Positions 1-64,000 of a stretch of 64,000 nucleotides of DNA are shown here, piece by piece. The notes below the pieces were generated by a model. That model had not been told where the DNA came from. It did not search any database and saw only the letters and a list, made by a program, of their open reading frames with translations. Source of the stretch: Methanobacteriota archaeon. Its GTDB lineage: Archaea; Thermoplasmatota; Thermoplasmata; SG8-5; JAGLSY01. Both the position numbers and the translations under genes were made by a program. The number at the start of each line of letters is the position of its first letter. The stretch's first letter is position 1. The stretch covers positions 128,001-192,000 of the forward strand of contig JAEHCQ010000004.1 of NCBI GenBank assembly GCA_020696385.1, in the 5' to 3' direction.

Positions 1-3000
1 ATCCATCCGGTCCATGTGGCATTGTCCGAGCTATATCTGTAATAGAACATGATATTTCCAAGGTCATAATTGTCTGTGGCAGAATATGGAACATTGAATG
101 TGGTGGTCGTGAACCACCCCAGCCACCCATTTCCAGCATTGGAAACTGGATCATAACCATCTGTAACATTGACCCATAAGGTATCCGTGTCCCAGTTGCC
201 AGATGCATCTGAGACATTTAGGGTGACCAGTATATTTCCTATATTGTCAAATAAATAGATGGGATTGACATTGTAAAGGGTGATGGGAATGCCATTATCT
301 GTGAATGTCCAGACATAGCTATCAATAGCGAAATTATCAGTTGATCCACTCCCATCCAATGATTGGTTCGTTCCCTGTGTGATCTGTAGATCGGCTCCTG
401 CATCCGCCATAGGAGCAGTACAATCAACAGTAAAGTTGTATACTGGAGTTTGAGTAATGAAGCCAAGAGTATCTATTGCCTCTATCATGTAAGGTACGTT
501 AATATCAATTCCCAGTGCGGGAATGATATAGTAAAATTCATTGCCAGATGCAAAGATCATGGGTACAGTTATCCAAGTAGCTCCATTATCTATGGAATAA
601 TATAGTGTGACAGCTCCAATTCCATTCGAATCTGTGACATTTGCAGTGATGGTCACATCCTGAACCCCATTTGGACTTTGAGGCGAGTGGTCTATATCAG
701 TTATAAATGGAGGGTAATTGGTCACATAGGATAGAGTGGGAGAGATGTCATTGCTTCCCCCTGTGTCAAATACCTTGATATAATAACTCACGGTGGTCTC
801 TATGTAGGCAGGTGGTATCGCTGAAGCGTAAACTGCATTGGTCGCACTTCCTGATATGAATGCCATTGGTTGTGAATTCCAATTCAAACCACCATCGAAG
901 GAATACCAAAGTGCGACACTTCCTATTCCAAAATCATCGCTTATGTTTGCGAAGATAACAGGAGAGTCAATCGCACTTGAGGGGCTTGGCACACTGGAAA
1001 GGTCGATGACCATTGGGTTTTGATCAATGGAATAAACATAGAAGGGTGATATGTCCCAATTGCCTGCTACATCAACAGCATTGATATTGTAGAAGACCAT
1101 GGAAACACCTGGGCCTGAGGCTGGTATGGTACCCACCCATGCACTATCACCTGAGCCATCTATGATTATGTCATCCACAAAGAAATCATCAATGGTCGCC
1201 GCTGTACCAATACTTCTGAACCTGAACTGGAAATTGGAATGCATCGCATTGGCAGGCAGAGAATTGATCACATAAGTGTAGGTGTTTTGTAAAATGGATG
1301 CTCCCGGTACTTGCCATAGATTTACCCAAGCATTTGAAGATGTTAAATAATCTAGGAACAGAAAATCATTTGCATCCGGGGCCTCTCCGCCGCCTCCCAT
1401 CTCGTAATAAAAGCTGATGTTCGCATCCGTGTATGTTGATAGATCCATTACCACGGAAGTTAGGATATCATCCGCGCCGTCCATATTAAGTGAATAAGGT
1501 GCCGAAGGTTCGTTCGATCCTATTGCATTTATAACTGGGCTATTCACCATTGATGCCCAGTTTGATGCATCGAGGGTCATGCTCGGGAAGTGTTCCTCGA
1601 ATATTATGGCTGAATTTTGGCCTCCACTCATGGGTGCGCTATTCCATGTCATCATCATATCCATGGAATACCAGAGAGTTGCATTTGCCACCCCGCTGGC
1701 ATCTGTTATATTAATTGATACATCTACGGGATTGGTCGCATTAGGGGATGTCGGATCAATGCTCGGAATTCCGAACACTGGTGGATCCGCATCCACATAA
1801 TAAGAATATTGCGGAGAGGTGGACGAAACACCTTGATTATCGGTTGCTCCAACATAGAAAAGCACAGTTAATGATATCCCAGTGGCCGGTATGAATCCAT
1901 AATACTCATCGCCAACACCATTGGTCATAGGCATATTGAGCCATGTGGCTCCGCCATCTATGGAATAATAGATGAAAGCAGCTTGAATTCCATCAAAATC
2001 TGTTATATCTGCTGTTACATTGACATTGGTAGATCCTCCCGGATTTAGAGGTGTATAGATGACATTGGCAATCACTGGAGGATATCCTGTTTCATAGCTC
2101 TGTGTCACAGAAACATTGCTGTTCCCTGAAAGATCGGATGCGCTCACGTAGTATAAGACCGTGGTAACCATATTGGATGGAGGAATGGTAGCAAGGAACA
2201 TGGCATCTGTAAGATTGCCAGATTGCATGGCCATTGGCAGTGATGACCAAGACACACCATCAAAGGAATACCACAGGTCTACATTATCTATTTCACCATA
2301 ATCTGATATGTTCGTGAAGACAGGACAGGATATGGTGGCATCAGAGGGATCTGGTATTGAGGTTACATCCAAAATATCTGGTGGTATTGAATCAATAATA
2401 TAACTGTACGTGGGTGAGTTTCCTTGATTACCTATTAGATCTGCAGCACTGACATAATAATATACCTCGGATACACCCAGGCCAGCAGCTGGTATGGTCC
2501 CGATCCATTGATTTTCAGTCTCGATGCAAAAATCATCGATGTACCATCCTTCATAGATAACAGAGATATCTGTATCAACTCTAAATCTCACCCATACGGA
2601 TGGATCTCCAGCGTAGGCCGAGATATCATAGTTATGCTGCTTCCAGTAGTTGTATCCTGAAGATGCAGGCACACTCGTGGCCGGTATCCGATCCAATTGA
2701 TTCCATGTTAATCCATTTGAGGATATCTCCACGTATGCATGATCGTATGTATATCCCTCTATTCTAAGCCAGTCATAGAAGGTTAAGTTAGCCGAGGTAA
2801 CTCCAGATAGATCGATCAGAGGTGACTGAAGCCAGAAATCAGCATAGTTGGCATATGTGTTATCCAGGTCAGTTCCCCAGCAATAAGAACCTGAATAAGC
2901 AGTTCCTGGGCCGTATGTTGGTAGCCCGTGTTGCCATTCATCCATTGCACCACCATGTGTCCATCCATTCAGTGGTTGGCCACCACCACCAGCACTACCA

Positions 3001-6000
3001 TATTCCATATCGTCTTCAAATATCGTGCCTACACCTCCTGATGTTCCAACCATCGCAACACTGCTCCATGTTGCCTGATCGTCCATCGAATACCAGAGGG
3101 TTCCATTTGCCACGCCTGTATCATCTGATATTGAAATAGTGACGTCAACTGGAGAGGTTGCATTTGGGTATTGTGGGCTTGTGGCCGGTATTCCGAATGT
3201 TGGTGGGTCTGCGTTTATATCATAGGAGTATGTTGCGGATGTGCCTGTCGTGGTTAAGGTATCTGTTGCCTCAATGTAATAGAACACGGTCAATGTTATC
3301 CCAATTGCCGGGATGACCCCATAATACTCATCGCCAACACTGTTGGTCATAGGGATGTTCAACCAGGTGACGCCTCCGTTGATCGAATAATAAAGGAAAG
3401 CTGAGGCCACACCATTTATGTCTGTTATGTCAGCAGTTACATTGACAGTCGAAATACCACTTGGATTCAGAGGCGAGTGGACAATATTTGCAATAATTGG
3501 TGCTAGATTGGTGTTATAGGTCTGGGTTGCCGATATGGCATTGTTATTGTAAATGTCGAAGGCGCTCACATAGTAATATACAGTTGTCTCGATGCCAGCT
3601 GCCGGGATCGCGGCACCATACATTGCATTGACTATGTTGCCACTGAGGTAGCTCATTGGCTGTGATGCCCAGGTAACTCCGTTATAGGAATACCACAGGA
3701 ATATGTTACCGAGCCCTAGATTATCTGTTATATTGGTGAATACCATGGCCGGAACAAGTGCATTTAAGGGGTCTGGCACACTTGAAACATCCACTATGAC
3801 GGGTGAAATATAATCAATGGAGTAGTTGTAGATGGCTGAATTATTGAAGTTGGCCGCGGCATCCGAGGCATTGACATAGTAGTAAACTATCGGAACACCT
3901 GAGCCGGCGGCCGGGATTGTCCCATACCACATGCCTGATGTCACTTTAACATCATCTATGTACCAGCCCTCGTTTTGTGTAACAGCAGATGTCGACTTGA
4001 AATTGAATCTGACCCGTACATCGCTGTTGCCGCTGAAGGGACTCAGGTCATAGGTTGACTGGTACCAGTCTCTGTATGTATCTCCGGTGAAAGCGTCGCC
4101 CCCCGAAAAGGCGTTACAGGCAGAATACCATGTATCTCCTGTAACCGGGTCAATTTTGGTCCAGGTGGAGTTGTCAGTTGAAACCTCCACTATGCCTCCG
4201 GCCTCGGTGTTATAGAAATCATGGGTGTGCCAGAAGCTGAGCTTCTCGTTGGTAGATCCAGTTGAAAGGTCAAAGGGTGGAGATATGAGATTACTATTGC
4301 TACCGGACATGTAATTGGCATCGAGATCAGTTCCCCATGCCGTGCTTCCGCTGTGGGCCCCGACGATATTCCCGTTTGCGGGGGTTCCGCTCTCCCAAGG
4401 GGTGCTGGCTGACGGATATGTAAGCCTTATGCGAACCTCATTGGATCCGCCGAGGTTGTCAACCTCTGCGCCGTAATCGCACATGATGTCTATTACTCCA
4501 TTGCTTGCCCAGGTATTAATCTGCGCCGCCGTGACCACCCACGAGTGTGTGGGGACCGGCTGCCATGTGAGGGCATTCTGAAAACCTATCTGCCCCCGTC
4601 CGATGTATGTTCCGACCAGGTTCTCGGCCCACACATCTATGTACTCGGTCAATGAGTTAAAATCCCCATTCCTCGCATCAAGATAGATCATTCCGTTTCC
4701 TGTGGCAGGGCTGGTTACAGTGAAGGAATGGGTGGTCGGCTGCGGGTTGCCTGCAAGGAAGTTGATGACCTGGATATTTGATTCGTCGAAATTGCTGGTC
4801 CCACCGGTTCCGACCCATCCGGGAGATCCGGATTCAAAATCATCCTCGAATAATATTCCTGTTGGCCCTCCCACCCCTGTCATTGGGGCGCTGTTCCATG
4901 TCGATTGGTTGTCGAATGAATACCATAGAGTTCCGTTGGTAACTCCAACATTGTCCATGATGGGTATTGAGACATTAACCGGTATTGTCGGGCCCGGGTA
5001 TTGAGGGTCTATGGCCGGGATGTCGAATGTTGGTGGCTCGGTGTCCAATGCGAAAGTTATGATGCCCGAGGTGTTGGTCACTCCGAAATTATCCTGTGCC
5101 CAGATGTAATAGGAAACCGACGGGACTCCAGTTCCCACAGGAGGAATGGTTCCCATCCACTGGCTGCCGCCCATAAATGCCATCGGCACACTTGGCCAGG
5201 TGGCCCCCCCATTAGTTGAATAATATACGAAGGCCGAGGCGATCCCATCGGGGTCGATTATATCTCCCGTCACATCAATGTTCGTGAAGCCGTTGGGGTT
5301 CTGTGGTGTTTGAATTATATTGGTAATATCAACATCGAAGTTCCTGATCATTATCGGGCTTGACTTCAAGTTGTTGCCAGGAATCACATCCGAGCTAAGG
5401 CCATAGGGGTCTATCCAGGCATAAATAATCATTGCTCCGGGAATCAGGGGCATCCAGGAAATGGATGCTATACTGGTTGAATTTACCAGAACGTTTACAC
5501 TGTCTACACCGATCTCCGTCACTCCCACATCGAGAATGTTGTCACCATTGACATCCGGGTTCTCGTTGAAAAAGTATACGTCAGCCATTGAAGAATCCAA
5601 ATTCCCTACATTCCATATCGAGGCATTTATGTAAAACAGCATTCCATTTGGCACCGGGCTGGAGGGGTCAAATACAATACCTCCCGGCAGCATGGTCAAG
5701 TCTGCGCCATCCATGTTGGCGAAGGACCACACTTCTGACCAGCCCAGGTTAGAGTTGGCTGGAGAGGCGTATCTGGCCATCACTCTCCAATAATAGGTGC
5801 CAGTACTCAAAGCGGCGCCCAGGGTGTAGACATCATTAACTGTTAGGATATCAACTTCTGGAGATGAGAAATCCATGTTGTTGTCAATCTGCAATGCGTA
5901 GTCCACAAGATTGCCGTTTGTGGTGGAATCATGCATATCAAACCATTCAAATGTGGTCACTGCCGGGGCAAGGGAGTTATTTTGTGGTGATATGAGAAGT

Positions 6001-7859
6001 GGTATGCTCATTGGAATTGTGGTTGTCGGTATGCCATTTGCGGTAGTCCGTCCTTCACCTTCTCCACCGTCAAAGCCCTGTCCTGGAGAGGTAGGTGCTG
6101 TGCCGCCCAGCCCTCCAGTGGCTTGGATAAATGTAGATTCTGTTATTGATGGAAGGCTTGCCTGAATATCAAGGGTTGCAGCACCGCCATCTCCAACGAA
6201 GCCAGTCAGGGTGCATTGGCCGCCGATGGCGGAATTGGAGCAGCTTCCTCCGGCTCCGCCGTATCCACCGCCTCCGCCACTTTCATCGCCGGTTCCGCCG
6301 GTGCCTCCATCGCCCCCGTTTCCTCCGGTTGCTGTGAATGAATTTACTACTGAAGCGAATTTATTTCCTTCAAGGATTATGCTGCTGCTTCCTCCGCAAC
6401 CCACATAATCTTGGACAACGGTATCTCCGCCGATTCCGGCTCCGGTGTCATGCCCGGCACCGCCACCGCCGCCGTAGCCTCCTCCGCCACCACCTTCTCC
6501 GCCGGTGTAGGGATCATATGGAGTGTCTCCATCTCCCCCATCTCCTGCCTGTCCTCCATTTCCTCCAGAAACAGAAACACTGCACATTGCCATGATGCTC
6601 AGTTGAGAATTGATATTGAACAATGATGTTCCTCCACTACCTACCCAGTCGCTTATAATGCCTCCATCGCCGCCAGTACTGGCCGGGGCAGATCCAAAGG
6701 TGTTCTCGGCACCACCACCGCCACCATAGCCTCCGCCACCGCCGCCGCAAGCATAGCCGCCGTGTCCGCCGTCTCCGGCATCTCCTCCGTTTCCGCCTGA
6801 TAAAAAGGAATTCGTATTCAGCATGATAATTGTGTCTGCACTGTCTAAGGCCAAGGTTGTTGAGCCTCCTCGACCGACATTGCCCGAGACATCTCCTCCT
6901 GGAAGCCCGTAGTACATGATGGCATCCCCACCAGAGTATCCACCTCCACCAGCGCCATTCTGCCCGTATCCGTGTCCTCCGTTACCGGCCTTCCCACCGT
7001 TTCCGCCTTGGGCAAATATATCTGTATCAGTAACTTGAAGTTTGTAGTCGGATGCAAAGAAGCTAATTGAATTTCCACCGGAGCCAACATCACCAGAAAC
7101 ATCGCCGCCATTGTTGTATCCGCCGCCTTTTCCGTGTCCATTGTTGCCACTGCCTCCGTCTGATGCATCGCCGCCGTCTCCACCTTCCACATTCAATATC
7201 GAATTGTCTATGATAAGAGCATTGGCCAGGTTCTGGCACCCTGCGTAAAGCTCGGCCTTCCCTCCGGCAGCCACGATTCCCGATAGGATACCGCCAGTTG
7301 TCCATGCATTGGATACAGCATTGGTGCTTGGAGGAAGGTCATAGCCATCTCCTCCATATATGCCGATTGTGGAGTTTCCAATCTCCATTATATTTGTGGC
7401 GGTTACATTAAACTCAGCAAGCCCGCCATGGCTGGAAGGTTGGGAAAATGCTCCATCGCTTCCCCTCATGAATATCACACCACCATTCTTCACCTCGAAA
7501 TTGCTACAGTAGCCGATAAAAGCCACGCTGCCTGAGTCTACTGGATTGGTCAAAGTAATGTTGCCACCATTCACCTCAACGCTGGAGTCAGCCTGCAAAA
7601 CTATGTTGGTTGCGTCAAAGGTTGCCCCGACTGGAACCACTAAACTTCCAGTTCCGGTAATTATTATGTTATTGTACGTCTCAAAGCCAGCCACCGTGTG
7701 TGTGGTCGAAATTACAAGGTTCGGACCTGTGCCAACCGGATTTGGATTATTTGATCCAGCACTAGCCACACTCACCATTGGAAATAGTGCGGATATTGTC
7801 ATTAATACTACTACAAATATACTCATTGCCCACTTATTACTCTGGTTGTGAATTCTCAT
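1..7859 (-). CDS. Giant secreted/surface protein (>2619 aa, 3' end beyond the window): signal peptide, Gly-rich GGxGG region, FN3-like and CARDB-like domains, then tandem Ig-like repeats with inserted jelly-roll (MAM/cleaved-adhesin-like) domains
   Basis: Manual translation from ATG at 7859 (MRIHNQSNKWAMSIFVVVLMTISALFPMVSVASAG...). The same frame is open at sampled positions down to base 1 (...GNIMFYYRYSSDNATWTGW). The ORF track lists nothing in this frame, consistent with no stop inside the window. Confidence 0.88.
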   Translation of the reverse strand, partial: MRIHNQSNKWAMSIFVVVLMTISALFPMVSVASAGSNNPNPVGTGPNLVISTTHTVAGFETYNNIIITGTGSLVVPVGATFDATNIVLQADSSVEVNGGNITLTNPVDSGSVAFIGYCSNFEVKNGGVIFMRGSDGAFSQPSSHGGLAEFNVTATNIMEIGNSTIGIYGGDGYDLPPSTNAVSNAWTTGGILSGIVAAGGKAELYAGCQNLANALIIDNSILNVEGGDGGDASDGGSGNNGHGKGGGYNNGGDVSGDVGSGGNSISFFASDYKLQVTDTDIFAQGGNGGKAGNGGHGYGQNGAGGGGYSGGDAIMYYGLPGGDVSGNVGRGGSTTLALDSADTIIMLNTNSFLSGGNGGDAGDGGHGGYACGGGGGGYGGGGGAENTFGSAPASTGGDGGIISDWVGSGGTSLFNINSQLSIMAMCSVSVSGGNGGQAGDGGDGDTPYDPYTGGEGGGGGGYGGGGGAGHDTGAGIGGDTVVQDYVGCGGSSSIILEGNKFASVVNSFTATGGNGGDGGTGGTGDESGGGGGYGGAGGSCSNSAIGGQCTLTGFVGDGGAATLDIQASLPSITESTFIQATGGLGGTAPTSPGQGFDGGEGEGRTTANGIPTTTIPMSIPLLISPQNNSLAPAVTTFEWFDMHDSTTNGNLVDYALQIDNNMDFSSPEVDILTVNDVYTLGAALSTGTYYWRVMARYASPANSNLGWSEVWSFANMDGADLTMLPGGIVFDPSSPVPNGMLFYINASIWNVGNLDSSMADVYFFNENPDVNGDNILDVGVTEIGVDSVNVLVNSTSIASISWMPLIPGAMIIYAWIDPYGLSSDVIPGNNLKSSPIMIRNFDVDITNIIQTPQNPNGFTNIDVTGDIIDPDGIASAFVYYSTNGGATWPSVPMAFMGGSQWMGTIPPVGTGVPSVSYYIWAQDNFGVTNTSGIITFALDTEPPTFDIPAIDPQYPGPTIPVNVSIPIMDNVGVTNGTLWYSFDNQSTWNSAPMTGVGGPTGILFEDDFESGSPGWVGTGGTSNFDESNIQVINFLAGNPQPTTHSFTVTSPATGNGMIYLDARNGDFNSLTEYIDVWAENLVGTYIGRGQIGFQNALTWQPVPTHSWVVTAAQINTWASNGVIDIMCDYGAEVDNLGGSNEVRIRLTYPSASTPWESGTPANGNIVGAHSGSTAWGTDLDANYMSGSNSNLISPPFDLSTGSTNEKLSFWHTHDFYNTEAGGIVEVSTDNSTWTKIDPVTGDTWYSACNAFSGGDAFTGDTYRDWYQSTYDLSPFSGNSDVRVRFNFKSTSAVTQNEGWYIDDVKVTSGMWYGTIPAAGSGVPIVYYYVNASDAAANFNNSAIYNYSIDYISPVIVDVSSVPDPLNALVPAMVFTNITDNLGLGNIFLWYSYNGVTWASQPMSYLSGNIVNAMYGAAIPAAGIETTVYYYVSAFDIYNNNAISATQTYNTNLAPIIANIVHSPLNPSGISTVNVTADITDINGVASAFLYYSINGGVTWLNIPMTNSVGDEYYGVIPAIGITLTVFYYIEATDTLTTTGTSATYSYDINADPPTFGIPATSPQYPNATSPVDVTISISDDTGVANGTLWYSMDDQATWSSVAMVGTSGGVGTIFEDDMEYGSAGGGGQPLNGWTHGGAMDEWQHGLPTYGPGTAYSGSYCWGTDLDNTYANYADFWLQSPLIDLSGVTSANLTFYDWLRIEGYTYDHAYVEISSNGLTWNQLDRIPATSVPASSGYNYWKQHNYDISAYAGDPSVWVRFRVDTDISVIYEGWYIDDFCIETENQWIGTIPAAGLGVSEVYYYVSAADLIGNQGNSPTYSYIIDSIPPDILDVTSIPDPSDATISCPVFTNISDYGEIDNVDLWYSFDGVSWSSLPMAMQSGNLTDAMFLATIPPSNMVTTVLYYVSASDLSGNSNVSVTQSYETGYPPVIANVIYTPLNPGGSTNVNVTADITDFDGIQAAFIYYSIDGGATWLNMPMTNGVGDEYYGFIPATGISLTVLFYVGATDNQGVSSTSPQYSYYVDADPPVFGIPSIDPTSPNATNPVDVSINITDASGVANATLWYSMDMMMTWNSAPMSGGQNSAIIFEEHFPSMTLDASNWASMVNSPVINAIGSNEPSAPYSLNMDGADDILTSVVMDLSTYTDANISFYYEMGGGGEAPDANDFLFLDYLTSSNAWVNLWQVPGASILQNTYTYVINSLPANAMHSNFQFRFRSIGTAATIDDFFVDDIIIDGSGDSAWVGTIPASGPGVSMVFYNINAVDVAGNWDISPFYVYSIDQNPMVIDLSSVPSPSSAIDSPVIFANISDDFGIGSVALWYSFDGGLNWNSQPMAFISGSATNAVYASAIPPAYIETTVSYYIKVFDTGGSNDISPTLSYVTNYPPFITDIDHSPQSPNGVQDVTITANVTDSNGIGAVTLYYSIDNGATWITVPMIFASGNEFYYIIPALGIDINVPYMIEAIDTLGFITQTPVYNFTVDCTAPMADAGADLQITQGTNQSLDGSGSTDNFAIDSYVWTFTDNGIPITLYNVNPIYLFDNIGNILVTLNVSDASGNWDTDTLWVNVTDGYDPVSNAGNGWLGWFTTTTFNVPYSATDNYDLGNIMFYYRYSSDNATWTGW

Positions 7860-7987
7860 GTCACTTCCCCTCTCGTACTGTGTAGTATATTACATAACTT
7901 GCTTATAAAGTTAACAGTTATTTACAGTAAATACCTGATAGCTAACCTATATTTATGCAATATATTGATACCTTCCAGTGACATTAT

Positions 7988-8025
7988 TTTATGATAATTA
8001 TTTATGATAATTATTTATGATAAAT
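7988..8025. repeat. Three tandem 13-nt units TTTATGATAATTA upstream of the giant surface gene
   Basis: Directly visible; the third copy is imperfect. Confidence 0.7.
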
Positions 8026-8052
8026 GAATATTGAGAAATAACCAATAAAAGA

Positions 8053-8130
8053 TGGTAGCGGGGAGTCGATTTGAACGACTGATCTTCGGGTTATGAGCCC
8101 GACGGGATTTCCTGGCTACCCCACCCCGCT
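8053..8130 (-). tRNA. Initiator tRNA-Met(CAU), CCA encoded
   Basis: Reverse complement AGCGGGGTGGGGTAGCCAGG...TCGGGCT-CAT-AACCCGA...CCCCGCTACCA; A1-U72 pair and three G-C pairs in the anticodon stem. Confidence 0.95.
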
Positions 8131-8294
8131 AAGGTGATAAAAGTAGTATCATCCCGAATGCCCATTCTTTAATAAACCTATCGGCTTTTAAATAATATCA
8201 TTACTGAATTTGCACCACGCCCCAATATCGCAGCCTTAAGGCTTGCGGATAAGGGGCGATAGTCATCTTATTGATGATACTGGTGTAAATTATG

Positions 8295-8369
8295 TAAGGG
8301 CTCAATCCTCTTGCTGTTAAACTAGAAAACAGCAAGGGATGTCCCATTCTTTAGGTTGGGGAGCCCTCA
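8295..8369. repeat. Intergenic repeat family 3, copy 1 (TAAGGGCTC-hairpin-hairpin-GAGCCCTCA)
   Basis: Same termini and two-hairpin layout as 29833-29909. Confidence 0.65.
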
Positions 8370-8428
8370 CCAGACAAAATTAAATATCATCATACCATTC
8401 CAAAATTATCTAGATTGGAGTTGAAAAA

Positions 8429-9208
8429 ATGGACTGGGGTATGAAAAATCGTTTGTCAAAGATAATCAAGCCGAAGGATGGAAGGACTGTCATGTTAGCC
8501 GTGGATCACGGTTATTTCATGGGCCCGACCACTGGCTTGGATAAATTCACCGACATGGTGAACCCGCTCATCCCGTATGCGGATACCTTAATGCTTACAC
8601 GTGGAGCATTAAGGAACTGGGTGGACCCAACAACAAATGTTCCAATAGTCCTCCGTGTCTCTGGGGGCACCAGCATACTCAATGATGATATGCTTCACGA
8701 GGGCCAGGTATGCTCCATTGAGGATGCAATTCGCCTCAATGTCTCGGGCGTGGCTTGGTCCGTACTCGTGGGCGCGAAATACGAGCGCGACACCATTCTT
8801 GGATTCACCGAGGTCATTGATGAATGCGAGGCCTATGGAATTCCCATGATAGCCGTGACCGCGGTAGGAAAGGACATGGTTAGGGATGCCAGATACATGG
8901 CCCTTGCTTCCAGAATGGCAGCCGAGCTGGGTGCTCATATCGTCAAGACCTATTTTGTAGAGGGTTTTGAAAAGGTTGTGGACACATGCCCTGTGCCGAT
9001 TGTGATAGCTGGCGGGAAGAAACAGCCCGAGGCTGATGCTCTGAAGATGGCACATGCGGCGATCGAGGCGGGCGCGATAGGTGTGGACATGGGAAGGAAT
9101 ATCTTCCAGTCCGAATCTCCGGTTGCGATGATCCAGGCTGTTAATGCGGTCGTGCATGATAACCACACACCACAGGAAGCTTTCGAATTGTTCAACAAGC
9201 TCAAATAG
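8429..9208 (+). CDS. lsrF: LsrF-like class I aldolase/thiolase (DhnA family)
   Basis: MDWGMKNRL start, MLAVDHG, ELGAHIVKT (Schiff-base Lys), IAGG, GVDMGRNIFQS. Confidence 0.85.
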   Translation: MDWGMKNRLSKIIKPKDGRTVMLAVDHGYFMGPTTGLDKFTDMVNPLIPYADTLMLTRGALRNWVDPTTNVPIVLRVSGGTSILNDDMLHEGQVCSIEDAIRLNVSGVAWSVLVGAKYERDTILGFTEVIDECEAYGIPMIAVTAVGKDMVRDARYMALASRMAAELGAHIVKTYFVEGFEKVVDTCPVPIVIAGGKKQPEADALKMAHAAIEAGAIGVDMGRNIFQSESPVAMIQAVNAVVHDNHTPQEAFELFNKLK

Positions 9209-9235
9209 GCCAAATTACGTTTTGCTTATCTTGGC

Positions 9236-9868
9236 CTACACCCAAAAGGCCAAGATAAAATACACACCGAACACGGCCAGCACCACGCCGCAGACTCCAA
9301 ATATGATCGAGTGTGCTTTTGGCGTCCATAGGTCTTTCGATCTGTGCACTGAATATGATAAGAACCAATCCCACAGGATATCACAGGTCTCATGGACGAT
9401 AATGAAAGCCAGCAACCCGATCCAACCGAAATCCAATGCTCCAGATATATCAGAAGTCCCAACTATCAGCGCGGCTCCCACTGTCACCCACCACAATATA
9501 ACATATGGATTTCCTGCTGTGGTTACTATTCCGGCCAGCACTGGATGGCCTGGAAATGCTTTCTCCACCACTTCTTTCTCTTCCCGCATCCTGATCATCT
9601 GGATGCCCATGTAAAGGAGCAGACCACCGCCCGCGATGCCGATAATACCCTGCATCCAGTCCTCCTTGAAGACATAATGGAAGCCCATCGCGATTATGAT
9701 GATGAGTGGAATCTCGACCATCAGATGGCCAAGGGCGATCCACAATCCCGCATGCTTATTTTCCGAGCCCTTGGCTATTGCCGCGACCATGACTGGCCCT
9801 GGCATCATTACGCCGGAAAGGGAGATGATACCAACAGCTCCCAGAAATGCCCAGAACTCCCAATTCAT
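9236..9868 (-). CDS. LysE family translocator
   Basis: SGVMMPGP, GH..VE, NPY..LWW motifs; multiple hydrophobic segments. Confidence 0.85.
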   Translation of the reverse strand: MNWEFWAFLGAVGIISLSGVMMPGPVMVAAIAKGSENKHAGLWIALGHLMVEIPLIIIIAMGFHYVFKEDWMQGIIGIAGGGLLLYMGIQMIRMREEKEVVEKAFPGHPVLAGIVTTAGNPYVILWWVTVGAALIVGTSDISGALDFGWIGLLAFIIVHETCDILWDWFLSYSVHRSKDLWTPKAHSIIFGVCGVVLAVFGVYFILAFWV

Positions 9869-9930
9869 CGTTTTGTACAATTGAATTTTGATATTAAGGT
9901 TTATGGCTTATACTTTGATATTTGCCCGCC

Positions 9931-10002
9931 CCAGTCAATTGATGCTCCCCCCACCTCACTCCTCCGCTTGCCATGCCCAACCCCCCATGGCCTGCTCGGA
10001 GT
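9931..10002. repeat. Intergenic repeat family 4, copy 1
   Basis: TCAATTG..TCCCCCCACC ... CCCRACCCCC..GYCTGCTCGGAGT shared with 51421-51605. Confidence 0.55.
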
Positions 10003-10053
10003 GGCTTGCTTCTTCTCAATTGTCTAAACACTGCCACACCCAGTTTGACAAAA

Positions 10054-10231
10054 CATGCCCCGTCTATAGAGATATGGCAGGCGAGGTTGACATAATAATC
10101 TATGTCGGCCAGCCTGTTCATTTCTCGGCGGGCGGGGTACTATATTCGATGATTATTCGAGTGACAGTCACAGAGTGCTCTGATACTCGAACCCCCGTCC
10201 AAGCCCAGTGCAGGGCGGGGAGGTCAAACTT
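10054..10231 (+). repeat. Structured intergenic repeat family 1, copy A
   Basis: CATGCCCCGTCT-var-GGGCGGGGTACTATATTC-N-GAGTGACAGT-N-AACCCCCGTCC-var-GGGCGGGGAGGTCAAA. Confidence 0.85.
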
Positions 10232-10270
10232 TTATAATCCGAACTGCATTCTTCCTCAGAGGTAGAAAGA

Positions 10271-10435
10271 ATGCAGAAGATGAAATGTACGATATGCGGC
10301 TGGATATACGACCCCGAGATTGGAGTTCCAGATGCGGATGTAGCACCAGGCACGCCCTGGGAAGATGTGGATGAGGGCTTCAGATGCCCGAAATGCAAGG
10401 CAGTTAAGAAATGGTTCCAGCCTGTTGGCGAGTGA
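10271..10435 (+). CDS. Rubredoxin (54 aa, below the ORF-track cutoff)
   Basis: MQKMKCTICGWIYDPEIGVPDADVAPGTPWEDVDEGFRCPKCKAVKKWFQPVGE: two CxxC motifs, IYDP and PGTPWE. Confidence 0.93.
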   Translation: MQKMKCTICGWIYDPEIGVPDADVAPGTPWEDVDEGFRCPKCKAVKKWFQPVGE

Positions 10436-10439
10436 AAGT

Positions 10440-10835
10440 ATGGAATACAAAAATCCAGCTCTCACCGTCGATGGAATAATTATCATCGACGGCAAGCTTT
10501 TACTGATAAAACGAGGCCGTGATCCCTTCAAGGGCCAGTACGCCCTTCCTGGTGGTTTTGTCGAGATCGGTGAACGCGTGGAGGAAGCTGTCGAGCGCGA
10601 GGCCAAAGAAGAAACTGGCCTCGATACTGAAGTTCGCGACCTGATAGGTGTGTATTCCGCTCCAGATCGTGACCCTCGAGGGCACACTGTTTCTGTGGTG
10701 TTTTATCTAAAAGTTATCGGCGGCCAGATGAAAGCCGGGGATGATGCATGTGATATTGGATTGTTCGATCTGAATGCATTGCCAGAGCTCGCTTTCGACC
10801 ATTCTAAAATAATCGATGATTATATCAAGAATTGA
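10440..10835 (+). CDS. NUDIX hydrolase (ADP-ribose pyrophosphatase-like)
   Basis: Nudix box GGFVEIGERVEEAVEREAKEETG; RDPRGH; LAFDH. Confidence 0.92.
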   Translation: MEYKNPALTVDGIIIIDGKLLLIKRGRDPFKGQYALPGGFVEIGERVEEAVEREAKEETGLDTEVRDLIGVYSAPDRDPRGHTVSVVFYLKVIGGQMKAGDDACDIGLFDLNALPELAFDHSKIIDDYIKN

Positions 10836-10867
10836 ATTATTTGAAATATAGGCATGATATCAGTGAA

Positions 10868-10984
10868 CATGCCCCGTCTGATTGCTCCGATAGGATCAAG
10901 GAGGGCGGGGTACTATATTCAATGATCCAGTGAGTGACAGTCTTCTATTCGAACCCCCGTCCAAAGGGCGGGGAGGTCAAACTT
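10868..10984 (+). repeat. Structured intergenic repeat family 1, copy B
   Basis: Same conserved blocks as copy A, with shorter loops. Confidence 0.85.
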
Positions 10985-10991
10985 AGGCTAA

Positions 10992-11210
10992 TCATTCCCT
11001 TCTCGTGCTCACTGTGTAGATAGCCTTCGTGCCCTTGAGCATGGAATGAAGCTTTTGCAGGATCTCACCGTATTCTTCAGGAGTTGCGAAATCCATTACA
11101 AAATCATAATCACCCACATAAGGTGCGAAGCCCATTTCCTCAGCTATCTTGATTATGTCGAGAACTGAAGCCCCATCCGAGTTGATGAATATCTTTAGAT
11201 ATACTTTCAT
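10992..11210 (-). CDS. Small hypothetical protein (72 aa)
   Basis: Clean ORF with upstream TATA-like box; NSDGAS...MGF..GDYDF pattern resembles small archaeal conserved proteins. Confidence 0.7.
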   Translation of the reverse strand: MKVYLKIFINSDGASVLDIIKIAEEMGFAPYVGDYDFVMDFATPEEYGEILQKLHSMLKGTKAIYTVSTRRE

Positions 11211-11353
11211 TAAAGACCAGTATACCAGTGCGGGATAAAAATGTTACTATCATTTAGGCCAATAAACCAAATGTTAAATGTTAATTATGGATAATTTATA
11301 AATGATGTGCATCATAAGACATAATTTACTGATATGGATCAAAGCTGATATTC

Positions 11354-11989
11354 TCATCCCTCGGCGGCATCCCCTTGCTTGTCCTCTTCTGGCTTTTCCA
11401 GTTCCGTATTATCAGATATCAGCCATGGCAATCCATATTCTTGAGCGTAGATGTACATGGTCCCGAAGAGTGGTACGAAGATCAAGGTGCTGAGTATGTG
11501 CATGATGGTGAAAGGTACCTGAGCCATGAACATGACATAAATGCTCATGTCTGGAACTATCAGTTTGTAGCCGACCAGGGTCCAAAGGTCGTACAGTATT
11601 GTGAGTATGACCGCCACTCCCGTGAATACTGCCACTCCTTTCATTCGGAACAAAAAGGTAGGCTTCATTCTAGTACCGATGTAACCCACGAACATCATGC
11701 CAGTCCATGTGAAGAGCGATATGCCGACCAATTGTTGCCATGTGAAAGTAGTTCCATAATGCATGGCGTTTATGGCCCAATCCGAGAGGAACATGATGGC
11801 TAATGGAACAATGAGAGCCCACAATCCTCCCAGAACAAGGCCAGCCATCATCGCTATGGCGAGTACAGGCTCGATGTTCGCATATTTTGCCAGGACGATC
11901 CTGAGAAGTATCCCTGCCAATATGAACAGCAATGCCAGCCGCACTTTTTTAGGGCTTGTATCTAATTTGAATACTTCTTTCAGGCTCAT
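11354..11989 (-). CDS. ECF transporter S-component-like membrane protein, putative cobalamin uptake
   Basis: About 6 TM segments; NIEPVLAIAM..G, P..IMFLSD, LYDLWT, PF...H motifs; adjacent to a DUF4430 gene. Confidence 0.65.
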   Translation of the reverse strand: MSLKEVFKLDTSPKKVRLALLFILAGILLRIVLAKYANIEPVLAIAMMAGLVLGGLWALIVPLAIMFLSDWAINAMHYGTTFTWQQLVGISLFTWTGMMFVGYIGTRMKPTFLFRMKGVAVFTGVAVILTILYDLWTLVGYKLIVPDMSIYVMFMAQVPFTIMHILSTLIFVPLFGTMYIYAQEYGLPWLISDNTELEKPEEDKQGDAAEG

Positions 11990-12026
11990 TCATTTTCTCC
12001 TTAACATTTTCATCGATCATTTAGTG

Positions 12027-12839
12027 TCAGAAACCCTCGAATCTCCAGTCCACCACATCCCCATCCTGGAGAACGTACTGGCCCGCGCCAACAGAGGCAT
12101 ATCCGTCATTGATGTACCATAGCCAGTAGTAGGAAGATGTGTCATCAATGCCCTCGACCGTGCTACCTGTGGAAATACCATCGATCCCATTGACGAAGGC
12201 GCCCCATCCGAAATCCTGCATGTCCAGATTTGCATAACCAACCGCTTCTTCCAGAGCTCCAAGAGCCGTGTAATTATCTGAAATTATTGTCTGGTTCAAG
12301 TATGTGCCATTGCCAAAGTCGATGTTCACTTTGACAGAGATACCGGTCTTCTCGAAAACACCGCTGGGTCCATCTCCCAGCATGAATCTCAATTCAATGG
12401 TCTGTCCCTCGCGCACTATGGCGATATCATCCTTTGCGGCAAAGGCCTGGCCGGTCACTGGAGCCCAAGTTCCATTAATGGTGTAGGACCACCACATACT
12501 GGCAGTATCTCCTATTCCCTGAACTGTCATATTATTGGCAATATTGTCAATGGATCCCAGGTATGCCACTCCCTCGATACTGCGCTCCATCTCGTACCTG
12601 TCATCGCCTATACTGGCGGACAATACGCCAGGTAGCGTATTGTTCACAGTCGTCACATTGTACCAATCCACATCCCCATTTCCGTAATCGATCACCAAGG
12701 TGGCTGATATCTCATTGGGGTCTATCTCCACTTTGTTCATCTCCTGCATGAGGAATATTCCGCCGATAGCAGCTACTATCACCACTGCAACTACAACTAT
12801 GGGCATCCAGCCCAATCCAGCCTTTTCTCCTTCTGTCAA
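12027..12839 (-). CDS. Membrane-anchored protein with two DUF4430 (transcobalamin C-terminal-like) domains
   Basis: N-terminal TM; repeated IDxGNG...SIDxI...WxxxIN; GAGQYVLQDGDVVDW. Confidence 0.75.
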   Translation of the reverse strand: MTEGEKAGLGWMPIVVVAVVIVAAIGGIFLMQEMNKVEIDPNEISATLVIDYGNGDVDWYNVTTVNNTLPGVLSASIGDDRYEMERSIEGVAYLGSIDNIANNMTVQGIGDTASMWWSYTINGTWAPVTGQAFAAKDDIAIVREGQTIELRFMLGDGPSGVFEKTGISVKVNIDFGNGTYLNQTIISDNYTALGALEEAVGYANLDMQDFGWGAFVNGIDGISTGSTVEGIDDTSSYYWLWYINDGYASVGAGQYVLQDGDVVDWRFEGF

Positions 12840-12948
12840 TTAATCGCCTCTGAGCCACCGCATATAGAGGTGGACAATATATCCACCCAAAAGCACATTG
12901 GCTATTAAAGGTTTTTGATTTAATCTGTTAAAAATAAGTGTTATCTGA

Positions 12949-13560
12949 TCATGATTTAGTGGAGGATATCAAGAGGCCGGATGCAGCTGCAAAGGCTCCG
13001 TCCTCAGCCTTTGTTTCACTATTGCCAGTTCCGATGATGATAATGTCATCATCCTTCAAGTCGAAAGCTCCCCTAATCTTCTCCGCGACCTGGGGCATCT
13101 CATCGTCTATATTGAAATGATCTGGAAGCTCAAGACCATCATTGACGAACAGGATGGTCGTCGCGCCACTGGAGCCCGCCTTAATGGCCTCATCCCTTTC
13201 CATTATGCCATCCTTTACAGAACTTGCAATTCGTGATAATCTAATTGCAAAATCATATTCGTCCACAGTGAGGCCAAATACTTCGATAACAGAGGCCTGA
13301 AAACCGATCTCATTCAAATATCTCGAACCTCGATTTGCCAATTTGAGCCCATCTTCTTTCCTTTGAATAAAGCCATGTTCTTCAAGATGAGATATAAGCC
13401 CTCTGGAGCTTCCCTCACCCAGATCTAATTTGGAAGCCAGACCCTTGCGGCCTATAGGTCCATATTCTCGAATGATATGTAATGATTTAAAAACATGTAA
13501 AGGTCCGAAAAGGGGGGCGGCCCCCCTTTTCGGCATCTCTATCTCGAAGATTCCAGACAT
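12949..13560 (-). CDS. Winged-helix protein with DUF4443/DUF2111-like C-terminal domain
   Basis: GPIGRKGLASKLDLGEGSSR HTH; GIMERDEAIKAGSSGATT. Confidence 0.75.
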   Translation of the reverse strand: MSGIFEIEMPKRGAAPLFGPLHVFKSLHIIREYGPIGRKGLASKLDLGEGSSRGLISHLEEHGFIQRKEDGLKLANRGSRYLNEIGFQASVIEVFGLTVDEYDFAIRLSRIASSVKDGIMERDEAIKAGSSGATTILFVNDGLELPDHFNIDDEMPQVAEKIRGAFDLKDDDIIIIGTGNSETKAEDGAFAAASGLLISSTKS

Positions 13561-13564
13561 CGGA

Positions 13565-14767
13565 TCAGAAGGTTCCGATCTTGCCCTTGACAACGAGGTC
13601 GGTGATCTTGTTGGTATTCTGCAACCAGCCGTCAACGACTCCTTCGATGTCTGACTTGACATCCTTCATCTTGACACTATCTGCAAGTTTCACCTTCACA
13701 CTGGCTGCCTGTGGGTTGTTAATTGGCATTCCGATCTGTGACAATAAGCGCACGTGACATTCCAGTATGTCCCCGCCGCCTACCTTTGCAACATCCTGGG
13801 CGATCTGATTTGATAATAGATTGTAGATCTTTCCAACATGTGTCACCGGGTTCTTTCCAGATGTGGCTTCCATGCTCATTGGTCTGTATGGGGTGATCAA
13901 TCCATTTGCTCTGTTTCCCCTGCCAACTGAACCATCGTCACCGTTCTCCATTGAAAGGCCAGTCACTGTCAGGTAATAGATACCCTTCTTGTAATCATCA
14001 GCTGTATTGGCATCCACAATGATCTCACGATCTGTGAATCTCTCTGCCTGTTTGTGAACTTTATCTTTCAGTTCCTGAACAACGCTCTTGTAGTGGTCAC
14101 TGTCAGGGATCTCTTTCCCGACCATGGCTGCTGCTACTGTGATATTGATCTTGTTTCCGATCCTGGCTGCCATGACCTTGACATCCTCTCCGACCTCGGG
14201 CATGGATTTCTTCAACCTGCCATTGATGTACTGTTCAGCATCCAGGACGATTGTCTCGGTCTCACTGAAGGGCGCGTGGCCAACACCGAATGAAGTATCA
14301 TTGGATAGGAAATCCTTTGGTTTATTATCATAAACGCCCATTAGATCGACCGATCCCTTGCTTATCATGCAGTCCAGCATGACATCTGCATCGACATCCA
14401 GGTGTGAGCAGTGATCCTTCAGATACTTGCGGGCTGCCTTGACTGCGACAGATCTGTATGGGAGCCTCTCACCGTCTACTTCGGTAGTAGCACGGCCGAC
14501 AAGAAGAATGTAAACTGGCTCAAGAACAACTCCGCCTCCGAACTTAGGGGCTGACTGGCCACCGACGATCTGTGTTTCGTCAGTATTATGGTGAAAGATA
14601 TGATCATATTTTTCAAGGTACATTTTACAAAGGGATCTTGACACGGACTCAGCCAGTCCATCGGCTATACTGTCCGGATGTCCAATTCCCTTTCTCTCTA
14701 CGATCTCAATTTCCTGCTTCTCGATGTACGTCTGTGCCAAAGGCTCGACAAAGATATTTCTTTTCAT
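13565..14767 (-). CDS. mat: S-adenosylmethionine synthetase, archaeal type
   Basis: [49 protein letters not shown]. Confidence 0.95.
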
Positions 14768-14912
14768 ATCAAACATTCCTGAGTTATGGTTAGTCAGCCT
14801 GCAAATACGAGAGTTGATAAAACCCTTTCGGTTGAATTTGCTTTTTCCATGCCTAAATATGCATGTTCGCACTCATCTTTGACAATATCTTTATGATCTA
14901 TATCTGGGTAGC

Positions 14913-15827
14913 TCATATTCTAGATACGATATCGGCCACAACACTGATATCATTCAGCGTGAACAGATGTACGCCAGGCGCACCTTTCTCCCTGAGCTTC
15001 TGGCACAGTTCGACAGAAAAGTCAATACATACTTTTCTGGCTTCCTGTGGCTCGAGTCCTTCCAATGCTTTTTTCAGACTTTCCGGCACATTGGCCTTGA
15101 AGATATCTTCTGCCACTTTGACATGCTCGGTCTTGGTGACTGGTCTTATGCCAGGTATAACTGGAATATCGATCCCCCTATTCCTCAACTGTGCCACATA
15201 ATCCGCATAAACATCAGCATCGAATATCATCTGGGTGATGGCAAAGCCCGCTCCATTTGCCACCTTCTGCTCCATGACCATTAACTCCTTTTCCATGTCA
15301 TCTGCCTCTGGATAGGCCGCTACACCGATACAGAAATCAGTATCCATGCCTTTCCTTGGCTGGCTGGCGTCTTTGAGCGGTATGTATCTTCCTTTGTTCA
15401 TTTCTTCGATCTGGCCTACAAGCTCGGAAGCATATTGATTGTGTTGACCTGGTTCTCGCGGGCACTCTGGCTCGCCAGCTATCGGATCGCCAAGTACTGC
15501 CAGTATATTCCGTATGCCGAAATATGTGTGATCGACTAACATATTTTCCACATCTCGTTTGTTCATGTCACGGCAACGGAAATGCACCAGGGAGTTCAAT
15601 CCATATCTTTCAGATATCATGTAGCCAATGGGGATAGTGCCACCGCGCATGCTTCCCATCGCTCCCTTGGTTATACTGATAAAATCAAGGTCCAGCTTGC
15701 TCAATTCATCTATTTTATTGAGAATTATATCCGGGCTCTTGCCATTCCTGGGGGGGAAGACCTCCACGCTGATGGTGAAGTCCTTTTTGGCAAGTACGTT
15801 CGTGATCTTTTCAGGCTGGAACATCAT
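14913..15827 (-). CDS. metF: 5,10-methylenetetrahydrofolate reductase
   Basis: SVEVFPP, LAVLGD, IGVAAYPE, GAGFAITQMIFD, GVHLFTLN. Confidence 0.9.
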   Translation of the reverse strand: MMFQPEKITNVLAKKDFTISVEVFPPRNGKSPDIILNKIDELSKLDLDFISITKGAMGSMRGGTIPIGYMISERYGLNSLVHFRCRDMNKRDVENMLVDHTYFGIRNILAVLGDPIAGEPECPREPGQHNQYASELVGQIEEMNKGRYIPLKDASQPRKGMDTDFCIGVAAYPEADDMEKELMVMEQKVANGAGFAITQMIFDADVYADYVAQLRNRGIDIPVIPGIRPVTKTEHVKVAEDIFKANVPESLKKALEGLEPQEARKVCIDFSVELCQKLREKGAPGVHLFTLNDISVVADIVSRI

Positions 15828-15891
15828 AGGATGGAATACTGCCTTTTATTAAAAGTATTACCCCGCATCCTCAATGATCGAGCTGGTGTGA

Positions 15892-16365
15892 TCATATCAT
15901 CTTGAACAGGTTTCCTTCAGATCCCGCATATCCAAGCTTCTCGTACATGGCTCTGGCCGGAGCATTGTGATCGAAGACATGGAGGGCGATGATGTTAATA
16001 CCCATATCTTTCACTTTATCTTCCATTATTTTGAAAGTGCTCTCACCATAGCCCTTTCGTCTGTATTCTTCATATATCTGGATATCAATTATGAAGATTA
16101 ATTCCTGATCTTGATTCTCGGCCTTGGCGAACCATAGACCACCTACTTGCACATCTTCCCCTTCCACAATATTGAAGAAATAATGGTCTTGTGTATCGAG
16201 ACCATTGTTCAGAACCTTGCTCTTCATCTCTTTCATATTATCCAGGGCATTAGATTCGGTCCACTCACCGGCCTTTATCTGAGACCGCATATGGTCATCC
16301 ATGGATATCTTCATGAATTCATCATACTGGGTGGTATCCATTGGCTCTAATTTTATCATGTACAT
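15892..16365 (-). CDS. GNAT family N-acetyltransferase
   Basis: YRRKGYG acetyl-CoA motif; LHVFDHNAPARAMYEKLGY. Confidence 0.9.
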   Translation of the reverse strand: MYMIKLEPMDTTQYDEFMKISMDDHMRSQIKAGEWTESNALDNMKEMKSKVLNNGLDTQDHYFFNIVEGEDVQVGGLWFAKAENQDQELIFIIDIQIYEEYRRKGYGESTFKIMEDKVKDMGINIIALHVFDHNAPARAMYEKLGYAGSEGNLFKMI

Positions 16366-16424
16366 TCACCATATTGATATTGCTATCTGGCCTTATATCT
16401 ATTTCGTATTATCCGAATGTTCGA

Positions 16425-16889
16425 TCACAGCATACCCATCATGATTCCCCATGATGAATACGAGAGAAGTAACATGAACAGTATGAAGGCTATCAGGAAA
16501 CCCTTCCTAACTCTCATGTCCATATCCTTTTTGATGAAAGAAGTGAAGAAACTCGCGAAGGCCATCAGGAATAATCCGATCTGGAAGACCGTGCTGATGA
16601 TGACTCCCCAAAATGCCCTGTCCTCATAATCATAATTATTACTTCCAATGAAACTGAGCGTGTATATCGATCCCAGAATACTGGATAAGAAGAACACCAG
16701 TATGCCGCTGATCAACATGATCTTCAGCCACATTGGTAATATTATATGGTCGCCCGGGTAGATGAGACCCATATCATTGGTCGTTGCATTGTCCCTGGGT
16801 GGCGGTGGTGGGGGTGTTGGTCTTAAAAAACTCGGTACCGATCCTGTTGCAGGCTCTCTATTATTAGATTGAACTCTCGATCCTTCCAT
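16425..16889 (-). CDS. Hypothetical membrane protein (3 TM, Pro-rich N-terminus)
   Basis: ORF with upstream GAGG; hydrophobic segments. Confidence 0.6.
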   Translation of the reverse strand: MEGSRVQSNNREPATGSVPSFLRPTPPPPPPRDNATTNDMGLIYPGDHIILPMWLKIMLISGILVFFLSSILGSIYTLSFIGSNNYDYEDRAFWGVIISTVFQIGLFLMAFASFFTSFIKKDMDMRVRKGFLIAFILFMLLLSYSSWGIMMGML

Positions 16890-17101
16890 GACTCTTCCTC
16901 ACATGTGTATGTGTGTGATTAATATTTAATTAGATTGGTACGGTGTTTTGTATTATGATTAAATAAATAAATTCAAAAATATCTTATATCCATCTCTCAA
17001 TCAGGGTATGACCCAAATTTGACATTTCAGAGTTTGTATAAGCCAAACTCTTGGGTTGCTATAGATGCCGAATGTCAAACTAGGGTACGAGTGTGATATA
17101 G

Positions 17102-18202
17102 ATGTCAGAAGTTTTCTTTGCCAAAGTGGGCGCCAGTAAGCACAATGAAAGATTACCAAATAAGGTTCGCCAGTTATTTGACAAAGCTGGTTTTAACAAT
17201 TTAATTTCGGAGAAGGACATGGTCGCCCTCAAGCTTCATTTTGGAGAGCCTGGCAATACCACATTTCTCAGGCCACAATTTACCCGTCAGATCGTGGACA
17301 AGGTGAAGGAAAGCGGTGGTAAGCCTTTCCTTACAGATGCAAACACACTATACACTGGCCAGAGATCCAATGCGGTGGATCATCTCAATGCCGCCGCCCT
17401 GCACGGATTCCTGCCAGCGGTTGTCGATGCTCCCATCATCATCGCGGATGGACTGACTGGCCGCGATTTCGTCGAGGTGGATGTGGATCTCAAGCACCTT
17501 AAATCAGTTAAGTTCGGAGCAGCTGCCTATCACGCTGACGTGATAGGAGCGATTTCTCATTTCAAATGCCACGTTGTCGGTGGTATCGGGGGCGCGATAA
17601 AGAACCTGGGTATGGGTTTCGGAAGTCGTGCTGGCAAGCAGCAGATGCATTCGGATACCAAGCCAGTTGTCGATGGCGAGAAGTGCATATCATGCGGTAC
17701 TTGTGCGAAATGGTGTCCGGAGGACGCGATCGATATTCCGGATAAAGCGATCATCAATCAGGACAAGTGCATCGGATGTGGTGAATGCCTTATACAGTGC
17801 CCGACCAAGGCCATCAATGTAAGATGGGATGCCAGCAGCAAGAATATGCAGGAGAAAATGGTCGAGTACACTTACGGAGTGATGAAGAATAAAAAGGACA
17901 AGACATTCTTCTACAATTTCTTACTGGATATCACGCCGGATTGCGACTGCGTGCCCTGGAGTGGGAAGCAGATAGTGCCAGATATCGGAATTATGGCATC
18001 CACAGACCCGATAGCTATCGATCAGGCATCGGCCGATTTTGTTAACCAGCAAACAGCCAATCCTGGATCCAAGATAGAGATTGCGGTAAATCCGGGTGAT
18101 GACAAGATCCACGAAGTTCATAATATCGATTGGGACCTACAGCTCAAATATGGAGAAGAAATAGGTCTGGGTAGTCGAAAATACAAGATAATCGAGATTT
18201 GA
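17102..18202 (+). CDS. DUF362 protein with 2x[4Fe-4S] ferredoxin domain
   Basis: KLHFGE, TDANTLY, GAIKNLGMG, two CxxCxxCxxxCP, CDC, DPIAIDQA. Confidence 0.9.
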   Translation: MSEVFFAKVGASKHNERLPNKVRQLFDKAGFNNLISEKDMVALKLHFGEPGNTTFLRPQFTRQIVDKVKESGGKPFLTDANTLYTGQRSNAVDHLNAAALHGFLPAVVDAPIIIADGLTGRDFVEVDVDLKHLKSVKFGAAAYHADVIGAISHFKCHVVGGIGGAIKNLGMGFGSRAGKQQMHSDTKPVVDGEKCISCGTCAKWCPEDAIDIPDKAIINQDKCIGCGECLIQCPTKAINVRWDASSKNMQEKMVEYTYGVMKNKKDKTFFYNFLLDITPDCDCVPWSGKQIVPDIGIMASTDPIAIDQASADFVNQQTANPGSKIEIAVNPGDDKIHEVHNIDWDLQLKYGEEIGLGSRKYKIIEI

Positions 18203-18222
18203 TGCCAGGGCAATCGGCATTA

Positions 18223-18383
18223 CCGAGCGAGCAGGCTTTGGCGAGTTTCTTTTTAGATGTGCGCTTCACGAAGCGCATGCATCTATTTTATCAAGCACAT
18301 GAACTGGGCTTGATTCGATTTGTCCGTCTTTTTTCTTTGTGAGCCAAAGCCAGCACAGCGAGGTTAAAAGAAAAAAGTGGATG
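18223..18383 (+). repeat. Intergenic repeat family 2, copy 1
   Basis: CCGAGCGAGCAGG ... ATTTGTCCGTCTTTTT..CTTT.GTGAG ... AGCACAGCGAGG..TAAAAGAAAAA.GTGG.ATG shared with 55535-55688. Confidence 0.85.
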
Positions 18384-18433
18384 GGGAGGAAATAGGTCTG
18401 GGTAGTCGAAAATACAAGATAATCGAGGTATGA
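18381..18433 (+). repeat. Diverged direct duplicate of the DUF362 gene 3' end (matches 18150-18202)
   Basis: 39-nt exact core (18158-18196 = 18389-18427) inside a 53-nt match that ends in TGA. Confidence 0.92.
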
Positions 18434-18453
18434 AATTCAATTCAATTCATTCT

Positions 18454-19152
18454 TCATTCTTCATCCAGCTTTGCCAGCACCTTCTGAAGTCGCTCAGGAT
18501 TATCCGTGATTATACCATCAACTCCCATCAATGTCAGTTTCTTCATCTTGATGGGGCAATTGACCGTCCAAACGAAAATCTGCATCTTGTTTTCGCCAGC
18601 TTCCTTTATCAATTCCGGGCTCACCAGCTTGAACTCTGGAAAAATAGTACTGGCTCCCACTGTCTTGGCAACGGAAGTGATGACGATCTTATTGTCATCA
18701 CTTGAATACCCCGTTCTGGCATTTTTCTTATCCTTCAACTGGGCGATCGCAATACCCTCCTTTGAAGTGAATATGACGCTATCCAGCATATTGTTCTTCT
18801 TGACAAGTTTGTAGGCCGGCATCATCGCGCTCCTGGTCTTGATGTCAAGTACGAGACCGCATTTTCCCTTGGCCTCTTCCAGAGCCTCGGCCAGTGTGGG
18901 AATCTTCTCTTTCCTCTTCACCTTCAACTTGCCCAGTTTGGAGGATTCTGTCTGGCTGAGAAATCCAGATCCATTGGTCATGCGATTGAGCTTCTCGTCG
19001 TGGAATATGACGAGAACATCATCCTTCGATATCCTCACATCCAGCTCGACATAATCTGCTCCGAACTCCAGTGCTTTGTTAATTCCCGCAGTGGTGTTCT
19101 CAGGAGCGAGGCTTCTTGCGCCCCTGTGTCCGATTATGGCTGGTCTTTTCAT
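18454..19152 (-). CDS. Glycerophosphodiester phosphodiesterase
   Basis: IIGHRGA, PENT, VELDV, FHD, VWTVN, GVDGIITD. Confidence 0.92.
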   Translation of the reverse strand: MKRPAIIGHRGARSLAPENTTAGINKALEFGADYVELDVRISKDDVLVIFHDEKLNRMTNGSGFLSQTESSKLGKLKVKRKEKIPTLAEALEEAKGKCGLVLDIKTRSAMMPAYKLVKKNNMLDSVIFTSKEGIAIAQLKDKKNARTGYSSDDNKIVITSVAKTVGASTIFPEFKLVSPELIKEAGENKMQIFVWTVNCPIKMKKLTLMGVDGIITDNPERLQKVLAKLDEE

Positions 19153-19208
19153 TGAGAGAGATAATATCAGCATTGGATAAAAACAATGTGGGACGATGCA
19201 TGGACAAT

Positions 19209-19255
19209 GCCACCTTCCGCCCCCGCCCTCGAATGCTCATTGAATCCACCCACCC
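19209..19255 (-). repeat. G-tract motif (family 5), copy 1
   Basis: GCCACCTTCCGCCCCCGCCCTC-N7-CATTGAATCCACCCACCC; near-identical to 47024-47070. Confidence 0.75.
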
Positions 19256-19294
19256 TATAAAGGATAATATTATGGATTTTATTATTTATAAGCT

Positions 19295-19969
19295 TCATTC
19301 TTCAGATGGCTGGCTTTCGATATCTTCCTTATTTTTCACTCGGCTGAAGTACAGGATGATGGCAACAATCGCTCCGCCGATGATAGACGATATTATGATA
19401 AGGGATTCGAGGTTCATTTCCATATTGTTCAATGTGAACGCTCCGGCAATCCCAACTATGAGCCCTCTTGATAGTCCCGCCCAAAAATTTGTCTGGACGA
19501 ACCATTTCATCTCGAAGACCTCTCCGTCCTTATTGAGCAGGGAGAATATGTAGAGGGTGATGGTGTCTGGCATTATTGGAAGGCTTAGAATGAGGTAAAT
19601 GGCAATGTATCCGAACTTCTCGCAGAATCTGGTGAGGAACTCTGTAAGGCCTACAAACCACTTCCACTTGAACCATACTCGAATACTATCTTCGATCTTC
19701 TCTCCAATTATGAAGACCATCCAGCTTCCTACAGCTTTACCCAGACCCATGACCAGGCTTACTATGAAAAAGGCTGGGAAAATAGTTCTGAAGCCCAGGA
19801 ACTCCCCGCCATTTACGATGAAGGGTATGAAACCAGCCAGACCCAGTTCGACAGGGATTGGCAAAATGACTGCAGCTAACACGCAGAATATGAAGAACAA
19901 TAAGAGGTATGTGTATGGATTGTTCATATCCAGCATACCCATCAGATCATCAATGAAGCTCATTATCAA
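19295..19969 (-). CDS. DedA/VTT-like membrane protein
   Basis: LPIPVE, GLGKAVGS, LPIMPD; several TM segments. Confidence 0.6.
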   Translation of the reverse strand: MIMSFIDDLMGMLDMNNPYTYLLLFFIFCVLAAVILPIPVELGLAGFIPFIVNGGEFLGFRTIFPAFFIVSLVMGLGKAVGSWMVFIIGEKIEDSIRVWFKWKWFVGLTEFLTRFCEKFGYIAIYLILSLPIMPDTITLYIFSLLNKDGEVFEMKWFVQTNFWAGLSRGLIVGIAGAFTLNNMEMNLESLIIISSIIGGAIVAIILYFSRVKNKEDIESQPSEE

Positions 19970-20895
19970 TCTCCAATTATTAAGTCCGACCTGTCCTTGC
20001 CAAGTACTAAAACACGGCTTTCGGGAGCTTCATCCAGTATCTGGAAACCCATTTCACGTCCCAGCTTCTCTCCAAATTCCCGAACCTTGTCATACTTTGG
20101 CATATTGGCCATGGTCATTCTCTCTCTGGAATATCCAACATACACATAACCTTTTGGTTCTATGAAGAGAGGATCAGCCATTTTATCCAAGTGAGCGTAT
20201 TCCTTTTCCCATCCTATGTTCCATCCATCCACAAGGGTATGCCGAATGACTGTCCGGGTATCGAGGCTGGCCATAATCTCCAGGCTCTTCTGCAATCTCT
20301 CCCAACCGTCTTTCACAAGAGGCACGCATAATCTCTTGTAGATCTCCCTGGTCGGGGCTGCAACCGTGATATAAAGTTGGGTGGGAAGGGGGTCTAATTT
20401 CTCCAGAACCTCTGGTTGGATGCCATTGCTGACGACAAAAGTCGTCATATTTCGCTTGTGACATTCTTCAATGAACTCTCCCAATCGGGAATAAAGAGTG
20501 GGTTCTCCTGACAATGATATCGCTACCTGTTTTGGCTCAAAGGCCTCTTTCCAGATCTCGGGACTGCACCTTGCATCTCCCTTGTAGCCCGTGATGAGCT
20601 TTCTCTGCCCTTCTATGCAGCCATCCAGTATCTCAATGGGATCATCCTCGTTCGGTATGGCCAGTTCATTCATCCCCTGGAATCTCCAGCAGAAAAGGCA
20701 ATTGTGTGTGCAATGGGAAACAGTAGGTGTCATCTGGAGACATCGGTGAGATTCAATGCCATAGAACCTCTCCTTGTAGCAAGGTCTATCCCTGAGAAGT
20801 TTTTCACCCATCCAGTGGCAGAGCTTGACACCACTGTGCTCTCCCACGACATGATAATGCTGTTTCTCCAATATCCTCTTCATATCATCATTCAT
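19966..20895 (-). CDS. taw1: 4-demethylwyosine synthase (radical SAM)
   Basis: HSGVKLCHW, CYKERFYGIESHRCLQMTP, CxxxCxxCWR, AISLSGEPTLY. Confidence 0.95.
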   Translation of the reverse strand: MNDDMKRILEKQHYHVVGEHSGVKLCHWMGEKLLRDRPCYKERFYGIESHRCLQMTPTVSHCTHNCLFCWRFQGMNELAIPNEDDPIEILDGCIEGQRKLITGYKGDARCSPEIWKEAFEPKQVAISLSGEPTLYSRLGEFIEECHKRNMTTFVVSNGIQPEVLEKLDPLPTQLYITVAAPTREIYKRLCVPLVKDGWERLQKSLEIMASLDTRTVIRHTLVDGWNIGWEKEYAHLDKMADPLFIEPKGYVYVGYSRERMTMANMPKYDKVREFGEKLGREMGFQILDEAPESRVLVLGKDRSDLIIGD

Positions 20896-20912
20896 TTTTT
20901 ATCTCCTGATCT

Positions 20913-22346
20913 TCAAAAATCAAAAAGGTTCTTCTGAGCTGGCTTCACAACGATCTCTGGCTTTTCTTCCTCTTCCTGCTCATCTTCCTGTGATTCATCC
21001 ACTTCACTATGTTTGGTTCGGGCCTTTGCCGAGTTTTGTTTCTTTTTGTTAATCTCATCAAACACATTCTTCACAGGATGAGAATCCGGCTTCTGGCCAA
21101 GCAAGAAACCTACCTCATATTCTCCCAATGAAAGAGATTCTGTCATCTTCAAGCAGAATTCCCTATCTGTATTGAACAGTAGCTTGAAATAAGGTAGCTG
21201 GTCTTGAAGTGCCTGCTCCTTGGAGATATGTGTGAGCTTTCCCAGTTTATTGCCTATGGAATTTCTCACCTCTCGCGTTCCTTTAGATCGTGACATATTG
21301 GTGAGCCAGCTTGGAAATTTATAGCTGACATATCCTCGATATTCTCTGGTCTTTGATAGGGAAACCCCGGCACTCATCATGTCTGAAGAATATTTCCACA
21401 ATCCATAATATTGCCTTCTCCTAACTCGTCCCAGATATATGTCTGCCTTGGAGACTGCGTCATAGGCTCTCATCCTGTCATCCGAGAGTGAATAAGATAC
21501 TGGTATGTTCTCATCTATCCATAATATAGTAAAGTTCGGATCCTCGTCAAGATCCATGAGTGCATCACGTGAAGCCTTGCAATTATTTGTCCTAAAGACC
21601 TTTGCCATACCCTGAAATATGGTGCTCTTCTGATCTCTTCCTCCCAGAGCCAGCACATCTCTTTCGGTCAATTTATCTTTACCTTCCACAAGTGATTGAA
21701 GGTCATTTACCGCTCCTCTGATATCACCTTCACATCTTTTGGAGATCGCTTTTATCGCATCCGGGCTGGCGTCGACCTTCTCTTTCTGCGCTATCCCCCT
21801 GAGCAATTTGGCAATGGAAGCTGGTTGTGGTTTTCGGTATTGTATCTGCAATGCCTTGCTGGATATCACGGATGATCTTCGTTTTAATGAATAGAAATCA
21901 TTGACTATGAGGATAACTGGCTGTTTGGTGTTTGAGATAAGCTCTCCCATGGCCTTGATGCCCCCACGATCCTCCTTGCCGAAAACATTGTCTGCCTCAT
22001 CAAGTATTATCAGTTTTCTGCCGCCTTCTTTGCTGGTGGAATATTCTCCAGTATCTGTGAAGGTGTCCCACATCGCACCAAGGCCAGCTATGCTCTTTAT
22101 GGCATTGGCATTTCTGGAATCCGATGCATTCAATTCCACCACCTGCCACCCATATTCGTGAGCCACTGCATGAGCACTGGTGGTCTTCCCTATCCCGGGT
22201 TCTCCAATGAGTATTGCCGCCCTGTGCTTTTTAGGTATGCCATTTTCCCAGGAATTTGCCCAGGTCTTCAGCTTCGACACTGCTTCTGAATTGCCAATGA
22301 TGCCATCAAAGCCCTTTGGCCTGTGTTTTTCAGTCCAATCATGCAT
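20913..22346 (-). CDS. rfcL: Replication factor C large subunit
   Basis: WTEKHRP, GEPGIGKT, ELNASD, ILDEAD, GDIRGAVNDLQ, WIDEN. Confidence 0.95.
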   Translation of the reverse strand: MHDWTEKHRPKGFDGIIGNSEAVSKLKTWANSWENGIPKKHRAAILIGEPGIGKTTSAHAVAHEYGWQVVELNASDSRNANAIKSIAGLGAMWDTFTDTGEYSTSKEGGRKLIILDEADNVFGKEDRGGIKAMGELISNTKQPVILIVNDFYSLKRRSSVISSKALQIQYRKPQPASIAKLLRGIAQKEKVDASPDAIKAISKRCEGDIRGAVNDLQSLVEGKDKLTERDVLALGGRDQKSTIFQGMAKVFRTNNCKASRDALMDLDEDPNFTILWIDENIPVSYSLSDDRMRAYDAVSKADIYLGRVRRRQYYGLWKYSSDMMSAGVSLSKTREYRGYVSYKFPSWLTNMSRSKGTREVRNSIGNKLGKLTHISKEQALQDQLPYFKLLFNTDREFCLKMTESLSLGEYEVGFLLGQKPDSHPVKNVFDEINKKKQNSAKARTKHSEVDESQEDEQEEEEKPEIVVKPAQKNLFDF

Positions 22347-22538
22347 TCCAATCCTCTAATCAATAGGCTTCTAAATACATTTGCCTTGTTTGTAATATTC
22401 TGTGATGCCAGCCCCTCTTTATTATCAATCTTTTTTCTTTATCTTTATATATAATATAGTTTCAACGGTCACGTTTATATACAAGTATGTATTCCTCAGC
22501 ATACTTCCCAGAAGCAAAAAATATACTGGAGGGTGACA

Positions 22539-23018
22539 TTGGCAGATAATAAGAAACCTACGGACATTGAGAAAGACGATGATTTCAAGTACATATTGAG
22601 GTTATCTGGTAACGATATAGACGGCGAGAAGCCAGCTTTTATCGCGCTTACGGATCTCACAGGAATCGGGACACGTATCTCAGAGATATTGATAGAAAGA
22701 TTGGGATATCCCCACGCCAAACAGATCGGACACATGACCGATGAGGATATTGAAAAGCTCGAGGAGATGTTGGATAACCTCGAGGAGAATGTCCCGATAT
22801 GGTTACTCAACAGAAGAAAAGATTGGGAATCAGGCGAAGATCTCCACCTTTATGGTATGGAGCTCGAGCAAACTAATAAAGATGACATTAACAGGATGAG
22901 AATGACCCGTTGCTACAAAGGAGTAAGGCATGACACGGGCCAGAAAGTCAGAGGTCAGAGAACCAGATCCAATGGAAGGAAAGGGTTGACACTTGGCGTA
23001 TCCAAGAAAAGAGGCTAA
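22539..23018 (+). CDS. rps13: 30S ribosomal protein S13 (uS13)
   Basis: WLLNRRKD, YKGVRH..GQKVRGQRTRSNGR; TTG start after GGAGGGTGA. Confidence 0.96.
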   Translation: MADNKKPTDIEKDDDFKYILRLSGNDIDGEKPAFIALTDLTGIGTRISEILIERLGYPHAKQIGHMTDEDIEKLEEMLDNLEENVPIWLLNRRKDWESGEDLHLYGMELEQTNKDDINRMRMTRCYKGVRHDTGQKVRGQRTRSNGRKGLTLGVSKKRG

Positions 23019-23033
23019 TTGAGGTGAGTGATT

Positions 23034-23894
23034 TTGGGAGACCCTAAGTTCAGTAGAAGACGGTATGCTACACCATCCCATCCTTGGCAAAAGGAAAGGA
23101 TAGATGAAGAGAATGAGTTAATCAAAAAGTATGGCCTCAAAAACAAGAAGGAACTTTGGAAGGCACAGTCCCTCCTGAGAAACTTCAGACAGAGATCCAG
23201 GATCCTTCAGGCTCAGATCAGATACGGTAACAAACAAGCTGAGAAGGAAAGAGATCAGCTCCTTGGAAGGCTAGAGCGTGCTGGAATCCTTGGAAGCGAA
23301 GGTTCACTGGATGATGTTCTTGCATTGGATGTTGAAGCCGTACTTACAAGAAGATTGCAGACCCTGGCATACATGAAGGGACTGAGCAACAGTGCGAAGC
23401 AATCCCGTCAATTCATTGTTCACGGACATGTGTCCATCGGTGATAGAAAGGTAACTATTCCCGGATACCTAGTCAAGAGGACCGAAGAGGAATCTATTGA
23501 ATATCTATTGAGCTCACCGATCGCAAATGACATGCATCCAGCCAGACCAAAGGATGAATTGGAACTGGCCGAGCAGAAGAGACAGCAGGAAGAGGCAGCC
23601 AAGGCCGCTGCAGCGCCTGCGGTGGAGCCTACACCGGAAGGTGCAGTTGCTCCAGCAGAGGCACCAGCTGAAGTCGCTCCGGCCGATGCTAAACCAGCTG
23701 AGGCAAAGCCCGCAGAGGTTAAGCCAGCAGAACCAAAGGCAGAAGCAGCCCCAGCAAAGGAAAAGCCTGCAGAGGTTAAGCCAGCAGAACCAAAGGCAGA
23801 AGCAGCCCCAGCAAAGGAAAAGCCTGCAGAGAAAGCTCCTCCAGTTGAGGAGAAGCCAGTCAAAGAAGATAAACCAAAGGAGGCCAAAGAATGA
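23034..23894 (+). CDS. rps4: 30S ribosomal protein S4 (uS4) with long Ala/Pro/Glu/Lys C-terminal extension
   Basis: [38 protein letters not shown]. Confidence 0.96.
23712..23825 (+). repeat. 57-nt tandem duplication in the uS4 tail ([19 protein letters not shown] x2)
   Basis: Exact nucleotide duplication visible. Confidence 0.9.
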
Positions 23895-24274
23895 CCAAAT
23901 GGGCCCTAGCACATATATTCGCATCTTACAACAACGTATTGATAACATTGACCGACCCAACCGGTGCAGAGACTATCACAAAATGCACAGGCGGTATGGT
24001 GGTCAAGTCCCAGAAGGATGAGTCATCTCCATACGCAGCCATGAAGGCAGCGGAGATGATCGCAGATATCGCAAAGGAGAGGGGCATCGACAGTGTTCAT
24101 GTCCGTGTAAGAGCTCCAGGCGGTAACAAGGATCTTTCTCCTGGACCCGGCGCACAGGCCGCAATAAGGGCACTGGCAAGGGCAGGACTTAGAATTGGCA
24201 GGATAGAAGATGTCACCCCTATCCCACATGACGGAACCAAGAAAAAGGGCGGCAGACGTGGAAGAAGGGTGTAA
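23891..24274 (+). CDS. rps11: 30S ribosomal protein S11 (uS11)
   Basis: [38 protein letters not shown]. Confidence 0.97.
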
Positions 24275-24278
24275 TCAA

Positions 24279-25343
24279 ATGGATATCAAGATCATTGATG
24301 TTAGAGATGATTTCATCAAATTCGTTGTATCTGGAGTCGATTTCAGCTTTGTGAATTCCATCAGAAGGGCATTGTTAGCCGATATCCCGAAGATGGCCAT
24401 AGAGGACGTTGAGATTCATCTTGGTGCAATAAGTGACGAGGAGGGAAAGACCTATGAGAGCACGACCCCCCTCTTTGATGAGATAATCGCCCACAGAATG
24501 GGTCTCATACCTATTCCTACCGATCTTGAGATGCTTGGTTTCAAGGACGAGTGTGAATGCGATGGTGAGGGATGTATCAGCTGCAGCATAATGTACTCAC
24601 TTAACAAGAGGGGACCATGTACTGTTTACTCAGGTGACCTTGAGCCACTGGGTGATGCCACTCTTAGACCAAAGGATGCCAAGATACCAATAGTCAAACT
24701 TACAGAGGATGAGGGGATCCTCATATATGCAACTGCAGTAATGGGAATTGCCAAAACACATGCCAAATGGCAGGGTATCCACGGCGCAGGTTACAAATTA
24801 TATCCAAAGGTTGACATCGATTACAAGAAATGTGACAATGGCGGAGGATGCATATCCATCTGCCCAGTCAATATCTTCGTGAAGGATGGAAAGAAGGTCA
24901 AGATAGCCAATCCAGAGAACTGCACCATGTGTAAAAGCTGTATTGAAGTTTGCGAGCTGGATGCAGTAAAGATCGGCTATGAGGACGATAAGTTCATATT
25001 CAGATTCGAGACAGATGGTTCGCTCTATGCAAAGGATGCGCTTCTCTATGCATTAGCTCACCTGGGAGCGTCCTTCGAGGAAGTGATCGACCTCGTTGAC
25101 ACCATGAAGCCAAAGGATTACAAACCCATCGAGCCCGTGAAGTTGGCCATTGATGATGAGGAAGGTCCTGAAGGCGTGGCATATATTCCAGCAGACGAAA
25201 GTACTCATACTCCTGAAGAGGAACCTGTTGAGGAAGAGCCAGTGGTAGAAGAACCTGTCGAGGAAGAGAAGCCAAAGAAGAAGGCAGCTGCCAAGAAGAC
25301 CACCAAAAAGGCACCTGCAAAGAAGGCAGCCAAGAAAAAGTAA
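24279..25343 (+). CDS. rpoD: RNA polymerase subunit D/Rpo3 with ferredoxin-like Fe-S domain and charged C-terminal tail
   Basis: NSIRRALL..IPKMAI, DEIIAHRMGLIP, HAKW, CxxCxxCxxxC, FETDGS; follows S11. Confidence 0.94.
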   Translation: MDIKIIDVRDDFIKFVVSGVDFSFVNSIRRALLADIPKMAIEDVEIHLGAISDEEGKTYESTTPLFDEIIAHRMGLIPIPTDLEMLGFKDECECDGEGCISCSIMYSLNKRGPCTVYSGDLEPLGDATLRPKDAKIPIVKLTEDEGILIYATAVMGIAKTHAKWQGIHGAGYKLYPKVDIDYKKCDNGGGCISICPVNIFVKDGKKVKIANPENCTMCKSCIEVCELDAVKIGYEDDKFIFRFETDGSLYAKDALLYALAHLGASFEEVIDLVDTMKPKDYKPIEPVKLAIDDEEGPEGVAYIPADESTHTPEEEPVEEEPVVEEPVEEEKPKKKAAAKKTTKKAPAKKAAKKK

Positions 25344-25386
25344 GCTTCTCGATATCTCATATAATAAGATCATAAATAGACGCAAA

Positions 25387-25458
25387 GCCGCTGTGGCTAA
25401 GGGGTATAGCGATTCATTGGTAATGAATAGGTCGTGGGTTCAATTCCCATCAGCGGCT
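25387..25458 (+). tRNA. tRNA-Thr(GGU)
   Basis: GCCGCTG...ATTCA-TTGGTAA-TGAAT...GTGGGTTCAATTCCCAT-CAGCGGC-T cloverleaf. Confidence 0.92.
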
Positions 25459-25692
25459 CTTTGCATTTTTTAGTATAGCTGATGTGGAATTGAACCAAGC
25501 CCGTGAATGCATGATATTATTGTACTGGCTTAATGTAAGGGCGCAGGTTGAAATTTCGTTTGTAAACATTTAATCTGTAGTAAATTTCAATATTGGCTCT
25601 TGTTTAGGGCTCCTTATTATTTTATTAGTGTTAGCTGATGGAAATTGAATCAAGCCCGAAAGTGTTTTAACTTACTCCCCAATCCCCAGGCA

Positions 25693-27705
25693 ATGAAAGT
25701 CAAGACCCAAATGTCCAATTTCGATATTTTCACCTTCGTTAGAGAGAGCCAGGATTATATCGGCATGCAGGTGGAGAAAGTATTCCAGATGTCCTATACC
25801 GAGGTCTGGGTTCGCTTTTCTTCCAAAGGCAAAAAAGCGACATTGGTCATCAAGCTGGGTAAGGCTTTATGGTTCGAAGACGAGTATTTGAAATCCGATG
25901 TGCAACCACCGAACTTCGCCATGCTGCTCAGGAAACATCTGGGCAAAAAGAGGCTTAATTCCATAAGCCAGCATGGCTTTGACAGGATCGTCGTTATGGA
26001 GTTCGGAGCTGATAATCAATTTAAGCTAATAATCGAGGGCTTCGGCAAGGGTAATATTATCCTGGTCGAGGATGATGAGATAATAAAGCCTATGACATCC
26101 AAATCATGGAGGCACAGGGATGTCAAGGCAGGAGCAATTTACAAATTCCCACCAGAGGGCATAAATCCTCTGGATCTGGAAATGGAGGATGTGGAAGAAA
26201 TGATATCTGGTTCGAACAGGGATATAGTTCGAACTTTAGCCACGCAGACCAACCTCGGCGGTAGTTACGCCGAGGAGATATGCGAATATATGGGTCTTGA
26301 TAAGGATATGAAGGCGAGTGATGTGGATGAAATCCAGATGGCCAGTATAAAAGAGGCCATCGATACCCTGATCTCCAGGCTGGATGCTCCATTCCCCGTG
26401 ATAAAATACGATGATGGTGAAGTTGTGGATTTCCTTCCCCTCGCCCTTCAGGATCTCTCGGATAGGGAATACAGGACCTTTGATTCCTTCAATCTGACAC
26501 TGAAGGAATATTTCTCATCTCTTCCGGATATTTTGAATGTCGAGGACGAGGATTATGTGTCTCCCGAGACCCAGCGCCTTGAAAGACAGGCCGAGCATCA
26601 GACCGAGGCCATTGAGCAGATGGAATTTGATATTGTGGAATACCAGCGCCTGGGTGACCTCGTATATGCTGACTATGCCCGGTTCGATAAGATACTGACA
26701 ACCACTAAGGCCATTCTGGATGAAAAGGGATGGAAGGCGTCCAAGGCCGAGCTGGAAAAATGGGATAAGATAGTTTCCTTTGATCCCGAGTCTGGCATTC
26801 TGACACTGAAGCTGGAAGATGATTCCCATGTTTCATTGGATGTCAGAAACAATGTGAATGACAATGCCGGATTCCAGTACCATAAATCCAAGAGATCGAG
26901 GAAGAGACTTGCAGGGGCACAGGAAGCTCTGGATGAGACTCTCAAAATGCTTAAAAGGACCATGAAAGACGATTTCAAAAAGACTGTCGCCCGTAAAAAA
27001 TCACCAACCCGTCAGATGTGGTTCGATAGGTATCGCTGGTTCCTGTCGAGCGAAGGTTTCCTGATCGTGGGTGGGCGTGATGCCAGGTCCAATGACAAGG
27101 TGGTGAAGAAACACCTGAAGGATGATAGCATATATTCTCATGCGGATATTCATGGAGCTCCCAGTATCATTGTTATGAAGGGGCGTGATGCTGGTGAGGA
27201 CACTCTCCTGGAAGCTTGTGAGTTCGGAGTTTGCAATTCAAAAGCATGGAAGGCCAAGCTGGCCAGTGGCAATGCTTTTTGGGTCAAGCCCGATCAGGTA
27301 AGCAAGACCGCTCAGCCCGGTGAGTTCCTCGCGAGGGGGGCCTTCATGATAAGAGGCAAGAGGAATATCCACAATAAGCTGGATTTGAAGCTGGGCATTG
27401 GGGAGATATTGTTCGAGGGCGAGCGTAAGATAATGTGTGGCCCGATAAGCGCGATAAAGGCTCACGCGTCGGATTTCTACGAGATCATACCTGGCGATCT
27501 CAATTCAAACACATTTGCCAAAAAGGTATCCGATCATTACAATGTGCCGATAGAGGAGATTAGTAGAATATTACCTCCAGGGGATGTACAGGTAGTTCGT
27601 GAACCATCTGCAATAAAGGTCGATCCAGATCCTGTGATAGATCCAGAAATTGATTCCGATTCAGAGATTGATCCTGATCCCGAGATCGATCATGATATAG
27701 AATAG
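25693..27705 (+). CDS. rqcH: Ribosome rescue protein RqcH/Rqc2 (NEMF/NFACT family)
   Basis: FAMLLRKHL, QHGFDRIV, WFDRYRWF, GGRDARSN, HADIHGAP, VSKTAQPGEFL..GAFMIRG. Confidence 0.92.
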   Translation: MKVKTQMSNFDIFTFVRESQDYIGMQVEKVFQMSYTEVWVRFSSKGKKATLVIKLGKALWFEDEYLKSDVQPPNFAMLLRKHLGKKRLNSISQHGFDRIVVMEFGADNQFKLIIEGFGKGNIILVEDDEIIKPMTSKSWRHRDVKAGAIYKFPPEGINPLDLEMEDVEEMISGSNRDIVRTLATQTNLGGSYAEEICEYMGLDKDMKASDVDEIQMASIKEAIDTLISRLDAPFPVIKYDDGEVVDFLPLALQDLSDREYRTFDSFNLTLKEYFSSLPDILNVEDEDYVSPETQRLERQAEHQTEAIEQMEFDIVEYQRLGDLVYADYARFDKILTTTKAILDEKGWKASKAELEKWDKIVSFDPESGILTLKLEDDSHVSLDVRNNVNDNAGFQYHKSKRSRKRLAGAQEALDETLKMLKRTMKDDFKKTVARKKSPTRQMWFDRYRWFLSSEGFLIVGGRDARSNDKVVKKHLKDDSIYSHADIHGAPSIIVMKGRDAGEDTLLEACEFGVCNSKAWKAKLASGNAFWVKPDQVSKTAQPGEFLARGAFMIRGKRNIHNKLDLKLGIGEILFEGERKIMCGPISAIKAHASDFYEIIPGDLNSNTFAKKVSDHYNVPIEEISRILPPGDVQVVREPSAIKVDPDPVIDPEIDSDSEIDPDPEIDHDIE

Positions 27706-27759
27706 ATCAATAATAATTCATTTAACTGTTTGGTCAGTATTCAGTATATTAATCGTAGA

Positions 27760-29538
27760 TCAATAACCTGCCTTGATATTTTCAACCATGGCGAGACATT
27801 CGTTCATCTTGTCAAATGACTCTTTGTATTTCCTTTCCTCAAGAAGCTTTTTCGCCATGCTGACAGAATCAATTATACGATCCACATTCTGGCCCTGGAT
27901 CTTCATGTCTCTGGCCATCTGGGCTATTAGTCCAAGATCTTCATTGGCCTTGGCTACGAAGGCTTCCTCTATCTGCCTTCGTCCCTGCTTCATAAGAGCT
28001 ACAGCACCGTGTAGATTCTTCTTCTTGCTCTCATTCACTCCTTGGGCGATGATCTTCTTCTGTGCCAGGACATCTATGGACAATTCCTTTGCAAGGATAA
28101 GAAGTGGTTTAATGGCACTTGCATGGATGGAAAGGCTCTTCTTCAGGACCCTTGGATCATTGGGATCCACTTCGGGCTCCGGTTCCGGTTCTGGCTCAGC
28201 CTCCACTACCTCGATGGTCTCCTCGACGATAACCTCTTGCTCCACAGGAGGTTCTTCTTCTACCGCTTCCTCTTCAACTACTTCCTCGTATACGACTTCC
28301 TCTTCTACCACAGGCTCTTCTTCAGGTGTGTCAGATCCATCATCCTCCACTTCAACCTCTTCATAGACGATCTCTTCTACTTCCTCGTATACTATTTCTT
28401 CTTCCCCAGCATCTACTTCTACGGTTTCGTATACGACCTCTTCTTCAGCATCTTCCTCCGAAGGCTCATCATCTATGAATTCTGGAGTTGTTGCCTCTAC
28501 TTTTTCCGAATCATCCGAGGCCACATAATCTTCCACGGTCTCGTATATCTCCTCTTCGTCCTCAGTTGGTTCAGATATATCCAGCTCATCATCAAATCCT
28601 TCAATGTCTTCATAAGAAGGTAATTCGAACCCCTGGGATGATATCACATGGGAATAGCAATCCGCGGCCTTCATGGGCTCGCTCATCTTATTGTAAACCT
28701 CGGCCTTGGAGATCCAGGCATTTTGATATTCATCATCGATCTCCAGAGCTTTGTCAAAGGATGACAGTGCCATATCGAACTCTTCCATCTTTATGAGTGT
28801 GGCACCACGAGCGTACCAGAGTTCTTTATTTTCTGGATCCTCCTTCAACTTTGTATCATAATAGGCAAGAGCCATGACATCTGGGTCACCATCCTCCGTT
28901 CCCTGCTCCTGATGGTCGCGAAGTGTTGTGCCACATTCGTAGCATCGGAATTCAAAGGTACTTACAATGGTATTGCATAGAGGACAGGCATTCTCCTCCT
29001 CTATCTGGGACATGTCCAGCTCCTTGCTTCTGAGCTCTTCAAGGTCCATTTCTCTCAGGGCTGTCTTGATCTCTCCTGCTGATTTACGACCTATGCCCTT
29101 TACCTTGACCAGTTCCATGACGGAGGCTCTTTTCAGTTTCCTGAGGTCACCATATCCTGCTTTCAGAAGTATCTCCGCTCTAAGAGGTCCGACACCTGGA
29201 AGTTTCAAGAGATCTTCCATCTCTTTGTCTATGTTCTCAGGATCAAAGGTTCCACTAAGGTTGAGATCATCAATATCACCCTCTGGATCAGGTTCTTCAA
29301 TAAATATTTCCTCTTCGCCCTCTTCTGGCTCTTCGAGAGTTTCATATTGATCATCTGAAGCCATGCCGACCCGGGTGCCACATTCTCCACATATATTTTC
29401 ACCCTGAGGGACCATGTTCCCACAGTCTGGACACTCTACTGGCTCGGGTGCGGTGAAGACAGTTCCACATATGCTACATGCTCCTTCATTCGCATTGATG
29501 GAACCCCCGCATATTGGACAATTATTACCAGGTGTCAC
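27760..29538 (-). CDS. Zinc-ribbon / helix-hairpin-helix / TPR protein with long acidic linker
   Basis: Multiple CxxC pairs; LPGVGP and VKGIG HhH motifs; WYARGATL TPR; Glu-rich tract. Confidence 0.8.
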   Translation of the reverse strand: MTPGNNCPICGGSINANEGACSICGTVFTAPEPVECPDCGNMVPQGENICGECGTRVGMASDDQYETLEEPEEGEEEIFIEEPDPEGDIDDLNLSGTFDPENIDKEMEDLLKLPGVGPLRAEILLKAGYGDLRKLKRASVMELVKVKGIGRKSAGEIKTALREMDLEELRSKELDMSQIEEENACPLCNTIVSTFEFRCYECGTTLRDHQEQGTEDGDPDVMALAYYDTKLKEDPENKELWYARGATLIKMEEFDMALSSFDKALEIDDEYQNAWISKAEVYNKMSEPMKAADCYSHVISSQGFELPSYEDIEGFDDELDISEPTEDEEEIYETVEDYVASDDSEKVEATTPEFIDDEPSEEDAEEEVVYETVEVDAGEEEIVYEEVEEIVYEEVEVEDDGSDTPEEEPVVEEEVVYEEVVEEEAVEEEPPVEQEVIVEETIEVVEAEPEPEPEPEVDPNDPRVLKKSLSIHASAIKPLLILAKELSIDVLAQKKIIAQGVNESKKKNLHGAVALMKQGRRQIEEAFVAKANEDLGLIAQMARDMKIQGQNVDRIIDSVSMAKKLLEERKYKESFDKMNECLAMVENIKAGY

Positions 29539-29629
29539 AATACCCAGTATGCAACAGATAAATAATATACTTTTCTCCTATGGGTATTTAATTGTTTTCA
29601 TGTTTGAAAACAATTAACAATATTAAAAG

Positions 29630-29747
29630 TGCCCGAACCGGAATTCGAATCCGGGTCAAAAGCTCCGCAAGCTTTCAGGATATCCTTTGTAGGAACAACA
29701 GAGAGGTGTGTGACACCGAACTGATGCTCAAGCTACCCCATTCGGGC
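29630..29747 (-). tRNA. tRNA-Arg(GCG) with a 44-nt intron in the D-loop (about 29687-29730)
   Basis: GCCCGAA/TTCGGGC acceptor stem, AAAGC-TTGCGGA-GCTTT anticodon arm, CCGGA-TTCGAAT-TCCGG T arm; insertion between GGGTAGCT and AGGATATCC. Confidence 0.9.
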
Positions 29748-29832
29748 GTAATGAATCATCCCAAAGTTAATACCACACAATCTTTATATTTTTGGATATA
29801 GAGTGATTGTGGTTAGCTTTGGTTGATTTCAA

Positions 29833-29909
29833 TAAGGGCTCACTATCCTCAGTTCATCTTTTCAGATTAACTGAGAGGATACCCACGGCTGAAGCCGGGG
29901 GAGCCCTCA
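29833..29909. repeat. Intergenic repeat family 3, copy 2 (IS200/IS605-end-like hairpin)
   Basis: TAAGGGCTC...CCCACGGCTGAAGCCGGGG-GAGCCCTCA. Confidence 0.65.
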
Positions 29910-30005
29910 TTGGCCTTGAAATGCGAACCTGTTTATGAATGTTTGTGCGGTTCATCGTATCCAGACATGATATTCCTACATGTCTGTTTGGCAGTATCGA
30001 CCTCA

Positions 30006-30485
30006 TCAACCCAGCTTATTTCGTGTATATGCCAGCAATCCACCAGCATCCCTGATAGCCAGTATCTCTTTGGGCAGAAGAGGGAAATTGAATTTTTGGC
30101 CGTCGATGATTATCTCGCCGGCGTCAATGTCCATCTTCACCTCAGCACCTTCTTTGTAGGCCTGTACCGCTTCCGGGCACTCGATGAGCACCAGTCCTTG
30201 ATTGATGGCCGCCCTGTAGAATATTCTGGCATAGCCCTCTGCTACAATGGCCTTGATGCCGATGGCCTTGAATCCAACTGTTGGCTGTTCACGACTTGAG
30301 CCACATCCGAAGTTTCGGCCGGCGAATATTATGTCGCCAGATTTCGCACCCTTGGCAAAATCTGGATCCAGGTCTTCCAGCATATGCGGCAGTATCTCCT
30401 CCGCGGTGCCGCAAGTGTAGGTGTACTTGCCCGGGAATAGCATATCGGTGTTCACGCTGTCTCCGTATTTCCAAACCTTGGTCAT
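30006..30485 (-). CDS. Isopropylmalate/homoaconitate dehydratase small subunit (LeuD/HacB family)
   Basis: GDSVNTD..FPGKY, GRNFGCGSSRE, ARIFYR, GGLL. Confidence 0.92.
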   Translation of the reverse strand: MTKVWKYGDSVNTDMLFPGKYTYTCGTAEEILPHMLEDLDPDFAKGAKSGDIIFAGRNFGCGSSREQPTVGFKAIGIKAIVAEGYARIFYRAAINQGLVLIECPEAVQAYKEGAEVKMDIDAGEIIIDGQKFNFPLLPKEILAIRDAGGLLAYTRNKLG

Positions 30486-31747
30486 TAGATATCACCTCTT
30501 GGGTCAGTAATTCTGCCATTGATCGCCGAGGCAGCCACGGTCTCCGGGGAAGCCAGGTATATCTCGGCTTCCTTGCACCCCATCCTTCCCTTGAAGTTGC
30601 GGTTGGCCGTGCTTATGCATTTCTCTCCGGGAGCTAGCACACCCTGGTGTGCTCCAAGGCACGGTCCGCAGCCAGGCGGTAATATCACACCGCCCGCTTC
30701 GCTCAGTGTCTTGATAATGCCCATGTCCAGTGCCTCTTCATATATCTTCCTGGAGGCCGGCAGTACCAGTAATCTTGTATCCGGGTGAACTTTCTTACCC
30801 TTCAGTATATTGGCCGCGGCCACCAGATCAGATAGGCGGCCATTGGTGCATGTTCCGATAAGGCATTGATCCACTTTTGTGTCGGATAGATCCTTCGCCA
30901 GGCATTTATTGTCCACCTGGTGGGGGCATGCGACAACTGGCTCGATGGCCGAGAGATCGTATTCCTTCTCCATGTAATATTCGGCGTCATCATCTGCCCA
31001 AATTGCATCATAATCTGATGGTGCCAGTCCTATTGAATTGAGATATTCAACAGCAACTTCATCAACCGGGAAAGTAGCGTTCTTCGCACCCATCTCGATG
31101 CCCATATTGGATATGACGAATCGGTCTTCAATTGAAAGCTGGCCGATATCTCCCCAGAACTCGACCGAGCAGTAAGTTGCTCCATCGGCGGCTATATCGC
31201 CGATGATATGCAGAATTATGTCCTTAGCGGACACATTCTCCTGCAACTGGCCTTTCAATGTCATCTTAATAGTCTTGGGAACCTTGAGCCATGTCTCTCC
31301 GGTTAGAATGAGGGACGCGGCCTCGGTTCTGTCAATGCCGGTTGAAAAACAACCAACAGCTCCATATGAACATGTATGTGAATCACTTCCAAGAACGATG
31401 CCTCCTGGCAATGCCAGTCCCTTCTCGAATACTATCTGATGGCAGATACCATGACCGACATCGAAGAAATTCGTTATTCTAAATTTCTTCACAAACTTTC
31501 GTATATCCTGATGATTGGTAGCTGTCTTTTCACTGGCCGCTGGTGCGACATGATCTATGACGATAACTGGCAGCTCTTTGCTTACCACGCCGTGCTTTTC
31601 CAGATCATCCTTTATCTTGGCGGTTATTGCCGCGGCATTGTCATGCATCAGGAGATGGTCTGGCTTGATCATCACGATCTGGCCTGGTACTACTTTTTCA
31701 TTGCCCGACCTCTTGGCCAGGACTTTCTCCGCAAAGGTCATACCCAT
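30485..31747 (-). CDS. Isopropylmalate/homoaconitate dehydratase large subunit (LeuC/HacA family)
   Basis: GICHQ, GSDSHT, IGTCTNGR, CGPCLG, STANRNFKGRMG. Confidence 0.93.
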   Translation of the reverse strand: MGMTFAEKVLAKRSGNEKVVPGQIVMIKPDHLLMHDNAAAITAKIKDDLEKHGVVSKELPVIVIDHVAPAASEKTATNHQDIRKFVKKFRITNFFDVGHGICHQIVFEKGLALPGGIVLGSDSHTCSYGAVGCFSTGIDRTEAASLILTGETWLKVPKTIKMTLKGQLQENVSAKDIILHIIGDIAADGATYCSVEFWGDIGQLSIEDRFVISNMGIEMGAKNATFPVDEVAVEYLNSIGLAPSDYDAIWADDDAEYYMEKEYDLSAIEPVVACPHQVDNKCLAKDLSDTKVDQCLIGTCTNGRLSDLVAAANILKGKKVHPDTRLLVLPASRKIYEEALDMGIIKTLSEAGGVILPPGCGPCLGAHQGVLAPGEKCISTANRNFKGRMGCKEAEIYLASPETVAASAINGRITDPRGDI

Positions 31748-31758
31748 CTTGTACCACC

Positions 31759-32340
31759 TCACTCGTTTATCAGCTGGTTCTTGGTGATCATGACCAGTGG
31801 ATTGAAGGTGGCGAAATCCGCCTGGTGTACCAGCACGGTCTCTATGACCTGTGGCCTGCCATCTCCTTCCTTCGCGTGGCAGCCTATGACATTGACAATT
31901 TCCTCTGGCAATCCTATCTCATTGGCCAGGATAGCTCCGGATATTGGATGTCTGGCGCACATGCCAGCATGACTTTTTCTAAAGCCACCTTGCCCGTCCT
32001 TCTCGAACTCCATGAGCTTGCCGACATCATGGAGAATTCCTCCAGCTATGAGCCGATCATAATCGATCCCATACGGCATGTTGGCATAGTGCTTTTCTTG
32101 AGCCTTTGCAAGTTGTAACGCGCCCTCGGTGACGGCCATCGTGTGCTCGATAAAATTCACGCCTTTGCAATCCGTCAAAAGTGTGAAGGGCATTTGCTTC
32201 AGCTCGTCCACGCTCTGCCAGTTGCCTCTTTCGCAACCGATCACCCAGGCCTTGACAGTGCCTTCGCGGATGTTCTCGTCCTTTATCATTGACAGGTATG
32301 GGCCAAACAATTCTTCGATATCGCTTTTGCTTATCATCAA
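31759..32340 (-). CDS. HD-domain metal-dependent phosphohydrolase
   Basis: EHT...LHDVGK...RHPISG...H...QADF. Confidence 0.85.
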   Translation of the reverse strand: MMISKSDIEELFGPYLSMIKDENIREGTVKAWVIGCERGNWQSVDELKQMPFTLLTDCKGVNFIEHTMAVTEGALQLAKAQEKHYANMPYGIDYDRLIAGGILHDVGKLMEFEKDGQGGFRKSHAGMCARHPISGAILANEIGLPEEIVNVIGCHAKEGDGRPQVIETVLVHQADFATFNPLVMITKNQLINE

Positions 32341-32448
32341 CGTTCCTCCTTACTGGTTGGAATCAAGGGATAAATATGAATCGACTTAATGAATGTTGGT
32401 ATTTGCTCTTGGATAATTGATTGAGACCTCAGGCTTCAAATCCTGAGA

Positions 32449-33318
32449 TCAATCAATTCCAAGTTCCTTTTCCAGCCTCTTCCAGATATCTTTTATATCA
32501 CTGGCCAGCTGACCAACTGAGAACTCCACCACTGTCTTCTCATCCATCATGGCCCTGGTGGCTGTTTCATCATAGGCCAGTTTTCCAATGACATCGATGC
32601 CCTCTGCCTTGCAGAATTCGATTATGTCGGCTGTGTTATCTTCATTGATATCGTATTTGTTTATGCAAGCCACTGTGGAAACCTGAAAATGTCTGGCAAC
32701 CTCGATTATCCTCTTAGCATCATGTATGCCGGACAGAGTGGGCTCTATGACGATAAGAACAAGATCAACGCCAGTTATCGAAGCGATCACCGTACATCCA
32801 GTTCCTGGCGGTCCATCAATGATAATGAGATCATTTCCTTCTTTCTCGGCTATTTTCCTAGCTTTTTCCCGGACCAGGGCGACCAGTTTGCCAGTTGCTT
32901 CCTCGCCAGGATGCATATTCGCATGCACCATCTTTCCGAATCTGGTATCCGATACATAGGACTCGCCAGCCACCCTCTGGACCATCTTGATGGCTCCAAC
33001 TGGGCATACCAGTTCGCAGACAGCACACCCTTCGCACTTTTCGGGATGCAGGGTGTTATCAGGATCAAAAGAATCGTATCTGCAATTATCATAACACAGG
33101 CCACAATCCGTGCAGATATCATCATTCTTCTGTGCGACATTCAGTCCGTGGAAGATCTCACTGCTCTTCACCTGGGGATGAAGCAGTAGGTGCATGTCCG
33201 CGGCATCCACGTCAGCATCGACTGTGACATGGTTTTTCGCCAGTGCTGCGAAAGCGGCTGTAAGGGTGGTCTTTCCAGAACCACCCTTTCCGCTTATAAT
33301 AGTGATTTGTTTGACCAT
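32449..33318 (-). CDS. MinD-superfamily P-loop ATPase with inserted ferredoxin domain
   Basis: SGKGGSGKT, DADVDA, CxxCxxCxxxC x2, DGPPGTGC, EPT. Confidence 0.9.
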   Translation of the reverse strand: MVKQITIISGKGGSGKTTLTAAFAALAKNHVTVDADVDAADMHLLLHPQVKSSEIFHGLNVAQKNDDICTDCGLCYDNCRYDSFDPDNTLHPEKCEGCAVCELVCPVGAIKMVQRVAGESYVSDTRFGKMVHANMHPGEEATGKLVALVREKARKIAEKEGNDLIIIDGPPGTGCTVIASITGVDLVLIVIEPTLSGIHDAKRIIEVARHFQVSTVACINKYDINEDNTADIIEFCKAEGIDVIGKLAYDETATRAMMDEKTVVEFSVGQLASDIKDIWKRLEKELGID

Positions 33319-33319
33319 A

Positions 33320-34168
33320 TCACTCCCCCCTCTGGATTTTGACGATATCTTTTATCTTATCATAAATTTCAATGAACACCTGTTTGTATTCCGGTATGCC
33401 CTCGACAATTGGAATTCCTTTCGAATACAGCCTGGCGATATCAAGGTCATTGGGTATGCTGGCTAAGAGTGGAATTCCATCCTCTTCACAGAATCTCTCC
33501 ACCCTGTCATCACCTATTCCAGCCCGATTTATCACGACCCCAAAGGGCGTTCCGATATTCTTGACTACATCCACAGCCAGCTTGAGATCATGCAATCCGA
33601 AAGGTGTTGGCTCAGTCACCAGAATGACAAAATCCGAGTCGCTCATGGCCTCCACAGCGGGGCACGCTGTACCTGGTGGGGAATCAAAGATCACTTCCTT
33701 GTCCGGAGACGCCATTTCCTTGACCGCCTTGATTATTGGAACTCCAAAAGGCTCTCCGATCTTAAGGAGACCGTGATACAGTTCCATGTCATCATTTCCA
33801 CCTTTTTCTATGATGCCCAGCACATGCTCTGTCTCGGATACTGCATCATTTGGGCATATGATCTTGCACCCACCACAGCCATGACAAAGCTCTTCGAAAA
33901 ATAGAAGCTTTTCTTTGATAACAGCTATTGCATTGTACTGGCAGAACTCCGCGCATTTCCCGCATCTGGTACACTTATTCATATCAAATACTGGCACTGG
34001 AATTCCAACCTCTCTGACCTTCTCCATGGGCTCCTTGAAGAATAGGTGGCAATTTGGCTCCTCCACATCACAATCAATGAGCATGGTATCACCCATGCTC
34101 AATGCGAGGTTGACTGATATGGTGGTCTTACCAGTTCCACCCTTACCACTGGCTACGGATATTTTCAT
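33320..34168 (-). CDS. MinD-superfamily P-loop ATPase with inserted ferredoxin domain (paralog)
   Basis: SGKGGTGKT, DCDVEEPN, two Fe-S motifs, DSPPGTAC, EPTPFG. Confidence 0.9.
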   Translation of the reverse strand: MKISVASGKGGTGKTTISVNLALSMGDTMLIDCDVEEPNCHLFFKEPMEKVREVGIPVPVFDMNKCTRCGKCAEFCQYNAIAVIKEKLLFFEELCHGCGGCKIICPNDAVSETEHVLGIIEKGGNDDMELYHGLLKIGEPFGVPIIKAVKEMASPDKEVIFDSPPGTACPAVEAMSDSDFVILVTEPTPFGLHDLKLAVDVVKNIGTPFGVVINRAGIGDDRVERFCEEDGIPLLASIPNDLDIARLYSKGIPIVEGIPEYKQVFIEIYDKIKDIVKIQRGE

Positions 34169-34194
34169 TGTATCACACTTCAGATCCACTCAGC

Positions 34195-34611
34195 CTAATT
34201 GCCGCATCCTCCGCTGTGATCATGACCTTCTCCATCGCCATGCCCTTCGCCACGGAAGGCATGCTGGTCACAGGCCGTGTCCTTGGTGGCCTGTTCGAGC
34301 GAATTGTTTTCCCAGGAACTTATGGCATCCTTGATGGTGCCAGTAGCTCCCATGTAAACACAGATACCGGCTTCCTCGAACATCTGGATCGCTCTTTTTC
34401 CAAGACCACCGCAGAGCATGATGTCCACACCCAGTTTCGCTATGTTCTCGGCGGGATAGCCGGAGCCCCCTGTATGGGAACTATCGTTCGGCACTGCTTT
34501 AATGTCCTTGGTATCGCTATCATAAATGGTATAAATGGGTACTCGGCCAAAATGCTCGCCCACTTGCTCATCTAATCCTCTATTGCCCATTGATGGAATA
34601 CATATTTTCAT
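34195..34611 (-). CDS. NifB/NifX family cluster-binding protein with His-rich tail
   Basis: HFGR, GGLG..A motifs; C-terminal H/G/C tail. Confidence 0.85.
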   Translation of the reverse strand: MKICIPSMGNRGLDEQVGEHFGRVPIYTIYDSDTKDIKAVPNDSSHTGGSGYPAENIAKLGVDIMLCGGLGKRAIQMFEEAGICVYMGATGTIKDAISSWENNSLEQATKDTACDQHAFRGEGHGDGEGHDHSGGCGN

Positions 34612-34625
34612 TTTGAAATCCTCCT

Positions 34626-35000
34626 TTATCTTCTACCGCCCATGCCATTATGTGAGCCAACATTGGCCCCGGCAGCCTCCTCCAGTTCTCCATTCTTGAA
34701 TTTATGTATCATGTCCTTGATCATTCCATTGGAACCTGTGAGTATCCTTATGCCAGCAGCCTCAAGGGCCGAGTAGGCATTGGGTCCCACATTCCCCGTG
34801 ACCAGCACGTCAACATCCTTATTGGATATTGTCTGTGCTGCTTGTGGTCCAGCTCCTCCACTGGCATTCGCACTCTCATTGCTCACTGCCTCGAACTCCA
34901 TTGTGTCTGGGTCAACGATAAGGAAATACTCGCATCTTCCAAACCTGGTGTCCACTTCAGCTTCAAGGTCCTTGCCTTTTGACGTCATTGCTATTTTCAT
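34626..35000 (-). CDS. NifB/NifX family cluster-binding protein
   Basis: RFGRC.YF, GGAG.QAAQ, TGNVGPNA. Confidence 0.88.
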   Translation of the reverse strand: MKIAMTSKGKDLEAEVDTRFGRCEYFLIVDPDTMEFEAVSNESANASGGAGPQAAQTISNKDVDVLVTGNVGPNAYSALEAAGIRILTGSNGMIKDMIHKFKNGELEEAAGANVGSHNGMGGRR

Positions 35001-35004
35001 TGTA

Positions 35005-36342
35005 TCATCTCATGTTCTTTATCGCATTCTCGGATGCATTCACCAACTGGTAGGCTATTGGCGATGCTGTGACTGCTGGATGTGTTCCGATCTGGAAAGT
35101 GGCCAGATCATCAAAGGTCATCTTCTTCTGAATACATGCGCTCACGGTGTTTATCAATTCTCCAGCACTGGGGCCTCCTCGTATCTGGCCTCCAATTAAT
35201 TCACCAGTTCTTTTATTGAATGTTAATTTGACCTTCATCTTCGACATGCCGGGCATTCCACCAGGATGTCTGTTTGGAGCTTCTGCCTCTCCACATGTTA
35301 TCTCATAACCTCTTTCTTTTGCAAGACCCTCTGTCAATCCCGCCATAGCAAATACCTTGTCACCAATGGCCGTTGAGAATACTCCCACAGCTCCGTAATT
35401 GTGCCTTCTTGGGCTGAAAAGATTTGCTCCGGCTATCCTGGCTTCCATTGTCGCTATTGATGCCAGTCTTAATCCGATCTGCCTTCCAGTGAAGAAGGAT
35501 GTCTTGTTTGTACAATCCCCGCAAGCGAAGATATTGTCATCCGAGGTTCTCATATTGTTGTCCACAACTATCCCTCCCCGGTTCACATCAAGGCCAGCAT
35601 CCGCTGCTAATTTTGAATTTGGCTTTACACCAACTCCCACTATCAAAAGATCTGCCTTCAATTCCTGGCCATTTGATAATCTGACGCTGGAAATCGACTC
35701 GTTTCCATTTACCTCTTCAAGCTTGACACCTGTTATGATGTTCACGCCTCTTTCCTTCAGAACCTCTTCGGCCTCGATACACAGGTCTTCTTCGAAGGCC
35801 AGCATCAGGCAATGTGGCATAAGCTCGACAATTGTCACGTTCGCATCTCTGTTCTTCTTACATTCATCAGCGAACTCGACACCGATGAACCCACCACCCA
35901 GTATCACGATGTCCTTTGCATCGTTCACTGCATCCAGCATCTTATTGAGGTGGTTCACTTCTTTTTTCACGGTGAAGACGTTTTTCTTATCCAGTCCCGG
36001 TATAGGTAGATCAAGGGGCTCAGAGCCAACAGCCATTACAAGTTTGTCATATCCCACTTTTTCACCATTGCCAGTGCTTACTATTTTCTGTGTTTTGTCT
36101 ATGGAATTTACTTCGTCTATCAATAGCTCTATTTCATTGTTGGACAGAACACCATCAGGTATCATATTGTTGTCAGGGGAATTCACGGTCCCATAGATAT
36201 AGGGAATACCGCAGGGTATCTGGACCTGCTTCTCCTTCCTTATCAACATCACATTCTTTTCTGGATAATGTCTACGGCAAGTTATGGCCGCGGGTATTCC
36301 AGCTGCGCTCCCTCCGATAACTACTACGTCTGTTTGTTTCAT
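35005..36342 (-). CDS. FAD-dependent pyridine nucleotide-disulfide oxidoreductase (NADH oxidase/CoA-disulfide reductase-like)
   Basis: IGGSAAG, PCGIPY single redox Cys, GGGFIGVE, FACGDC. Confidence 0.88.
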   Translation of the reverse strand: MKQTDVVVIGGSAAGIPAAITCRRHYPEKNVMLIRKEKQVQIPCGIPYIYGTVNSPDNNMIPDGVLSNNEIELLIDEVNSIDKTQKIVSTGNGEKVGYDKLVMAVGSEPLDLPIPGLDKKNVFTVKKEVNHLNKMLDAVNDAKDIVILGGGFIGVEFADECKKNRDANVTIVELMPHCLMLAFEEDLCIEAEEVLKERGVNIITGVKLEEVNGNESISSVRLSNGQELKADLLIVGVGVKPNSKLAADAGLDVNRGGIVVDNNMRTSDDNIFACGDCTNKTSFFTGRQIGLRLASIATMEARIAGANLFSPRRHNYGAVGVFSTAIGDKVFAMAGLTEGLAKERGYEITCGEAEAPNRHPGGMPGMSKMKVKLTFNKRTGELIGGQIRGGPSAGELINTVSACIQKKMTFDDLATFQIGTHPAVTASPIAYQLVNASENAIKNMR

Positions 36343-36443
36343 CCATCTAACCTTCTTAACGATTTTTAACACTGTTATTAACAGCGTTACGTACAATGGC
36401 CGATGGCTTATAAAACCCACGGATAATGATTGTTAATTTTCAA

Positions 36444-37271
36444 TTATTTCCTCGAATCTTCAATGTTCTTGATTATATCCATAAAGGCTTTGGCAGAATC
36501 CGTGTTACCCTGAACAACTGGATTGCCCGAATCACCCATGATCACCATCTGTGGATCAATAGGGATCGCTCCCAAGAAAGTGATATTCATTTCCTTTGCC
36601 GTTCTCTCACCGCCACCCTTCTTGAACAGGTCGATAGTCTCGTCACAATGAGGACATTTGAAACCACTCATGTTCTCGATTATCCCGAGAACCGGCATCT
36701 TCAGATTATGGGCGAAGTTCACGGATTTTCTGGAATCTAATAAGGCCACATCCTGAGGTGTTGAGACGATGATCGCCTCGGCCTGTGGGATCTTCTGGGC
36801 AATACTCAGAGGCTCGTCACCGGTTCCTGGTGGAAGATCCACGACCAGATAATCCAATTCACCCCAATTAAAATCTCCCAAGAATTGGTCAATAAGCTGC
36901 ATCTTCATAGCCCCTCTCCAGATGACTGGCGCATCTTTGTCTGGAAGTAGGAAGGCCATGGACAGCACGCTGAGATTATCGGATACTTTGATGGGCTTCA
37001 GAGTTTCATCATCCAGTTCCAGCACCCTGTCTTCGATGCCCAGCATCTTTGGAACATTGGGTCCGTGAATATCAACATCCATAAGACCGACCTTATAGCC
37101 TTCGTCTGCAAGACCTGCAGCCAGGTTCACGGCCACCGTGGTCTTTCCAACCCCACCTTTGCCGCTCATTATTATCAGCTTGTTCTTGATCTTGCTGATA
37201 TTGTACATTATTCTTGCATTCAGTTCCGCTGCTTCCTTATTGGGCGCGCCCATACCACATGATTCTGCCAT
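36444..37271 (-). CDS. Mrp/NBP35 Fe-S cluster carrier ATPase
   Basis: [38 protein letters not shown]. Confidence 0.93.
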
Positions 37272-37402
37272 TTTCCAATCCTCCATGATACATTTGAGTA
37301 TACCTGGTATCAACCCGTCAAAGTATTTATTATTATAACCTTAACGGCATTAACAATACTAAATAATAATTTTTTTAAAAAAATAAAATGCGGGGTCGAC
37401 CA

Positions 37403-37618
37403 TCATTCGGTCGATCCCATTCTGCGCAGACCTCTGCCGCGTCCTCTTCCGGTTCCACATCCAGCTCCACGACCACTGCGGTTTCCACCGCCACGGCCCA
37501 TGCCCATCCTTCCTTCTGGATTGGCACATCCTGGTGCTTCGCTTCCTGTGCAGTATCCCATACCGCGACCGGTCTTCGGCCCCTGGCCTTCTGGTCCTGT
37601 CTTGTTTCCTCTTGGTAT
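37403..37618 (-). CDS. Small Gly/Arg-rich DUF5320-like protein (71 aa), apparent ATA start; not in the ORF track
   Basis: GGAGGTGA SD followed by ATA CCA AGA GGA; translates (M)PRGNKTGPEGQGPKTGRGMGYCTG...GRGRGRGLRRMGSTE. Confidence 0.8.
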   Translation of the reverse strand: MPRGNKTGPEGQGPKTGRGMGYCTGSEAPGCANPEGRMGMGRGGGNRSGRGAGCGTGRGRGRGLRRMGSTE

Positions 37619-37638
37619 CTTCTCACCTCCTTTTTCTT

Positions 37639-38040
37639 TTATTCCTCTGCTTGGGTCGAACGCCTTCTTCCGCGTCCCCTGCGACGACCTGGGAACTGGT
37701 CATCCATTTCCTTGTCGTCCATCTCCCCCACAATGGAATAGGAGCCACCGTCTATCCTTATCGCACAGCCATTGACCAGTGCGAAGGCAATTTTCTGTCT
37801 AGCTTCCATTAGATCGTTCCAGAATGTCCTTCTGGACACGCCCATCTCCATCGAGGCTTCTTCCTGGGTAAGTCCCTCTATGTCTGTGAGTCTCAGTGCT
37901 TCGACCTCTACAACGGTCAAGATCACTATCCTCATATCATCACGAGAGACACCTGCAGGACTGAAGAAAGTGGTCTCTGGTACATTACTCACCCATCTTG
38001 GGTTTCGTCCTCTACCTCGTCCACGTCCTTTTCCAGGCAT
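37639..38040 (-). CDS. DUF134 predicted DNA-binding protein
   Basis: EVEALRLTDIEGLTQEEASMEMGVSRRTF..L..AR.KIA.ALV. Confidence 0.9.
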   Translation of the reverse strand: MPGKGRGRGRGRNPRWVSNVPETTFFSPAGVSRDDMRIVILTVVEVEALRLTDIEGLTQEEASMEMGVSRRTFWNDLMEARQKIAFALVNGCAIRIDGGSYSIVGEMDDKEMDDQFPGRRRGRGRRRSTQAEE

Positions 38041-38124
38041 AATATTACATATATGAGAAGAAATATATAAACTTATCGGCATATTTGAGCAATTAAGAAT
38101 CAATATTGCTAGATCGCAGACGAT

Positions 38125-41022
38125 CTATTTTTCTAGTTCATCAAGCTCTTTCTGAACTTTATCAATATTTATTTGATCGCCCATTTTTTCATATTTTTCT
38201 TTGGACATATTTAAAAATTCAATAGACTGGCTCTTATCACCTTTCTTTTTCCACAAGAGGCCGAAATTATAGTAAAGGTCGGAGAGTTGATTGTGTTCGA
38301 GCTCTTCCATGATCTCTCGAGACATCTGTAGGTTCTCTTCTGATGTGTCCAGGTCATCCTGGGCCATGTATGCTGTACCAAGATTGAGATAGCTCATCCC
38401 CATGCCATCCTTGGTCTTGATCTCCTGGGAGACTTCCAAGGCGAGCTTGGCATTTTCCAGGGCATTATCTAGCTTACCCGATTTCAAATTCAATTCGCAC
38501 AGCCCGTTATAGCAGTAAATTATGATATATTTAAAGTCATATTTCAAGCAGATGTCCTTTGCTTCGGTCGTTATCTCAATGGCACGTTCGAACTCTTCTT
38601 TTATGTAATAGGCAACATTCATATTGACAAGAGAAATGGCCGCCCCTCGCATATCTCCTATCTGCTTCTCGATGCTCACACTCTGTTCAAGATAGGGAAT
38701 TGCATTATCCGCCTCTCCTCTTCCAAGATATACCGATCCAATATTGGCCAGGGTATTTGCTTCGCCCATCTTATTTCCAAGTTTCTTGGCAACCTCAATT
38801 GCTATTTCATAATATTCAAGGGCTTCCTTGTATTCACCCTTTCTGGCATACACATTCCCAATATTGTTTACGGTTGCTGATTCTCCAGATATATCGTTTA
38901 CCTCTCTTCGATGATCCAATGCCTTCTGTAGATTATTCAATGCCCCGTCGTAGTCTCCTTGATACAGAAGGGTCGATCCTAAGATGTGGTATATCCTCCC
39001 CAGCTCCCATTTATTCTTCAGTTTGTCAGCTATATCCAGGCTCTTTTTAAGTATGGACTTTGCCTCATCATAATCTCCCTTTCTCATTTCAATATTACCA
39101 AGGGTGGTGTACAGTTTCGTTTTTTCAATGCTGATATTGTCTGGTAGTAGTGAAAGTCCGATATTGCACTCATCCTTTCCACTATCGAACTCGCTCTTCT
39201 TCTCGAACACGTCAGCGATCTTCCTGTGGACATTCGCCCTGTGGCTGACATCATCTGATGCTTCACTAACCGCTCTGTATATACCGATAGAATCATCGAA
39301 ATCCCCGGTGACAGAATAAAGGTCACCAAGTCTTTCTTGCAAATTTATACTGGGTGTGTAATTCCTCATGGTGCTAATGGCCAGTGCTTTTCTGTAGAAC
39401 TCGATGGCCTGTTCAGGAGCGAATGTGCTCTCGGCTTTCTCTCCGGCCTTTATACAATAATCCAAAGCCTTTCTATGCTCATTGCTATTCGCAAAATGTC
39501 TGGCAAGATCATACAATACATCATCAACCCTGCTCTTGTAGGCCGATTCATAATATTCCCCAATGCTTTTGTGGTATGCCATTTTCCATCGATCAGTCAT
39601 GCTATTATACGTAACATTATGAAAAATAGCATGCGTAAATTCAGCATTCTCCTTGTCTATGACTATTATGCCAGAACTTTCAAGATTGCTGAGTGCCATT
39701 CGAGGGTCAACGATGGAGGGCAGGGAGCATACGACATCGCAATTGAACTCCTTTCCCATGCAGGAAGCGTATTCCGCAAGGGTCATGGCATCCAGATCCA
39801 GGCTCTGAAGCCTCTGGTGAACCACCCCCTCGACCGAGCTGGGTATGTTAATGCTAACTCTTTCCAGAACATAAGTGCCGTTTGATTCACTTATGTCTCC
39901 CTCCTCTTCCATATGCCAGAGTATCTCTTTCACAAAGAGGGGATTGCCCTCGCACTGTGATGAAAGATCTTCATAAAATGTTGATGGGAAGGAATTTTCA
40001 GGATAGAGATCATTCATAATGGAGGTTATACCATCACTGCCCAATCTGTCAAGTGCCAGTTCAGATATGGTCCCCTCTTCCTTCATTATCTTAAGCTTCG
40101 CCTCGAATGCTTCACCCTCTGCAGGTCTGGATGTTCCCACAATGAGGATATTTTCAAGTCCCACATTCCGAGCAAGATAGTTGAGAACGAAGAGAGATGA
40201 TTCATCCGCCCAGTGCAGATCCTCCAGGATAAGAAGTAATGGTTTTTCCTGTGTTCGAGCCTGCAAGGATGCCAGCACCTCATCCGCGATCCTTATCCTT
40301 TCATCATCCAGGTTGATGTTCTCTATGTCTCGACGCACCATGAATTTCGACTCGGCCAATAGCGTGATCTCATCCTGAACCTGCTTCATCTCGCCCATGC
40401 TTCCTGACCAATCTTTAAAGATCTGGTCATCCGCCTCGACGATCTCAAGGCAGATCTTCAGGGACGTTCTCATATCATTGTGTTCCGAACCCTTGAAGAC
40501 CGCGGTGAGAAATAAATGCTCTCCATGCTCGATCAATATGGTCATGTCCCCGTATTCCAGACGGCCAAGCCCTGATCTTTTATTGCCGGCATTGACGAAT
40601 GAGTCTCTTATGAAACCCTGTACCGCGGAAAGCATGCCTGCGAAAATATCTGCATCCATATCCCCTTCACCGGAGGATGCTTGGCCAACCAATAACCCCG
40701 CACTATCTACTGCAAAGATCTCTGTGAACTTTGTATATTCCTGATCTTGAAATAGAGATGAATCATCTCCCAATGCCTTTGAGAATATCTGAAATGGTAT
40801 CAGGGAATCTTCGCTTGCTGAGCCAGAAAGTATATCCATATTTTCATTACTGGCAATGGAGATCAATTCCTCAATAAGTCGGGTCTTACCGATCCCAGCT
40901 TCCCCCGATATCAGGATAGTGCTCCCAGAGCCTGCAGTCATATCATCCAAGCACTGCTGGAGCTGACCCATTTCGATTTCTCTTCCAAACAGCCCTCGAT
41001 CTAATGTTGGGTGATCTAACAT
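38125..41022 (-). CDS. STAND/AAA_16-type ATPase with inserted roadblock/longin-like domain and C-terminal TPR array
   Basis: LFGRE, GEAGIGKT, LEDLHWAD, GNPLF; DIFAGMLSAVQGFIRDSF insert; many TPRs. Confidence 0.85.
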   Translation of the reverse strand: MLDHPTLDRGLFGREIEMGQLQQCLDDMTAGSGSTILISGEAGIGKTRLIEELISIASNENMDILSGSASEDSLIPFQIFSKALGDDSSLFQDQEYTKFTEIFAVDSAGLLVGQASSGEGDMDADIFAGMLSAVQGFIRDSFVNAGNKRSGLGRLEYGDMTILIEHGEHLFLTAVFKGSEHNDMRTSLKICLEIVEADDQIFKDWSGSMGEMKQVQDEITLLAESKFMVRRDIENINLDDERIRIADEVLASLQARTQEKPLLLILEDLHWADESSLFVLNYLARNVGLENILIVGTSRPAEGEAFEAKLKIMKEEGTISELALDRLGSDGITSIMNDLYPENSFPSTFYEDLSSQCEGNPLFVKEILWHMEEEGDISESNGTYVLERVSINIPSSVEGVVHQRLQSLDLDAMTLAEYASCMGKEFNCDVVCSLPSIVDPRMALSNLESSGIIVIDKENAEFTHAIFHNVTYNSMTDRWKMAYHKSIGEYYESAYKSRVDDVLYDLARHFANSNEHRKALDYCIKAGEKAESTFAPEQAIEFYRKALAISTMRNYTPSINLQERLGDLYSVTGDFDDSIGIYRAVSEASDDVSHRANVHRKIADVFEKKSEFDSGKDECNIGLSLLPDNISIEKTKLYTTLGNIEMRKGDYDEAKSILKKSLDIADKLKNKWELGRIYHILGSTLLYQGDYDGALNNLQKALDHRREVNDISGESATVNNIGNVYARKGEYKEALEYYEIAIEVAKKLGNKMGEANTLANIGSVYLGRGEADNAIPYLEQSVSIEKQIGDMRGAAISLVNMNVAYYIKEEFERAIEITTEAKDICLKYDFKYIIIYCYNGLCELNLKSGKLDNALENAKLALEVSQEIKTKDGMGMSYLNLGTAYMAQDDLDTSEENLQMSREIMEELEHNQLSDLYYNFGLLWKKKGDKSQSIEFLNMSKEKYEKMGDQINIDKVQKELDELEK

Positions 41023-41079
41023 AGATTAACGTAATTGAAATTATACTTCATTAACGTTTGTACATTTCAACCATTGTGA

Positions 41080-44000
41080 TTATTTTTCCTCGTCAACGTC
41101 TGTTTCCTCGTTTGATGGTTCCTCAGAGTCTTCCTCTTCTTCAAGGTCTTCCTCGTCCTCTGGCTCTTCATCTTCTAGATCTTCTTCATCCTCATCAGAC
41201 TCTTCAGGATCTTCCTCTTCGGATGGCTCCTCAGAAACTTCCTCTTCATCATCATCATCCTTCTTGCGTCCAAGGATAAGGATCAATACAAGAACTACAA
41301 CGATTATGAGGAATATCCACCAATAATCGAGAATGCTGCCTTCGTCTTCGGCATCATCATCATCATCATCGTCACCAGTCGGTGTGTCATCGTCCACATC
41401 TGGAATGCCATCACCGTCATCATCAGTATCCTCATTGTCTCCAGTACCATCATCATCTGTGTCCGTATCCTCAGTTGCGTCATTCGGGAAGGCATCTGCA
41501 TTGTCGCCAGTTCCGTCTCCGTCCGTGTCTGTGTCTTCAGTTGCGTCATTCGGGAAGGCATCATCAACATCTGGCACACCATCTCCATCAGTGTCTATGG
41601 CAGTTGTATTGTCTGTTGGATCTGGTACACCGCTTCCCACTGTGATATTGAAGAATAAGCTGGCAATACCTCCATTTCCATCATCGACCTCCAGATGGAC
41701 CATGCTGGTAGAATTCATCGTTGGGGTCCCATTAACTATAAATGATGAAGTAAATGCGTTCGTTCCTATTGACAATGCGGAGTCCGGTGTCGTAATTGTT
41801 ACAGACATTATCAGTGTATCATTGTCCACATCGGTCACACCGATCACAAGATCATATTCCACACCAATAGTTCCTGCCGGGGCGGTGAAATCCTCGATAA
41901 CTGGAACATCATTGACATTTGTGACCGTCACGGTCACAATCGCATTCACAAGTAGCCCGCTGCCGTCTCCTATGGTGTAAGTGAATGTATCAATACCAAA
42001 GAAATCCGGATCTGGCACATATGTCACATTGAGCCCGGAATCGATTATCGCGACCGCGCCATTGGTTGGCTGGGTCACTGCAGATATGGTCAATGTGTCC
42101 CCATCTGGGTCACTGTCATTGTCCAGTACTTCTATCGTGGTTGCATCAGAGTCTTCGAGTACGGTTGCGGTATCATTGACCGCAACCGGTGCTTGATTGG
42201 TTGCAGTAACTGCCACAACGGTGACATTGACAGTCGCGGTATCCGAGCCACCGTTCCCATCGATGATCGTGTATGTGAAGGTGTCATTTCCACTAAAGTC
42301 AGCATCTGGTTCATATGACACATTGCCAGTTTCGAGCATCACTGTTCCGTCAGTTCCCTGGGTTATGGCATCAATGGTGAGGCTGTCGAGATCTATATCT
42401 CCATCATTTGCCAGAACGTCGATGTATATTATTCCACCATTTTCGTCCGCTGTGGCCGTGTCATCCACTGCCACAGGTGCATCATTCGTATTTGTGACTG
42501 TGACTGTCACTGTGGCCGTATCGGTAGCTCCATAAGCGTCTGTGATGGTGTACGTGAAGGTATTTATGCCATTGAAGTCCGCATCTGGTTCATATGCTAG
42601 GTCATCTGTTGTGAAGGTCACAGTACCATTGAGTGGTTGTGTCACACCAGTTATATTCAAAGGACCATCATCAATGTCATTTGCCAGCACATCAATGGTG
42701 TTCGCACCACTATCTTCAAGAACACTTGGCGCATCATTGACTGCCACTGGTGCTTGATTGGTAGATGTAAGCTCATAACCATCATTAGGATAAAGCCCCT
42801 CATCATATGTTGTGGCATTGACATTGACAGTACAGTTCATGATACCATTTGCCTGCACGGTCACATTTATCTCCCAGAATACTACCTGGCCCGGTGTCAT
42901 ATTGCCGATCTCCCATGATATATTACCCAGCCCCCAGAAGATCGTGGTTTGATTGGTAGACATATGCAATACCTCGGTAGGAAGATGAATGGTTGCATTG
43001 ACATCAATGGCATTGATCGTTCCATGATTGGTCACCGTGACATAGTAATGCAATGTATCGCTGACCATGACTGGATCGGCGGAATCCACTATCGTGATCT
43101 CCAGATCTGCTGAAGGTGGTGGTGTCAGGTATGCGTATGCCTGTAGGAATGGGTAAGTGTAGTTCTCGTGAATTCCCCAAATGCTTGTGAAGTCCCAGTT
43201 CGTGAATGTAGCTTGCATCATCATCTCAGTTGTGTTATAGGGAGTGATATCGGGAGCAGGTCCTCCTCCAATTACTCCAATTTCGATATCTGTGCCAGAT
43301 GTTTGATTGTCAAAATAACAGTCATTGATACCTCCATTTCCACGATATCCGATGAACCCACCGACTTCTGGAAGAGTTCCCGAGGCATTACCTGTGGAGT
43401 AAGATGTAAAAACACCATTATAGTTCTGGCCTATAAGACCACCAACATTCTGTAGGCCGATCACATCACCTTGTGCATAGCAATCTGTCACAGAGCTACC
43501 CCATTTGTTGCCTACCAGACCTCCAGCATTATCGCCTGTGGCAGTTACATCTCCAAGAGCGAATGATTGTGATATCTCAATATCTGAATAGCCACATAAG
43601 CCACCCACATCATCAACTCCATAGACATTCCCGGTAGCGTAAGACAAGGTGACGGTTCCGATCGTGTAGCCGATAAGACCTCCATGGCCGATTCCTCCGG
43701 ATGAGCCCACATCGCCAGTAGCATGGGACATGTTCACACCTCCTGTATTGTATCCTAAGAGTCCGCCCACATCGTCATTGCTTCCATTGACCATTCCATG
43801 GGCTGAGCATCCATAAATATCTGCATCATTATTCGCAATGAGCCCGGCTACTCCAGTGGTTCCATTTACATCTCCATAGGCTGTGCTATTATTGATTGTG
43901 ATGGTATTTGTCGTTGTCTCTCCTATGAGTCCGCCCACATCTGTTGTGCCTGTAGTGTATCCATATGTGGTGCAGCTTTCAACCAGCCCATCGGTCATCC

Positions 44001-45009
44001 AACCGATAAGACCTCCTACATTTCCACCAGAGCCAGTAGTGGTTCCTGAGGTCGTGCAGTTAATTATGCCACTGTTGGATGCTCCGATAATCCCTCCCAA
44101 ATATCCCAGGCCACTTAATTGAATATCTGATGTTGTGTTAAGAATGTTAGTATTGGCAAAGGACTGTCCAACAGCCCCGCCAGCATATGATGTTGTGCTT
44201 GAGAAGGTGCCACTTACCTGGCAGTTCTCCAAAAGGGCTCCATTGTTCATGAACCCTATCAGGCCGCCTGCATTGCTTCCAGTTGCGCTGGCATAAACAT
44301 CTGCGCTTGACATTTTTACCGTACCGCCAGTTCGTCCAATTATACCGCCCAGGAATTGATTTCCTGTTAAATTGAGCCTGGTCTGGCAGTTAATTATGTC
44401 AAGGACCGGATCAGCATATCCTCCAATGCCGCCTAAGTAATCTATACCTGTGATATCTCCGTAAACAACACAGTTCTCGATGATATCTGCCAGGCAGTAT
44501 CCTCCTATACCTGCGGTGTAGTTCTTGCCTGTGATATCAACACCATAAAGGGTCAGGTTCTTGACTATCGAGCCGACAGCCATCCCTCCGAATAGAGCCT
44601 GATAACTGCTGGTTCTGTTCATGAACAATCCATATATATCAAATCCCATGCCATCCAGAGAGCCAGAGAATAGAGGTCCTTCATGTGTTATCTCTGTTGA
44701 ATTGACCGTGTCATATGCGATAGGAACGAACCCCTCGTACGCTCCGGAGGTCCCATTAAGGTTCCATCCGGTCGTTTCCGTAGCGATGATATCATTTCCC
44801 AGTGCATAATGCGCTGTGAGATCATCACTCATATTTTGGAGCTCCCATACATTCTCGATAATGTATGGATCTCCAATAGAACCAGTACCTCCAGCAAAAG
44901 GACTTTCCTCATGTCCAGTTTCCCCAGAAGTTCCTGGCATCAAAACTACGCTCAAAGATACTGTGCTCATCAATATTGCTAATGCAATCGCTGTAATTTT
45001 TCCTCTCAT
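41080..45009 (-). CDS. Large membrane-anchored surface protein: GLUG repeats, DUF11, tandem Ig/cadherin-like repeats, TSP3-like Ca-binding repeats, TM, acidic tail
   Basis: GGTGS.GDPYII, repeated VGGLIG, NxAPVAVND...IDVLAND, DTDGDG.PD..DAFP, WWIFLIIVVVLVLILIL. Confidence 0.88.
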   Translation of the reverse strand: MRGKITAIALAILMSTVSLSVVLMPGTSGETGHEESPFAGGTGSIGDPYIIENVWELQNMSDDLTAHYALGNDIIATETTGWNLNGTSGAYEGFVPIAYDTVNSTEITHEGPLFSGSLDGMGFDIYGLFMNRTSSYQALFGGMAVGSIVKNLTLYGVDITGKNYTAGIGGYCLADIIENCVVYGDITGIDYLGGIGGYADPVLDIINCQTRLNLTGNQFLGGIIGRTGGTVKMSSADVYASATGSNAGGLIGFMNNGALLENCQVSGTFSSTTSYAGGAVGQSFANTNILNTTSDIQLSGLGYLGGIIGASNSGIINCTTSGTTTGSGGNVGGLIGWMTDGLVESCTTYGYTTGTTDVGGLIGETTTNTITINNSTAYGDVNGTTGVAGLIANNDADIYGCSAHGMVNGSNDDVGGLLGYNTGGVNMSHATGDVGSSGGIGHGGLIGYTIGTVTLSYATGNVYGVDDVGGLCGYSDIEISQSFALGDVTATGDNAGGLVGNKWGSSVTDCYAQGDVIGLQNVGGLIGQNYNGVFTSYSTGNASGTLPEVGGFIGYRGNGGINDCYFDNQTSGTDIEIGVIGGGPAPDITPYNTTEMMMQATFTNWDFTSIWGIHENYTYPFLQAYAYLTPPPSADLEITIVDSADPVMVSDTLHYYVTVTNHGTINAIDVNATIHLPTEVLHMSTNQTTIFWGLGNISWEIGNMTPGQVVFWEINVTVQANGIMNCTVNVNATTYDEGLYPNDGYELTSTNQAPVAVNDAPSVLEDSGANTIDVLANDIDDGPLNITGVTQPLNGTVTFTTDDLAYEPDADFNGINTFTYTITDAYGATDTATVTVTVTNTNDAPVAVDDTATADENGGIIYIDVLANDGDIDLDSLTIDAITQGTDGTVMLETGNVSYEPDADFSGNDTFTYTIIDGNGGSDTATVNVTVVAVTATNQAPVAVNDTATVLEDSDATTIEVLDNDSDPDGDTLTISAVTQPTNGAVAIIDSGLNVTYVPDPDFFGIDTFTYTIGDGSGLLVNAIVTVTVTNVNDVPVIEDFTAPAGTIGVEYDLVIGVTDVDNDTLIMSVTITTPDSALSIGTNAFTSSFIVNGTPTMNSTSMVHLEVDDGNGGIASLFFNITVGSGVPDPTDNTTAIDTDGDGVPDVDDAFPNDATEDTDTDGDGTGDNADAFPNDATEDTDTDDDGTGDNEDTDDDGDGIPDVDDDTPTGDDDDDDDAEDEGSILDYWWIFLIIVVVLVLILILGRKKDDDDEEEVSEEPSEEEDPEESDEDEEDLEDEEPEDEEDLEEEEDSEEPSNEETDVDEEK

Positions 45010-45168
45010 ATCAAACACACCCTCGCTTGTGTTACCTATTAATTAGATAAAGTAGAGGATATTTCTCATATGTGATAAAGGTTATCTAAACAATGTTATA
45101 GCTTTTAGATCTAAATTTTGCCCTAAAGTTTATGAAATGCAAATCATTGTCCGGGCTTGGAGATATAC

Positions 45169-46815
45169 ATGACCGAGTACAAGGCCCCGAGAGGAAATGA
45201 CATCACCTGCGAGAACTGGCGCATCGAAGCCATACTGAGAACACTCCATAATAATCTGGAGAATGCGGAGAGACCGGATGACCTCATCATCTATGGTGGG
45301 ACAGGAAAAGCCGCCCGCAACCACGAATCACTGGCTGCCATAATCCGCTCTCTCAGAGGCTTGAAATCTGATGAGACCCTTCTTATCCAATCAGGCAAGC
45401 CAGTCGGCATATTCCGAACCTTCGAGAATTCCCCTCGTGTACTCATCGCCAACTCCAATCTGGTTGGTAATTGGTCCAATTGGGAGCATTTCAATGAGCT
45501 GGAAGCAAAGGGTCTGATGATGTATGGCCAGATGACTGCCGGCTCCTGGTGTTATATCGGGACTCAGGGCATTATACAGGGTACTTATGAGACATTTGCC
45601 GCCCTCGCGGACAAGCATTATGGTGGTTCCTTCGAAGGCAAGTTCTGCCTAACTGGCGGTATGGGCGGTATGGGAGGAGCTCAACCTCTGTCCATCAAGA
45701 TGGCTGGCGGTGTCGGCCTGGTCGTGGAAGTGGATGAATCCCGCATTCAAAGACGATTGAACGCGGGCTTTTGCGACGTCATGGTGAAGGATCTGAACGA
45801 GGCACTGGCTCTTGTAGATCTGGCAAGGAAAGAAGGCAAAGCCACATCCATCGGTCTGCTGGGCAATGCAGCTGATATATTCCCCGAGATGGTCAAGCGG
45901 GGCATAGTGCCGGATGTCGTAACGGATCAGACATCTGCTCATGACGAATTGAACGGTTATGTGCCAAAGGGTTACTGGGGAGCCACCCTTGAAAAAGCCG
46001 ATGAACTGAGAAAGAACAATCCGGAGCAATACAAATCTGAATCAATGCAGTCGATGAAAGAGCACTGCAAGGCGATGGTGGACTTCCAGAAGATGGGGTC
46101 AGTTGTCTTCGATTATGGAAATAATCTGAGAGGCCAGGCAAAGAAAGCTGGACTCCAGGACGCATTCGCTTATCCGGGCTTCGTGCTGGCATATGTGCGC
46201 CCGCTGTTCTGCGAAGGAAGAGGGCCATTCAGGTGGATCGCACTAACTGGCAATGCGGAGGACATTCTCAAGACCGACAGGGCGATAAAAGCCACTTTCC
46301 CTGACAATAAACTTTTGATGAACTGGATCGACCTGGCAGAGGAACACCTGCCATGGGAAGGCCTGCCCGCGAGAGTATGCTGGCTTGGCTACGGGGAAAG
46401 AATGAAATTCGCGCTTATCATGAATAAAATGGTCCGAGACAAGGAGATCGGGCCGATAGCTATCACGAGGGATCATCTGGACTCCGGTTCGGTAGCATCT
46501 CCGAACCGTGAAACTGAAGGCATGAAGGACGGGACCGATGCGGTGGCAGACTGGCCGCTGCTAAGCGCTCTAATAAACGCCTCCGCGGGAGCGGACATGG
46601 TCGCACTGCACAATGGCGGAGGAGTAGGAATTGGACTCAGCCAGCACAGCGGGATGATAGTTGTTTGCGATGGCACAGAAGACACGGACGAGCGCATAAA
46701 ACGAGTATTCACGACAGATCCCGGCATGGGAGTCATAAGACACGCGGATGCGGGGTACGAGATCGCGATAAGAACGGCCAAGGAAAAAGGTGTTAGAATT
46801 CCGATGCTGGAATAA
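45169..46815 (+). CDS. hutU: Urocanate hydratase
   Basis: YGGTGKAAR, QSGKPVG, YGQMTAGSW.YIGTQGI, GRGPFRW, RDHLDSGSVASPNRETE. Confidence 0.97.
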   Translation: MTEYKAPRGNDITCENWRIEAILRTLHNNLENAERPDDLIIYGGTGKAARNHESLAAIIRSLRGLKSDETLLIQSGKPVGIFRTFENSPRVLIANSNLVGNWSNWEHFNELEAKGLMMYGQMTAGSWCYIGTQGIIQGTYETFAALADKHYGGSFEGKFCLTGGMGGMGGAQPLSIKMAGGVGLVVEVDESRIQRRLNAGFCDVMVKDLNEALALVDLARKEGKATSIGLLGNAADIFPEMVKRGIVPDVVTDQTSAHDELNGYVPKGYWGATLEKADELRKNNPEQYKSESMQSMKEHCKAMVDFQKMGSVVFDYGNNLRGQAKKAGLQDAFAYPGFVLAYVRPLFCEGRGPFRWIALTGNAEDILKTDRAIKATFPDNKLLMNWIDLAEEHLPWEGLPARVCWLGYGERMKFALIMNKMVRDKEIGPIAITRDHLDSGSVASPNRETEGMKDGTDAVADWPLLSALINASAGADMVALHNGGGVGIGLSQHSGMIVVCDGTEDTDERIKRVFTTDPGMGVIRHADAGYEIAIRTAKEKGVRIPMLE

Positions 46816-46866
46816 GTATATTCTATGCATTATAATTCCAGCAGTATGTCAGTATTTTCCCAACGG

Positions 46867-47003
46867 CATGCCCCGTCTGGATGATTCATAGATAATTCAT
46901 TAGGGCGGGGTACTATATTCAATGAGGATTCAAGTGACAGTCACAGAGTGCTCTGATATTCGGAACCCCGTCAGGAGTTCAACGATGGGCGGGGGGGTCA
47001 CTC
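46867..47003 (+). repeat. Structured intergenic repeat family 1, copy C
   Basis: Conserved blocks; shares GTGACAGTCACAGAGTGCTCTGATA with copy A. Confidence 0.85.
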
Positions 47004-47023
47004 TTTCTGAAGCCCCAAAACAC

Positions 47024-47070
47024 GCCACCATCCGCCCCCGCCCTCACTGGGACATTGAATTCACCCACCC
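47024..47070 (-). repeat. G-tract motif (family 5), copy 2
   Basis: Matches 19209-19255. Confidence 0.75.
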
Positions 47071-47113
47071 ACGTTTGAGAGGATTGGAAGAATTGAAGAA
47101 ATTATAACTACAC

Positions 47114-48031
47114 CTATTCCTCAGAATACCCGATCTTGAACTCAGAAAAATCCTCTGCCACAACCACATTTTCAAAGGTCGTTTTCGCATCAGCCAGAAC
47201 TATATCTCCACCATCGTATCTTGGGCTGATGTGAGTTAAGATAAGCATCTTTACTCCGGCATCCCTGGCGATCTCCGCCGCCTGTTTCGCGGTCGAATGG
47301 CCATATTCATTGGCCTTCTGTTCAAGGGTTGTATCGGCTGTCGCCTCGTGTATCAGGACATCCGCATCCTTCGCAAGCTCCTGGATGATATTGCTGGGGC
47401 CAGTATCTCCCGAATAAACGATCTTCAAACCTTTTCTGGGCGGGCCGAGGACCATGTCCGGTGTGAAGGTCTTGCCGTCATGCTCCACTGTCTTGCCCTG
47501 CTGGAGCTGGCTGAATAATTTTCCCTCTGGAATGCCAAGCTTCAGAGCCTTTGGTTTATCGAATTTCCCAGGCCGTGGATGCTCTTCCAAGGAGTAGGCC
47601 AGTGCGGGAATCGAGTGGTTCGCCTCGGCCACTCTGATCAAGTACCCGTCATCCTCGAAATCCAGTTCATCACCAGGATCGACATCGTGGAGTTTGATCG
47701 CGTATTTTGATTCGAAATACCCCTGCTCAAGAAGTACCCGGACAGTTTCAATCGTCCCCTCTGGTCCGTAGACTTCGAGTGGAGCCTCACGGTTGTTCAA
47801 TGACATGGACTGGATCAATCCCGGCAGTCCGAGAAAATGATCTCCATGGAAATGAGTGATGAATATGCGCTTTATCTGCATGAATGACACCGACGAGATC
47901 ATGAGCTGGCGCTGGGTCCCCTCTCCGCAATCAAAGAGAATGATCTCCTTACCTCTCTTGACAGCCAGTGCTGAAACATTACGATCTGGTGACGGCCAAC
48001 TTCCTCCGGTTCCGAGAAATACTATCTGCAT
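47114..48031 (-). CDS. rnz: Ribonuclease Z
   Basis: FLGTGG..P, FDCGEGTQRQ, THFHGDH, GP exosite, SGDT, HEAT, HST, THISPRY. Confidence 0.95.
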   Translation of the reverse strand: MQIVFLGTGGSWPSPDRNVSALAVKRGKEIILFDCGEGTQRQLMISSVSFMQIKRIFITHFHGDHFLGLPGLIQSMSLNNREAPLEVYGPEGTIETVRVLLEQGYFESKYAIKLHDVDPGDELDFEDDGYLIRVAEANHSIPALAYSLEEHPRPGKFDKPKALKLGIPEGKLFSQLQQGKTVEHDGKTFTPDMVLGPPRKGLKIVYSGDTGPSNIIQELAKDADVLIHEATADTTLEQKANEYGHSTAKQAAEIARDAGVKMLILTHISPRYDGGDIVLADAKTTFENVVVAEDFSEFKIGYSEE

Positions 48032-48173
48032 GCTGGTTTGAAAGATAAGGCAAGTTATAAGTTTTATGCAGGATGTCACTCCTGGTTTCGTCCTAAACTC
48101 CCACCCTTGCGCCCCTGCATTGCTGAGTGGATACCATATTATAGACTACTTGTCTTATCACTCTTGTGGGATT

Positions 48174-48962
48174 ATGATGGAAGAGGAAACTAAATTTATC
48201 AAACTGAAAAAGTTCAACATGTTCATGGGAATACTGCATTTGATCCAGGGTGCATTGATGCTGGTCTTGAGCAATGATTTTACATTGCCAGTGACAAGAA
48301 GTTATCTTAAAGCTGCAGCAGGCTCCGGCATTGGAGGTGGAATGCCTCAACTGATCCAGGCAAATGTTGTGCTATTTGATGTCTGGATAGGACCCTTAGT
48401 GGCATCATTCCTATTTATATCTGGAATTGCACATTTGCTGATCTCTACAGTCCTCTTTGATAAATACAAGGTAGGCTTGATCAGGGGTCAGAACCGCTTC
48501 AGATGGTATGAGTATGCGGTAAGTTCCTCGGTCATGATTGTTGTGATCAGTATGCTCGTTGGAATAACGGATATCGGTACGCTGATGCTGGCATTCTTCC
48601 TGAACATGATGATGATCTTATTCGGGCTCATCATGGAAGTGGTGAACGAGAAACGGGGGAAACTTTACTGGGCACCCTTCTGGTTTGGCTGTATTGCCGG
48701 AGCAATTCCATGGGTGGTGATCTTCATTTGGCTTTTTGGAGCTGGTGGTGATGGCGGTGGTCCTCCAACATTTGTTTATTACATATTTCTGAGCATGGGC
48801 GTATTCTTCAATACCTTTGCATTAAACATGTGGCTTCAGTATGCTAAAAAGGGTAAATGGGCCGATTATTTGTACGGTGAGAGGATGTATATTATTCTCA
48901 GCTTGGTAGCAAAATCATTGTTGGCATGGCAAGTATTTGCAGGAACCCTGAGACCGGCTTAA
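48174..48962 (+). CDS. Heliorhodopsin
   Basis: HLIQ, AH, NRFRWYEY..SSSVM, GERMYIILSLVAKSLLAWQVF (retinal Lys in SxxAK). Confidence 0.95.
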   Translation: MMEEETKFIKLKKFNMFMGILHLIQGALMLVLSNDFTLPVTRSYLKAAAGSGIGGGMPQLIQANVVLFDVWIGPLVASFLFISGIAHLLISTVLFDKYKVGLIRGQNRFRWYEYAVSSSVMIVVISMLVGITDIGTLMLAFFLNMMMILFGLIMEVVNEKRGKLYWAPFWFGCIAGAIPWVVIFIWLFGAGGDGGGPPTFVYYIFLSMGVFFNTFALNMWLQYAKKGKWADYLYGERMYIILSLVAKSLLAWQVFAGTLRPA

Positions 48963-49477
48963 TCCAGAATCTCAATTCCAACCTCGTTTCGACGCATAAA
49001 GCCAGGTGCAAATGGTGAGTTGTAGCGCATGAGGAATATATCGTTCTTGGTCCTGATATTATTGTCAGCCAGTATTCCTATCAGCTCGGTTCCTTTTTGT
49101 TCAATCAGATTGGGATTCGTCCGACCACGGAACTTCAGTACCGCAAATTTCCTGGCTGGCTGGATATGGATCTTTATACGACCATCTTTAGGTTTTGGAA
49201 TTGTTTCCAGTGAATAATTATCTGGCATTACAAAGGTGAAAAATCGATCATTGGAAATAACTGGCGCTGTCATTTTGATCTTTTCAGAATTGACAACCGG
49301 TGCTGTCATGGAAATCTTCTGCTGGCTTGAATTGTAGCCTGATATGTAATTGAAAAGTATGCCGAAGGATGAATCATCCTGAACTCCGATCACTGTAGCC
49401 AGCAAGATATCTGGATACTGGCGTATCTCAACCTTTTCAATTTTATTTATAATTTTATAATCTGTCTGTTCAACCAT
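48959..49477 (-). CDS. SOUL family heme-binding protein
   Basis: EIRQYP, LFNYISG.N, KISMTAPV, RYNSPF.P...RRNEV. Confidence 0.92.
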   Translation of the reverse strand: MVEQTDYKIINKIEKVEIRQYPDILLATVIGVQDDSSFGILFNYISGYNSSQQKISMTAPVVNSEKIKMTAPVISNDRFFTFVMPDNYSLETIPKPKDGRIKIHIQPARKFAVLKFRGRTNPNLIEQKGTELIGILADNNIRTKNDIFLMRYNSPFAPGFMRRNEVGIEILD

Positions 49478-49593
49478 TACTTCACCATATGATTGAATTC
49501 ATGATTAAAGGTTATCCCAAATGATTCCCCTATCAAAGGCTTACTTTTATATTCGGTTTTCGTATTCTCGGAAACCATGAGAGGGTGAGTGAA

Positions 49594-51117
49594 ATGACTT
49601 TGATAATTACTGGAAATGACCTTAAGATCGAAGATGTCGTGAATGTGGCCAGACATGGCGAGAAGGTGGAGATAGATCCCCTCGCGGTGGAGCGCATTAA
49701 CAAGTGCCGCGCGATGCTGGAGAGGAAGATCGAGGCCAATGAGATCATGTATGGTGTGAACACTGGTATCGGTGAATTCTCCGAGGTTGTTCTCAATGAT
49801 GACCAGGTCAAGGATTTTCAGAAATATCTTGTCTACAACCACGCCGCTGGAATAGGGGATCCAGCGCCCATCGAGTACGTGAGAGGAGCCATGCTGGGCA
49901 GGATTAATGTCCACTCACACGGAAACTCCGGTTGCCGTCTAGATATCACTCAGACCCTTGTCGATATGCTTAACAAGGGCGTGACCCCGTTTGTCTGCCA
50001 GAAGGGTTCTGTCGGTGCAAGTGGCGATCTCGCCCCAATGTCCCAGATAGCTCTACTTTTGATGGGCGAGGGACAGGCCTATTTCGAGGGCGAACTTCTC
50101 GATGGAAAAGAAGCCATGGACAAGGCCGGCATTCCAATACCTGGCTTGCAGGCTCGCGACGGACTGGCGACAATCAATGGTTCCAATGTTCTAACCGCGA
50201 TGAGCGCGATATTCCTTTACGATGCCATGAGGTGGCTGAAACAAGCGGAAATAGCCGCCGCGATGTCCTTGGAAGCACTCAAGGCGAACATGAAGCCATA
50301 CACTTCCAGGCTTCATGAAGTACGCGGATTCCAGGGCGCGGTCAGATCTGCCAATGCGATCAATATGCTTATTGCCGACGGCGACCTCAAAGAACAGCGC
50401 ATCAAAGTGAAAGTCCAGGACGCTTATAGTATGAGATCCAGCCCCCAGGTCATCGGAGCCGCACATGACGCTCTCCGATGGGCCAGAAGTCAGGTCGAAA
50501 TCGAGCTCAATGGCGTGGGCGACAATCCAATTTTCTTCCCGGATGAGAACATGGCACTTTCAGGAGCTAATTTCCAGGGCTCGCCAGTATCTCTGCCGAT
50601 GGACATGGCCGGCATAGCGATCACCATGGTCAGCGTGCTTTCAGAAAGGCGGATGAACCGTCTTAATAATCCGGCTTTATCAGAGGGTTTGCCACCATTC
50701 CTGACAAAAGGCGCAGGAATGTTCTCCGGACTTATGTTAAGTCAGTACACGGCGGATATGCAGATCGTGGAGCAGCGAATTCTATCTGCTCCAGCAAGCA
50801 TCCAGTCAATTCCAGCAGCAGCCGATCAGGAGGATTTCGTATCAATGGGTATGAACACCGCCATTAAAAATTTCCAGATCTTGGACAATGCCTACGGCAT
50901 CCTGGGTATCGAGCTGATGGCCGCCGCTCAGGCATTGGATCTCAGAGATTTCAAATTCGGAATCGGGACCACGAAGGCGAAAGAAGTCATTCGTCGCCAT
51001 GTGGACTATCTGGAGATCGACAGGCCACTGTACACCGACCACACGAACATGAAGGAACTGGTCCGATCTGGCGAGATACTGGATGAAGTGGAGAAGGTTG
51101 TTGGAAGCTTGGGATGA
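49594..51117 (+). CDS. hutH: MIO-dependent ammonia-lyase, probably histidine ammonia-lyase
   Basis: YGVNTG, GSVGASGDLAP (ASG/MIO), QDAYSMR, DNP, QEDFVSMG; hutU nearby. Confidence 0.85.
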   Translation: MTLIITGNDLKIEDVVNVARHGEKVEIDPLAVERINKCRAMLERKIEANEIMYGVNTGIGEFSEVVLNDDQVKDFQKYLVYNHAAGIGDPAPIEYVRGAMLGRINVHSHGNSGCRLDITQTLVDMLNKGVTPFVCQKGSVGASGDLAPMSQIALLLMGEGQAYFEGELLDGKEAMDKAGIPIPGLQARDGLATINGSNVLTAMSAIFLYDAMRWLKQAEIAAAMSLEALKANMKPYTSRLHEVRGFQGAVRSANAINMLIADGDLKEQRIKVKVQDAYSMRSSPQVIGAAHDALRWARSQVEIELNGVGDNPIFFPDENMALSGANFQGSPVSLPMDMAGIAITMVSVLSERRMNRLNNPALSEGLPPFLTKGAGMFSGLMLSQYTADMQIVEQRILSAPASIQSIPAAADQEDFVSMGMNTAIKNFQILDNAYGILGIELMAAAQALDLRDFKFGIGTTKAKEVIRRHVDYLEIDRPLYTDHTNMKELVRSGEILDEVEKVVGSLG

Positions 51118-51159
51118 AAAACCTGATTGCAATAATATGCAAGGCGATAATTATTCGAG

Positions 51160-51312
51160 CATGCCCCAGGGCGAGAGACGCAGACCTGGGGTACTATATT
51201 CTATATCTCAGTGAGTGACAGTTGCGATGTGCCAGTAAAAAGATAACCTCCTCGCTCAAGACAAGTTTAGGAGTGTATTGTTAGCCTTGTTCAGAATGCG
51301 AGGAGTCAAATT
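51160..51312 (+). repeat. Structured intergenic repeat family 1, copy D (diverged, compensatory stems)
   Basis: CATGCCCCAGG..CCTGGGGTACTATATTC..GAGTGACAGT..AACCTCCTCGC..GCGAGGAGTCAAA. Confidence 0.75.
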
Positions 51313-51420
51313 AAGCCCCGCTCCGAGTGACGCAGGGGCGGGGTCCTTATCCACACCCAGCATAAGAAATTGAAACTCTAAACACTCATAAGTATGAGGC
51401 TAAACCTCTGAGATTCCCAC

Positions 51421-51605
51421 CCCATCAATTGGCAATTCCCCCCACCCGACCACAGAATCATCTGGCTACTCCGTATCCAGAAGATTAATTGAATCGCTAT
51501 GCAATTCAATTCGCTGGCTGTATTTCGGATCGCACAGCATCCCGAAATACTCTTTCGTGTAATTGACACGAAAGACAACCCGACCCCCTTTTGTCTGCTC
51601 GGAGT
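51421..51605. repeat. Intergenic repeat family 4, copy 2
   Basis: Ends match 9931-10002; longer internal segment. Confidence 0.55.
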
Positions 51606-51674
51606 TATTTCCTATATATTTGTCATATCGATACATTTAATAATCAAAATCAAATTCAAAGGTCTGGTTAAAAC

Positions 51675-52628
51675 ATGAGATACATCGTTACCGGGGGCGC
51701 AGGATTCATAGGCAGCCACATCGTCGACAGGCTGCTTGCGGACGGGCATGAGGTCACTGTAATTGACAATATGACCACTGGTTTTCCAGAGTATGTCAAC
51801 CAGCATAATGCCAATCCCAATTTTGAACTTCTTAATTTCGACCTCAAGGACCTTGCCAGGACCAAGGAGGCTTTCAAGGATCAGGATGCTATATTCCACC
51901 TGGCTGCCAATGCCGATGTCCGCGGAGGTCTGGAGGATAATTTCCGAGACCTGGAAAGGAATGTCCTGGTCACCCACAATGTGCTGGAAGCCATGAGGGC
52001 GAATGATATTTCCAAGATCCTTTTTTCATCAACAGCCGCTGTTTATGGCGAGCCAGATATCTTTCCCACTCCCGAGACCTACCACCCGAAACAAACTTCA
52101 TTTTATGGCGCATCCAAGCTTTCTTGTGAGGGTTTTATCGAATCCTTCTGCGAGGCCTATGGATTCCAGGCCTGGATGTTCAGATTTGTCTCCATCCAGG
52201 GTGAGCGACATCCCCACGGAGTTACTTATGATTTCGTGAAGAAGCTGAAGGCCGATCCCAGCCAGATGGAGATATTGGGCGATGGAACCTCCAAGAAATC
52301 ATACTGCCACGTGGATGATTGTGTTGACGGCTTCATGATGGCTTTTGAGAAAGCCGATGACAAGGTGAACTTATTCAATATCGGAAACACCGAGAATGTG
52401 GATGTCACAAGTCTGGCTGGGTATGTGACCAGTGAGATGGGATTAGATAATGTTCAATTCAATTACACTGGTGGAATGCGCGGATGGATAGGCGACTCGC
52501 CACTTGTTCAACTTGACATCGACAAGCTTCGCGCACTTGGCTGGGAGCCGAAGAATAATATTGAACAGACAGTGCGCAGGACTGTGCGCTGGCTCATGGG
52601 CAATCCTTATGTTTACGGAGAAAGATGA
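51675..52628 (+). CDS. NAD-dependent nucleotide-sugar epimerase/dehydratase
   Basis: [27 protein letters not shown]. Confidence 0.92.
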
Positions 52629-52651
52629 AGAGATCAATGTGGGTGTGAAAA

Positions 52652-53368
52652 ATGACCGGGGGAAAAGTGGAGCAGGCAGTGGTCCTATGCGGGGGACTTG
52701 GAACCAGGCTTCAGTCGGTTTCCAAGGACATTCCAAAATCCATGATGCCCATTGACGACCGCCCATTTCTCGAGATACTGGTGTCACAGTTCAAGAACCA
52801 TGGCATCACGCGTTTTCTTTTCCTCACAAGTCATCTTCACGAGATCATTGAGGAACACTTTGGGGACGGTTCCTCCTTCGATGTCACTATCGAATATTCC
52901 ACCGAGCCAGAGCCCATGGGAACAGGTGGTGCATTGGAACTTGCCAAGGACAAGTTGGATGCTGTGTTCTTCCTGGTCAATGGAGACACCATCTTGCCAA
53001 TCGATCCCACCATGCTCATTGCCGGATTTTATAGACAGAAATGCCTCGGATTCGTCACAGTATATGACAATAATGAGAAAATTGCAGATAAGAATATCAT
53101 AATAGACAATAAGGGCCAGATACTGCTCTACACCAAGCTGACATCCCTTCCTGAAATGACAGGAGTGGAAGCTGGCATGTCTGTTCTGGATAAGAAGGTG
53201 CTTAATATCTGCAAGAAGGAGAGTTATTCTCTGGAAATGGAAGTTTTCCCGAAATTAATAAATAATGGCCGTCTCTTTGGTTTATTAACGAGCCAGCGTT
53301 TCTACGACATTGGAACACCTGAAAGGCTGGAACTTGCAAGGAGTGTATTGAATGACCTTGGTTGGTAG
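52652..53368 (+). CDS. hddC: Sugar-phosphate nucleotidyltransferase (HddC-like)
   Basis: LCGGLGTRL, PK, EPEPMGTGG, NGDT, FYDIGTPE; operon context. Confidence 0.8.
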   Translation: MTGGKVEQAVVLCGGLGTRLQSVSKDIPKSMMPIDDRPFLEILVSQFKNHGITRFLFLTSHLHEIIEEHFGDGSSFDVTIEYSTEPEPMGTGGALELAKDKLDAVFFLVNGDTILPIDPTMLIAGFYRQKCLGFVTVYDNNEKIADKNIIIDNKGQILLYTKLTSLPEMTGVEAGMSVLDKKVLNICKKESYSLEMEVFPKLINNGRLFGLLTSQRFYDIGTPERLELARSVLNDLGW

Positions 53369-54359
53369 AGCACCGGTTAGAATAAGTTTCGGGGGCGGAG
53401 GAACGGACCTGGCTTCTTATTACAAGAAGCACGGCGGAGTCGTGGTCAGCGCGGCCATAAACAAGTATTTTTACACAATTCTGGAACTCAGGCAGGATGA
53501 GCGTATCCAGATAATCTCTTCAGACTTGCAGCTCAATCACACAGTGGAGGATTGCTACAGCCTGAAGTATGGTGAAGGACTGGACATTCCGGTCGGTGTA
53601 CTGAAGCACATGCATGTCCGCAGAGGCATGAACCTTCTTATGGCATCCGAGATACCGCCAGGCACTGGCCTTGGATCCTCGGGAGCAGTTACGGTCAATA
53701 TAATCAATACGATCAACCATCTTGAACATCTGAAGATGACCAAGAAAGAGCTAGCGGAGATGGCATACCACATAGAATACAATGAACTGGGTCTGCCCAT
53801 CGGCAAGCAGGATGAATATGCATCTGCTTTTGGAGGACTTAATTTCATCACATTTGACAGGTCTGGTGACACCACGGTCGAGCCTCTCAGTGTTCCAAAG
53901 GAAGTGCGCATGAGGATGGAGGATGACATCATGCTCTTCTTCACTGGCAGAACACGCCAATCATCCAAGATATTGAAGAGCCAGGATTCTTCAACCAAAG
54001 ATGATACTGGTGAAGTTGTCGAACGACTTCACGAGATCAAGGATATCGCTTTTAAAGTCAAAAAAGCGATAGAGGTAGGCGACCTGACTGAGATGGGTCA
54101 CCTTCTTGATATGAGCTGGCAGAATAAGAAGAAGCTGGCAAAAGGCATCAGCAATCCACGCATAAACAAGATATACGATATCGCGAAGAAAGAAGGAGCC
54201 GTGGGTGGTAAGCTGACCGGAGCCGGAGGCGGAGGATACATGATGCTCTTCTGCCACAAGAAACACCAACCAGCAGTTAAAAAAGCAATGGTGAAGGAAG
54301 GACTTTCATTGCTTGATTTCAAGTTCGACCACAAGGGTGCGAAGACCATGTTGGGATAA
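53352..54359 (+). CDS. hddA: D-glycero-alpha-D-manno-heptose-7-phosphate kinase (GHMP family)
   Basis: RAPVRISFGGGGTD, PPGTGLGSSG, GKQDEY..AFGG, KLTGAGGGG. Confidence 0.88.
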   Translation: MTLVGRAPVRISFGGGGTDLASYYKKHGGVVVSAAINKYFYTILELRQDERIQIISSDLQLNHTVEDCYSLKYGEGLDIPVGVLKHMHVRRGMNLLMASEIPPGTGLGSSGAVTVNIINTINHLEHLKMTKKELAEMAYHIEYNELGLPIGKQDEYASAFGGLNFITFDRSGDTTVEPLSVPKEVRMRMEDDIMLFFTGRTRQSSKILKSQDSSTKDDTGEVVERLHEIKDIAFKVKKAIEVGDLTEMGHLLDMSWQNKKKLAKGISNPRINKIYDIAKKEGAVGGKLTGAGGGGYMMLFCHKKHQPAVKKAMVKEGLSLLDFKFDHKGAKTMLG

Positions 54360-54451
54360 ATTATCTATATCGGGATAATCAATCCATGACGGGGTAATCT
54401 ATAACTATCACATTGAGAATAATAGTAGGGTGAAACAGGGGACATGATGAC

Positions 54452-55042
54452 ATGGACGAATTCAGAAAGAATTTCATTGATGGATATTTGAAAGACGTGA
54501 TAGACTGCCTGGAGGATTACAGGAAGAACCCGGAGTTCTTCGACGAACTGGCGACCATATTCCTAGATGCCAGGAAGCGAGGCAATATTGTATATTTCAT
54601 GGGGAATGGCGGAAGCGCGGCAACAGCCAATCATTTTGTATGCGACCTTGGCAAGGGCACGATCGTGGAAGGATATCCAAGGTTCAAAGTTTTATCATTA
54701 TCGGATAATATACCGATGATGCTGGCATGGGGAAATGATGCTTGTTATGAGGATATATTTGTCGAGCAGTTGAAGAACTTGATGAATCCCGGGGATGTCA
54801 TAGTCGGTATAAGTGGCAGCGGAAACTCTGGCAATGTTCTCAGAGCCATTGATTGGGCGAATGAGAATGGTGGAATAACCGTCGGCCTCACAGGTTTTTC
54901 AGGTGGTAAATTGAAGGACATGGCCAAGCACGTGTTGGTCGTTCCAATTCACTACATGCAGAAGATCGAAGATATCCACATGCTGGTCGATCACCTGGTC
55001 ACATCCCTTATCCGTGAAGAGGAGATGGCCAACCTTGAGTAA
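54452..55042 (+). CDS. gmhA: Phosphoheptose isomerase (SIS domain)
   Basis: GNGGSAA.A.H, ND..YEDIFVEQL, ISGSGNS.NV, ED.H. Confidence 0.88.
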   Translation: MDEFRKNFIDGYLKDVIDCLEDYRKNPEFFDELATIFLDARKRGNIVYFMGNGGSAATANHFVCDLGKGTIVEGYPRFKVLSLSDNIPMMLAWGNDACYEDIFVEQLKNLMNPGDVIVGISGSGNSGNVLRAIDWANENGGITVGLTGFSGGKLKDMAKHVLVVPIHYMQKIEDIHMLVDHLVTSLIREEEMANLE

Positions 55043-55532
55043 GAACAGGGCGGTATTCCTGGATCGTGACGGAGTCATCAATCGCCTGCACATGGGCAAG
55101 TACGTGACCAAGTGGGAAGAATTTGAATTCCTGGAAGGTGCATTGGATGCGGTGACCGCACTGGCAGCCAGTGATTTTAAAATAATTGTAATTACGAATC
55201 AATCCGCGATCAACCGCGGATTCATAACCGAGTATGAGCTGGAAGTGATCCACGAGCACATGACCGACAGCATTGAGAAGGCTGGCGGCCGAATTGATTC
55301 CATATACCACTGCCCGCACGCCCCGCATGAGGAATGTACCTGCCGAAAGCCGGAGCCTGGGATGTTCGAAAAGGCGATAGGGAATCATGATATCGATGTG
55401 ACCGGATCATGGTTCATCGGAGACTTCCAGAGTGATGAGGAAGCCGCCGCGAGAGTTGGCCTGAAATTCAAGCTGGCTGAGGGTGATGGCGGACTGAGAA
55501 GGGCGGTTGATGAGATATTGAATTCTAAATAA
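55035..55532 (+). CDS. gmhB: Heptose-1,7-bisphosphate phosphatase (HAD)
   Basis: FLDRDGVIN, ITNQS, CPH.....C.CRKP.PGM, IGD. Confidence 0.9.
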   Translation: MSKNRAVFLDRDGVINRLHMGKYVTKWEEFEFLEGALDAVTALAASDFKIIVITNQSAINRGFITEYELEVIHEHMTDSIEKAGGRIDSIYHCPHAPHEECTCRKPEPGMFEKAIGNHDIDVTGSWFIGDFQSDEEAAARVGLKFKLAEGDGGLRRAVDEILNSK

Positions 55533-55534
55533 CC

Positions 55535-55688
55535 CCGAGCGAGCAGGTTTACCCGAGTTTTCTTATTTGTCCGTCTTTTTCTTTTGTGAGGGTGTCTTTC
55601 GTGTCAAATGCACGAAAGAGTATTTCGGGATGCAATGCGAACCGAAATACGAGCTAGCACAGCGAGGGCTAAAAGAAAAAGTGGGATG
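55535..55688 (+). repeat. Intergenic repeat family 2, copy 2
   Basis: Conserved blocks shared with 18223-18383. Confidence 0.85.
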
Positions 55689-55950
55689 AGATTTTGGCTG
55701 AATCCTAATCGTTCTCCCGCCAGGCTCCGCCCCCTCCACGAATATTAAATGAATGTACCCACCCACTGGATACTTGCTTTTTGCCTTATATCGACCACGA
55801 GTTTATATATCATAATCATTTTGTGGATTTGACTCAAATAGTCAGTATATCACAATAGCCCTAAGGTGTGAAGACGGAGCCCAATAACGAAACAAATGGA
55901 AAAGCTCCTTACTTTACACCACAAGGCGCTGATGAATCAATAAACAGAAT

Positions 55951-56024
55951 AGCCTCGTGGTGTAATGGCAGCACAGGAGGTCTTGCACCTCCAGGCATCA
56001 GTTCGACTCTGATCGAGGCAACCA
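55951..56024 (+). tRNA. Atypical tRNA-Gln(UUG)-like RNA with encoded CCA
   Basis: Full cloverleaf: GCCTCG/CGAGGC, GTGT/GCAC, GGAGG-TCTTGCA-CCTCC, ATCAG-TTCGACT-CTGAT, ACCA; A1:A72 mismatch, C33, C37. Confidence 0.85.
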
Positions 56025-56048
56025 AACTAACCAGTAAAAAGTGAGGAA

Positions 56049-57872
56049 ATGATAGACCCCAAGAACATCGACTACAGGAAACTGGGCTTCAAAGCGGGCC
56101 TCGAGATACACCATCAGCTCAAGTCTTCTCGAAAGTTATTCTGCCACTGTCCAGCCGAGTTATCGGCCGATCTGCAGAAGAACCCGGACTTCACTTTTCA
56201 CAGACGCTTCCGAGCCGTGATGGGCGAGATGGGGGACTTCGACCCAGGTATGCTGGTCGAAGTTGAAAAGGGCTATCTGGTCATCTACCATGCGAATGAT
56301 GCCCATGTGTGCACTTACGAGATGGACGATACACCGCCATTCTGGCTGGACATGGAATCTGTGGATACGGGCTATAAGCTTGCCAGTCTTTTCAATTGCG
56401 AGTCGCCAGCCGAGGAAGTTGTCATAAATCGTAAGCAGTACTTGGATGGTTCGATAACCACTGGTTTCCAGCGCACGATGATAATCGCCAGGGACGGCCA
56501 TGTGCAATTGGCCAGTGGCAGGAAGATCACTATCACCAATATCCTTATCGAAGAAGATTCGGCCAGGAAGATCAAGGTCGAGGATCGCGGTCGAACCGTT
56601 TATTACAATCTGGATCGGCTGGGTGTTCCACTTACAGAGATAATAACAGATCACAATGAGATTGACACGCCGGAGCTTCTGATCGAGGCCATAAAGATGA
56701 TCGCCCTCAATTTGAGATTGACTGGTCTGGGTCGTCGCGGTATCGGTGTCGGCAGGCAGGATGTGAATATCTCGATCGATGGTGGTGACAGGGCGGAATT
56801 AAAGGGAGTTCAGGATCTTTCCTTAATGACAAAGTTCTGCGCCCACGAGGTATGCAGGCAACATACGCTTATCGATATTCAATCTCAACTTGCCAGCTCG
56901 AACCTGAAGAAGGAAGAGTTCGAGCATAATTACATCGATATTACACACTTATTCAATGATCTGGGTGAAGGAGAATCAGCCTTCGCGGTTAGGCTACCCG
57001 GTTTTGAGGAAATTCTCAAAACCGAGGTTCAGCCAGGCAAGGACTTTGGATATGAGATCTTCGAGAAATGCAATTTGATCACAGGTGTCCAGTACGACGA
57101 AATGTTCCATTCGGGCGAGATGAGCCCGGGATCCATTCGCATGATGAACAGGTCGGATGATCTTTTCATCAATAAGGGACAGGATGGCGAAATTCGTGCT
57201 ATTCTGAAACTGGAAGATGGAGATGGATACGTAGCTGCCAGGGGTAGTGAGAAACCAGTTCTCCACACTCTGAAAAAGACAGTAGAAAGATGCAAGCAGG
57301 CCTTCGATGGCGTGCCCCAGGAGACCAGGCGAGTACTACCAAATGGCAATAACGAGTTCCTGCGTGTGATCCATGGAAAAGGCCGGCTTTATCCGGACAC
57401 GGACACGCCACCAGCTCCCTACCCGATGGAGAAATTCCAGGCGATAAAGGAAAAGGGCTGGACAAGACCATTGGACCTTCTCGAAAAGTACCAGGAGAAG
57501 GGATTGAAATTGCCCATGCTGGAACTTCTTATCCGTGATGAGAAGATACCAATGTTCCAAAAGTTGGTGGATGAGGTCAAGGTCCCAACCTCTCTGGCTA
57601 TCCGATTGACTGTGGAAATTCCCCGGTGGCTGAGGAGGAAAGGATATGATCCAGAGATTATCAGCCAATTTTCGATCATCAGCATTGCTGGCAATATCAT
57701 GTCAGGCAAGCTCCAGGCAAAGCATCTTCGCCCAATGATGAAGGAGATATGCATTGCCCCCAAGGAGAACCAGAGTTCGATAGTTACCAAGTGGGTGGAT
57801 CAGAACAATAAAAAGGATGAACCGGGCGATGTAAAGGACCAATGGCCAGATGATGGGAGGTGTTGTAAGTGA
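56049..57872 (+). CDS. gatE: Glu-tRNA(Gln) amidotransferase subunit E, divergent
   Basis: GLEIHHQL...KLFC.CP, GFQRT, EED, LDRLGVPL.EI, RQDVNISI, ELKGVQ, YPDTD.P. Confidence 0.9.
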   Translation: MIDPKNIDYRKLGFKAGLEIHHQLKSSRKLFCHCPAELSADLQKNPDFTFHRRFRAVMGEMGDFDPGMLVEVEKGYLVIYHANDAHVCTYEMDDTPPFWLDMESVDTGYKLASLFNCESPAEEVVINRKQYLDGSITTGFQRTMIIARDGHVQLASGRKITITNILIEEDSARKIKVEDRGRTVYYNLDRLGVPLTEIITDHNEIDTPELLIEAIKMIALNLRLTGLGRRGIGVGRQDVNISIDGGDRAELKGVQDLSLMTKFCAHEVCRQHTLIDIQSQLASSNLKKEEFEHNYIDITHLFNDLGEGESAFAVRLPGFEEILKTEVQPGKDFGYEIFEKCNLITGVQYDEMFHSGEMSPGSIRMMNRSDDLFINKGQDGEIRAILKLEDGDGYVAARGSEKPVLHTLKKTVERCKQAFDGVPQETRRVLPNGNNEFLRVIHGKGRLYPDTDTPPAPYPMEKFQAIKEKGWTRPLDLLEKYQEKGLKLPMLELLIRDEKIPMFQKLVDEVKVPTSLAIRLTVEIPRWLRRKGYDPEIISQFSIISIAGNIMSGKLQAKHLRPMMKEICIAPKENQSSIVTKWVDQNNKKDEPGDVKDQWPDDGRCCK

Positions 57873-59272
57873 GCGAAGAATACCAGCCACCAGATGGTTA
57901 CAGAGGCCCGCTCCTCCAACGCCTGGTAGAAGCCAAGATACGCACATGGTCAGTCATCCAGGTGAATAAAACGGACGGATCACATTACGAAGGTGTGCTT
58001 CTGCCACGTTCCATCCACACATCTGATGATTATCTTTCTATAAAGGTGGATACTGGCTACAATATCGGTATCCAGCTTCCCGACGATGCCACGATAAAAG
58101 AGGTCGGGTACAATGCGGGCTCTTATCAAATTCCAGAGAAGATCGTGGAGAAAACACCCGGGCTTCCGAATGTCACGCTCCTGGGCACAGGTGGGACAGT
58201 GGCCAGTCGTCTTGATTATAGAACCGGAGCCGTACTACCGGCATTCACTCCATCCGAGCTTTTCTCCGCAGTCCCAGAGCTTATCGACATCTGCAATTTA
58301 ACTCCAAAGACCCTTTACCAGATCCTTTCCGAGAACTTCTGCCCCGAATACTGGATAAAAACAGCCGAAGCGGTCGCCAAGGAGATCGAGGGCGGAGCGG
58401 ATGGTGTGATAATCGGTCATGGCACCGACACAATGAGCTATTCTGGCTCGGCACTTTCATACATGTTCCAGGACCTTCCAGTTCCAGTGGTCATCGTGGG
58501 CTCTCAGAGAAGCAGTGATCGACCATCCAGTGACGGACCCATCAATATGATGAACGCCACCACATTGGCCGCCTATGGCGACTTGGCAGAAGTGGTCGTC
58601 GTCATGCACGGAACCACGAGCGACAATTACGATCTTATCCACCGTGCCACCAGGGTGCGCAAGATGCACAGTGCGCGGAGAGATACTTTCCGCACTGTGA
58701 GTGATACTCCATTGGGTCAGATCAAGGATAAGGAGATCAAATACTTCAAGGATGATATCAGACGCCGCAGTCCAAAAGAGGACTTCCATCTGAATACCAA
58801 GATGGACGAGCGCGTCACAATGCTCTACTTCTACCCAGGCATGGAGCCAGATGTCATGCACGCGGTTCTGGACAAGGGCTATCATGGCATTGTCATGATC
58901 GGTACTGGCCTTGGGCATGTTGGCAAGCCCATGTATGAAGCATTGGACAGAGCGCAGGAAGAAGAAATTCCCGTGGTCATCGTCGTCCAGCCAATGTTTG
59001 GATTCTCACATCTCAGAGTTTACGAAACAGGTCGTGACATGCTGGCCAGAGGCGTGATAGAGGGCAAGAACATGCTTCCCGAGGCAGCACTTCCAAAACT
59101 CATGTGGGCACTTGGCCAGACACAGGATGTGAAAGAAGTGGAAAAGATCATGCACACCAATCTGGCCGGCGAGATCACCAATCGGGAACCATACTCCGGC
59201 TTCCCGATATTCCAGGGTGGTGTTCCGAACTTCTATGATAATTATAAGAATATCGATAGGCTGAAAAAGTAA
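57869..59272 (+). CDS. gatD: Glu-tRNA(Gln) amidotransferase subunit D
   Basis: N-terminal G.LLP..K.DTGYNIG domain; TGGTVASRLDY, HGTDTM, GSQRSSDRPSSD, RKMHS. Confidence 0.93.
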   Translation: MSEEYQPPDGYRGPLLQRLVEAKIRTWSVIQVNKTDGSHYEGVLLPRSIHTSDDYLSIKVDTGYNIGIQLPDDATIKEVGYNAGSYQIPEKIVEKTPGLPNVTLLGTGGTVASRLDYRTGAVLPAFTPSELFSAVPELIDICNLTPKTLYQILSENFCPEYWIKTAEAVAKEIEGGADGVIIGHGTDTMSYSGSALSYMFQDLPVPVVIVGSQRSSDRPSSDGPINMMNATTLAAYGDLAEVVVVMHGTTSDNYDLIHRATRVRKMHSARRDTFRTVSDTPLGQIKDKEIKYFKDDIRRRSPKEDFHLNTKMDERVTMLYFYPGMEPDVMHAVLDKGYHGIVMIGTGLGHVGKPMYEALDRAQEEEIPVVIVVQPMFGFSHLRVYETGRDMLARGVIEGKNMLPEAALPKLMWALGQTQDVKEVEKIMHTNLAGEITNREPYSGFPIFQGGVPNFYDNYKNIDRLKK

Positions 59273-59584
59273 GGCTATTCATTCAAGAAACTCATTTGTT
59301 ATATCGAATTAATTTGTTAGTCTGGTTATTTGTTAGTCTAGTTAGTCAGATACGATTTTAATAAGGCCTGATACCGATTGAAAATTTCAATTTATCATAT
59401 ATAATCATATACCCTAAATAGCTATAATAAAAGCAAACCTTGATAAAGGAGGTCTCATATCGGGAAGCGCGCATACCCGTGCGCATGATAGTCGCATAGG
59501 AATGTGTACAATTCGCGCATTGGCGCGCCTAATAGGTGCATATCTACGCGTCCATTACACAATAGAGAGAGAGGAGGATCATAA

Positions 59585-60655
59585 ATGATGGATCTCTATG
59601 AGCTCGTTGAAAGTATCGTCGTCATGTTAATTGGCTGGATCGACCAGTGGGTCCCAGATCAATTAGCCTTTCTGATATCACCCACCAGCATACATGCTTA
59701 CGTGGTATTGGGAATGGCCGCCGTGATACTGGTTATATGTCTTTTGAATGTCGTCGTAATGATATGGATAGAACGAAAGTTCATCGCCAGGCTGATGGAT
59801 CGCCGAGGTCCGACAGAAGTTGGTTTCATGGGTTTTCTTCAGAATGTGGCTGATGGTCTGAAGCTCTTTCTCAAAGAGGTCATCACGCCCCAGGGTGTCG
59901 ATCGCTGGGTCTATGTCATGGCCCTCGTGCTGTACATCGGTTCCTCCATCACCGTTTTGGCCCTTGTCCCAATGAGTGACAGGTTCTTCATGGCAAATGT
60001 CGAAGGCGGACTTTTCATGATCTTCGCCATATTCACTCTGGCTCCCTTTTTCATATTCATTGCTGGCTGGTCGCAGAATAACAAATACTCCCTGATCGGA
60101 GGAATGCGTTCAGCTGCCCAGATGATCAGCTACGAAATACCACTTATGCTATCCGTTATAGGTGTGATATTGATGGCTGGCTCCCTGAGCATATCCGAGA
60201 TAGTCAATGCCCAGAGCAGTATCTGGTTCATCATTCCTTCATTCATCGGATTCTTTGTCTTCATAATCGGTGTGTTGGCTGAAGTCGAAAGAATTCCTTT
60301 TGATCTTCCAGAGGCCGAGGCCGAGCTTGTAGAAGGCTGGACCACAGAATATGGTAGTATCAGATTCGGTCTGATTATGTTCGTCGCCTATCTTCGTGGC
60401 TATGTCGGTTGTGCACTGGCGGTCTTCCTCTTTTTCGGAGGTTGGCTCGGTGGTCCTTTCAGCGCCTACATGCCACCAGAGGCCTGGTTCTTGATCAAGG
60501 TGTACATCCTCTTCATGATCCTCGTCTGGCTTAGAGCATCAGCACCAAGGATAAGGATCGATCAGTTGATCCAGATCGGCTGGAAGAGGTTATTACCTTT
60601 GGCCATGCTCAATATAATGATCGCAGTATTCCTTTCAGCAATGGGGTGGATCTAA
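59585..60655 (+). CDS. nuoH: NADH-quinone oxidoreductase-like subunit H
   Basis: ERK..AR..DRRGP, ADGLKL..KE, NKYSLIGGMR..AQMISYE, PFDLPEAEAELV.G. Confidence 0.95.
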   Translation: MMDLYELVESIVVMLIGWIDQWVPDQLAFLISPTSIHAYVVLGMAAVILVICLLNVVVMIWIERKFIARLMDRRGPTEVGFMGFLQNVADGLKLFLKEVITPQGVDRWVYVMALVLYIGSSITVLALVPMSDRFFMANVEGGLFMIFAIFTLAPFFIFIAGWSQNNKYSLIGGMRSAAQMISYEIPLMLSVIGVILMAGSLSISEIVNAQSSIWFIIPSFIGFFVFIIGVLAEVERIPFDLPEAEAELVEGWTTEYGSIRFGLIMFVAYLRGYVGCALAVFLFFGGWLGGPFSAYMPPEAWFLIKVYILFMILVWLRASAPRIRIDQLIQIGWKRLLPLAMLNIMIAVFLSAMGWI

Positions 60656-61413
60656 TGACACAGGTAAGAATAAGAACATCATCTGACAGACCCGACACCA
60701 GGGATCCCGGATTTACCACTGGTGTATCTGGATTGATCAAGCTTGTTGTGAAACCAATGGGAGTTTCTATGAAGCAATTCTTGAAAAGCTTCAAGCGCCC
60801 AACCACCCTGATGTATCCGAAGGAAAAGCCAGATGCTCAGGTGGAACTGAAACCTGAGCACAGATTCGGTGTCGAGGGGTGCTGGGAATTCTTCAGAGGC
60901 TGTCATGGCCTGGATGAAGACCTGTGTGTGAGCTGCGGGCTCTGTGAAAGGATATGCCCCAATAATTGTATCACACTGGTCGAGTACGAGGGAAGGAAGC
61001 TTCCACAGGTGGATCAGAGCCGTTGTATGTTCTGCACCCTGTGTGTGGAGATCTGTCCGAAGGACGCACTCGGAATGACCCATGAATTTGATATTTCAGG
61101 ATTCACAAGGGAAGAGCTTCTATCAACCACTGCGGACCTAATCGCCAGGAAGGGCACAATGGCTAGACCGATCCTACCTGCGAAGATCATCGCATTTCCG
61201 GCCATAGACTTGGAAGGATGTATCGGTTGCGCGAAGTGCGCGAAGGAATGTCCACCAGGAGCCTTGGAGATGTATGAACCCGAGGGCCAGGTAGTGGCAG
61301 AGGGCAAGAAACCAAAGAAGAAACCAAGGCTCAACATAGCGATATGCGTTTCATGTGGTATTTGTGAATCGCAATGTCCAAAAGACGTTATAGAGATGAA
61401 GGAGGGAAATTGA
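60655..61413 (+). CDS. nuoI: NuoI-like subunit with four [4Fe-4S] motifs
   Basis: T..YP, FRG.H, four CxxCxxCxxxCP. Confidence 0.88.
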   Translation: MTQVRIRTSSDRPDTRDPGFTTGVSGLIKLVVKPMGVSMKQFLKSFKRPTTLMYPKEKPDAQVELKPEHRFGVEGCWEFFRGCHGLDEDLCVSCGLCERICPNNCITLVEYEGRKLPQVDQSRCMFCTLCVEICPKDALGMTHEFDISGFTREELLSTTADLIARKGTMARPILPAKIIAFPAIDLEGCIGCAKCAKECPPGALEMYEPEGQVVAEGKKPKKKPRLNIAICVSCGICESQCPKDVIEMKEGN

Positions 61414-61685
61414 TGATAGACTTCGAACAATTGGCATTCTTTTCGATAGCGGCCATGATCCTGGTCTCCGCGATCCAGGTTCTGAGATGTAATGAAATAA
61501 TACACAGTGTTATGTGGCTCGGACTGTCCTTCATAGGTATAGCGGGCATATTCATTCTTTTGAATGCTGAATATCTGGCAATAGTCCAGATACTCGTATA
61601 TGCCGGAGCTATAACAATTCTGATACTGTTTGCGGTCATGCTTACAAGGCGTGAGATCATGGAACAGAAGGGGGGAGGCAAATGA
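61413..61685 (+). CDS. nuoJ: NuoJ N-terminal half (split J)
   Basis: LNAEYLAIVQILVYAGAITILILFAVML. Confidence 0.9.
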   Translation: MIDFEQLAFFSIAAMILVSAIQVLRCNEIIHSVMWLGLSFIGIAGIFILLNAEYLAIVQILVYAGAITILILFAVMLTRREIMEQKGGGK

Positions 61686-61912
61686 GCTTCTCCAAATTTA
61701 TGAAGCCGACAGTGGCCATTCTGCTGATCCTCTTCATGCTGTTCATAATCTCCCAAGCTGACTTTGAAGATGATTCTGTTCAGGAATCCGGAATGAACGA
61801 TCTGGGCACTAGTCTGTTCGAGGACAATTACCTACCATTCGTACTTTTATCATTGGTATTGTTCGCGGCCATGATGGGCTCTGTTTTCATAGCAAAGGAG
61901 AGAGACGAATGA
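61682..61912 (+). CDS. NuoJ C-terminal half (split J)
   Basis: LG..LF..YLPF.LLSLVLFAAMMGSVFIA. Confidence 0.85.
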   Translation: MSFSKFMKPTVAILLILFMLFIISQADFEDDSVQESGMNDLGTSLFEDNYLPFVLLSLVLFAAMMGSVFIAKERDE

Positions 61913-62211
61913 TACCTCTTAATTATTATCTGGTACTTTCCGCAATGCTCTTTTGCATTGGGATCTACGGCGTATTGACAAAGAAGAATGCGATCTACGT
62001 GCTGATGTCCATCGAGATCATGTTGAATTCGGTGAATATCAATTTCGTCGCTTTCTCCGCGTACTCTGGAGATGTCACCGGGCAAGTATTCGCCCTATTC
62101 TCCATCGCTCTGGCAGCAGCCGAAGTGGCCATTGGATTGGCCATATTCCTGTTGCTCTACAAGAGGTATGGAACCGTGGAACTGAACAATATTAAATTAC
62201 TGAGGTGGTAA
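61909..62211 (+). CDS. nuoK: NADH-quinone oxidoreductase-like subunit K
   Basis: LFCIGIYG, MSIEIMLN, AAAEVAIGLA. Confidence 0.95.
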   Translation: MIPLNYYLVLSAMLFCIGIYGVLTKKNAIYVLMSIEIMLNSVNINFVAFSAYSGDVTGQVFALFSIALAAAEVAIGLAIFLLLYKRYGTVELNNIKLLRW

Positions 62212-62212
62212 A

Positions 62213-64000
62213 ATGACATGGGTAGAATTTTCTTACTTGATACCGATCATACCTTTCATCGCCTTCCTAATAGTGGCCTTCTTCGGAAATAAGATGAAGG
62301 AAGGTGGAGCACCGGTAACAATAGCGGCAGTGGCATCCACTTTCGTGCTATCTGTTCTGGTATTATTCGATGTATATCAGAATGGTTCTTATGAGACATC
62401 CATGAACTGGATAGGAGGAACTGGTCTGGAGGTTGGCATATTCATCGACAACCTAACAGCTCTAATGCTCATCGTGGTCACCTTTGTTTCCCTGATGGTA
62501 TCCATATACTCTCTGGGATACATGCATGATGACCCATGCAAGAGGCGTTATTATGCCGAGATAGCTCTTTTCGTGGGCTCCATGCTCGGTCTGATACTGG
62601 CTAACAATTTCCTGTTGATGTTCATCTTCTGGGAACTTGTGGGAGTTTGTTCATATCTCCTTATCGGATTCTGGTATCAGAAGCCGGCAGCGGCGAGTGC
62701 TGCCAAGAAAGCTTTCCTCGTTACCAGGATCGGAGATGTACTTTTCCTAACTGGCATAGCGATGTTGTATGTGAAGTTCGGAACATTGAACTTTGTTGAA
62801 TTGGAACATCTAATGGGGCACGATGTCCAGGGACTTCTGCTTCCAGCACTTCTGCTCTTTGCCGGAGCTGTTGGAAAGAGTGCGCAATTCCCATTGCATG
62901 TTTGGTTACCAAATGCGATGGAGGGTCCGACCACGGTCAGTGCCCTTATACATGCGGCCACGATGGTCAAGGCAGGAATTTATCTGGTTGCTAGATCGTA
63001 TTTCATCCTGGAGCATGTTCCTGATGCTTTCCTCATTATAGCTATAATCGGAGGTATAACAGCTCTCATGGCAGCGACAATGGCGCTTGTCCAGTACGAT
63101 ATTAAAGGCGTGCTGGCGTATTCGACCATAAGCCAGCTGGGTTACATGATGCTGGCTCTTGGAGCTGGAGCTCATGCCTTTGGTTATACCGCTGGTATGT
63201 TCCATCTGATGAACCATGCCTTCTTCAAGGCACTTCTCTTCTTGGCAGCTGGCAGTGTGATACACGCGGTCGGTTCCAATGATATGCGGAAAATGGGTGG
63301 CCTGCATAAGCACATGAAGATCACTTCGATAACCATGCTGATAGGCTCGCTTTCTATAGCGGGATTCCCATTTATGAGTGGTTTCTTCAGCAAGGACGAG
63401 GTACTTTCATCGGTCTGGCACGCGGCAGCTGATAACAATATCTACTATGTACTGTACGCGATGGGAGTGATAACAGCCTTCCTCACAGCCTTCTACATGT
63501 TCAGGCTCTGGTATATGACATTCTCTGGAGAGCAAAGGGACAAGAGCTATCACCCTCACGAGTCACCAAAGACAATGACGATACCATTGATGCTTCTGGC
63601 CATATTGGCCGCAGGAGCAGGTTTCTCCTTCTTCTTTGGATTCCAGGACTTCATTTACTTCGGGCACGCACCGCATGTCACTATCGTTCATATGTTCGAA
63701 ATGTGGCAGACCTGGCTATCAATTGCCGCTGGTCTGGGCGGTATCGGTCTCGCGACCTTGGTTTACTACAAGGGCTCGATATCACCAAGTGTCTTCACCG
63801 CAGGACCTGGCAGAAGAGCCGTACGTCACATGCTGGAAATGAAATATTGGATGGACGAGGTCTACATGGCCATAGCGGAGAAAGGTGTTTATGGCTTTTC
63901 TCTACTGATGGACAAGTTCGACAGAAAGGTCGTGGACGGTGCTATCAATGGTATATCCAGTGGTGGTATTGGTCTGGGTCACGCATCCAATGAATTTGAC
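62213..64000 (+). CDS. nuoL: NADH-quinone oxidoreductase-like subunit L (partial, runs off the window)
   Basis: Manual translation: YSLGYM, FWELVG.CSYLLIGFW, GKSAQFPLHVWLPNAMEGPT.VSALIHAATMV, AYSTISQLGYM, HAFFKALLFL. Confidence 0.95.
   Translation, partial: MTWVEFSYLIPIIPFIAFLIVAFFGNKMKEGGAPVTIAAVASTFVLSVLVLFDVYQNGSYETSMNWIGGTGLEVGIFIDNLTALMLIVVTFVSLMVSIYSLGYMHDDPCKRRYYAEIALFVGSMLGLILANNFLLMFIFWELVGVCSYLLIGFWYQKPAAASAAKKAFLVTRIGDVLFLTGIAMLYVKFGTLNFVELEHLMGHDVQGLLLPALLLFAGAVGKSAQFPLHVWLPNAMEGPTTVSALIHAATMVKAGIYLVARSYFILEHVPDAFLIIAIIGGITALMAATMALVQYDIKGVLAYSTISQLGYMMLALGAGAHAFGYTAGMFHLMNHAFFKALLFLAAGSVIHAVGSNDMRKMGGLHKHMKITSITMLIGSLSIAGFPFMSGFFSKDEVLSSVWHAAADNNIYYVLYAMGVITAFLTAFYMFRLWYMTFSGEQRDKSYHPHESPKTMTIPLMLLAILAAGAGFSFFFGFQDFIYFGHAPHVTIVHMFEMWQTWLSIAAGLGGIGLATLVYYKGSISPSVFTAGPGRRAVRHMLEMKYWMDEVYMAIAEKGVYGFSLLMDKFDRKVVDGAINGISSGGIGLGHASNEFD

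What the first reader, a model, noticed from the sequence alone, without database searches (positions are those of the whole stretch)
55860..59272. Non-canonical tRNA(UUG) hard-wired to a divergent gatE-gatD pair: candidate dedicated or regulatory tRNA-amidotransferase module
Seen: a complete 74-nt cloverleaf with encoded CCA ends 24 nt before the gatE ATG. All stems pair, but it breaks rules for translating tRNAs: C33 instead of the near-invariant U33, pyrimidine C37, an A1:A72 mismatch and A15/C48. Known: GatDE recognises archaeal tRNA-Gln largely through A1-U72, and the usual gene order is gatD-gatE. Here the order is gatE-gatD. GatE has altered motifs relative to the consensus as I recall it (CTYEMDDTPP vs CLVExDEEPP; KQYLDGSIT vs KIVIDGSNT; RVIHGKGRLYPDTD vs RPLPGAARMYPETD) and seems to lack the terminal YqeY-like tRNA-elbow-binding tail. 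GatD keeps its glutaminase motifs. Inference: either a paralogous GatDE working on its own non-ribosomal tRNA carrier, or a tRNA mimic in the gatE leader used for autoregulation. Intact stems argue against simple decay.
Basis: partly seen in the sequence, partly recalled or inferred. Interest (0 to 1): 0.88.

Follow-up and report, generated by a model that had tools for sequence, protein, structure and literature searches.

The report
Private odd tRNA-Gln beside archaeal GatDE
A small group of sediment archaea that already own a direct glutamine-charging enzyme keep a second, indirect glutamine pathway (GatE-GatD) together with its own rule-breaking third glutamine tRNA, which looks built for enzymes rather than for the ribosome.

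Summary
A 74-nt cloverleaf lies at 55951-56024, 24 nt before gatE, with an A1.A72 mismatch, C33 and C37.

It is not an error or a decaying copy. Eight distinct copies from related Thermoplasmata (Proteinoplasmatales-like) genomes keep 20 of 21 stem pairs in every copy, and 10 pairs show compensatory changes. All eight have A.A at 1:72. All keep a YUG anticodon and a Watson-Crick 32:38 pair of four types.

The genome also holds:
- normal tRNA-Gln(UUG) and tRNA-Gln(CUG);
- a bacterial-type GlnRS and one GluRS;
- a single gatE-gatD, under strong purifying selection.

This GatE is of the Asgard/Bathyarchaeia type, with gene order gatE-gatD. In the subgroup where the tRNA directly abuts gatE, GatE has lost the last ~45 residues of its D-loop-reading tail. 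In SG8-5 the same tRNA is a separate gene 1.8 kb away, with glnA in between, so it is not merely a leader.

Best reading (about 0.5): a trans-acting tRNA-Gln paralog dedicated to this GatDE, shaped for synthetase and amidotransferase recognition rather than decoding. Rivals are a regulatory decoy or sensor, or an ordinary third isoacceptor. No biochemical or expression data were obtainable. I class it as a new variant of a known kind.

The parts
55793..55809 (+). Archaeal promoter-like element (BRE-like GACCACGAG plus TATA box TTTATATA at 55802-55809), the likely start of a tRNA-gatE-gatD transcript
   Evidence: Invariant block in G000, G002 and G001 within otherwise diverged upstream DNA. Its function as a promoter is inferred from the archaeal TATA consensus, which is recalled; no transcript data.
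55853..55934 (+). Structured leader hairpin between the promoter and the tRNA. Its 5' end repeats the tRNA's AAUAGCCC start, so it is probably a remnant of a tandem tRNA copy (minihelix-like in G001).
   Evidence: MFE -28.4 kcal/mol, z -5.25, 0 of 200 shuffles as stable. The stem is kept in G002 despite a loop deletion; G001 has a short acceptor-stem-like hairpin. Role unknown.
55951..56024 (+). tRNA-Gln* : third, non-canonical tRNA-Gln gene (A1.A72 mismatch, U32-A38 pair, C33, anticodon UUG 55983-55985, C37, short 7-nt D loop, A73, encoded CCA 56022-56024)
   Evidence: It is conserved in 8 distinct copies, with 10-11 compensatory pairs and A.A at 1:72 in 8 of 8.
56025..56048 (+). 24-nt spacer with a purine-rich SD-like AGUGAGG (56040-56046). 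No TATA-like sequence is seen in these 24 nt, which implies co-transcription of the tRNA and gatE.
   Evidence: AAAAAGTGAG conserved in G000/G002/G001. Spacers are 24-53 nt in 7 adjacent loci.
56049..57872 (+). gatE (607 aa), Asgard/Bathyarchaeia-type Glu-tRNA(Gln) amidotransferase subunit E with a truncated YqeY-like tail
   Evidence: PF02934 138.5 bits. TIGR00134 351.4 bits (cut-off 319.55), covering profile positions 2-554 of 622. Aligns to 1zq1_C only up to residue 559 of 633. AlphaFold2 pLDDT 82; best Foldseek hits are 1zq1_C and 2d6f. dN/dS 0.09.
57869..59272 (+). gatD (467 aa), asparaginase-type amidase subunit; its GTG start overlaps the gatE stop
   Evidence: NF003217 510.3 bits (cut-off 310); Pfam Asparaginase, Asparaginase_C and GatD_N. 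98% aa identity to G002; dN/dS 0.028.

Best explanation
tRNA-Gln* is a real, processed, trans-acting tRNA paralog. It serves as the private substrate of this GatDE. In G000 it is transcribed from one promoter together with gatE-gatD, and RNase P and RNase Z would release it (inferred). The proposed pathway is this. The genome's single archaeal GluRS glutamylates tRNA-Gln*, which would explain why the YUG anticodon is the one invariant part of an otherwise fast-changing anticodon arm. GatE then phosphorylates the Glu-tRNA and GatD supplies ammonia, giving Gln-tRNA-Gln*. GlnRS, meanwhile, charges the two canonical tRNA-Gln species for bulk translation. The tRNA's two hallmark oddities are a permanently open 1:72 position and an anticodon stem lengthened by a 32:38 pair (and in half the copies a 33:37 pair). 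These are the two distortions that GlnRS imposes on tRNA-Gln on binding. The molecule therefore looks pre-shaped for GlxRS and amidotransferase binding at the expense of ribosomal decoding. In the subclade where the tRNA abuts gatE, GatE has lost the tail bundle that normally reads the D loop, which fits specificity having shifted to the private tRNA. Shown here: the tRNA's conservation, covariation and linkage; the tail loss; the presence of GlnRS and canonical tRNAs; and purifying selection on gatE and gatD. Inferred: who charges the tRNA, that GatDE acts on it, and what the product is used for.
For: Conservation of the tRNA fold:
- In 8 distinct copies, 20 of 21 cloverleaf pairs are paired in every copy.
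- 10 pairs carry changes on both sides; 0 of 500 shuffles reach the observed covariation score.
- 1:72 is A.A in 8 of 8.
- 32:38 is Watson-Crick in 8 of 8, with four pair types (UA 4, GC 2, AU 1, CG 1).
- 33:37 is U-A in 4 copies and C.C in 4.
- UG at 35-36 is invariant; position 34 is U or C.

Contrast with ordinary tRNAs:
- All 37 canonical tRNA-Gln of the order have A1:U72 and A73. All 32 loops that my parser read are YU-YUG-GA.
- In G000, 34 of 35 tRNAs have U33 and a purine at 37.
- Position 32 is a pyrimidine in all 43 tRNAs of G000 that parsed cleanly.

Co-occurrence:
- Model R1 scores 85 bits or more in exactly the 7 of 22 genomes of the order that carry the focal gatE.
- It does so in 6 of 151 sampled genomes of the class, all of them focal-clade genomes; the next best score is 75.7 bits.

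Linkage:
- The tRNA lies 24-53 nt upstream of gatE in G000, G002, G001, G003, G018, G004 and L057.
- None was found in 22 loci of other GatE groups.
- In SG8-5/L058 it is a separate gene with a TATA-like box at -40 and a T-run after it.

Redundancy with the direct pathway:
- GlnRS scores 698 bits on TIGR00440 against a cut-off of 425.8.
- Canonical tRNA-Gln(UUG) and tRNA-Gln(CUG) are present.
- Only one gatE and one gatD were found.

The enzyme is functional:
- dN/dS is 0.09 for gatE and 0.03 for gatD.
- The model has a GatE fold.
- Catalytic-region motifs are invariant across 44 relatives.

Tail loss: all 7 loci with an adjacent tRNA have a truncated tail; the SG8-5, L056 and L059 type has it intact.

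Literature (passages read):
- GatDE reads the first base pair and the D loop, and the tail domain is implicated in D-loop recognition (PMC2811023).
- GlnRS lengthens the anticodon stem by 32-38 and 33-37 pairs (PMC1483225).
- GlnRS unpairs U1:A72, and archaeal GluRS shares the beta-barrel anticodon domain (PMC2978374).
Against: - There is no expression, processing or charging evidence of any kind; no sequencing run was listed.
- Four of the eight copies (G003, G018, L057, G004) have U33 and A37, so they could still decode.
- U32-A38 combinations are common in ordinary tRNAs of G000 (11 others), so 32:38 complementarity alone is not abnormal. Only its covariation and the purine-32 forms are.
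- GlnRS was not found in 4 of the 7 module-bearing genomes (G003, G004, G017, G018; 70-83% complete). There this GatDE might be the only route to Gln-tRNA and would have to serve ordinary tRNA-Gln as well.
- No known process consumes Gln-tRNA outside translation (recalled), so a non-decoding product has no identified sink.
- G000 has two glnA genes, so the pathway is not needed to make glutamine.
- The nearest relatives of the odd tRNA are 71-nt tRNA-Gln of GlnRS-bearing families. One of them sits 355 nt upstream of GlnRS. GlnRS rather than GluRS may therefore be the enzyme that binds the odd tRNA.
- L056 and L059 have the focal GatDE with no tRNA* in the held flanks.
Confidence: 0.5

Rival explanations
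1. Regulatory tRNA-like RNA (decoy, sensor or leader). The RNA is pre-shaped like synthetase-bound tRNA-Gln. It binds GluRS, GlnRS or GatDE, whether charged or not, to tune their activity, or to report glutamine and nitrogen status. In G000 it may also control gatE-gatD through processing of the shared transcript.
For: - The open 1:72 position and the extended anticodon stem mimic the GlnRS-bound state.
- The anticodon arm departs from decoding rules in every copy.
- The tRNA is co-transcribed with gatE, with no room for a separate promoter, in 7 loci.
- A structured, tRNA-derived hairpin also sits in the leader.
- glnA lies between the tRNA and gatE in SG8-5 and L058, and next to gatE in L059. 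A purF-like gene lies upstream in L057.
- There is a precedent: mascRNA is a tRNA-like RNA that binds GlnRS without being charged (passage in PMC9976931).
Against: - A complete acceptor end with A73, a conserved G18G19 and T-loop, and the full cloverleaf is more than a binding decoy needs.
- The anticodon identity and six of seven acceptor pairs are kept as in a chargeable tRNA-Gln.
- SG8-5 shows that the RNA need not lie in the gatE leader.
- The glnA and purF neighbours are seen in only a few related loci, and not in G000.
Confidence: 0.2
2. Ordinary third tRNA-Gln isoacceptor used in translation. GluRS is non-discriminating and GatDE serves all tRNA-Gln as a pathway redundant with GlnRS. 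The tRNA simply shares an operon with gatED, and its oddities are tolerated or corrected by modification.
For: - It has a Gln anticodon in all copies and a full tRNA architecture.
- U33 and A37 are present in 4 of 8 copies.
- It descends from a normal 71-nt tRNA-Gln lineage.
- GlnRS was not detected in 4 of 7 module genomes.
- Co-existence of GlnRS with other GatE types is common in this class.
Against: - C33 together with a pyrimidine at 37 is unique among the 35 tRNAs of G000, yet it is fixed in G000, G002, G001 and SG8-5/L058.
- Positions 32, 33, 37 and 38 change freely, whereas canonical tRNA-Gln loops are frozen across the order.
- Purine-32 with G-C or A-U closure occurs in G018, L057 and G004.
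- The A.A mismatch at 1:72 is fixed, whereas A-U is fixed in all 37 canonical copies.
- Both canonical isoacceptors are already present in G000, G001, G002 and G018.
Confidence: 0.2
3. Decaying tRNA pseudogene or assembly artefact that happens to lie upstream of gatE.
For: It breaks several near-universal tRNA rules. A degenerate tRNA-like hairpin lies just upstream, which shows that tRNA copies do decay at this spot.
Against: The same features recur in 8 independently assembled sequences at up to about 36% GatE divergence. Every stem pair is kept through compensatory changes, and the mismatch is invariant. dS between G000 and G002 is 0.4-0.5, yet the fold is intact.
Confidence: 0.03

Closest known systems
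Canonical archaeal indirect pathway: ND-GluRS + GatDE acting on tRNA-Gln (Methanothermobacter, Pyrococcus; PDB 2D6F, 1ZQ1)
   Same: The GatE and GatD families and folds are the same. The substrate is a tRNA with a Gln anticodon and A at position 1. The enzyme is known to read the first base pair and the D loop (PMC2811023).
   Different: Here the organism also has GlnRS. The tRNA is an extra paralog with A.A in place of A1-U72 and a non-standard anticodon arm. The gene order is gatE-gatD. The tRNA is fused into the operon. GatE lacks the terminal tail bundle.
Dedicated synthetase/tRNA-Gln pairs in bacteria (Helicobacter pylori GluRS2 with tRNA-Gln; Acidithiobacillus GluRS1/GluRS2)
   Same: One tRNA-Gln species is partitioned to a specialised branch of the indirect pathway (passages in PMC9976931, and PMC2978374).
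   Different: In those cases the synthetase is duplicated and the tRNA is a normal decoder. Here the tRNA is duplicated and altered, and only one GluRS was found.
Amidotransferase kept beside the direct synthetase (Deinococcus, Thermus, Bdellovibrio: AsnRS/GlnRS plus GatCAB)
   Same: An indirect pathway is retained although the direct aaRS exists (abstract of PMC4206432 as listed).
   Different: There the pathway supplies asparagine biosynthesis on the normal tRNA-Asn. Here glutamine synthetase is present and the tRNA is a special copy.
Non-proteinogenic tRNA-Gly of staphylococci, used for cell-wall synthesis
   Same: Extra tRNA paralogs keep synthetase identity but carry changes thought to keep them away from the ribosome or the elongation factor.
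   Different: Those feed Fem transferases. No consumer of Gln-tRNA outside translation is known, and none was identified here.
tRNA-like regulators: mascRNA binding GlnRS; tRNA-mimicking mRNA operators of synthetase genes
   Same: An RNA that resembles a tRNA associates with the cognate enzyme or its mRNA (PMC9976931 passages).
   Different: Those lack a proper anticodon loop or a chargeable end. This one is a complete cloverleaf with A73 (and CCA in G000), and in SG8-5 it is a free-standing gene.

Membership tests
tRNA (Rfam RF00005), tRNA-Gln | Cloverleaf with 7/4/5/5-bp stems scoring above the Rfam gathering score | tested here: met
   47.2 bits against 29. Stems are 100% paired in 8 copies except 1:72.
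tRNA (Rfam RF00005), tRNA-Gln | Gln anticodon YUG at positions 34-36 | tested here: met
   UUG or CUG in 8 of 8 copies.
tRNA (Rfam RF00005), tRNA-Gln | D-loop G18G19 and T-loop UUCGA elements for the L-shape | tested here: met
   Invariant columns G17 G18 and T52-A56 of alignment A3. That these elements make the elbow is recalled knowledge.
Canonical decoding (elongator) tRNA | U33 and a purine at 37 in a 7-nt anticodon loop; pyrimidine at 32 | tested here: not met
   C33 and C37 in G000, G002, G001 and SG8-5/L058. Purine-32 in G018, L057 and G004. 32:38 is Watson-Crick in 8 of 8. In G000, 34 of 35 tRNAs obey the rule.
Archaeal tRNA-Gln as GatDE substrate | A1-U72 first base pair | tested here: not met
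   A.A in 8 of 8 odd copies; A:U in 37 of 37 canonical copies of the order. Whether the mismatch is accepted or preferred by this GatDE is not testable here.
Archaeal tRNA-Gln as GatDE substrate | Small D loop without the extra base carried by tRNA-Glu | tested here: met
   7-nt D loop AAUGGCA, against 8 nt in canonical tRNA-Gln and 9-11 nt in the tRNA-Glu of G000. The rule itself comes from PMC2811023.
GatE (TIGR00134 / PF02934) | Family HMM above the curated cut-off | tested here: met
   TIGR00134 351.4 against 319.55; PF02934 138.5 against 23.4. The second equivalog model, NF003107, scores 417.1, below its cut-off of 456.
GatE (TIGR00134 / PF02934) | Cradle + AspRS-like insertion + helical domain fold | tested here: met
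   AlphaFold2 pLDDT 82, pTM 0.82. Foldseek 1zq1_C E 8.3e-42 with TMt 0.79; 2d6f_D E 6.0e-38.
GatE (TIGR00134 / PF02934) | C-terminal YqeY-like tail bundle (D-loop reader, PF02637) | tested here: not met
   No PF02637 hit. The profile is covered only to position 554 of 622. 1zq1_C aligns only to residue 559 of 633. Residues 589-607 are predicted disordered. Full-length clade members do carry PF02637.
GatE (TIGR00134 / PF02934) | Kinase/amidotransferase activity on Glu-tRNA-Gln | not testable with these tools
   Indirect evidence only: invariant motifs across 44 relatives and dN/dS of 0.09.
GatD (TIGR02153 / NF003217) | Family HMM above cut-off with GatD_N plus asparaginase N and C domains | tested here: met
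   510.3 bits against 310 and 504.2 against 324; three Pfam domains.
Cis-acting tRNA-mimic operator in an mRNA leader | The element always lies within the 5' leader of the regulated gene | tested here: not met
   In SG8-5/L058 it lies 1.77 kb away, with an opposite-strand glnA in between, its own TATA-like box at -40 and a T-run after it.
GlnRS (TIGR00440), context gene in the same genome | Equivalog HMM above cut-off, full length | tested here: met
   698.2 bits against 425.8, covering model positions 1-524 of 524. It lies on a large contig (C33) next to archaeal tRNA-Gln(CUG). 19 of 41 related genomes score over the cut-off.

The most novel reading that the evidence does not exclude
tRNA-Gln* is a non-decoding tRNA locked in the synthetase-bound shape, with an open first pair and an anticodon stem extended to present only YUG. 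It serves as a dedicated carrier or sensor for a GatDE that has been freed from translation by the arrival of GlnRS. This would be the first archaeal tRNA/amidotransferase module with a job outside bulk protein synthesis, for example reporting or buffering amide-nitrogen status; glnA and a purF-like gene sit beside it in sister lineages.
Probability: 0.3. Interest if true: 0.88.

Novelty: new variant of a known kind. Interest (0 to 1): 0.74.

Why it matters
[quoted passage not shown] This lineage has a bacterial-type GlnRS, normal tRNA-Gln, and a retained Asgard-type GatDE welded to its own rule-breaking tRNA.

**What the system offers.** It is a natural experiment in how direct and indirect aminoacylation pathways are kept apart in one cell, and a candidate natural orthogonal tRNA/enzyme pair. 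If the tRNA does not decode, it would give a tRNA-dependent amidotransferase a function outside bulk translation.

**Testable predictions:**
- The A.A mismatch replaces A1-U72 as the recognition signal.
- Loss of the GatE tail is compensated by the private tRNA.
- The extended anticodon stem favours GlxRS binding over ribosome binding.

Tried and rejected
**Hypotheses tested and set aside**
- Assembly error or decay: rejected on conservation and covariation.
- A second canonical gatDE in the genome: none found by tblastn or by PF02934. G001 and G002 also give a single match. The genome is 94% complete, so absence is not proven.
- tRNA-dependent synthesis as the only source of glutamine: rejected, because there are two glnA genes.
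- The odd tRNA was imported together with the Asgard-type gatED: not supported. Hodarchaeota tRNA-Gln are canonical, with A1-U72 and normal loops. The odd tRNA instead resembles a 71-nt tRNA-Gln lineage of other Thermoplasmata.
- A conserved functional neighbourhood beyond tRNA-gatE-gatD: none was found across the loci compared. glnA, purF-like and Kae1/TsaD genes appear only in some.

**Searches that gave nothing usable**
- Odd tRNA near gatE in L056, L059, three Asgard loci, L060 and L061: none with the filters off.
- The genome behind L056 (G041) yielded no tRNA-Gln at all, so it is uninformative. L057 and L059 are not held as genomes.
- Public sequencing runs: none was listed and no RNA holder was listed.
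- Literature on archaeal GlnRS: phrase searches and a broader search found no paper describing it. Only search listings and the named passages were read, supplements were closed, and subscription journals are not covered.

**Limits of what was run**
- The GatE tree is the quick IQ-TREE result, because the careful search did not finish. I dropped L007, L029, L030 and L061 (fragments), L006 (duplicate of L058) and L012 (short) before building it.
- My loop parser left 5 of 37 canonical tRNA-Gln unparsed: 2 with introns and 3 with a stem mismatch. By eye, four show the same loops; in G001/L108 an intron interrupts the loop.
- Not used: the search of protein representatives, complex prediction, the protein-atlas search, the listing of cluster members.

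Full report
**What is at the coordinates.** ARAGORN finds tRNA-Gln(ttg) at 55951-56024 on the + strand. Rfam's tRNA model scores it 47.2 bits against a gathering score of 29.

Read directly, the tRNA has these features:
- Acceptor stem AGCCUCG/CGAGGCA, which leaves A1 opposite A72.
- A 7-nt D loop, AAUGGCA.
- Anticodon loop U32 C33 U34 U35 G36 C37 A38.
- A 4-nt variable region.
- T loop UUCGACU.
- A73 followed by an encoded CCA.

The gatE ATG follows after 24 nt, preceded by a purine-rich AGUGAGG. gatE is 607 aa. It ends in a GTGA overlap with gatD, which is 467 aa. Both carry the expected family signatures.

**The genome context changes the picture.** The window lies in a 2.28-Mb, 50-contig, 94%-complete assembly. 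Record titles of close relatives name Thermoplasmata archaea, including 'Candidatus Proteinoplasmatales archaeon SG8-5'.

ARAGORN finds two further tRNA-Gln genes in this genome, UUG on C22 and CUG on C33. Both have A1-U72 and the loop C-U-YUG-G-A. Of the 35 intron-less tRNAs, only the gatE-linked one has C33 or a pyrimidine at 37.

There is only one gatE and one gatD (tblastn; PF02934). The genome does, however, have two full-length GlxRS genes:
- One is an archaeal GluRS (NF003169, 714 bits).
- The other is a true GlnRS (TIGR00440, 698 bits against a cut-off of 425.8, full model length). It lies beside the canonical tRNA-Gln(CUG).

Its closest relatives in the large protein collection, at 65-70% identity, are a mix of bacterial and Thermoplasmata proteins. 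GlnRS scores over the cut-off in 19 of 41 related genomes, including 14 of the 22 genomes of the order. Passages I read from two reviews say that archaea lack, or almost always lack, GlnRS (PMC9499178 and PMC8762117). My phrase searches found no paper describing an archaeal GlnRS.

**The odd tRNA is conserved and co-occurs with one GatDE lineage.** A protein search of 41 relatives separates a close GatE clade (64-93% identity; G000-G004, G017, G018) from everything else (31-41%).

Where ARAGORN finds the tRNA:
- Just upstream of gatE in 6 of the 7 loci that hold the start of a focal gatE.
- In none of the 22 loci of other GatE groups.
- In the seventh focal locus (SG8-5) it lies 1.77 kb upstream.
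- Metagenome contigs add one more adjacent case (L057), one SG8-5-like case (L058) and one locus without it (L059).

The eight distinct sequences were aligned as A3. The pair counts are:
- 20 of 21 cloverleaf pairs are formed in all eight sequences.
- 10 pairs show changes on both sides.
- Position 1:72 is A.A in all eight.
- 0 of 500 shuffles reach the observed covariation score, and slid registers collapse to 28-46% paired.

A covariance model built from these sequences scores 85 bits or more in exactly the 7 genomes of the order that have the focal gatE. In a sample of 151 genomes of the class it does so in 6, all of them focal-clade genomes; the next best score is 75.7 bits. This excludes sequencing error and simple decay.

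**The anticodon arm.** Four copies (G000, G002, G001 and SG8-5/L058) share the loop UCUUGCA. The others read CUCUGAG, GUUUGAC (two copies) and AUCUGAU.

The pattern across the eight copies is:
- Positions 35-36 are always UG, and position 34 is U or C.
- Positions 32 and 38 are Watson-Crick complementary in 8 of 8, with four pair types (UA 4, GC 2, AU 1, CG 1).
- Positions 33 and 37 are U-A in four copies and C.C in four.

By contrast, all 37 canonical tRNA-Gln of the order have A1:U72 and A73. All 32 loops that my parser read are YU-YUG-GA. Position 32 is a pyrimidine in all 43 cleanly parsed tRNAs of G000.

One caution applies. U32/A38 combinations are common in normal tRNAs of this genome. 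The unusual points are the covariation, the purine-32 forms, and C33/C37, not complementarity as such.

So the flanks of the anticodon evolve freely as a stem extension, while the anticodon itself is held fixed. That is the pattern expected if the anticodon is read by a synthetase rather than by the ribosome.

Two passages make this concrete:
- In the E. coli complex, GlnRS elongates the anticodon stem by 32-38 and 33-37 pairs (PMC1483225).
- The GlnRS unpairing loop breaks U1:A72. [quoted passage not shown]

The two fixed oddities of tRNA-Gln* are an open 1:72 and an extended anticodon stem. These are therefore the two distortions a GlxRS imposes on tRNA-Gln. This parallel is an inference, not a test.

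**The enzyme.** The focal GatE is not an isolated divergent form.
- In the large protein collection, about 27 clusters are at least 58% identical to it. The next tier, at 49-55%, is GatE of Heimdall-, Hod-, Odin- and Thorarchaeota and of Bathyarchaeia.
- In a quick maximum-likelihood tree, the focal clade sits on a long stem (1.02) as sister to Hodarchaeota GatE (support 98). It is separate from two other Thermoplasmata GatE groups.
- The gatE-gatD order is shared with Hodarchaeota. The ordinary Thermoplasmata group has gatD-gatE in 14 of 14 loci.

Selection is strongly purifying: dN/dS is 0.09 for gatE and 0.03 for gatD between G000 and G002, at dS of 0.4-0.5. An AlphaFold2 model (pLDDT 82) matches the GatE chains 1zq1_C and 2d6f best.

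The C-terminus differs within the clade:
- G000, G002, G001, G003, G018, L057 and the C-terminal piece of G004 end at 595-610 aa. They lack the last ~45 residues.
- SG8-5/L058, L056, L059 and the Asgard proteins keep those residues.
- The short forms also lack the precomputed PF02637 hit that the long forms have.

According to PMC2811023, GatDE reads the first base pair and the D loop. The tail domain of GatB/GatE is implicated in D-loop recognition, and the GatB tail is essential for tRNA binding. All seven loci with a truncated tail have the tRNA directly upstream. The three distinct full-length types do not.

**Transcription.**
- In G000, G002 and G001, a BRE/TATA-like block (GACCACGAG-TTTATATA; TATA at 55802-55809) is invariant within otherwise diverged DNA.
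- It is followed by a stable hairpin (-28.4 kcal/mol, z -5.25) that begins with the same AAUAGCCC as the tRNA. In G001 this hairpin is reduced to an acceptor-stem-like minihelix. It is probably the remnant of a tandem tRNA copy.
- In G018, L057, G004 and SG8-5, a TTAAATA box lies 40 nt (39 nt in L057) before the tRNA.
- The tRNA-to-gatE spacers are 24-53 nt and show no TATA-like sequence, so co-transcription with gatED is inferred in seven loci.
- In SG8-5 the tRNA is followed by a T-run and is separated from gatE by an opposite-strand glutamine synthetase gene. It therefore works as a gene in its own right.
- No public sequencing run could be listed, so expression is untested.

**Origin of the tRNA.**
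- Hodarchaeota tRNA-Gln are canonical, so the tRNA did not simply arrive with the Asgard-type operon.
- The best non-focal matches to the model are 71-nt tRNA-Gln of other GlnRS-bearing Thermoplasmata families. They share its short D loop, 4-nt variable region and T loop, but they have A1-U72, normal anticodon loops, and G73 or A73.
- One of these lies 355 nt upstream of GlnRS.

The odd tRNA is thus a derived member of a normal tRNA-Gln lineage.

**Interpretation.** My best reading (about 0.5) is that tRNA-Gln* is a trans-acting, dedicated substrate of this GatDE. It would be charged with Glu by the single GluRS and then amidated, while GlnRS serves the canonical tRNAs. On this reading its shape has been tuned for enzyme recognition at the cost of decoding.

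The evidence against this reading is set out in full here:
- There is no charging or expression evidence.
- Four copies keep U33 and A37.
- GlnRS was not found in four of the seven module genomes. These are 70-83% complete. In G003, G004 and G017 the tRNA-Gln(CUG) that neighbours GlnRS in the related genomes is missing too, which suggests that one unassembled locus explains both gaps.
- Glutamine synthetase is present, so the pathway is not needed for glutamine supply.
- No consumer of Gln-tRNA outside translation is known.
- GlnRS rather than GluRS could be the enzyme that binds this RNA.

The rivals are:
- A regulatory decoy or sensor (0.2). This is supported by the mimicry of the enzyme-bound state and by the glnA and purF-like neighbours in sister loci.
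- An ordinary third isoacceptor (0.2).
- Decay or artefact (0.03).

**Limits.** Supplements of papers were not available. The tree is a quick search. Most related genomes are incomplete MAGs, so absences are 'not found' rather than 'absent'.

Noticed in passing
G000 contig C33:75019-76596 (locus L031 817-2514, - strand), outside the window: A full-length bacterial-type GlnRS in an archaeal genome, next to canonical tRNA-Gln(CUG) and tRNA-Thr. It scores over the TIGR00440 cut-off in 19 of 41 related Thermoplasmata genomes, and a tRNA-Gln gene is usually within a few kb. Reviews read in part say archaea lack GlnRS.
   Followed up: partly
window 55853-55934: A stable leader hairpin (z -5.25) whose 5' end repeats the tRNA's AAUAGCCC start. 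G002 keeps the stem despite a loop deletion, and G001 has only an acceptor-stem-like minihelix. It looks like the relic of a tandem tRNA copy; its role is unknown.
   Followed up: partly
L051 801-2312 (-), L058 1335-2846 (-), L059 632-2098 (-): A 488-503-aa glutamine synthetase gene lies directly upstream of gatE and divergent from it. In SG8-5/L058 it sits between the odd tRNA and gatE. L057 has a purF-like glutamine amidotransferase upstream, and Kae1/TsaD is nearby in L058.
   Followed up: partly
Loci L008-L029 (relatives G005, G008, G022, G027, G029, G031, G036): Several Thermoplasmata genomes carry two distant GatE paralogs. In group Y, gatD-gatE are on the same strand. In group X, gatD is divergent or absent nearby, and some members lack the usual C-terminal motif. 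These paralogs often occur together with GlnRS. The division of labour among them is unexplained.
   Followed up: no
L120-L127, L130, L131 (G023, G061, G070, G079, G127, G133, G049, G086): A 71-nt tRNA-Gln type with a short D loop and, in several genomes, a G73 discriminator (the bacterial GlnRS identity base). It occurs in GlnRS-bearing families, and in G023 it lies 355 nt upstream of GlnRS. This suggests the tRNAs adapted to the imported GlnRS.
   Followed up: partly
window 57869-57950 (GatD N-terminus): The clade-specific N-terminal extension of GatD carries a conserved E-E-Y-x-P-P-D-G-Y-R-G motif, seen in G000, G001, G003, G018 and SG8-5 but not in Hodarchaeota GatD. Function unknown.
   Followed up: no
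G000 contig C16 (716 bases): A tiny contig holds a second GlnRS-like fragment in two frames (119.8 and 61.6 bits on PF00749). It is probably a strain variant or an assembly leftover.
   Followed up: no
window 29629-30075 (- strand; G000 C44:157629-158075): With introns allowed, ARAGORN calls a tRNA-Thr(ggt) with a 357-nt intron here. It also further intron-bearing tRNAs elsewhere in the genome, one with a 605-nt intron. Some of these may be false calls.
   Followed up: no
window 53352-55532: The upstream genes look like a heptose-phosphate pathway: a GHMP kinase-like gene, a SIS isomerase-like gene and a HAD phosphatase-like gene, judged by eye from the translations only. Downstream at 59585-61413 are nuoH- and nuoI-like genes. 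These neighbours are shared only within the genus.
   Followed up: no
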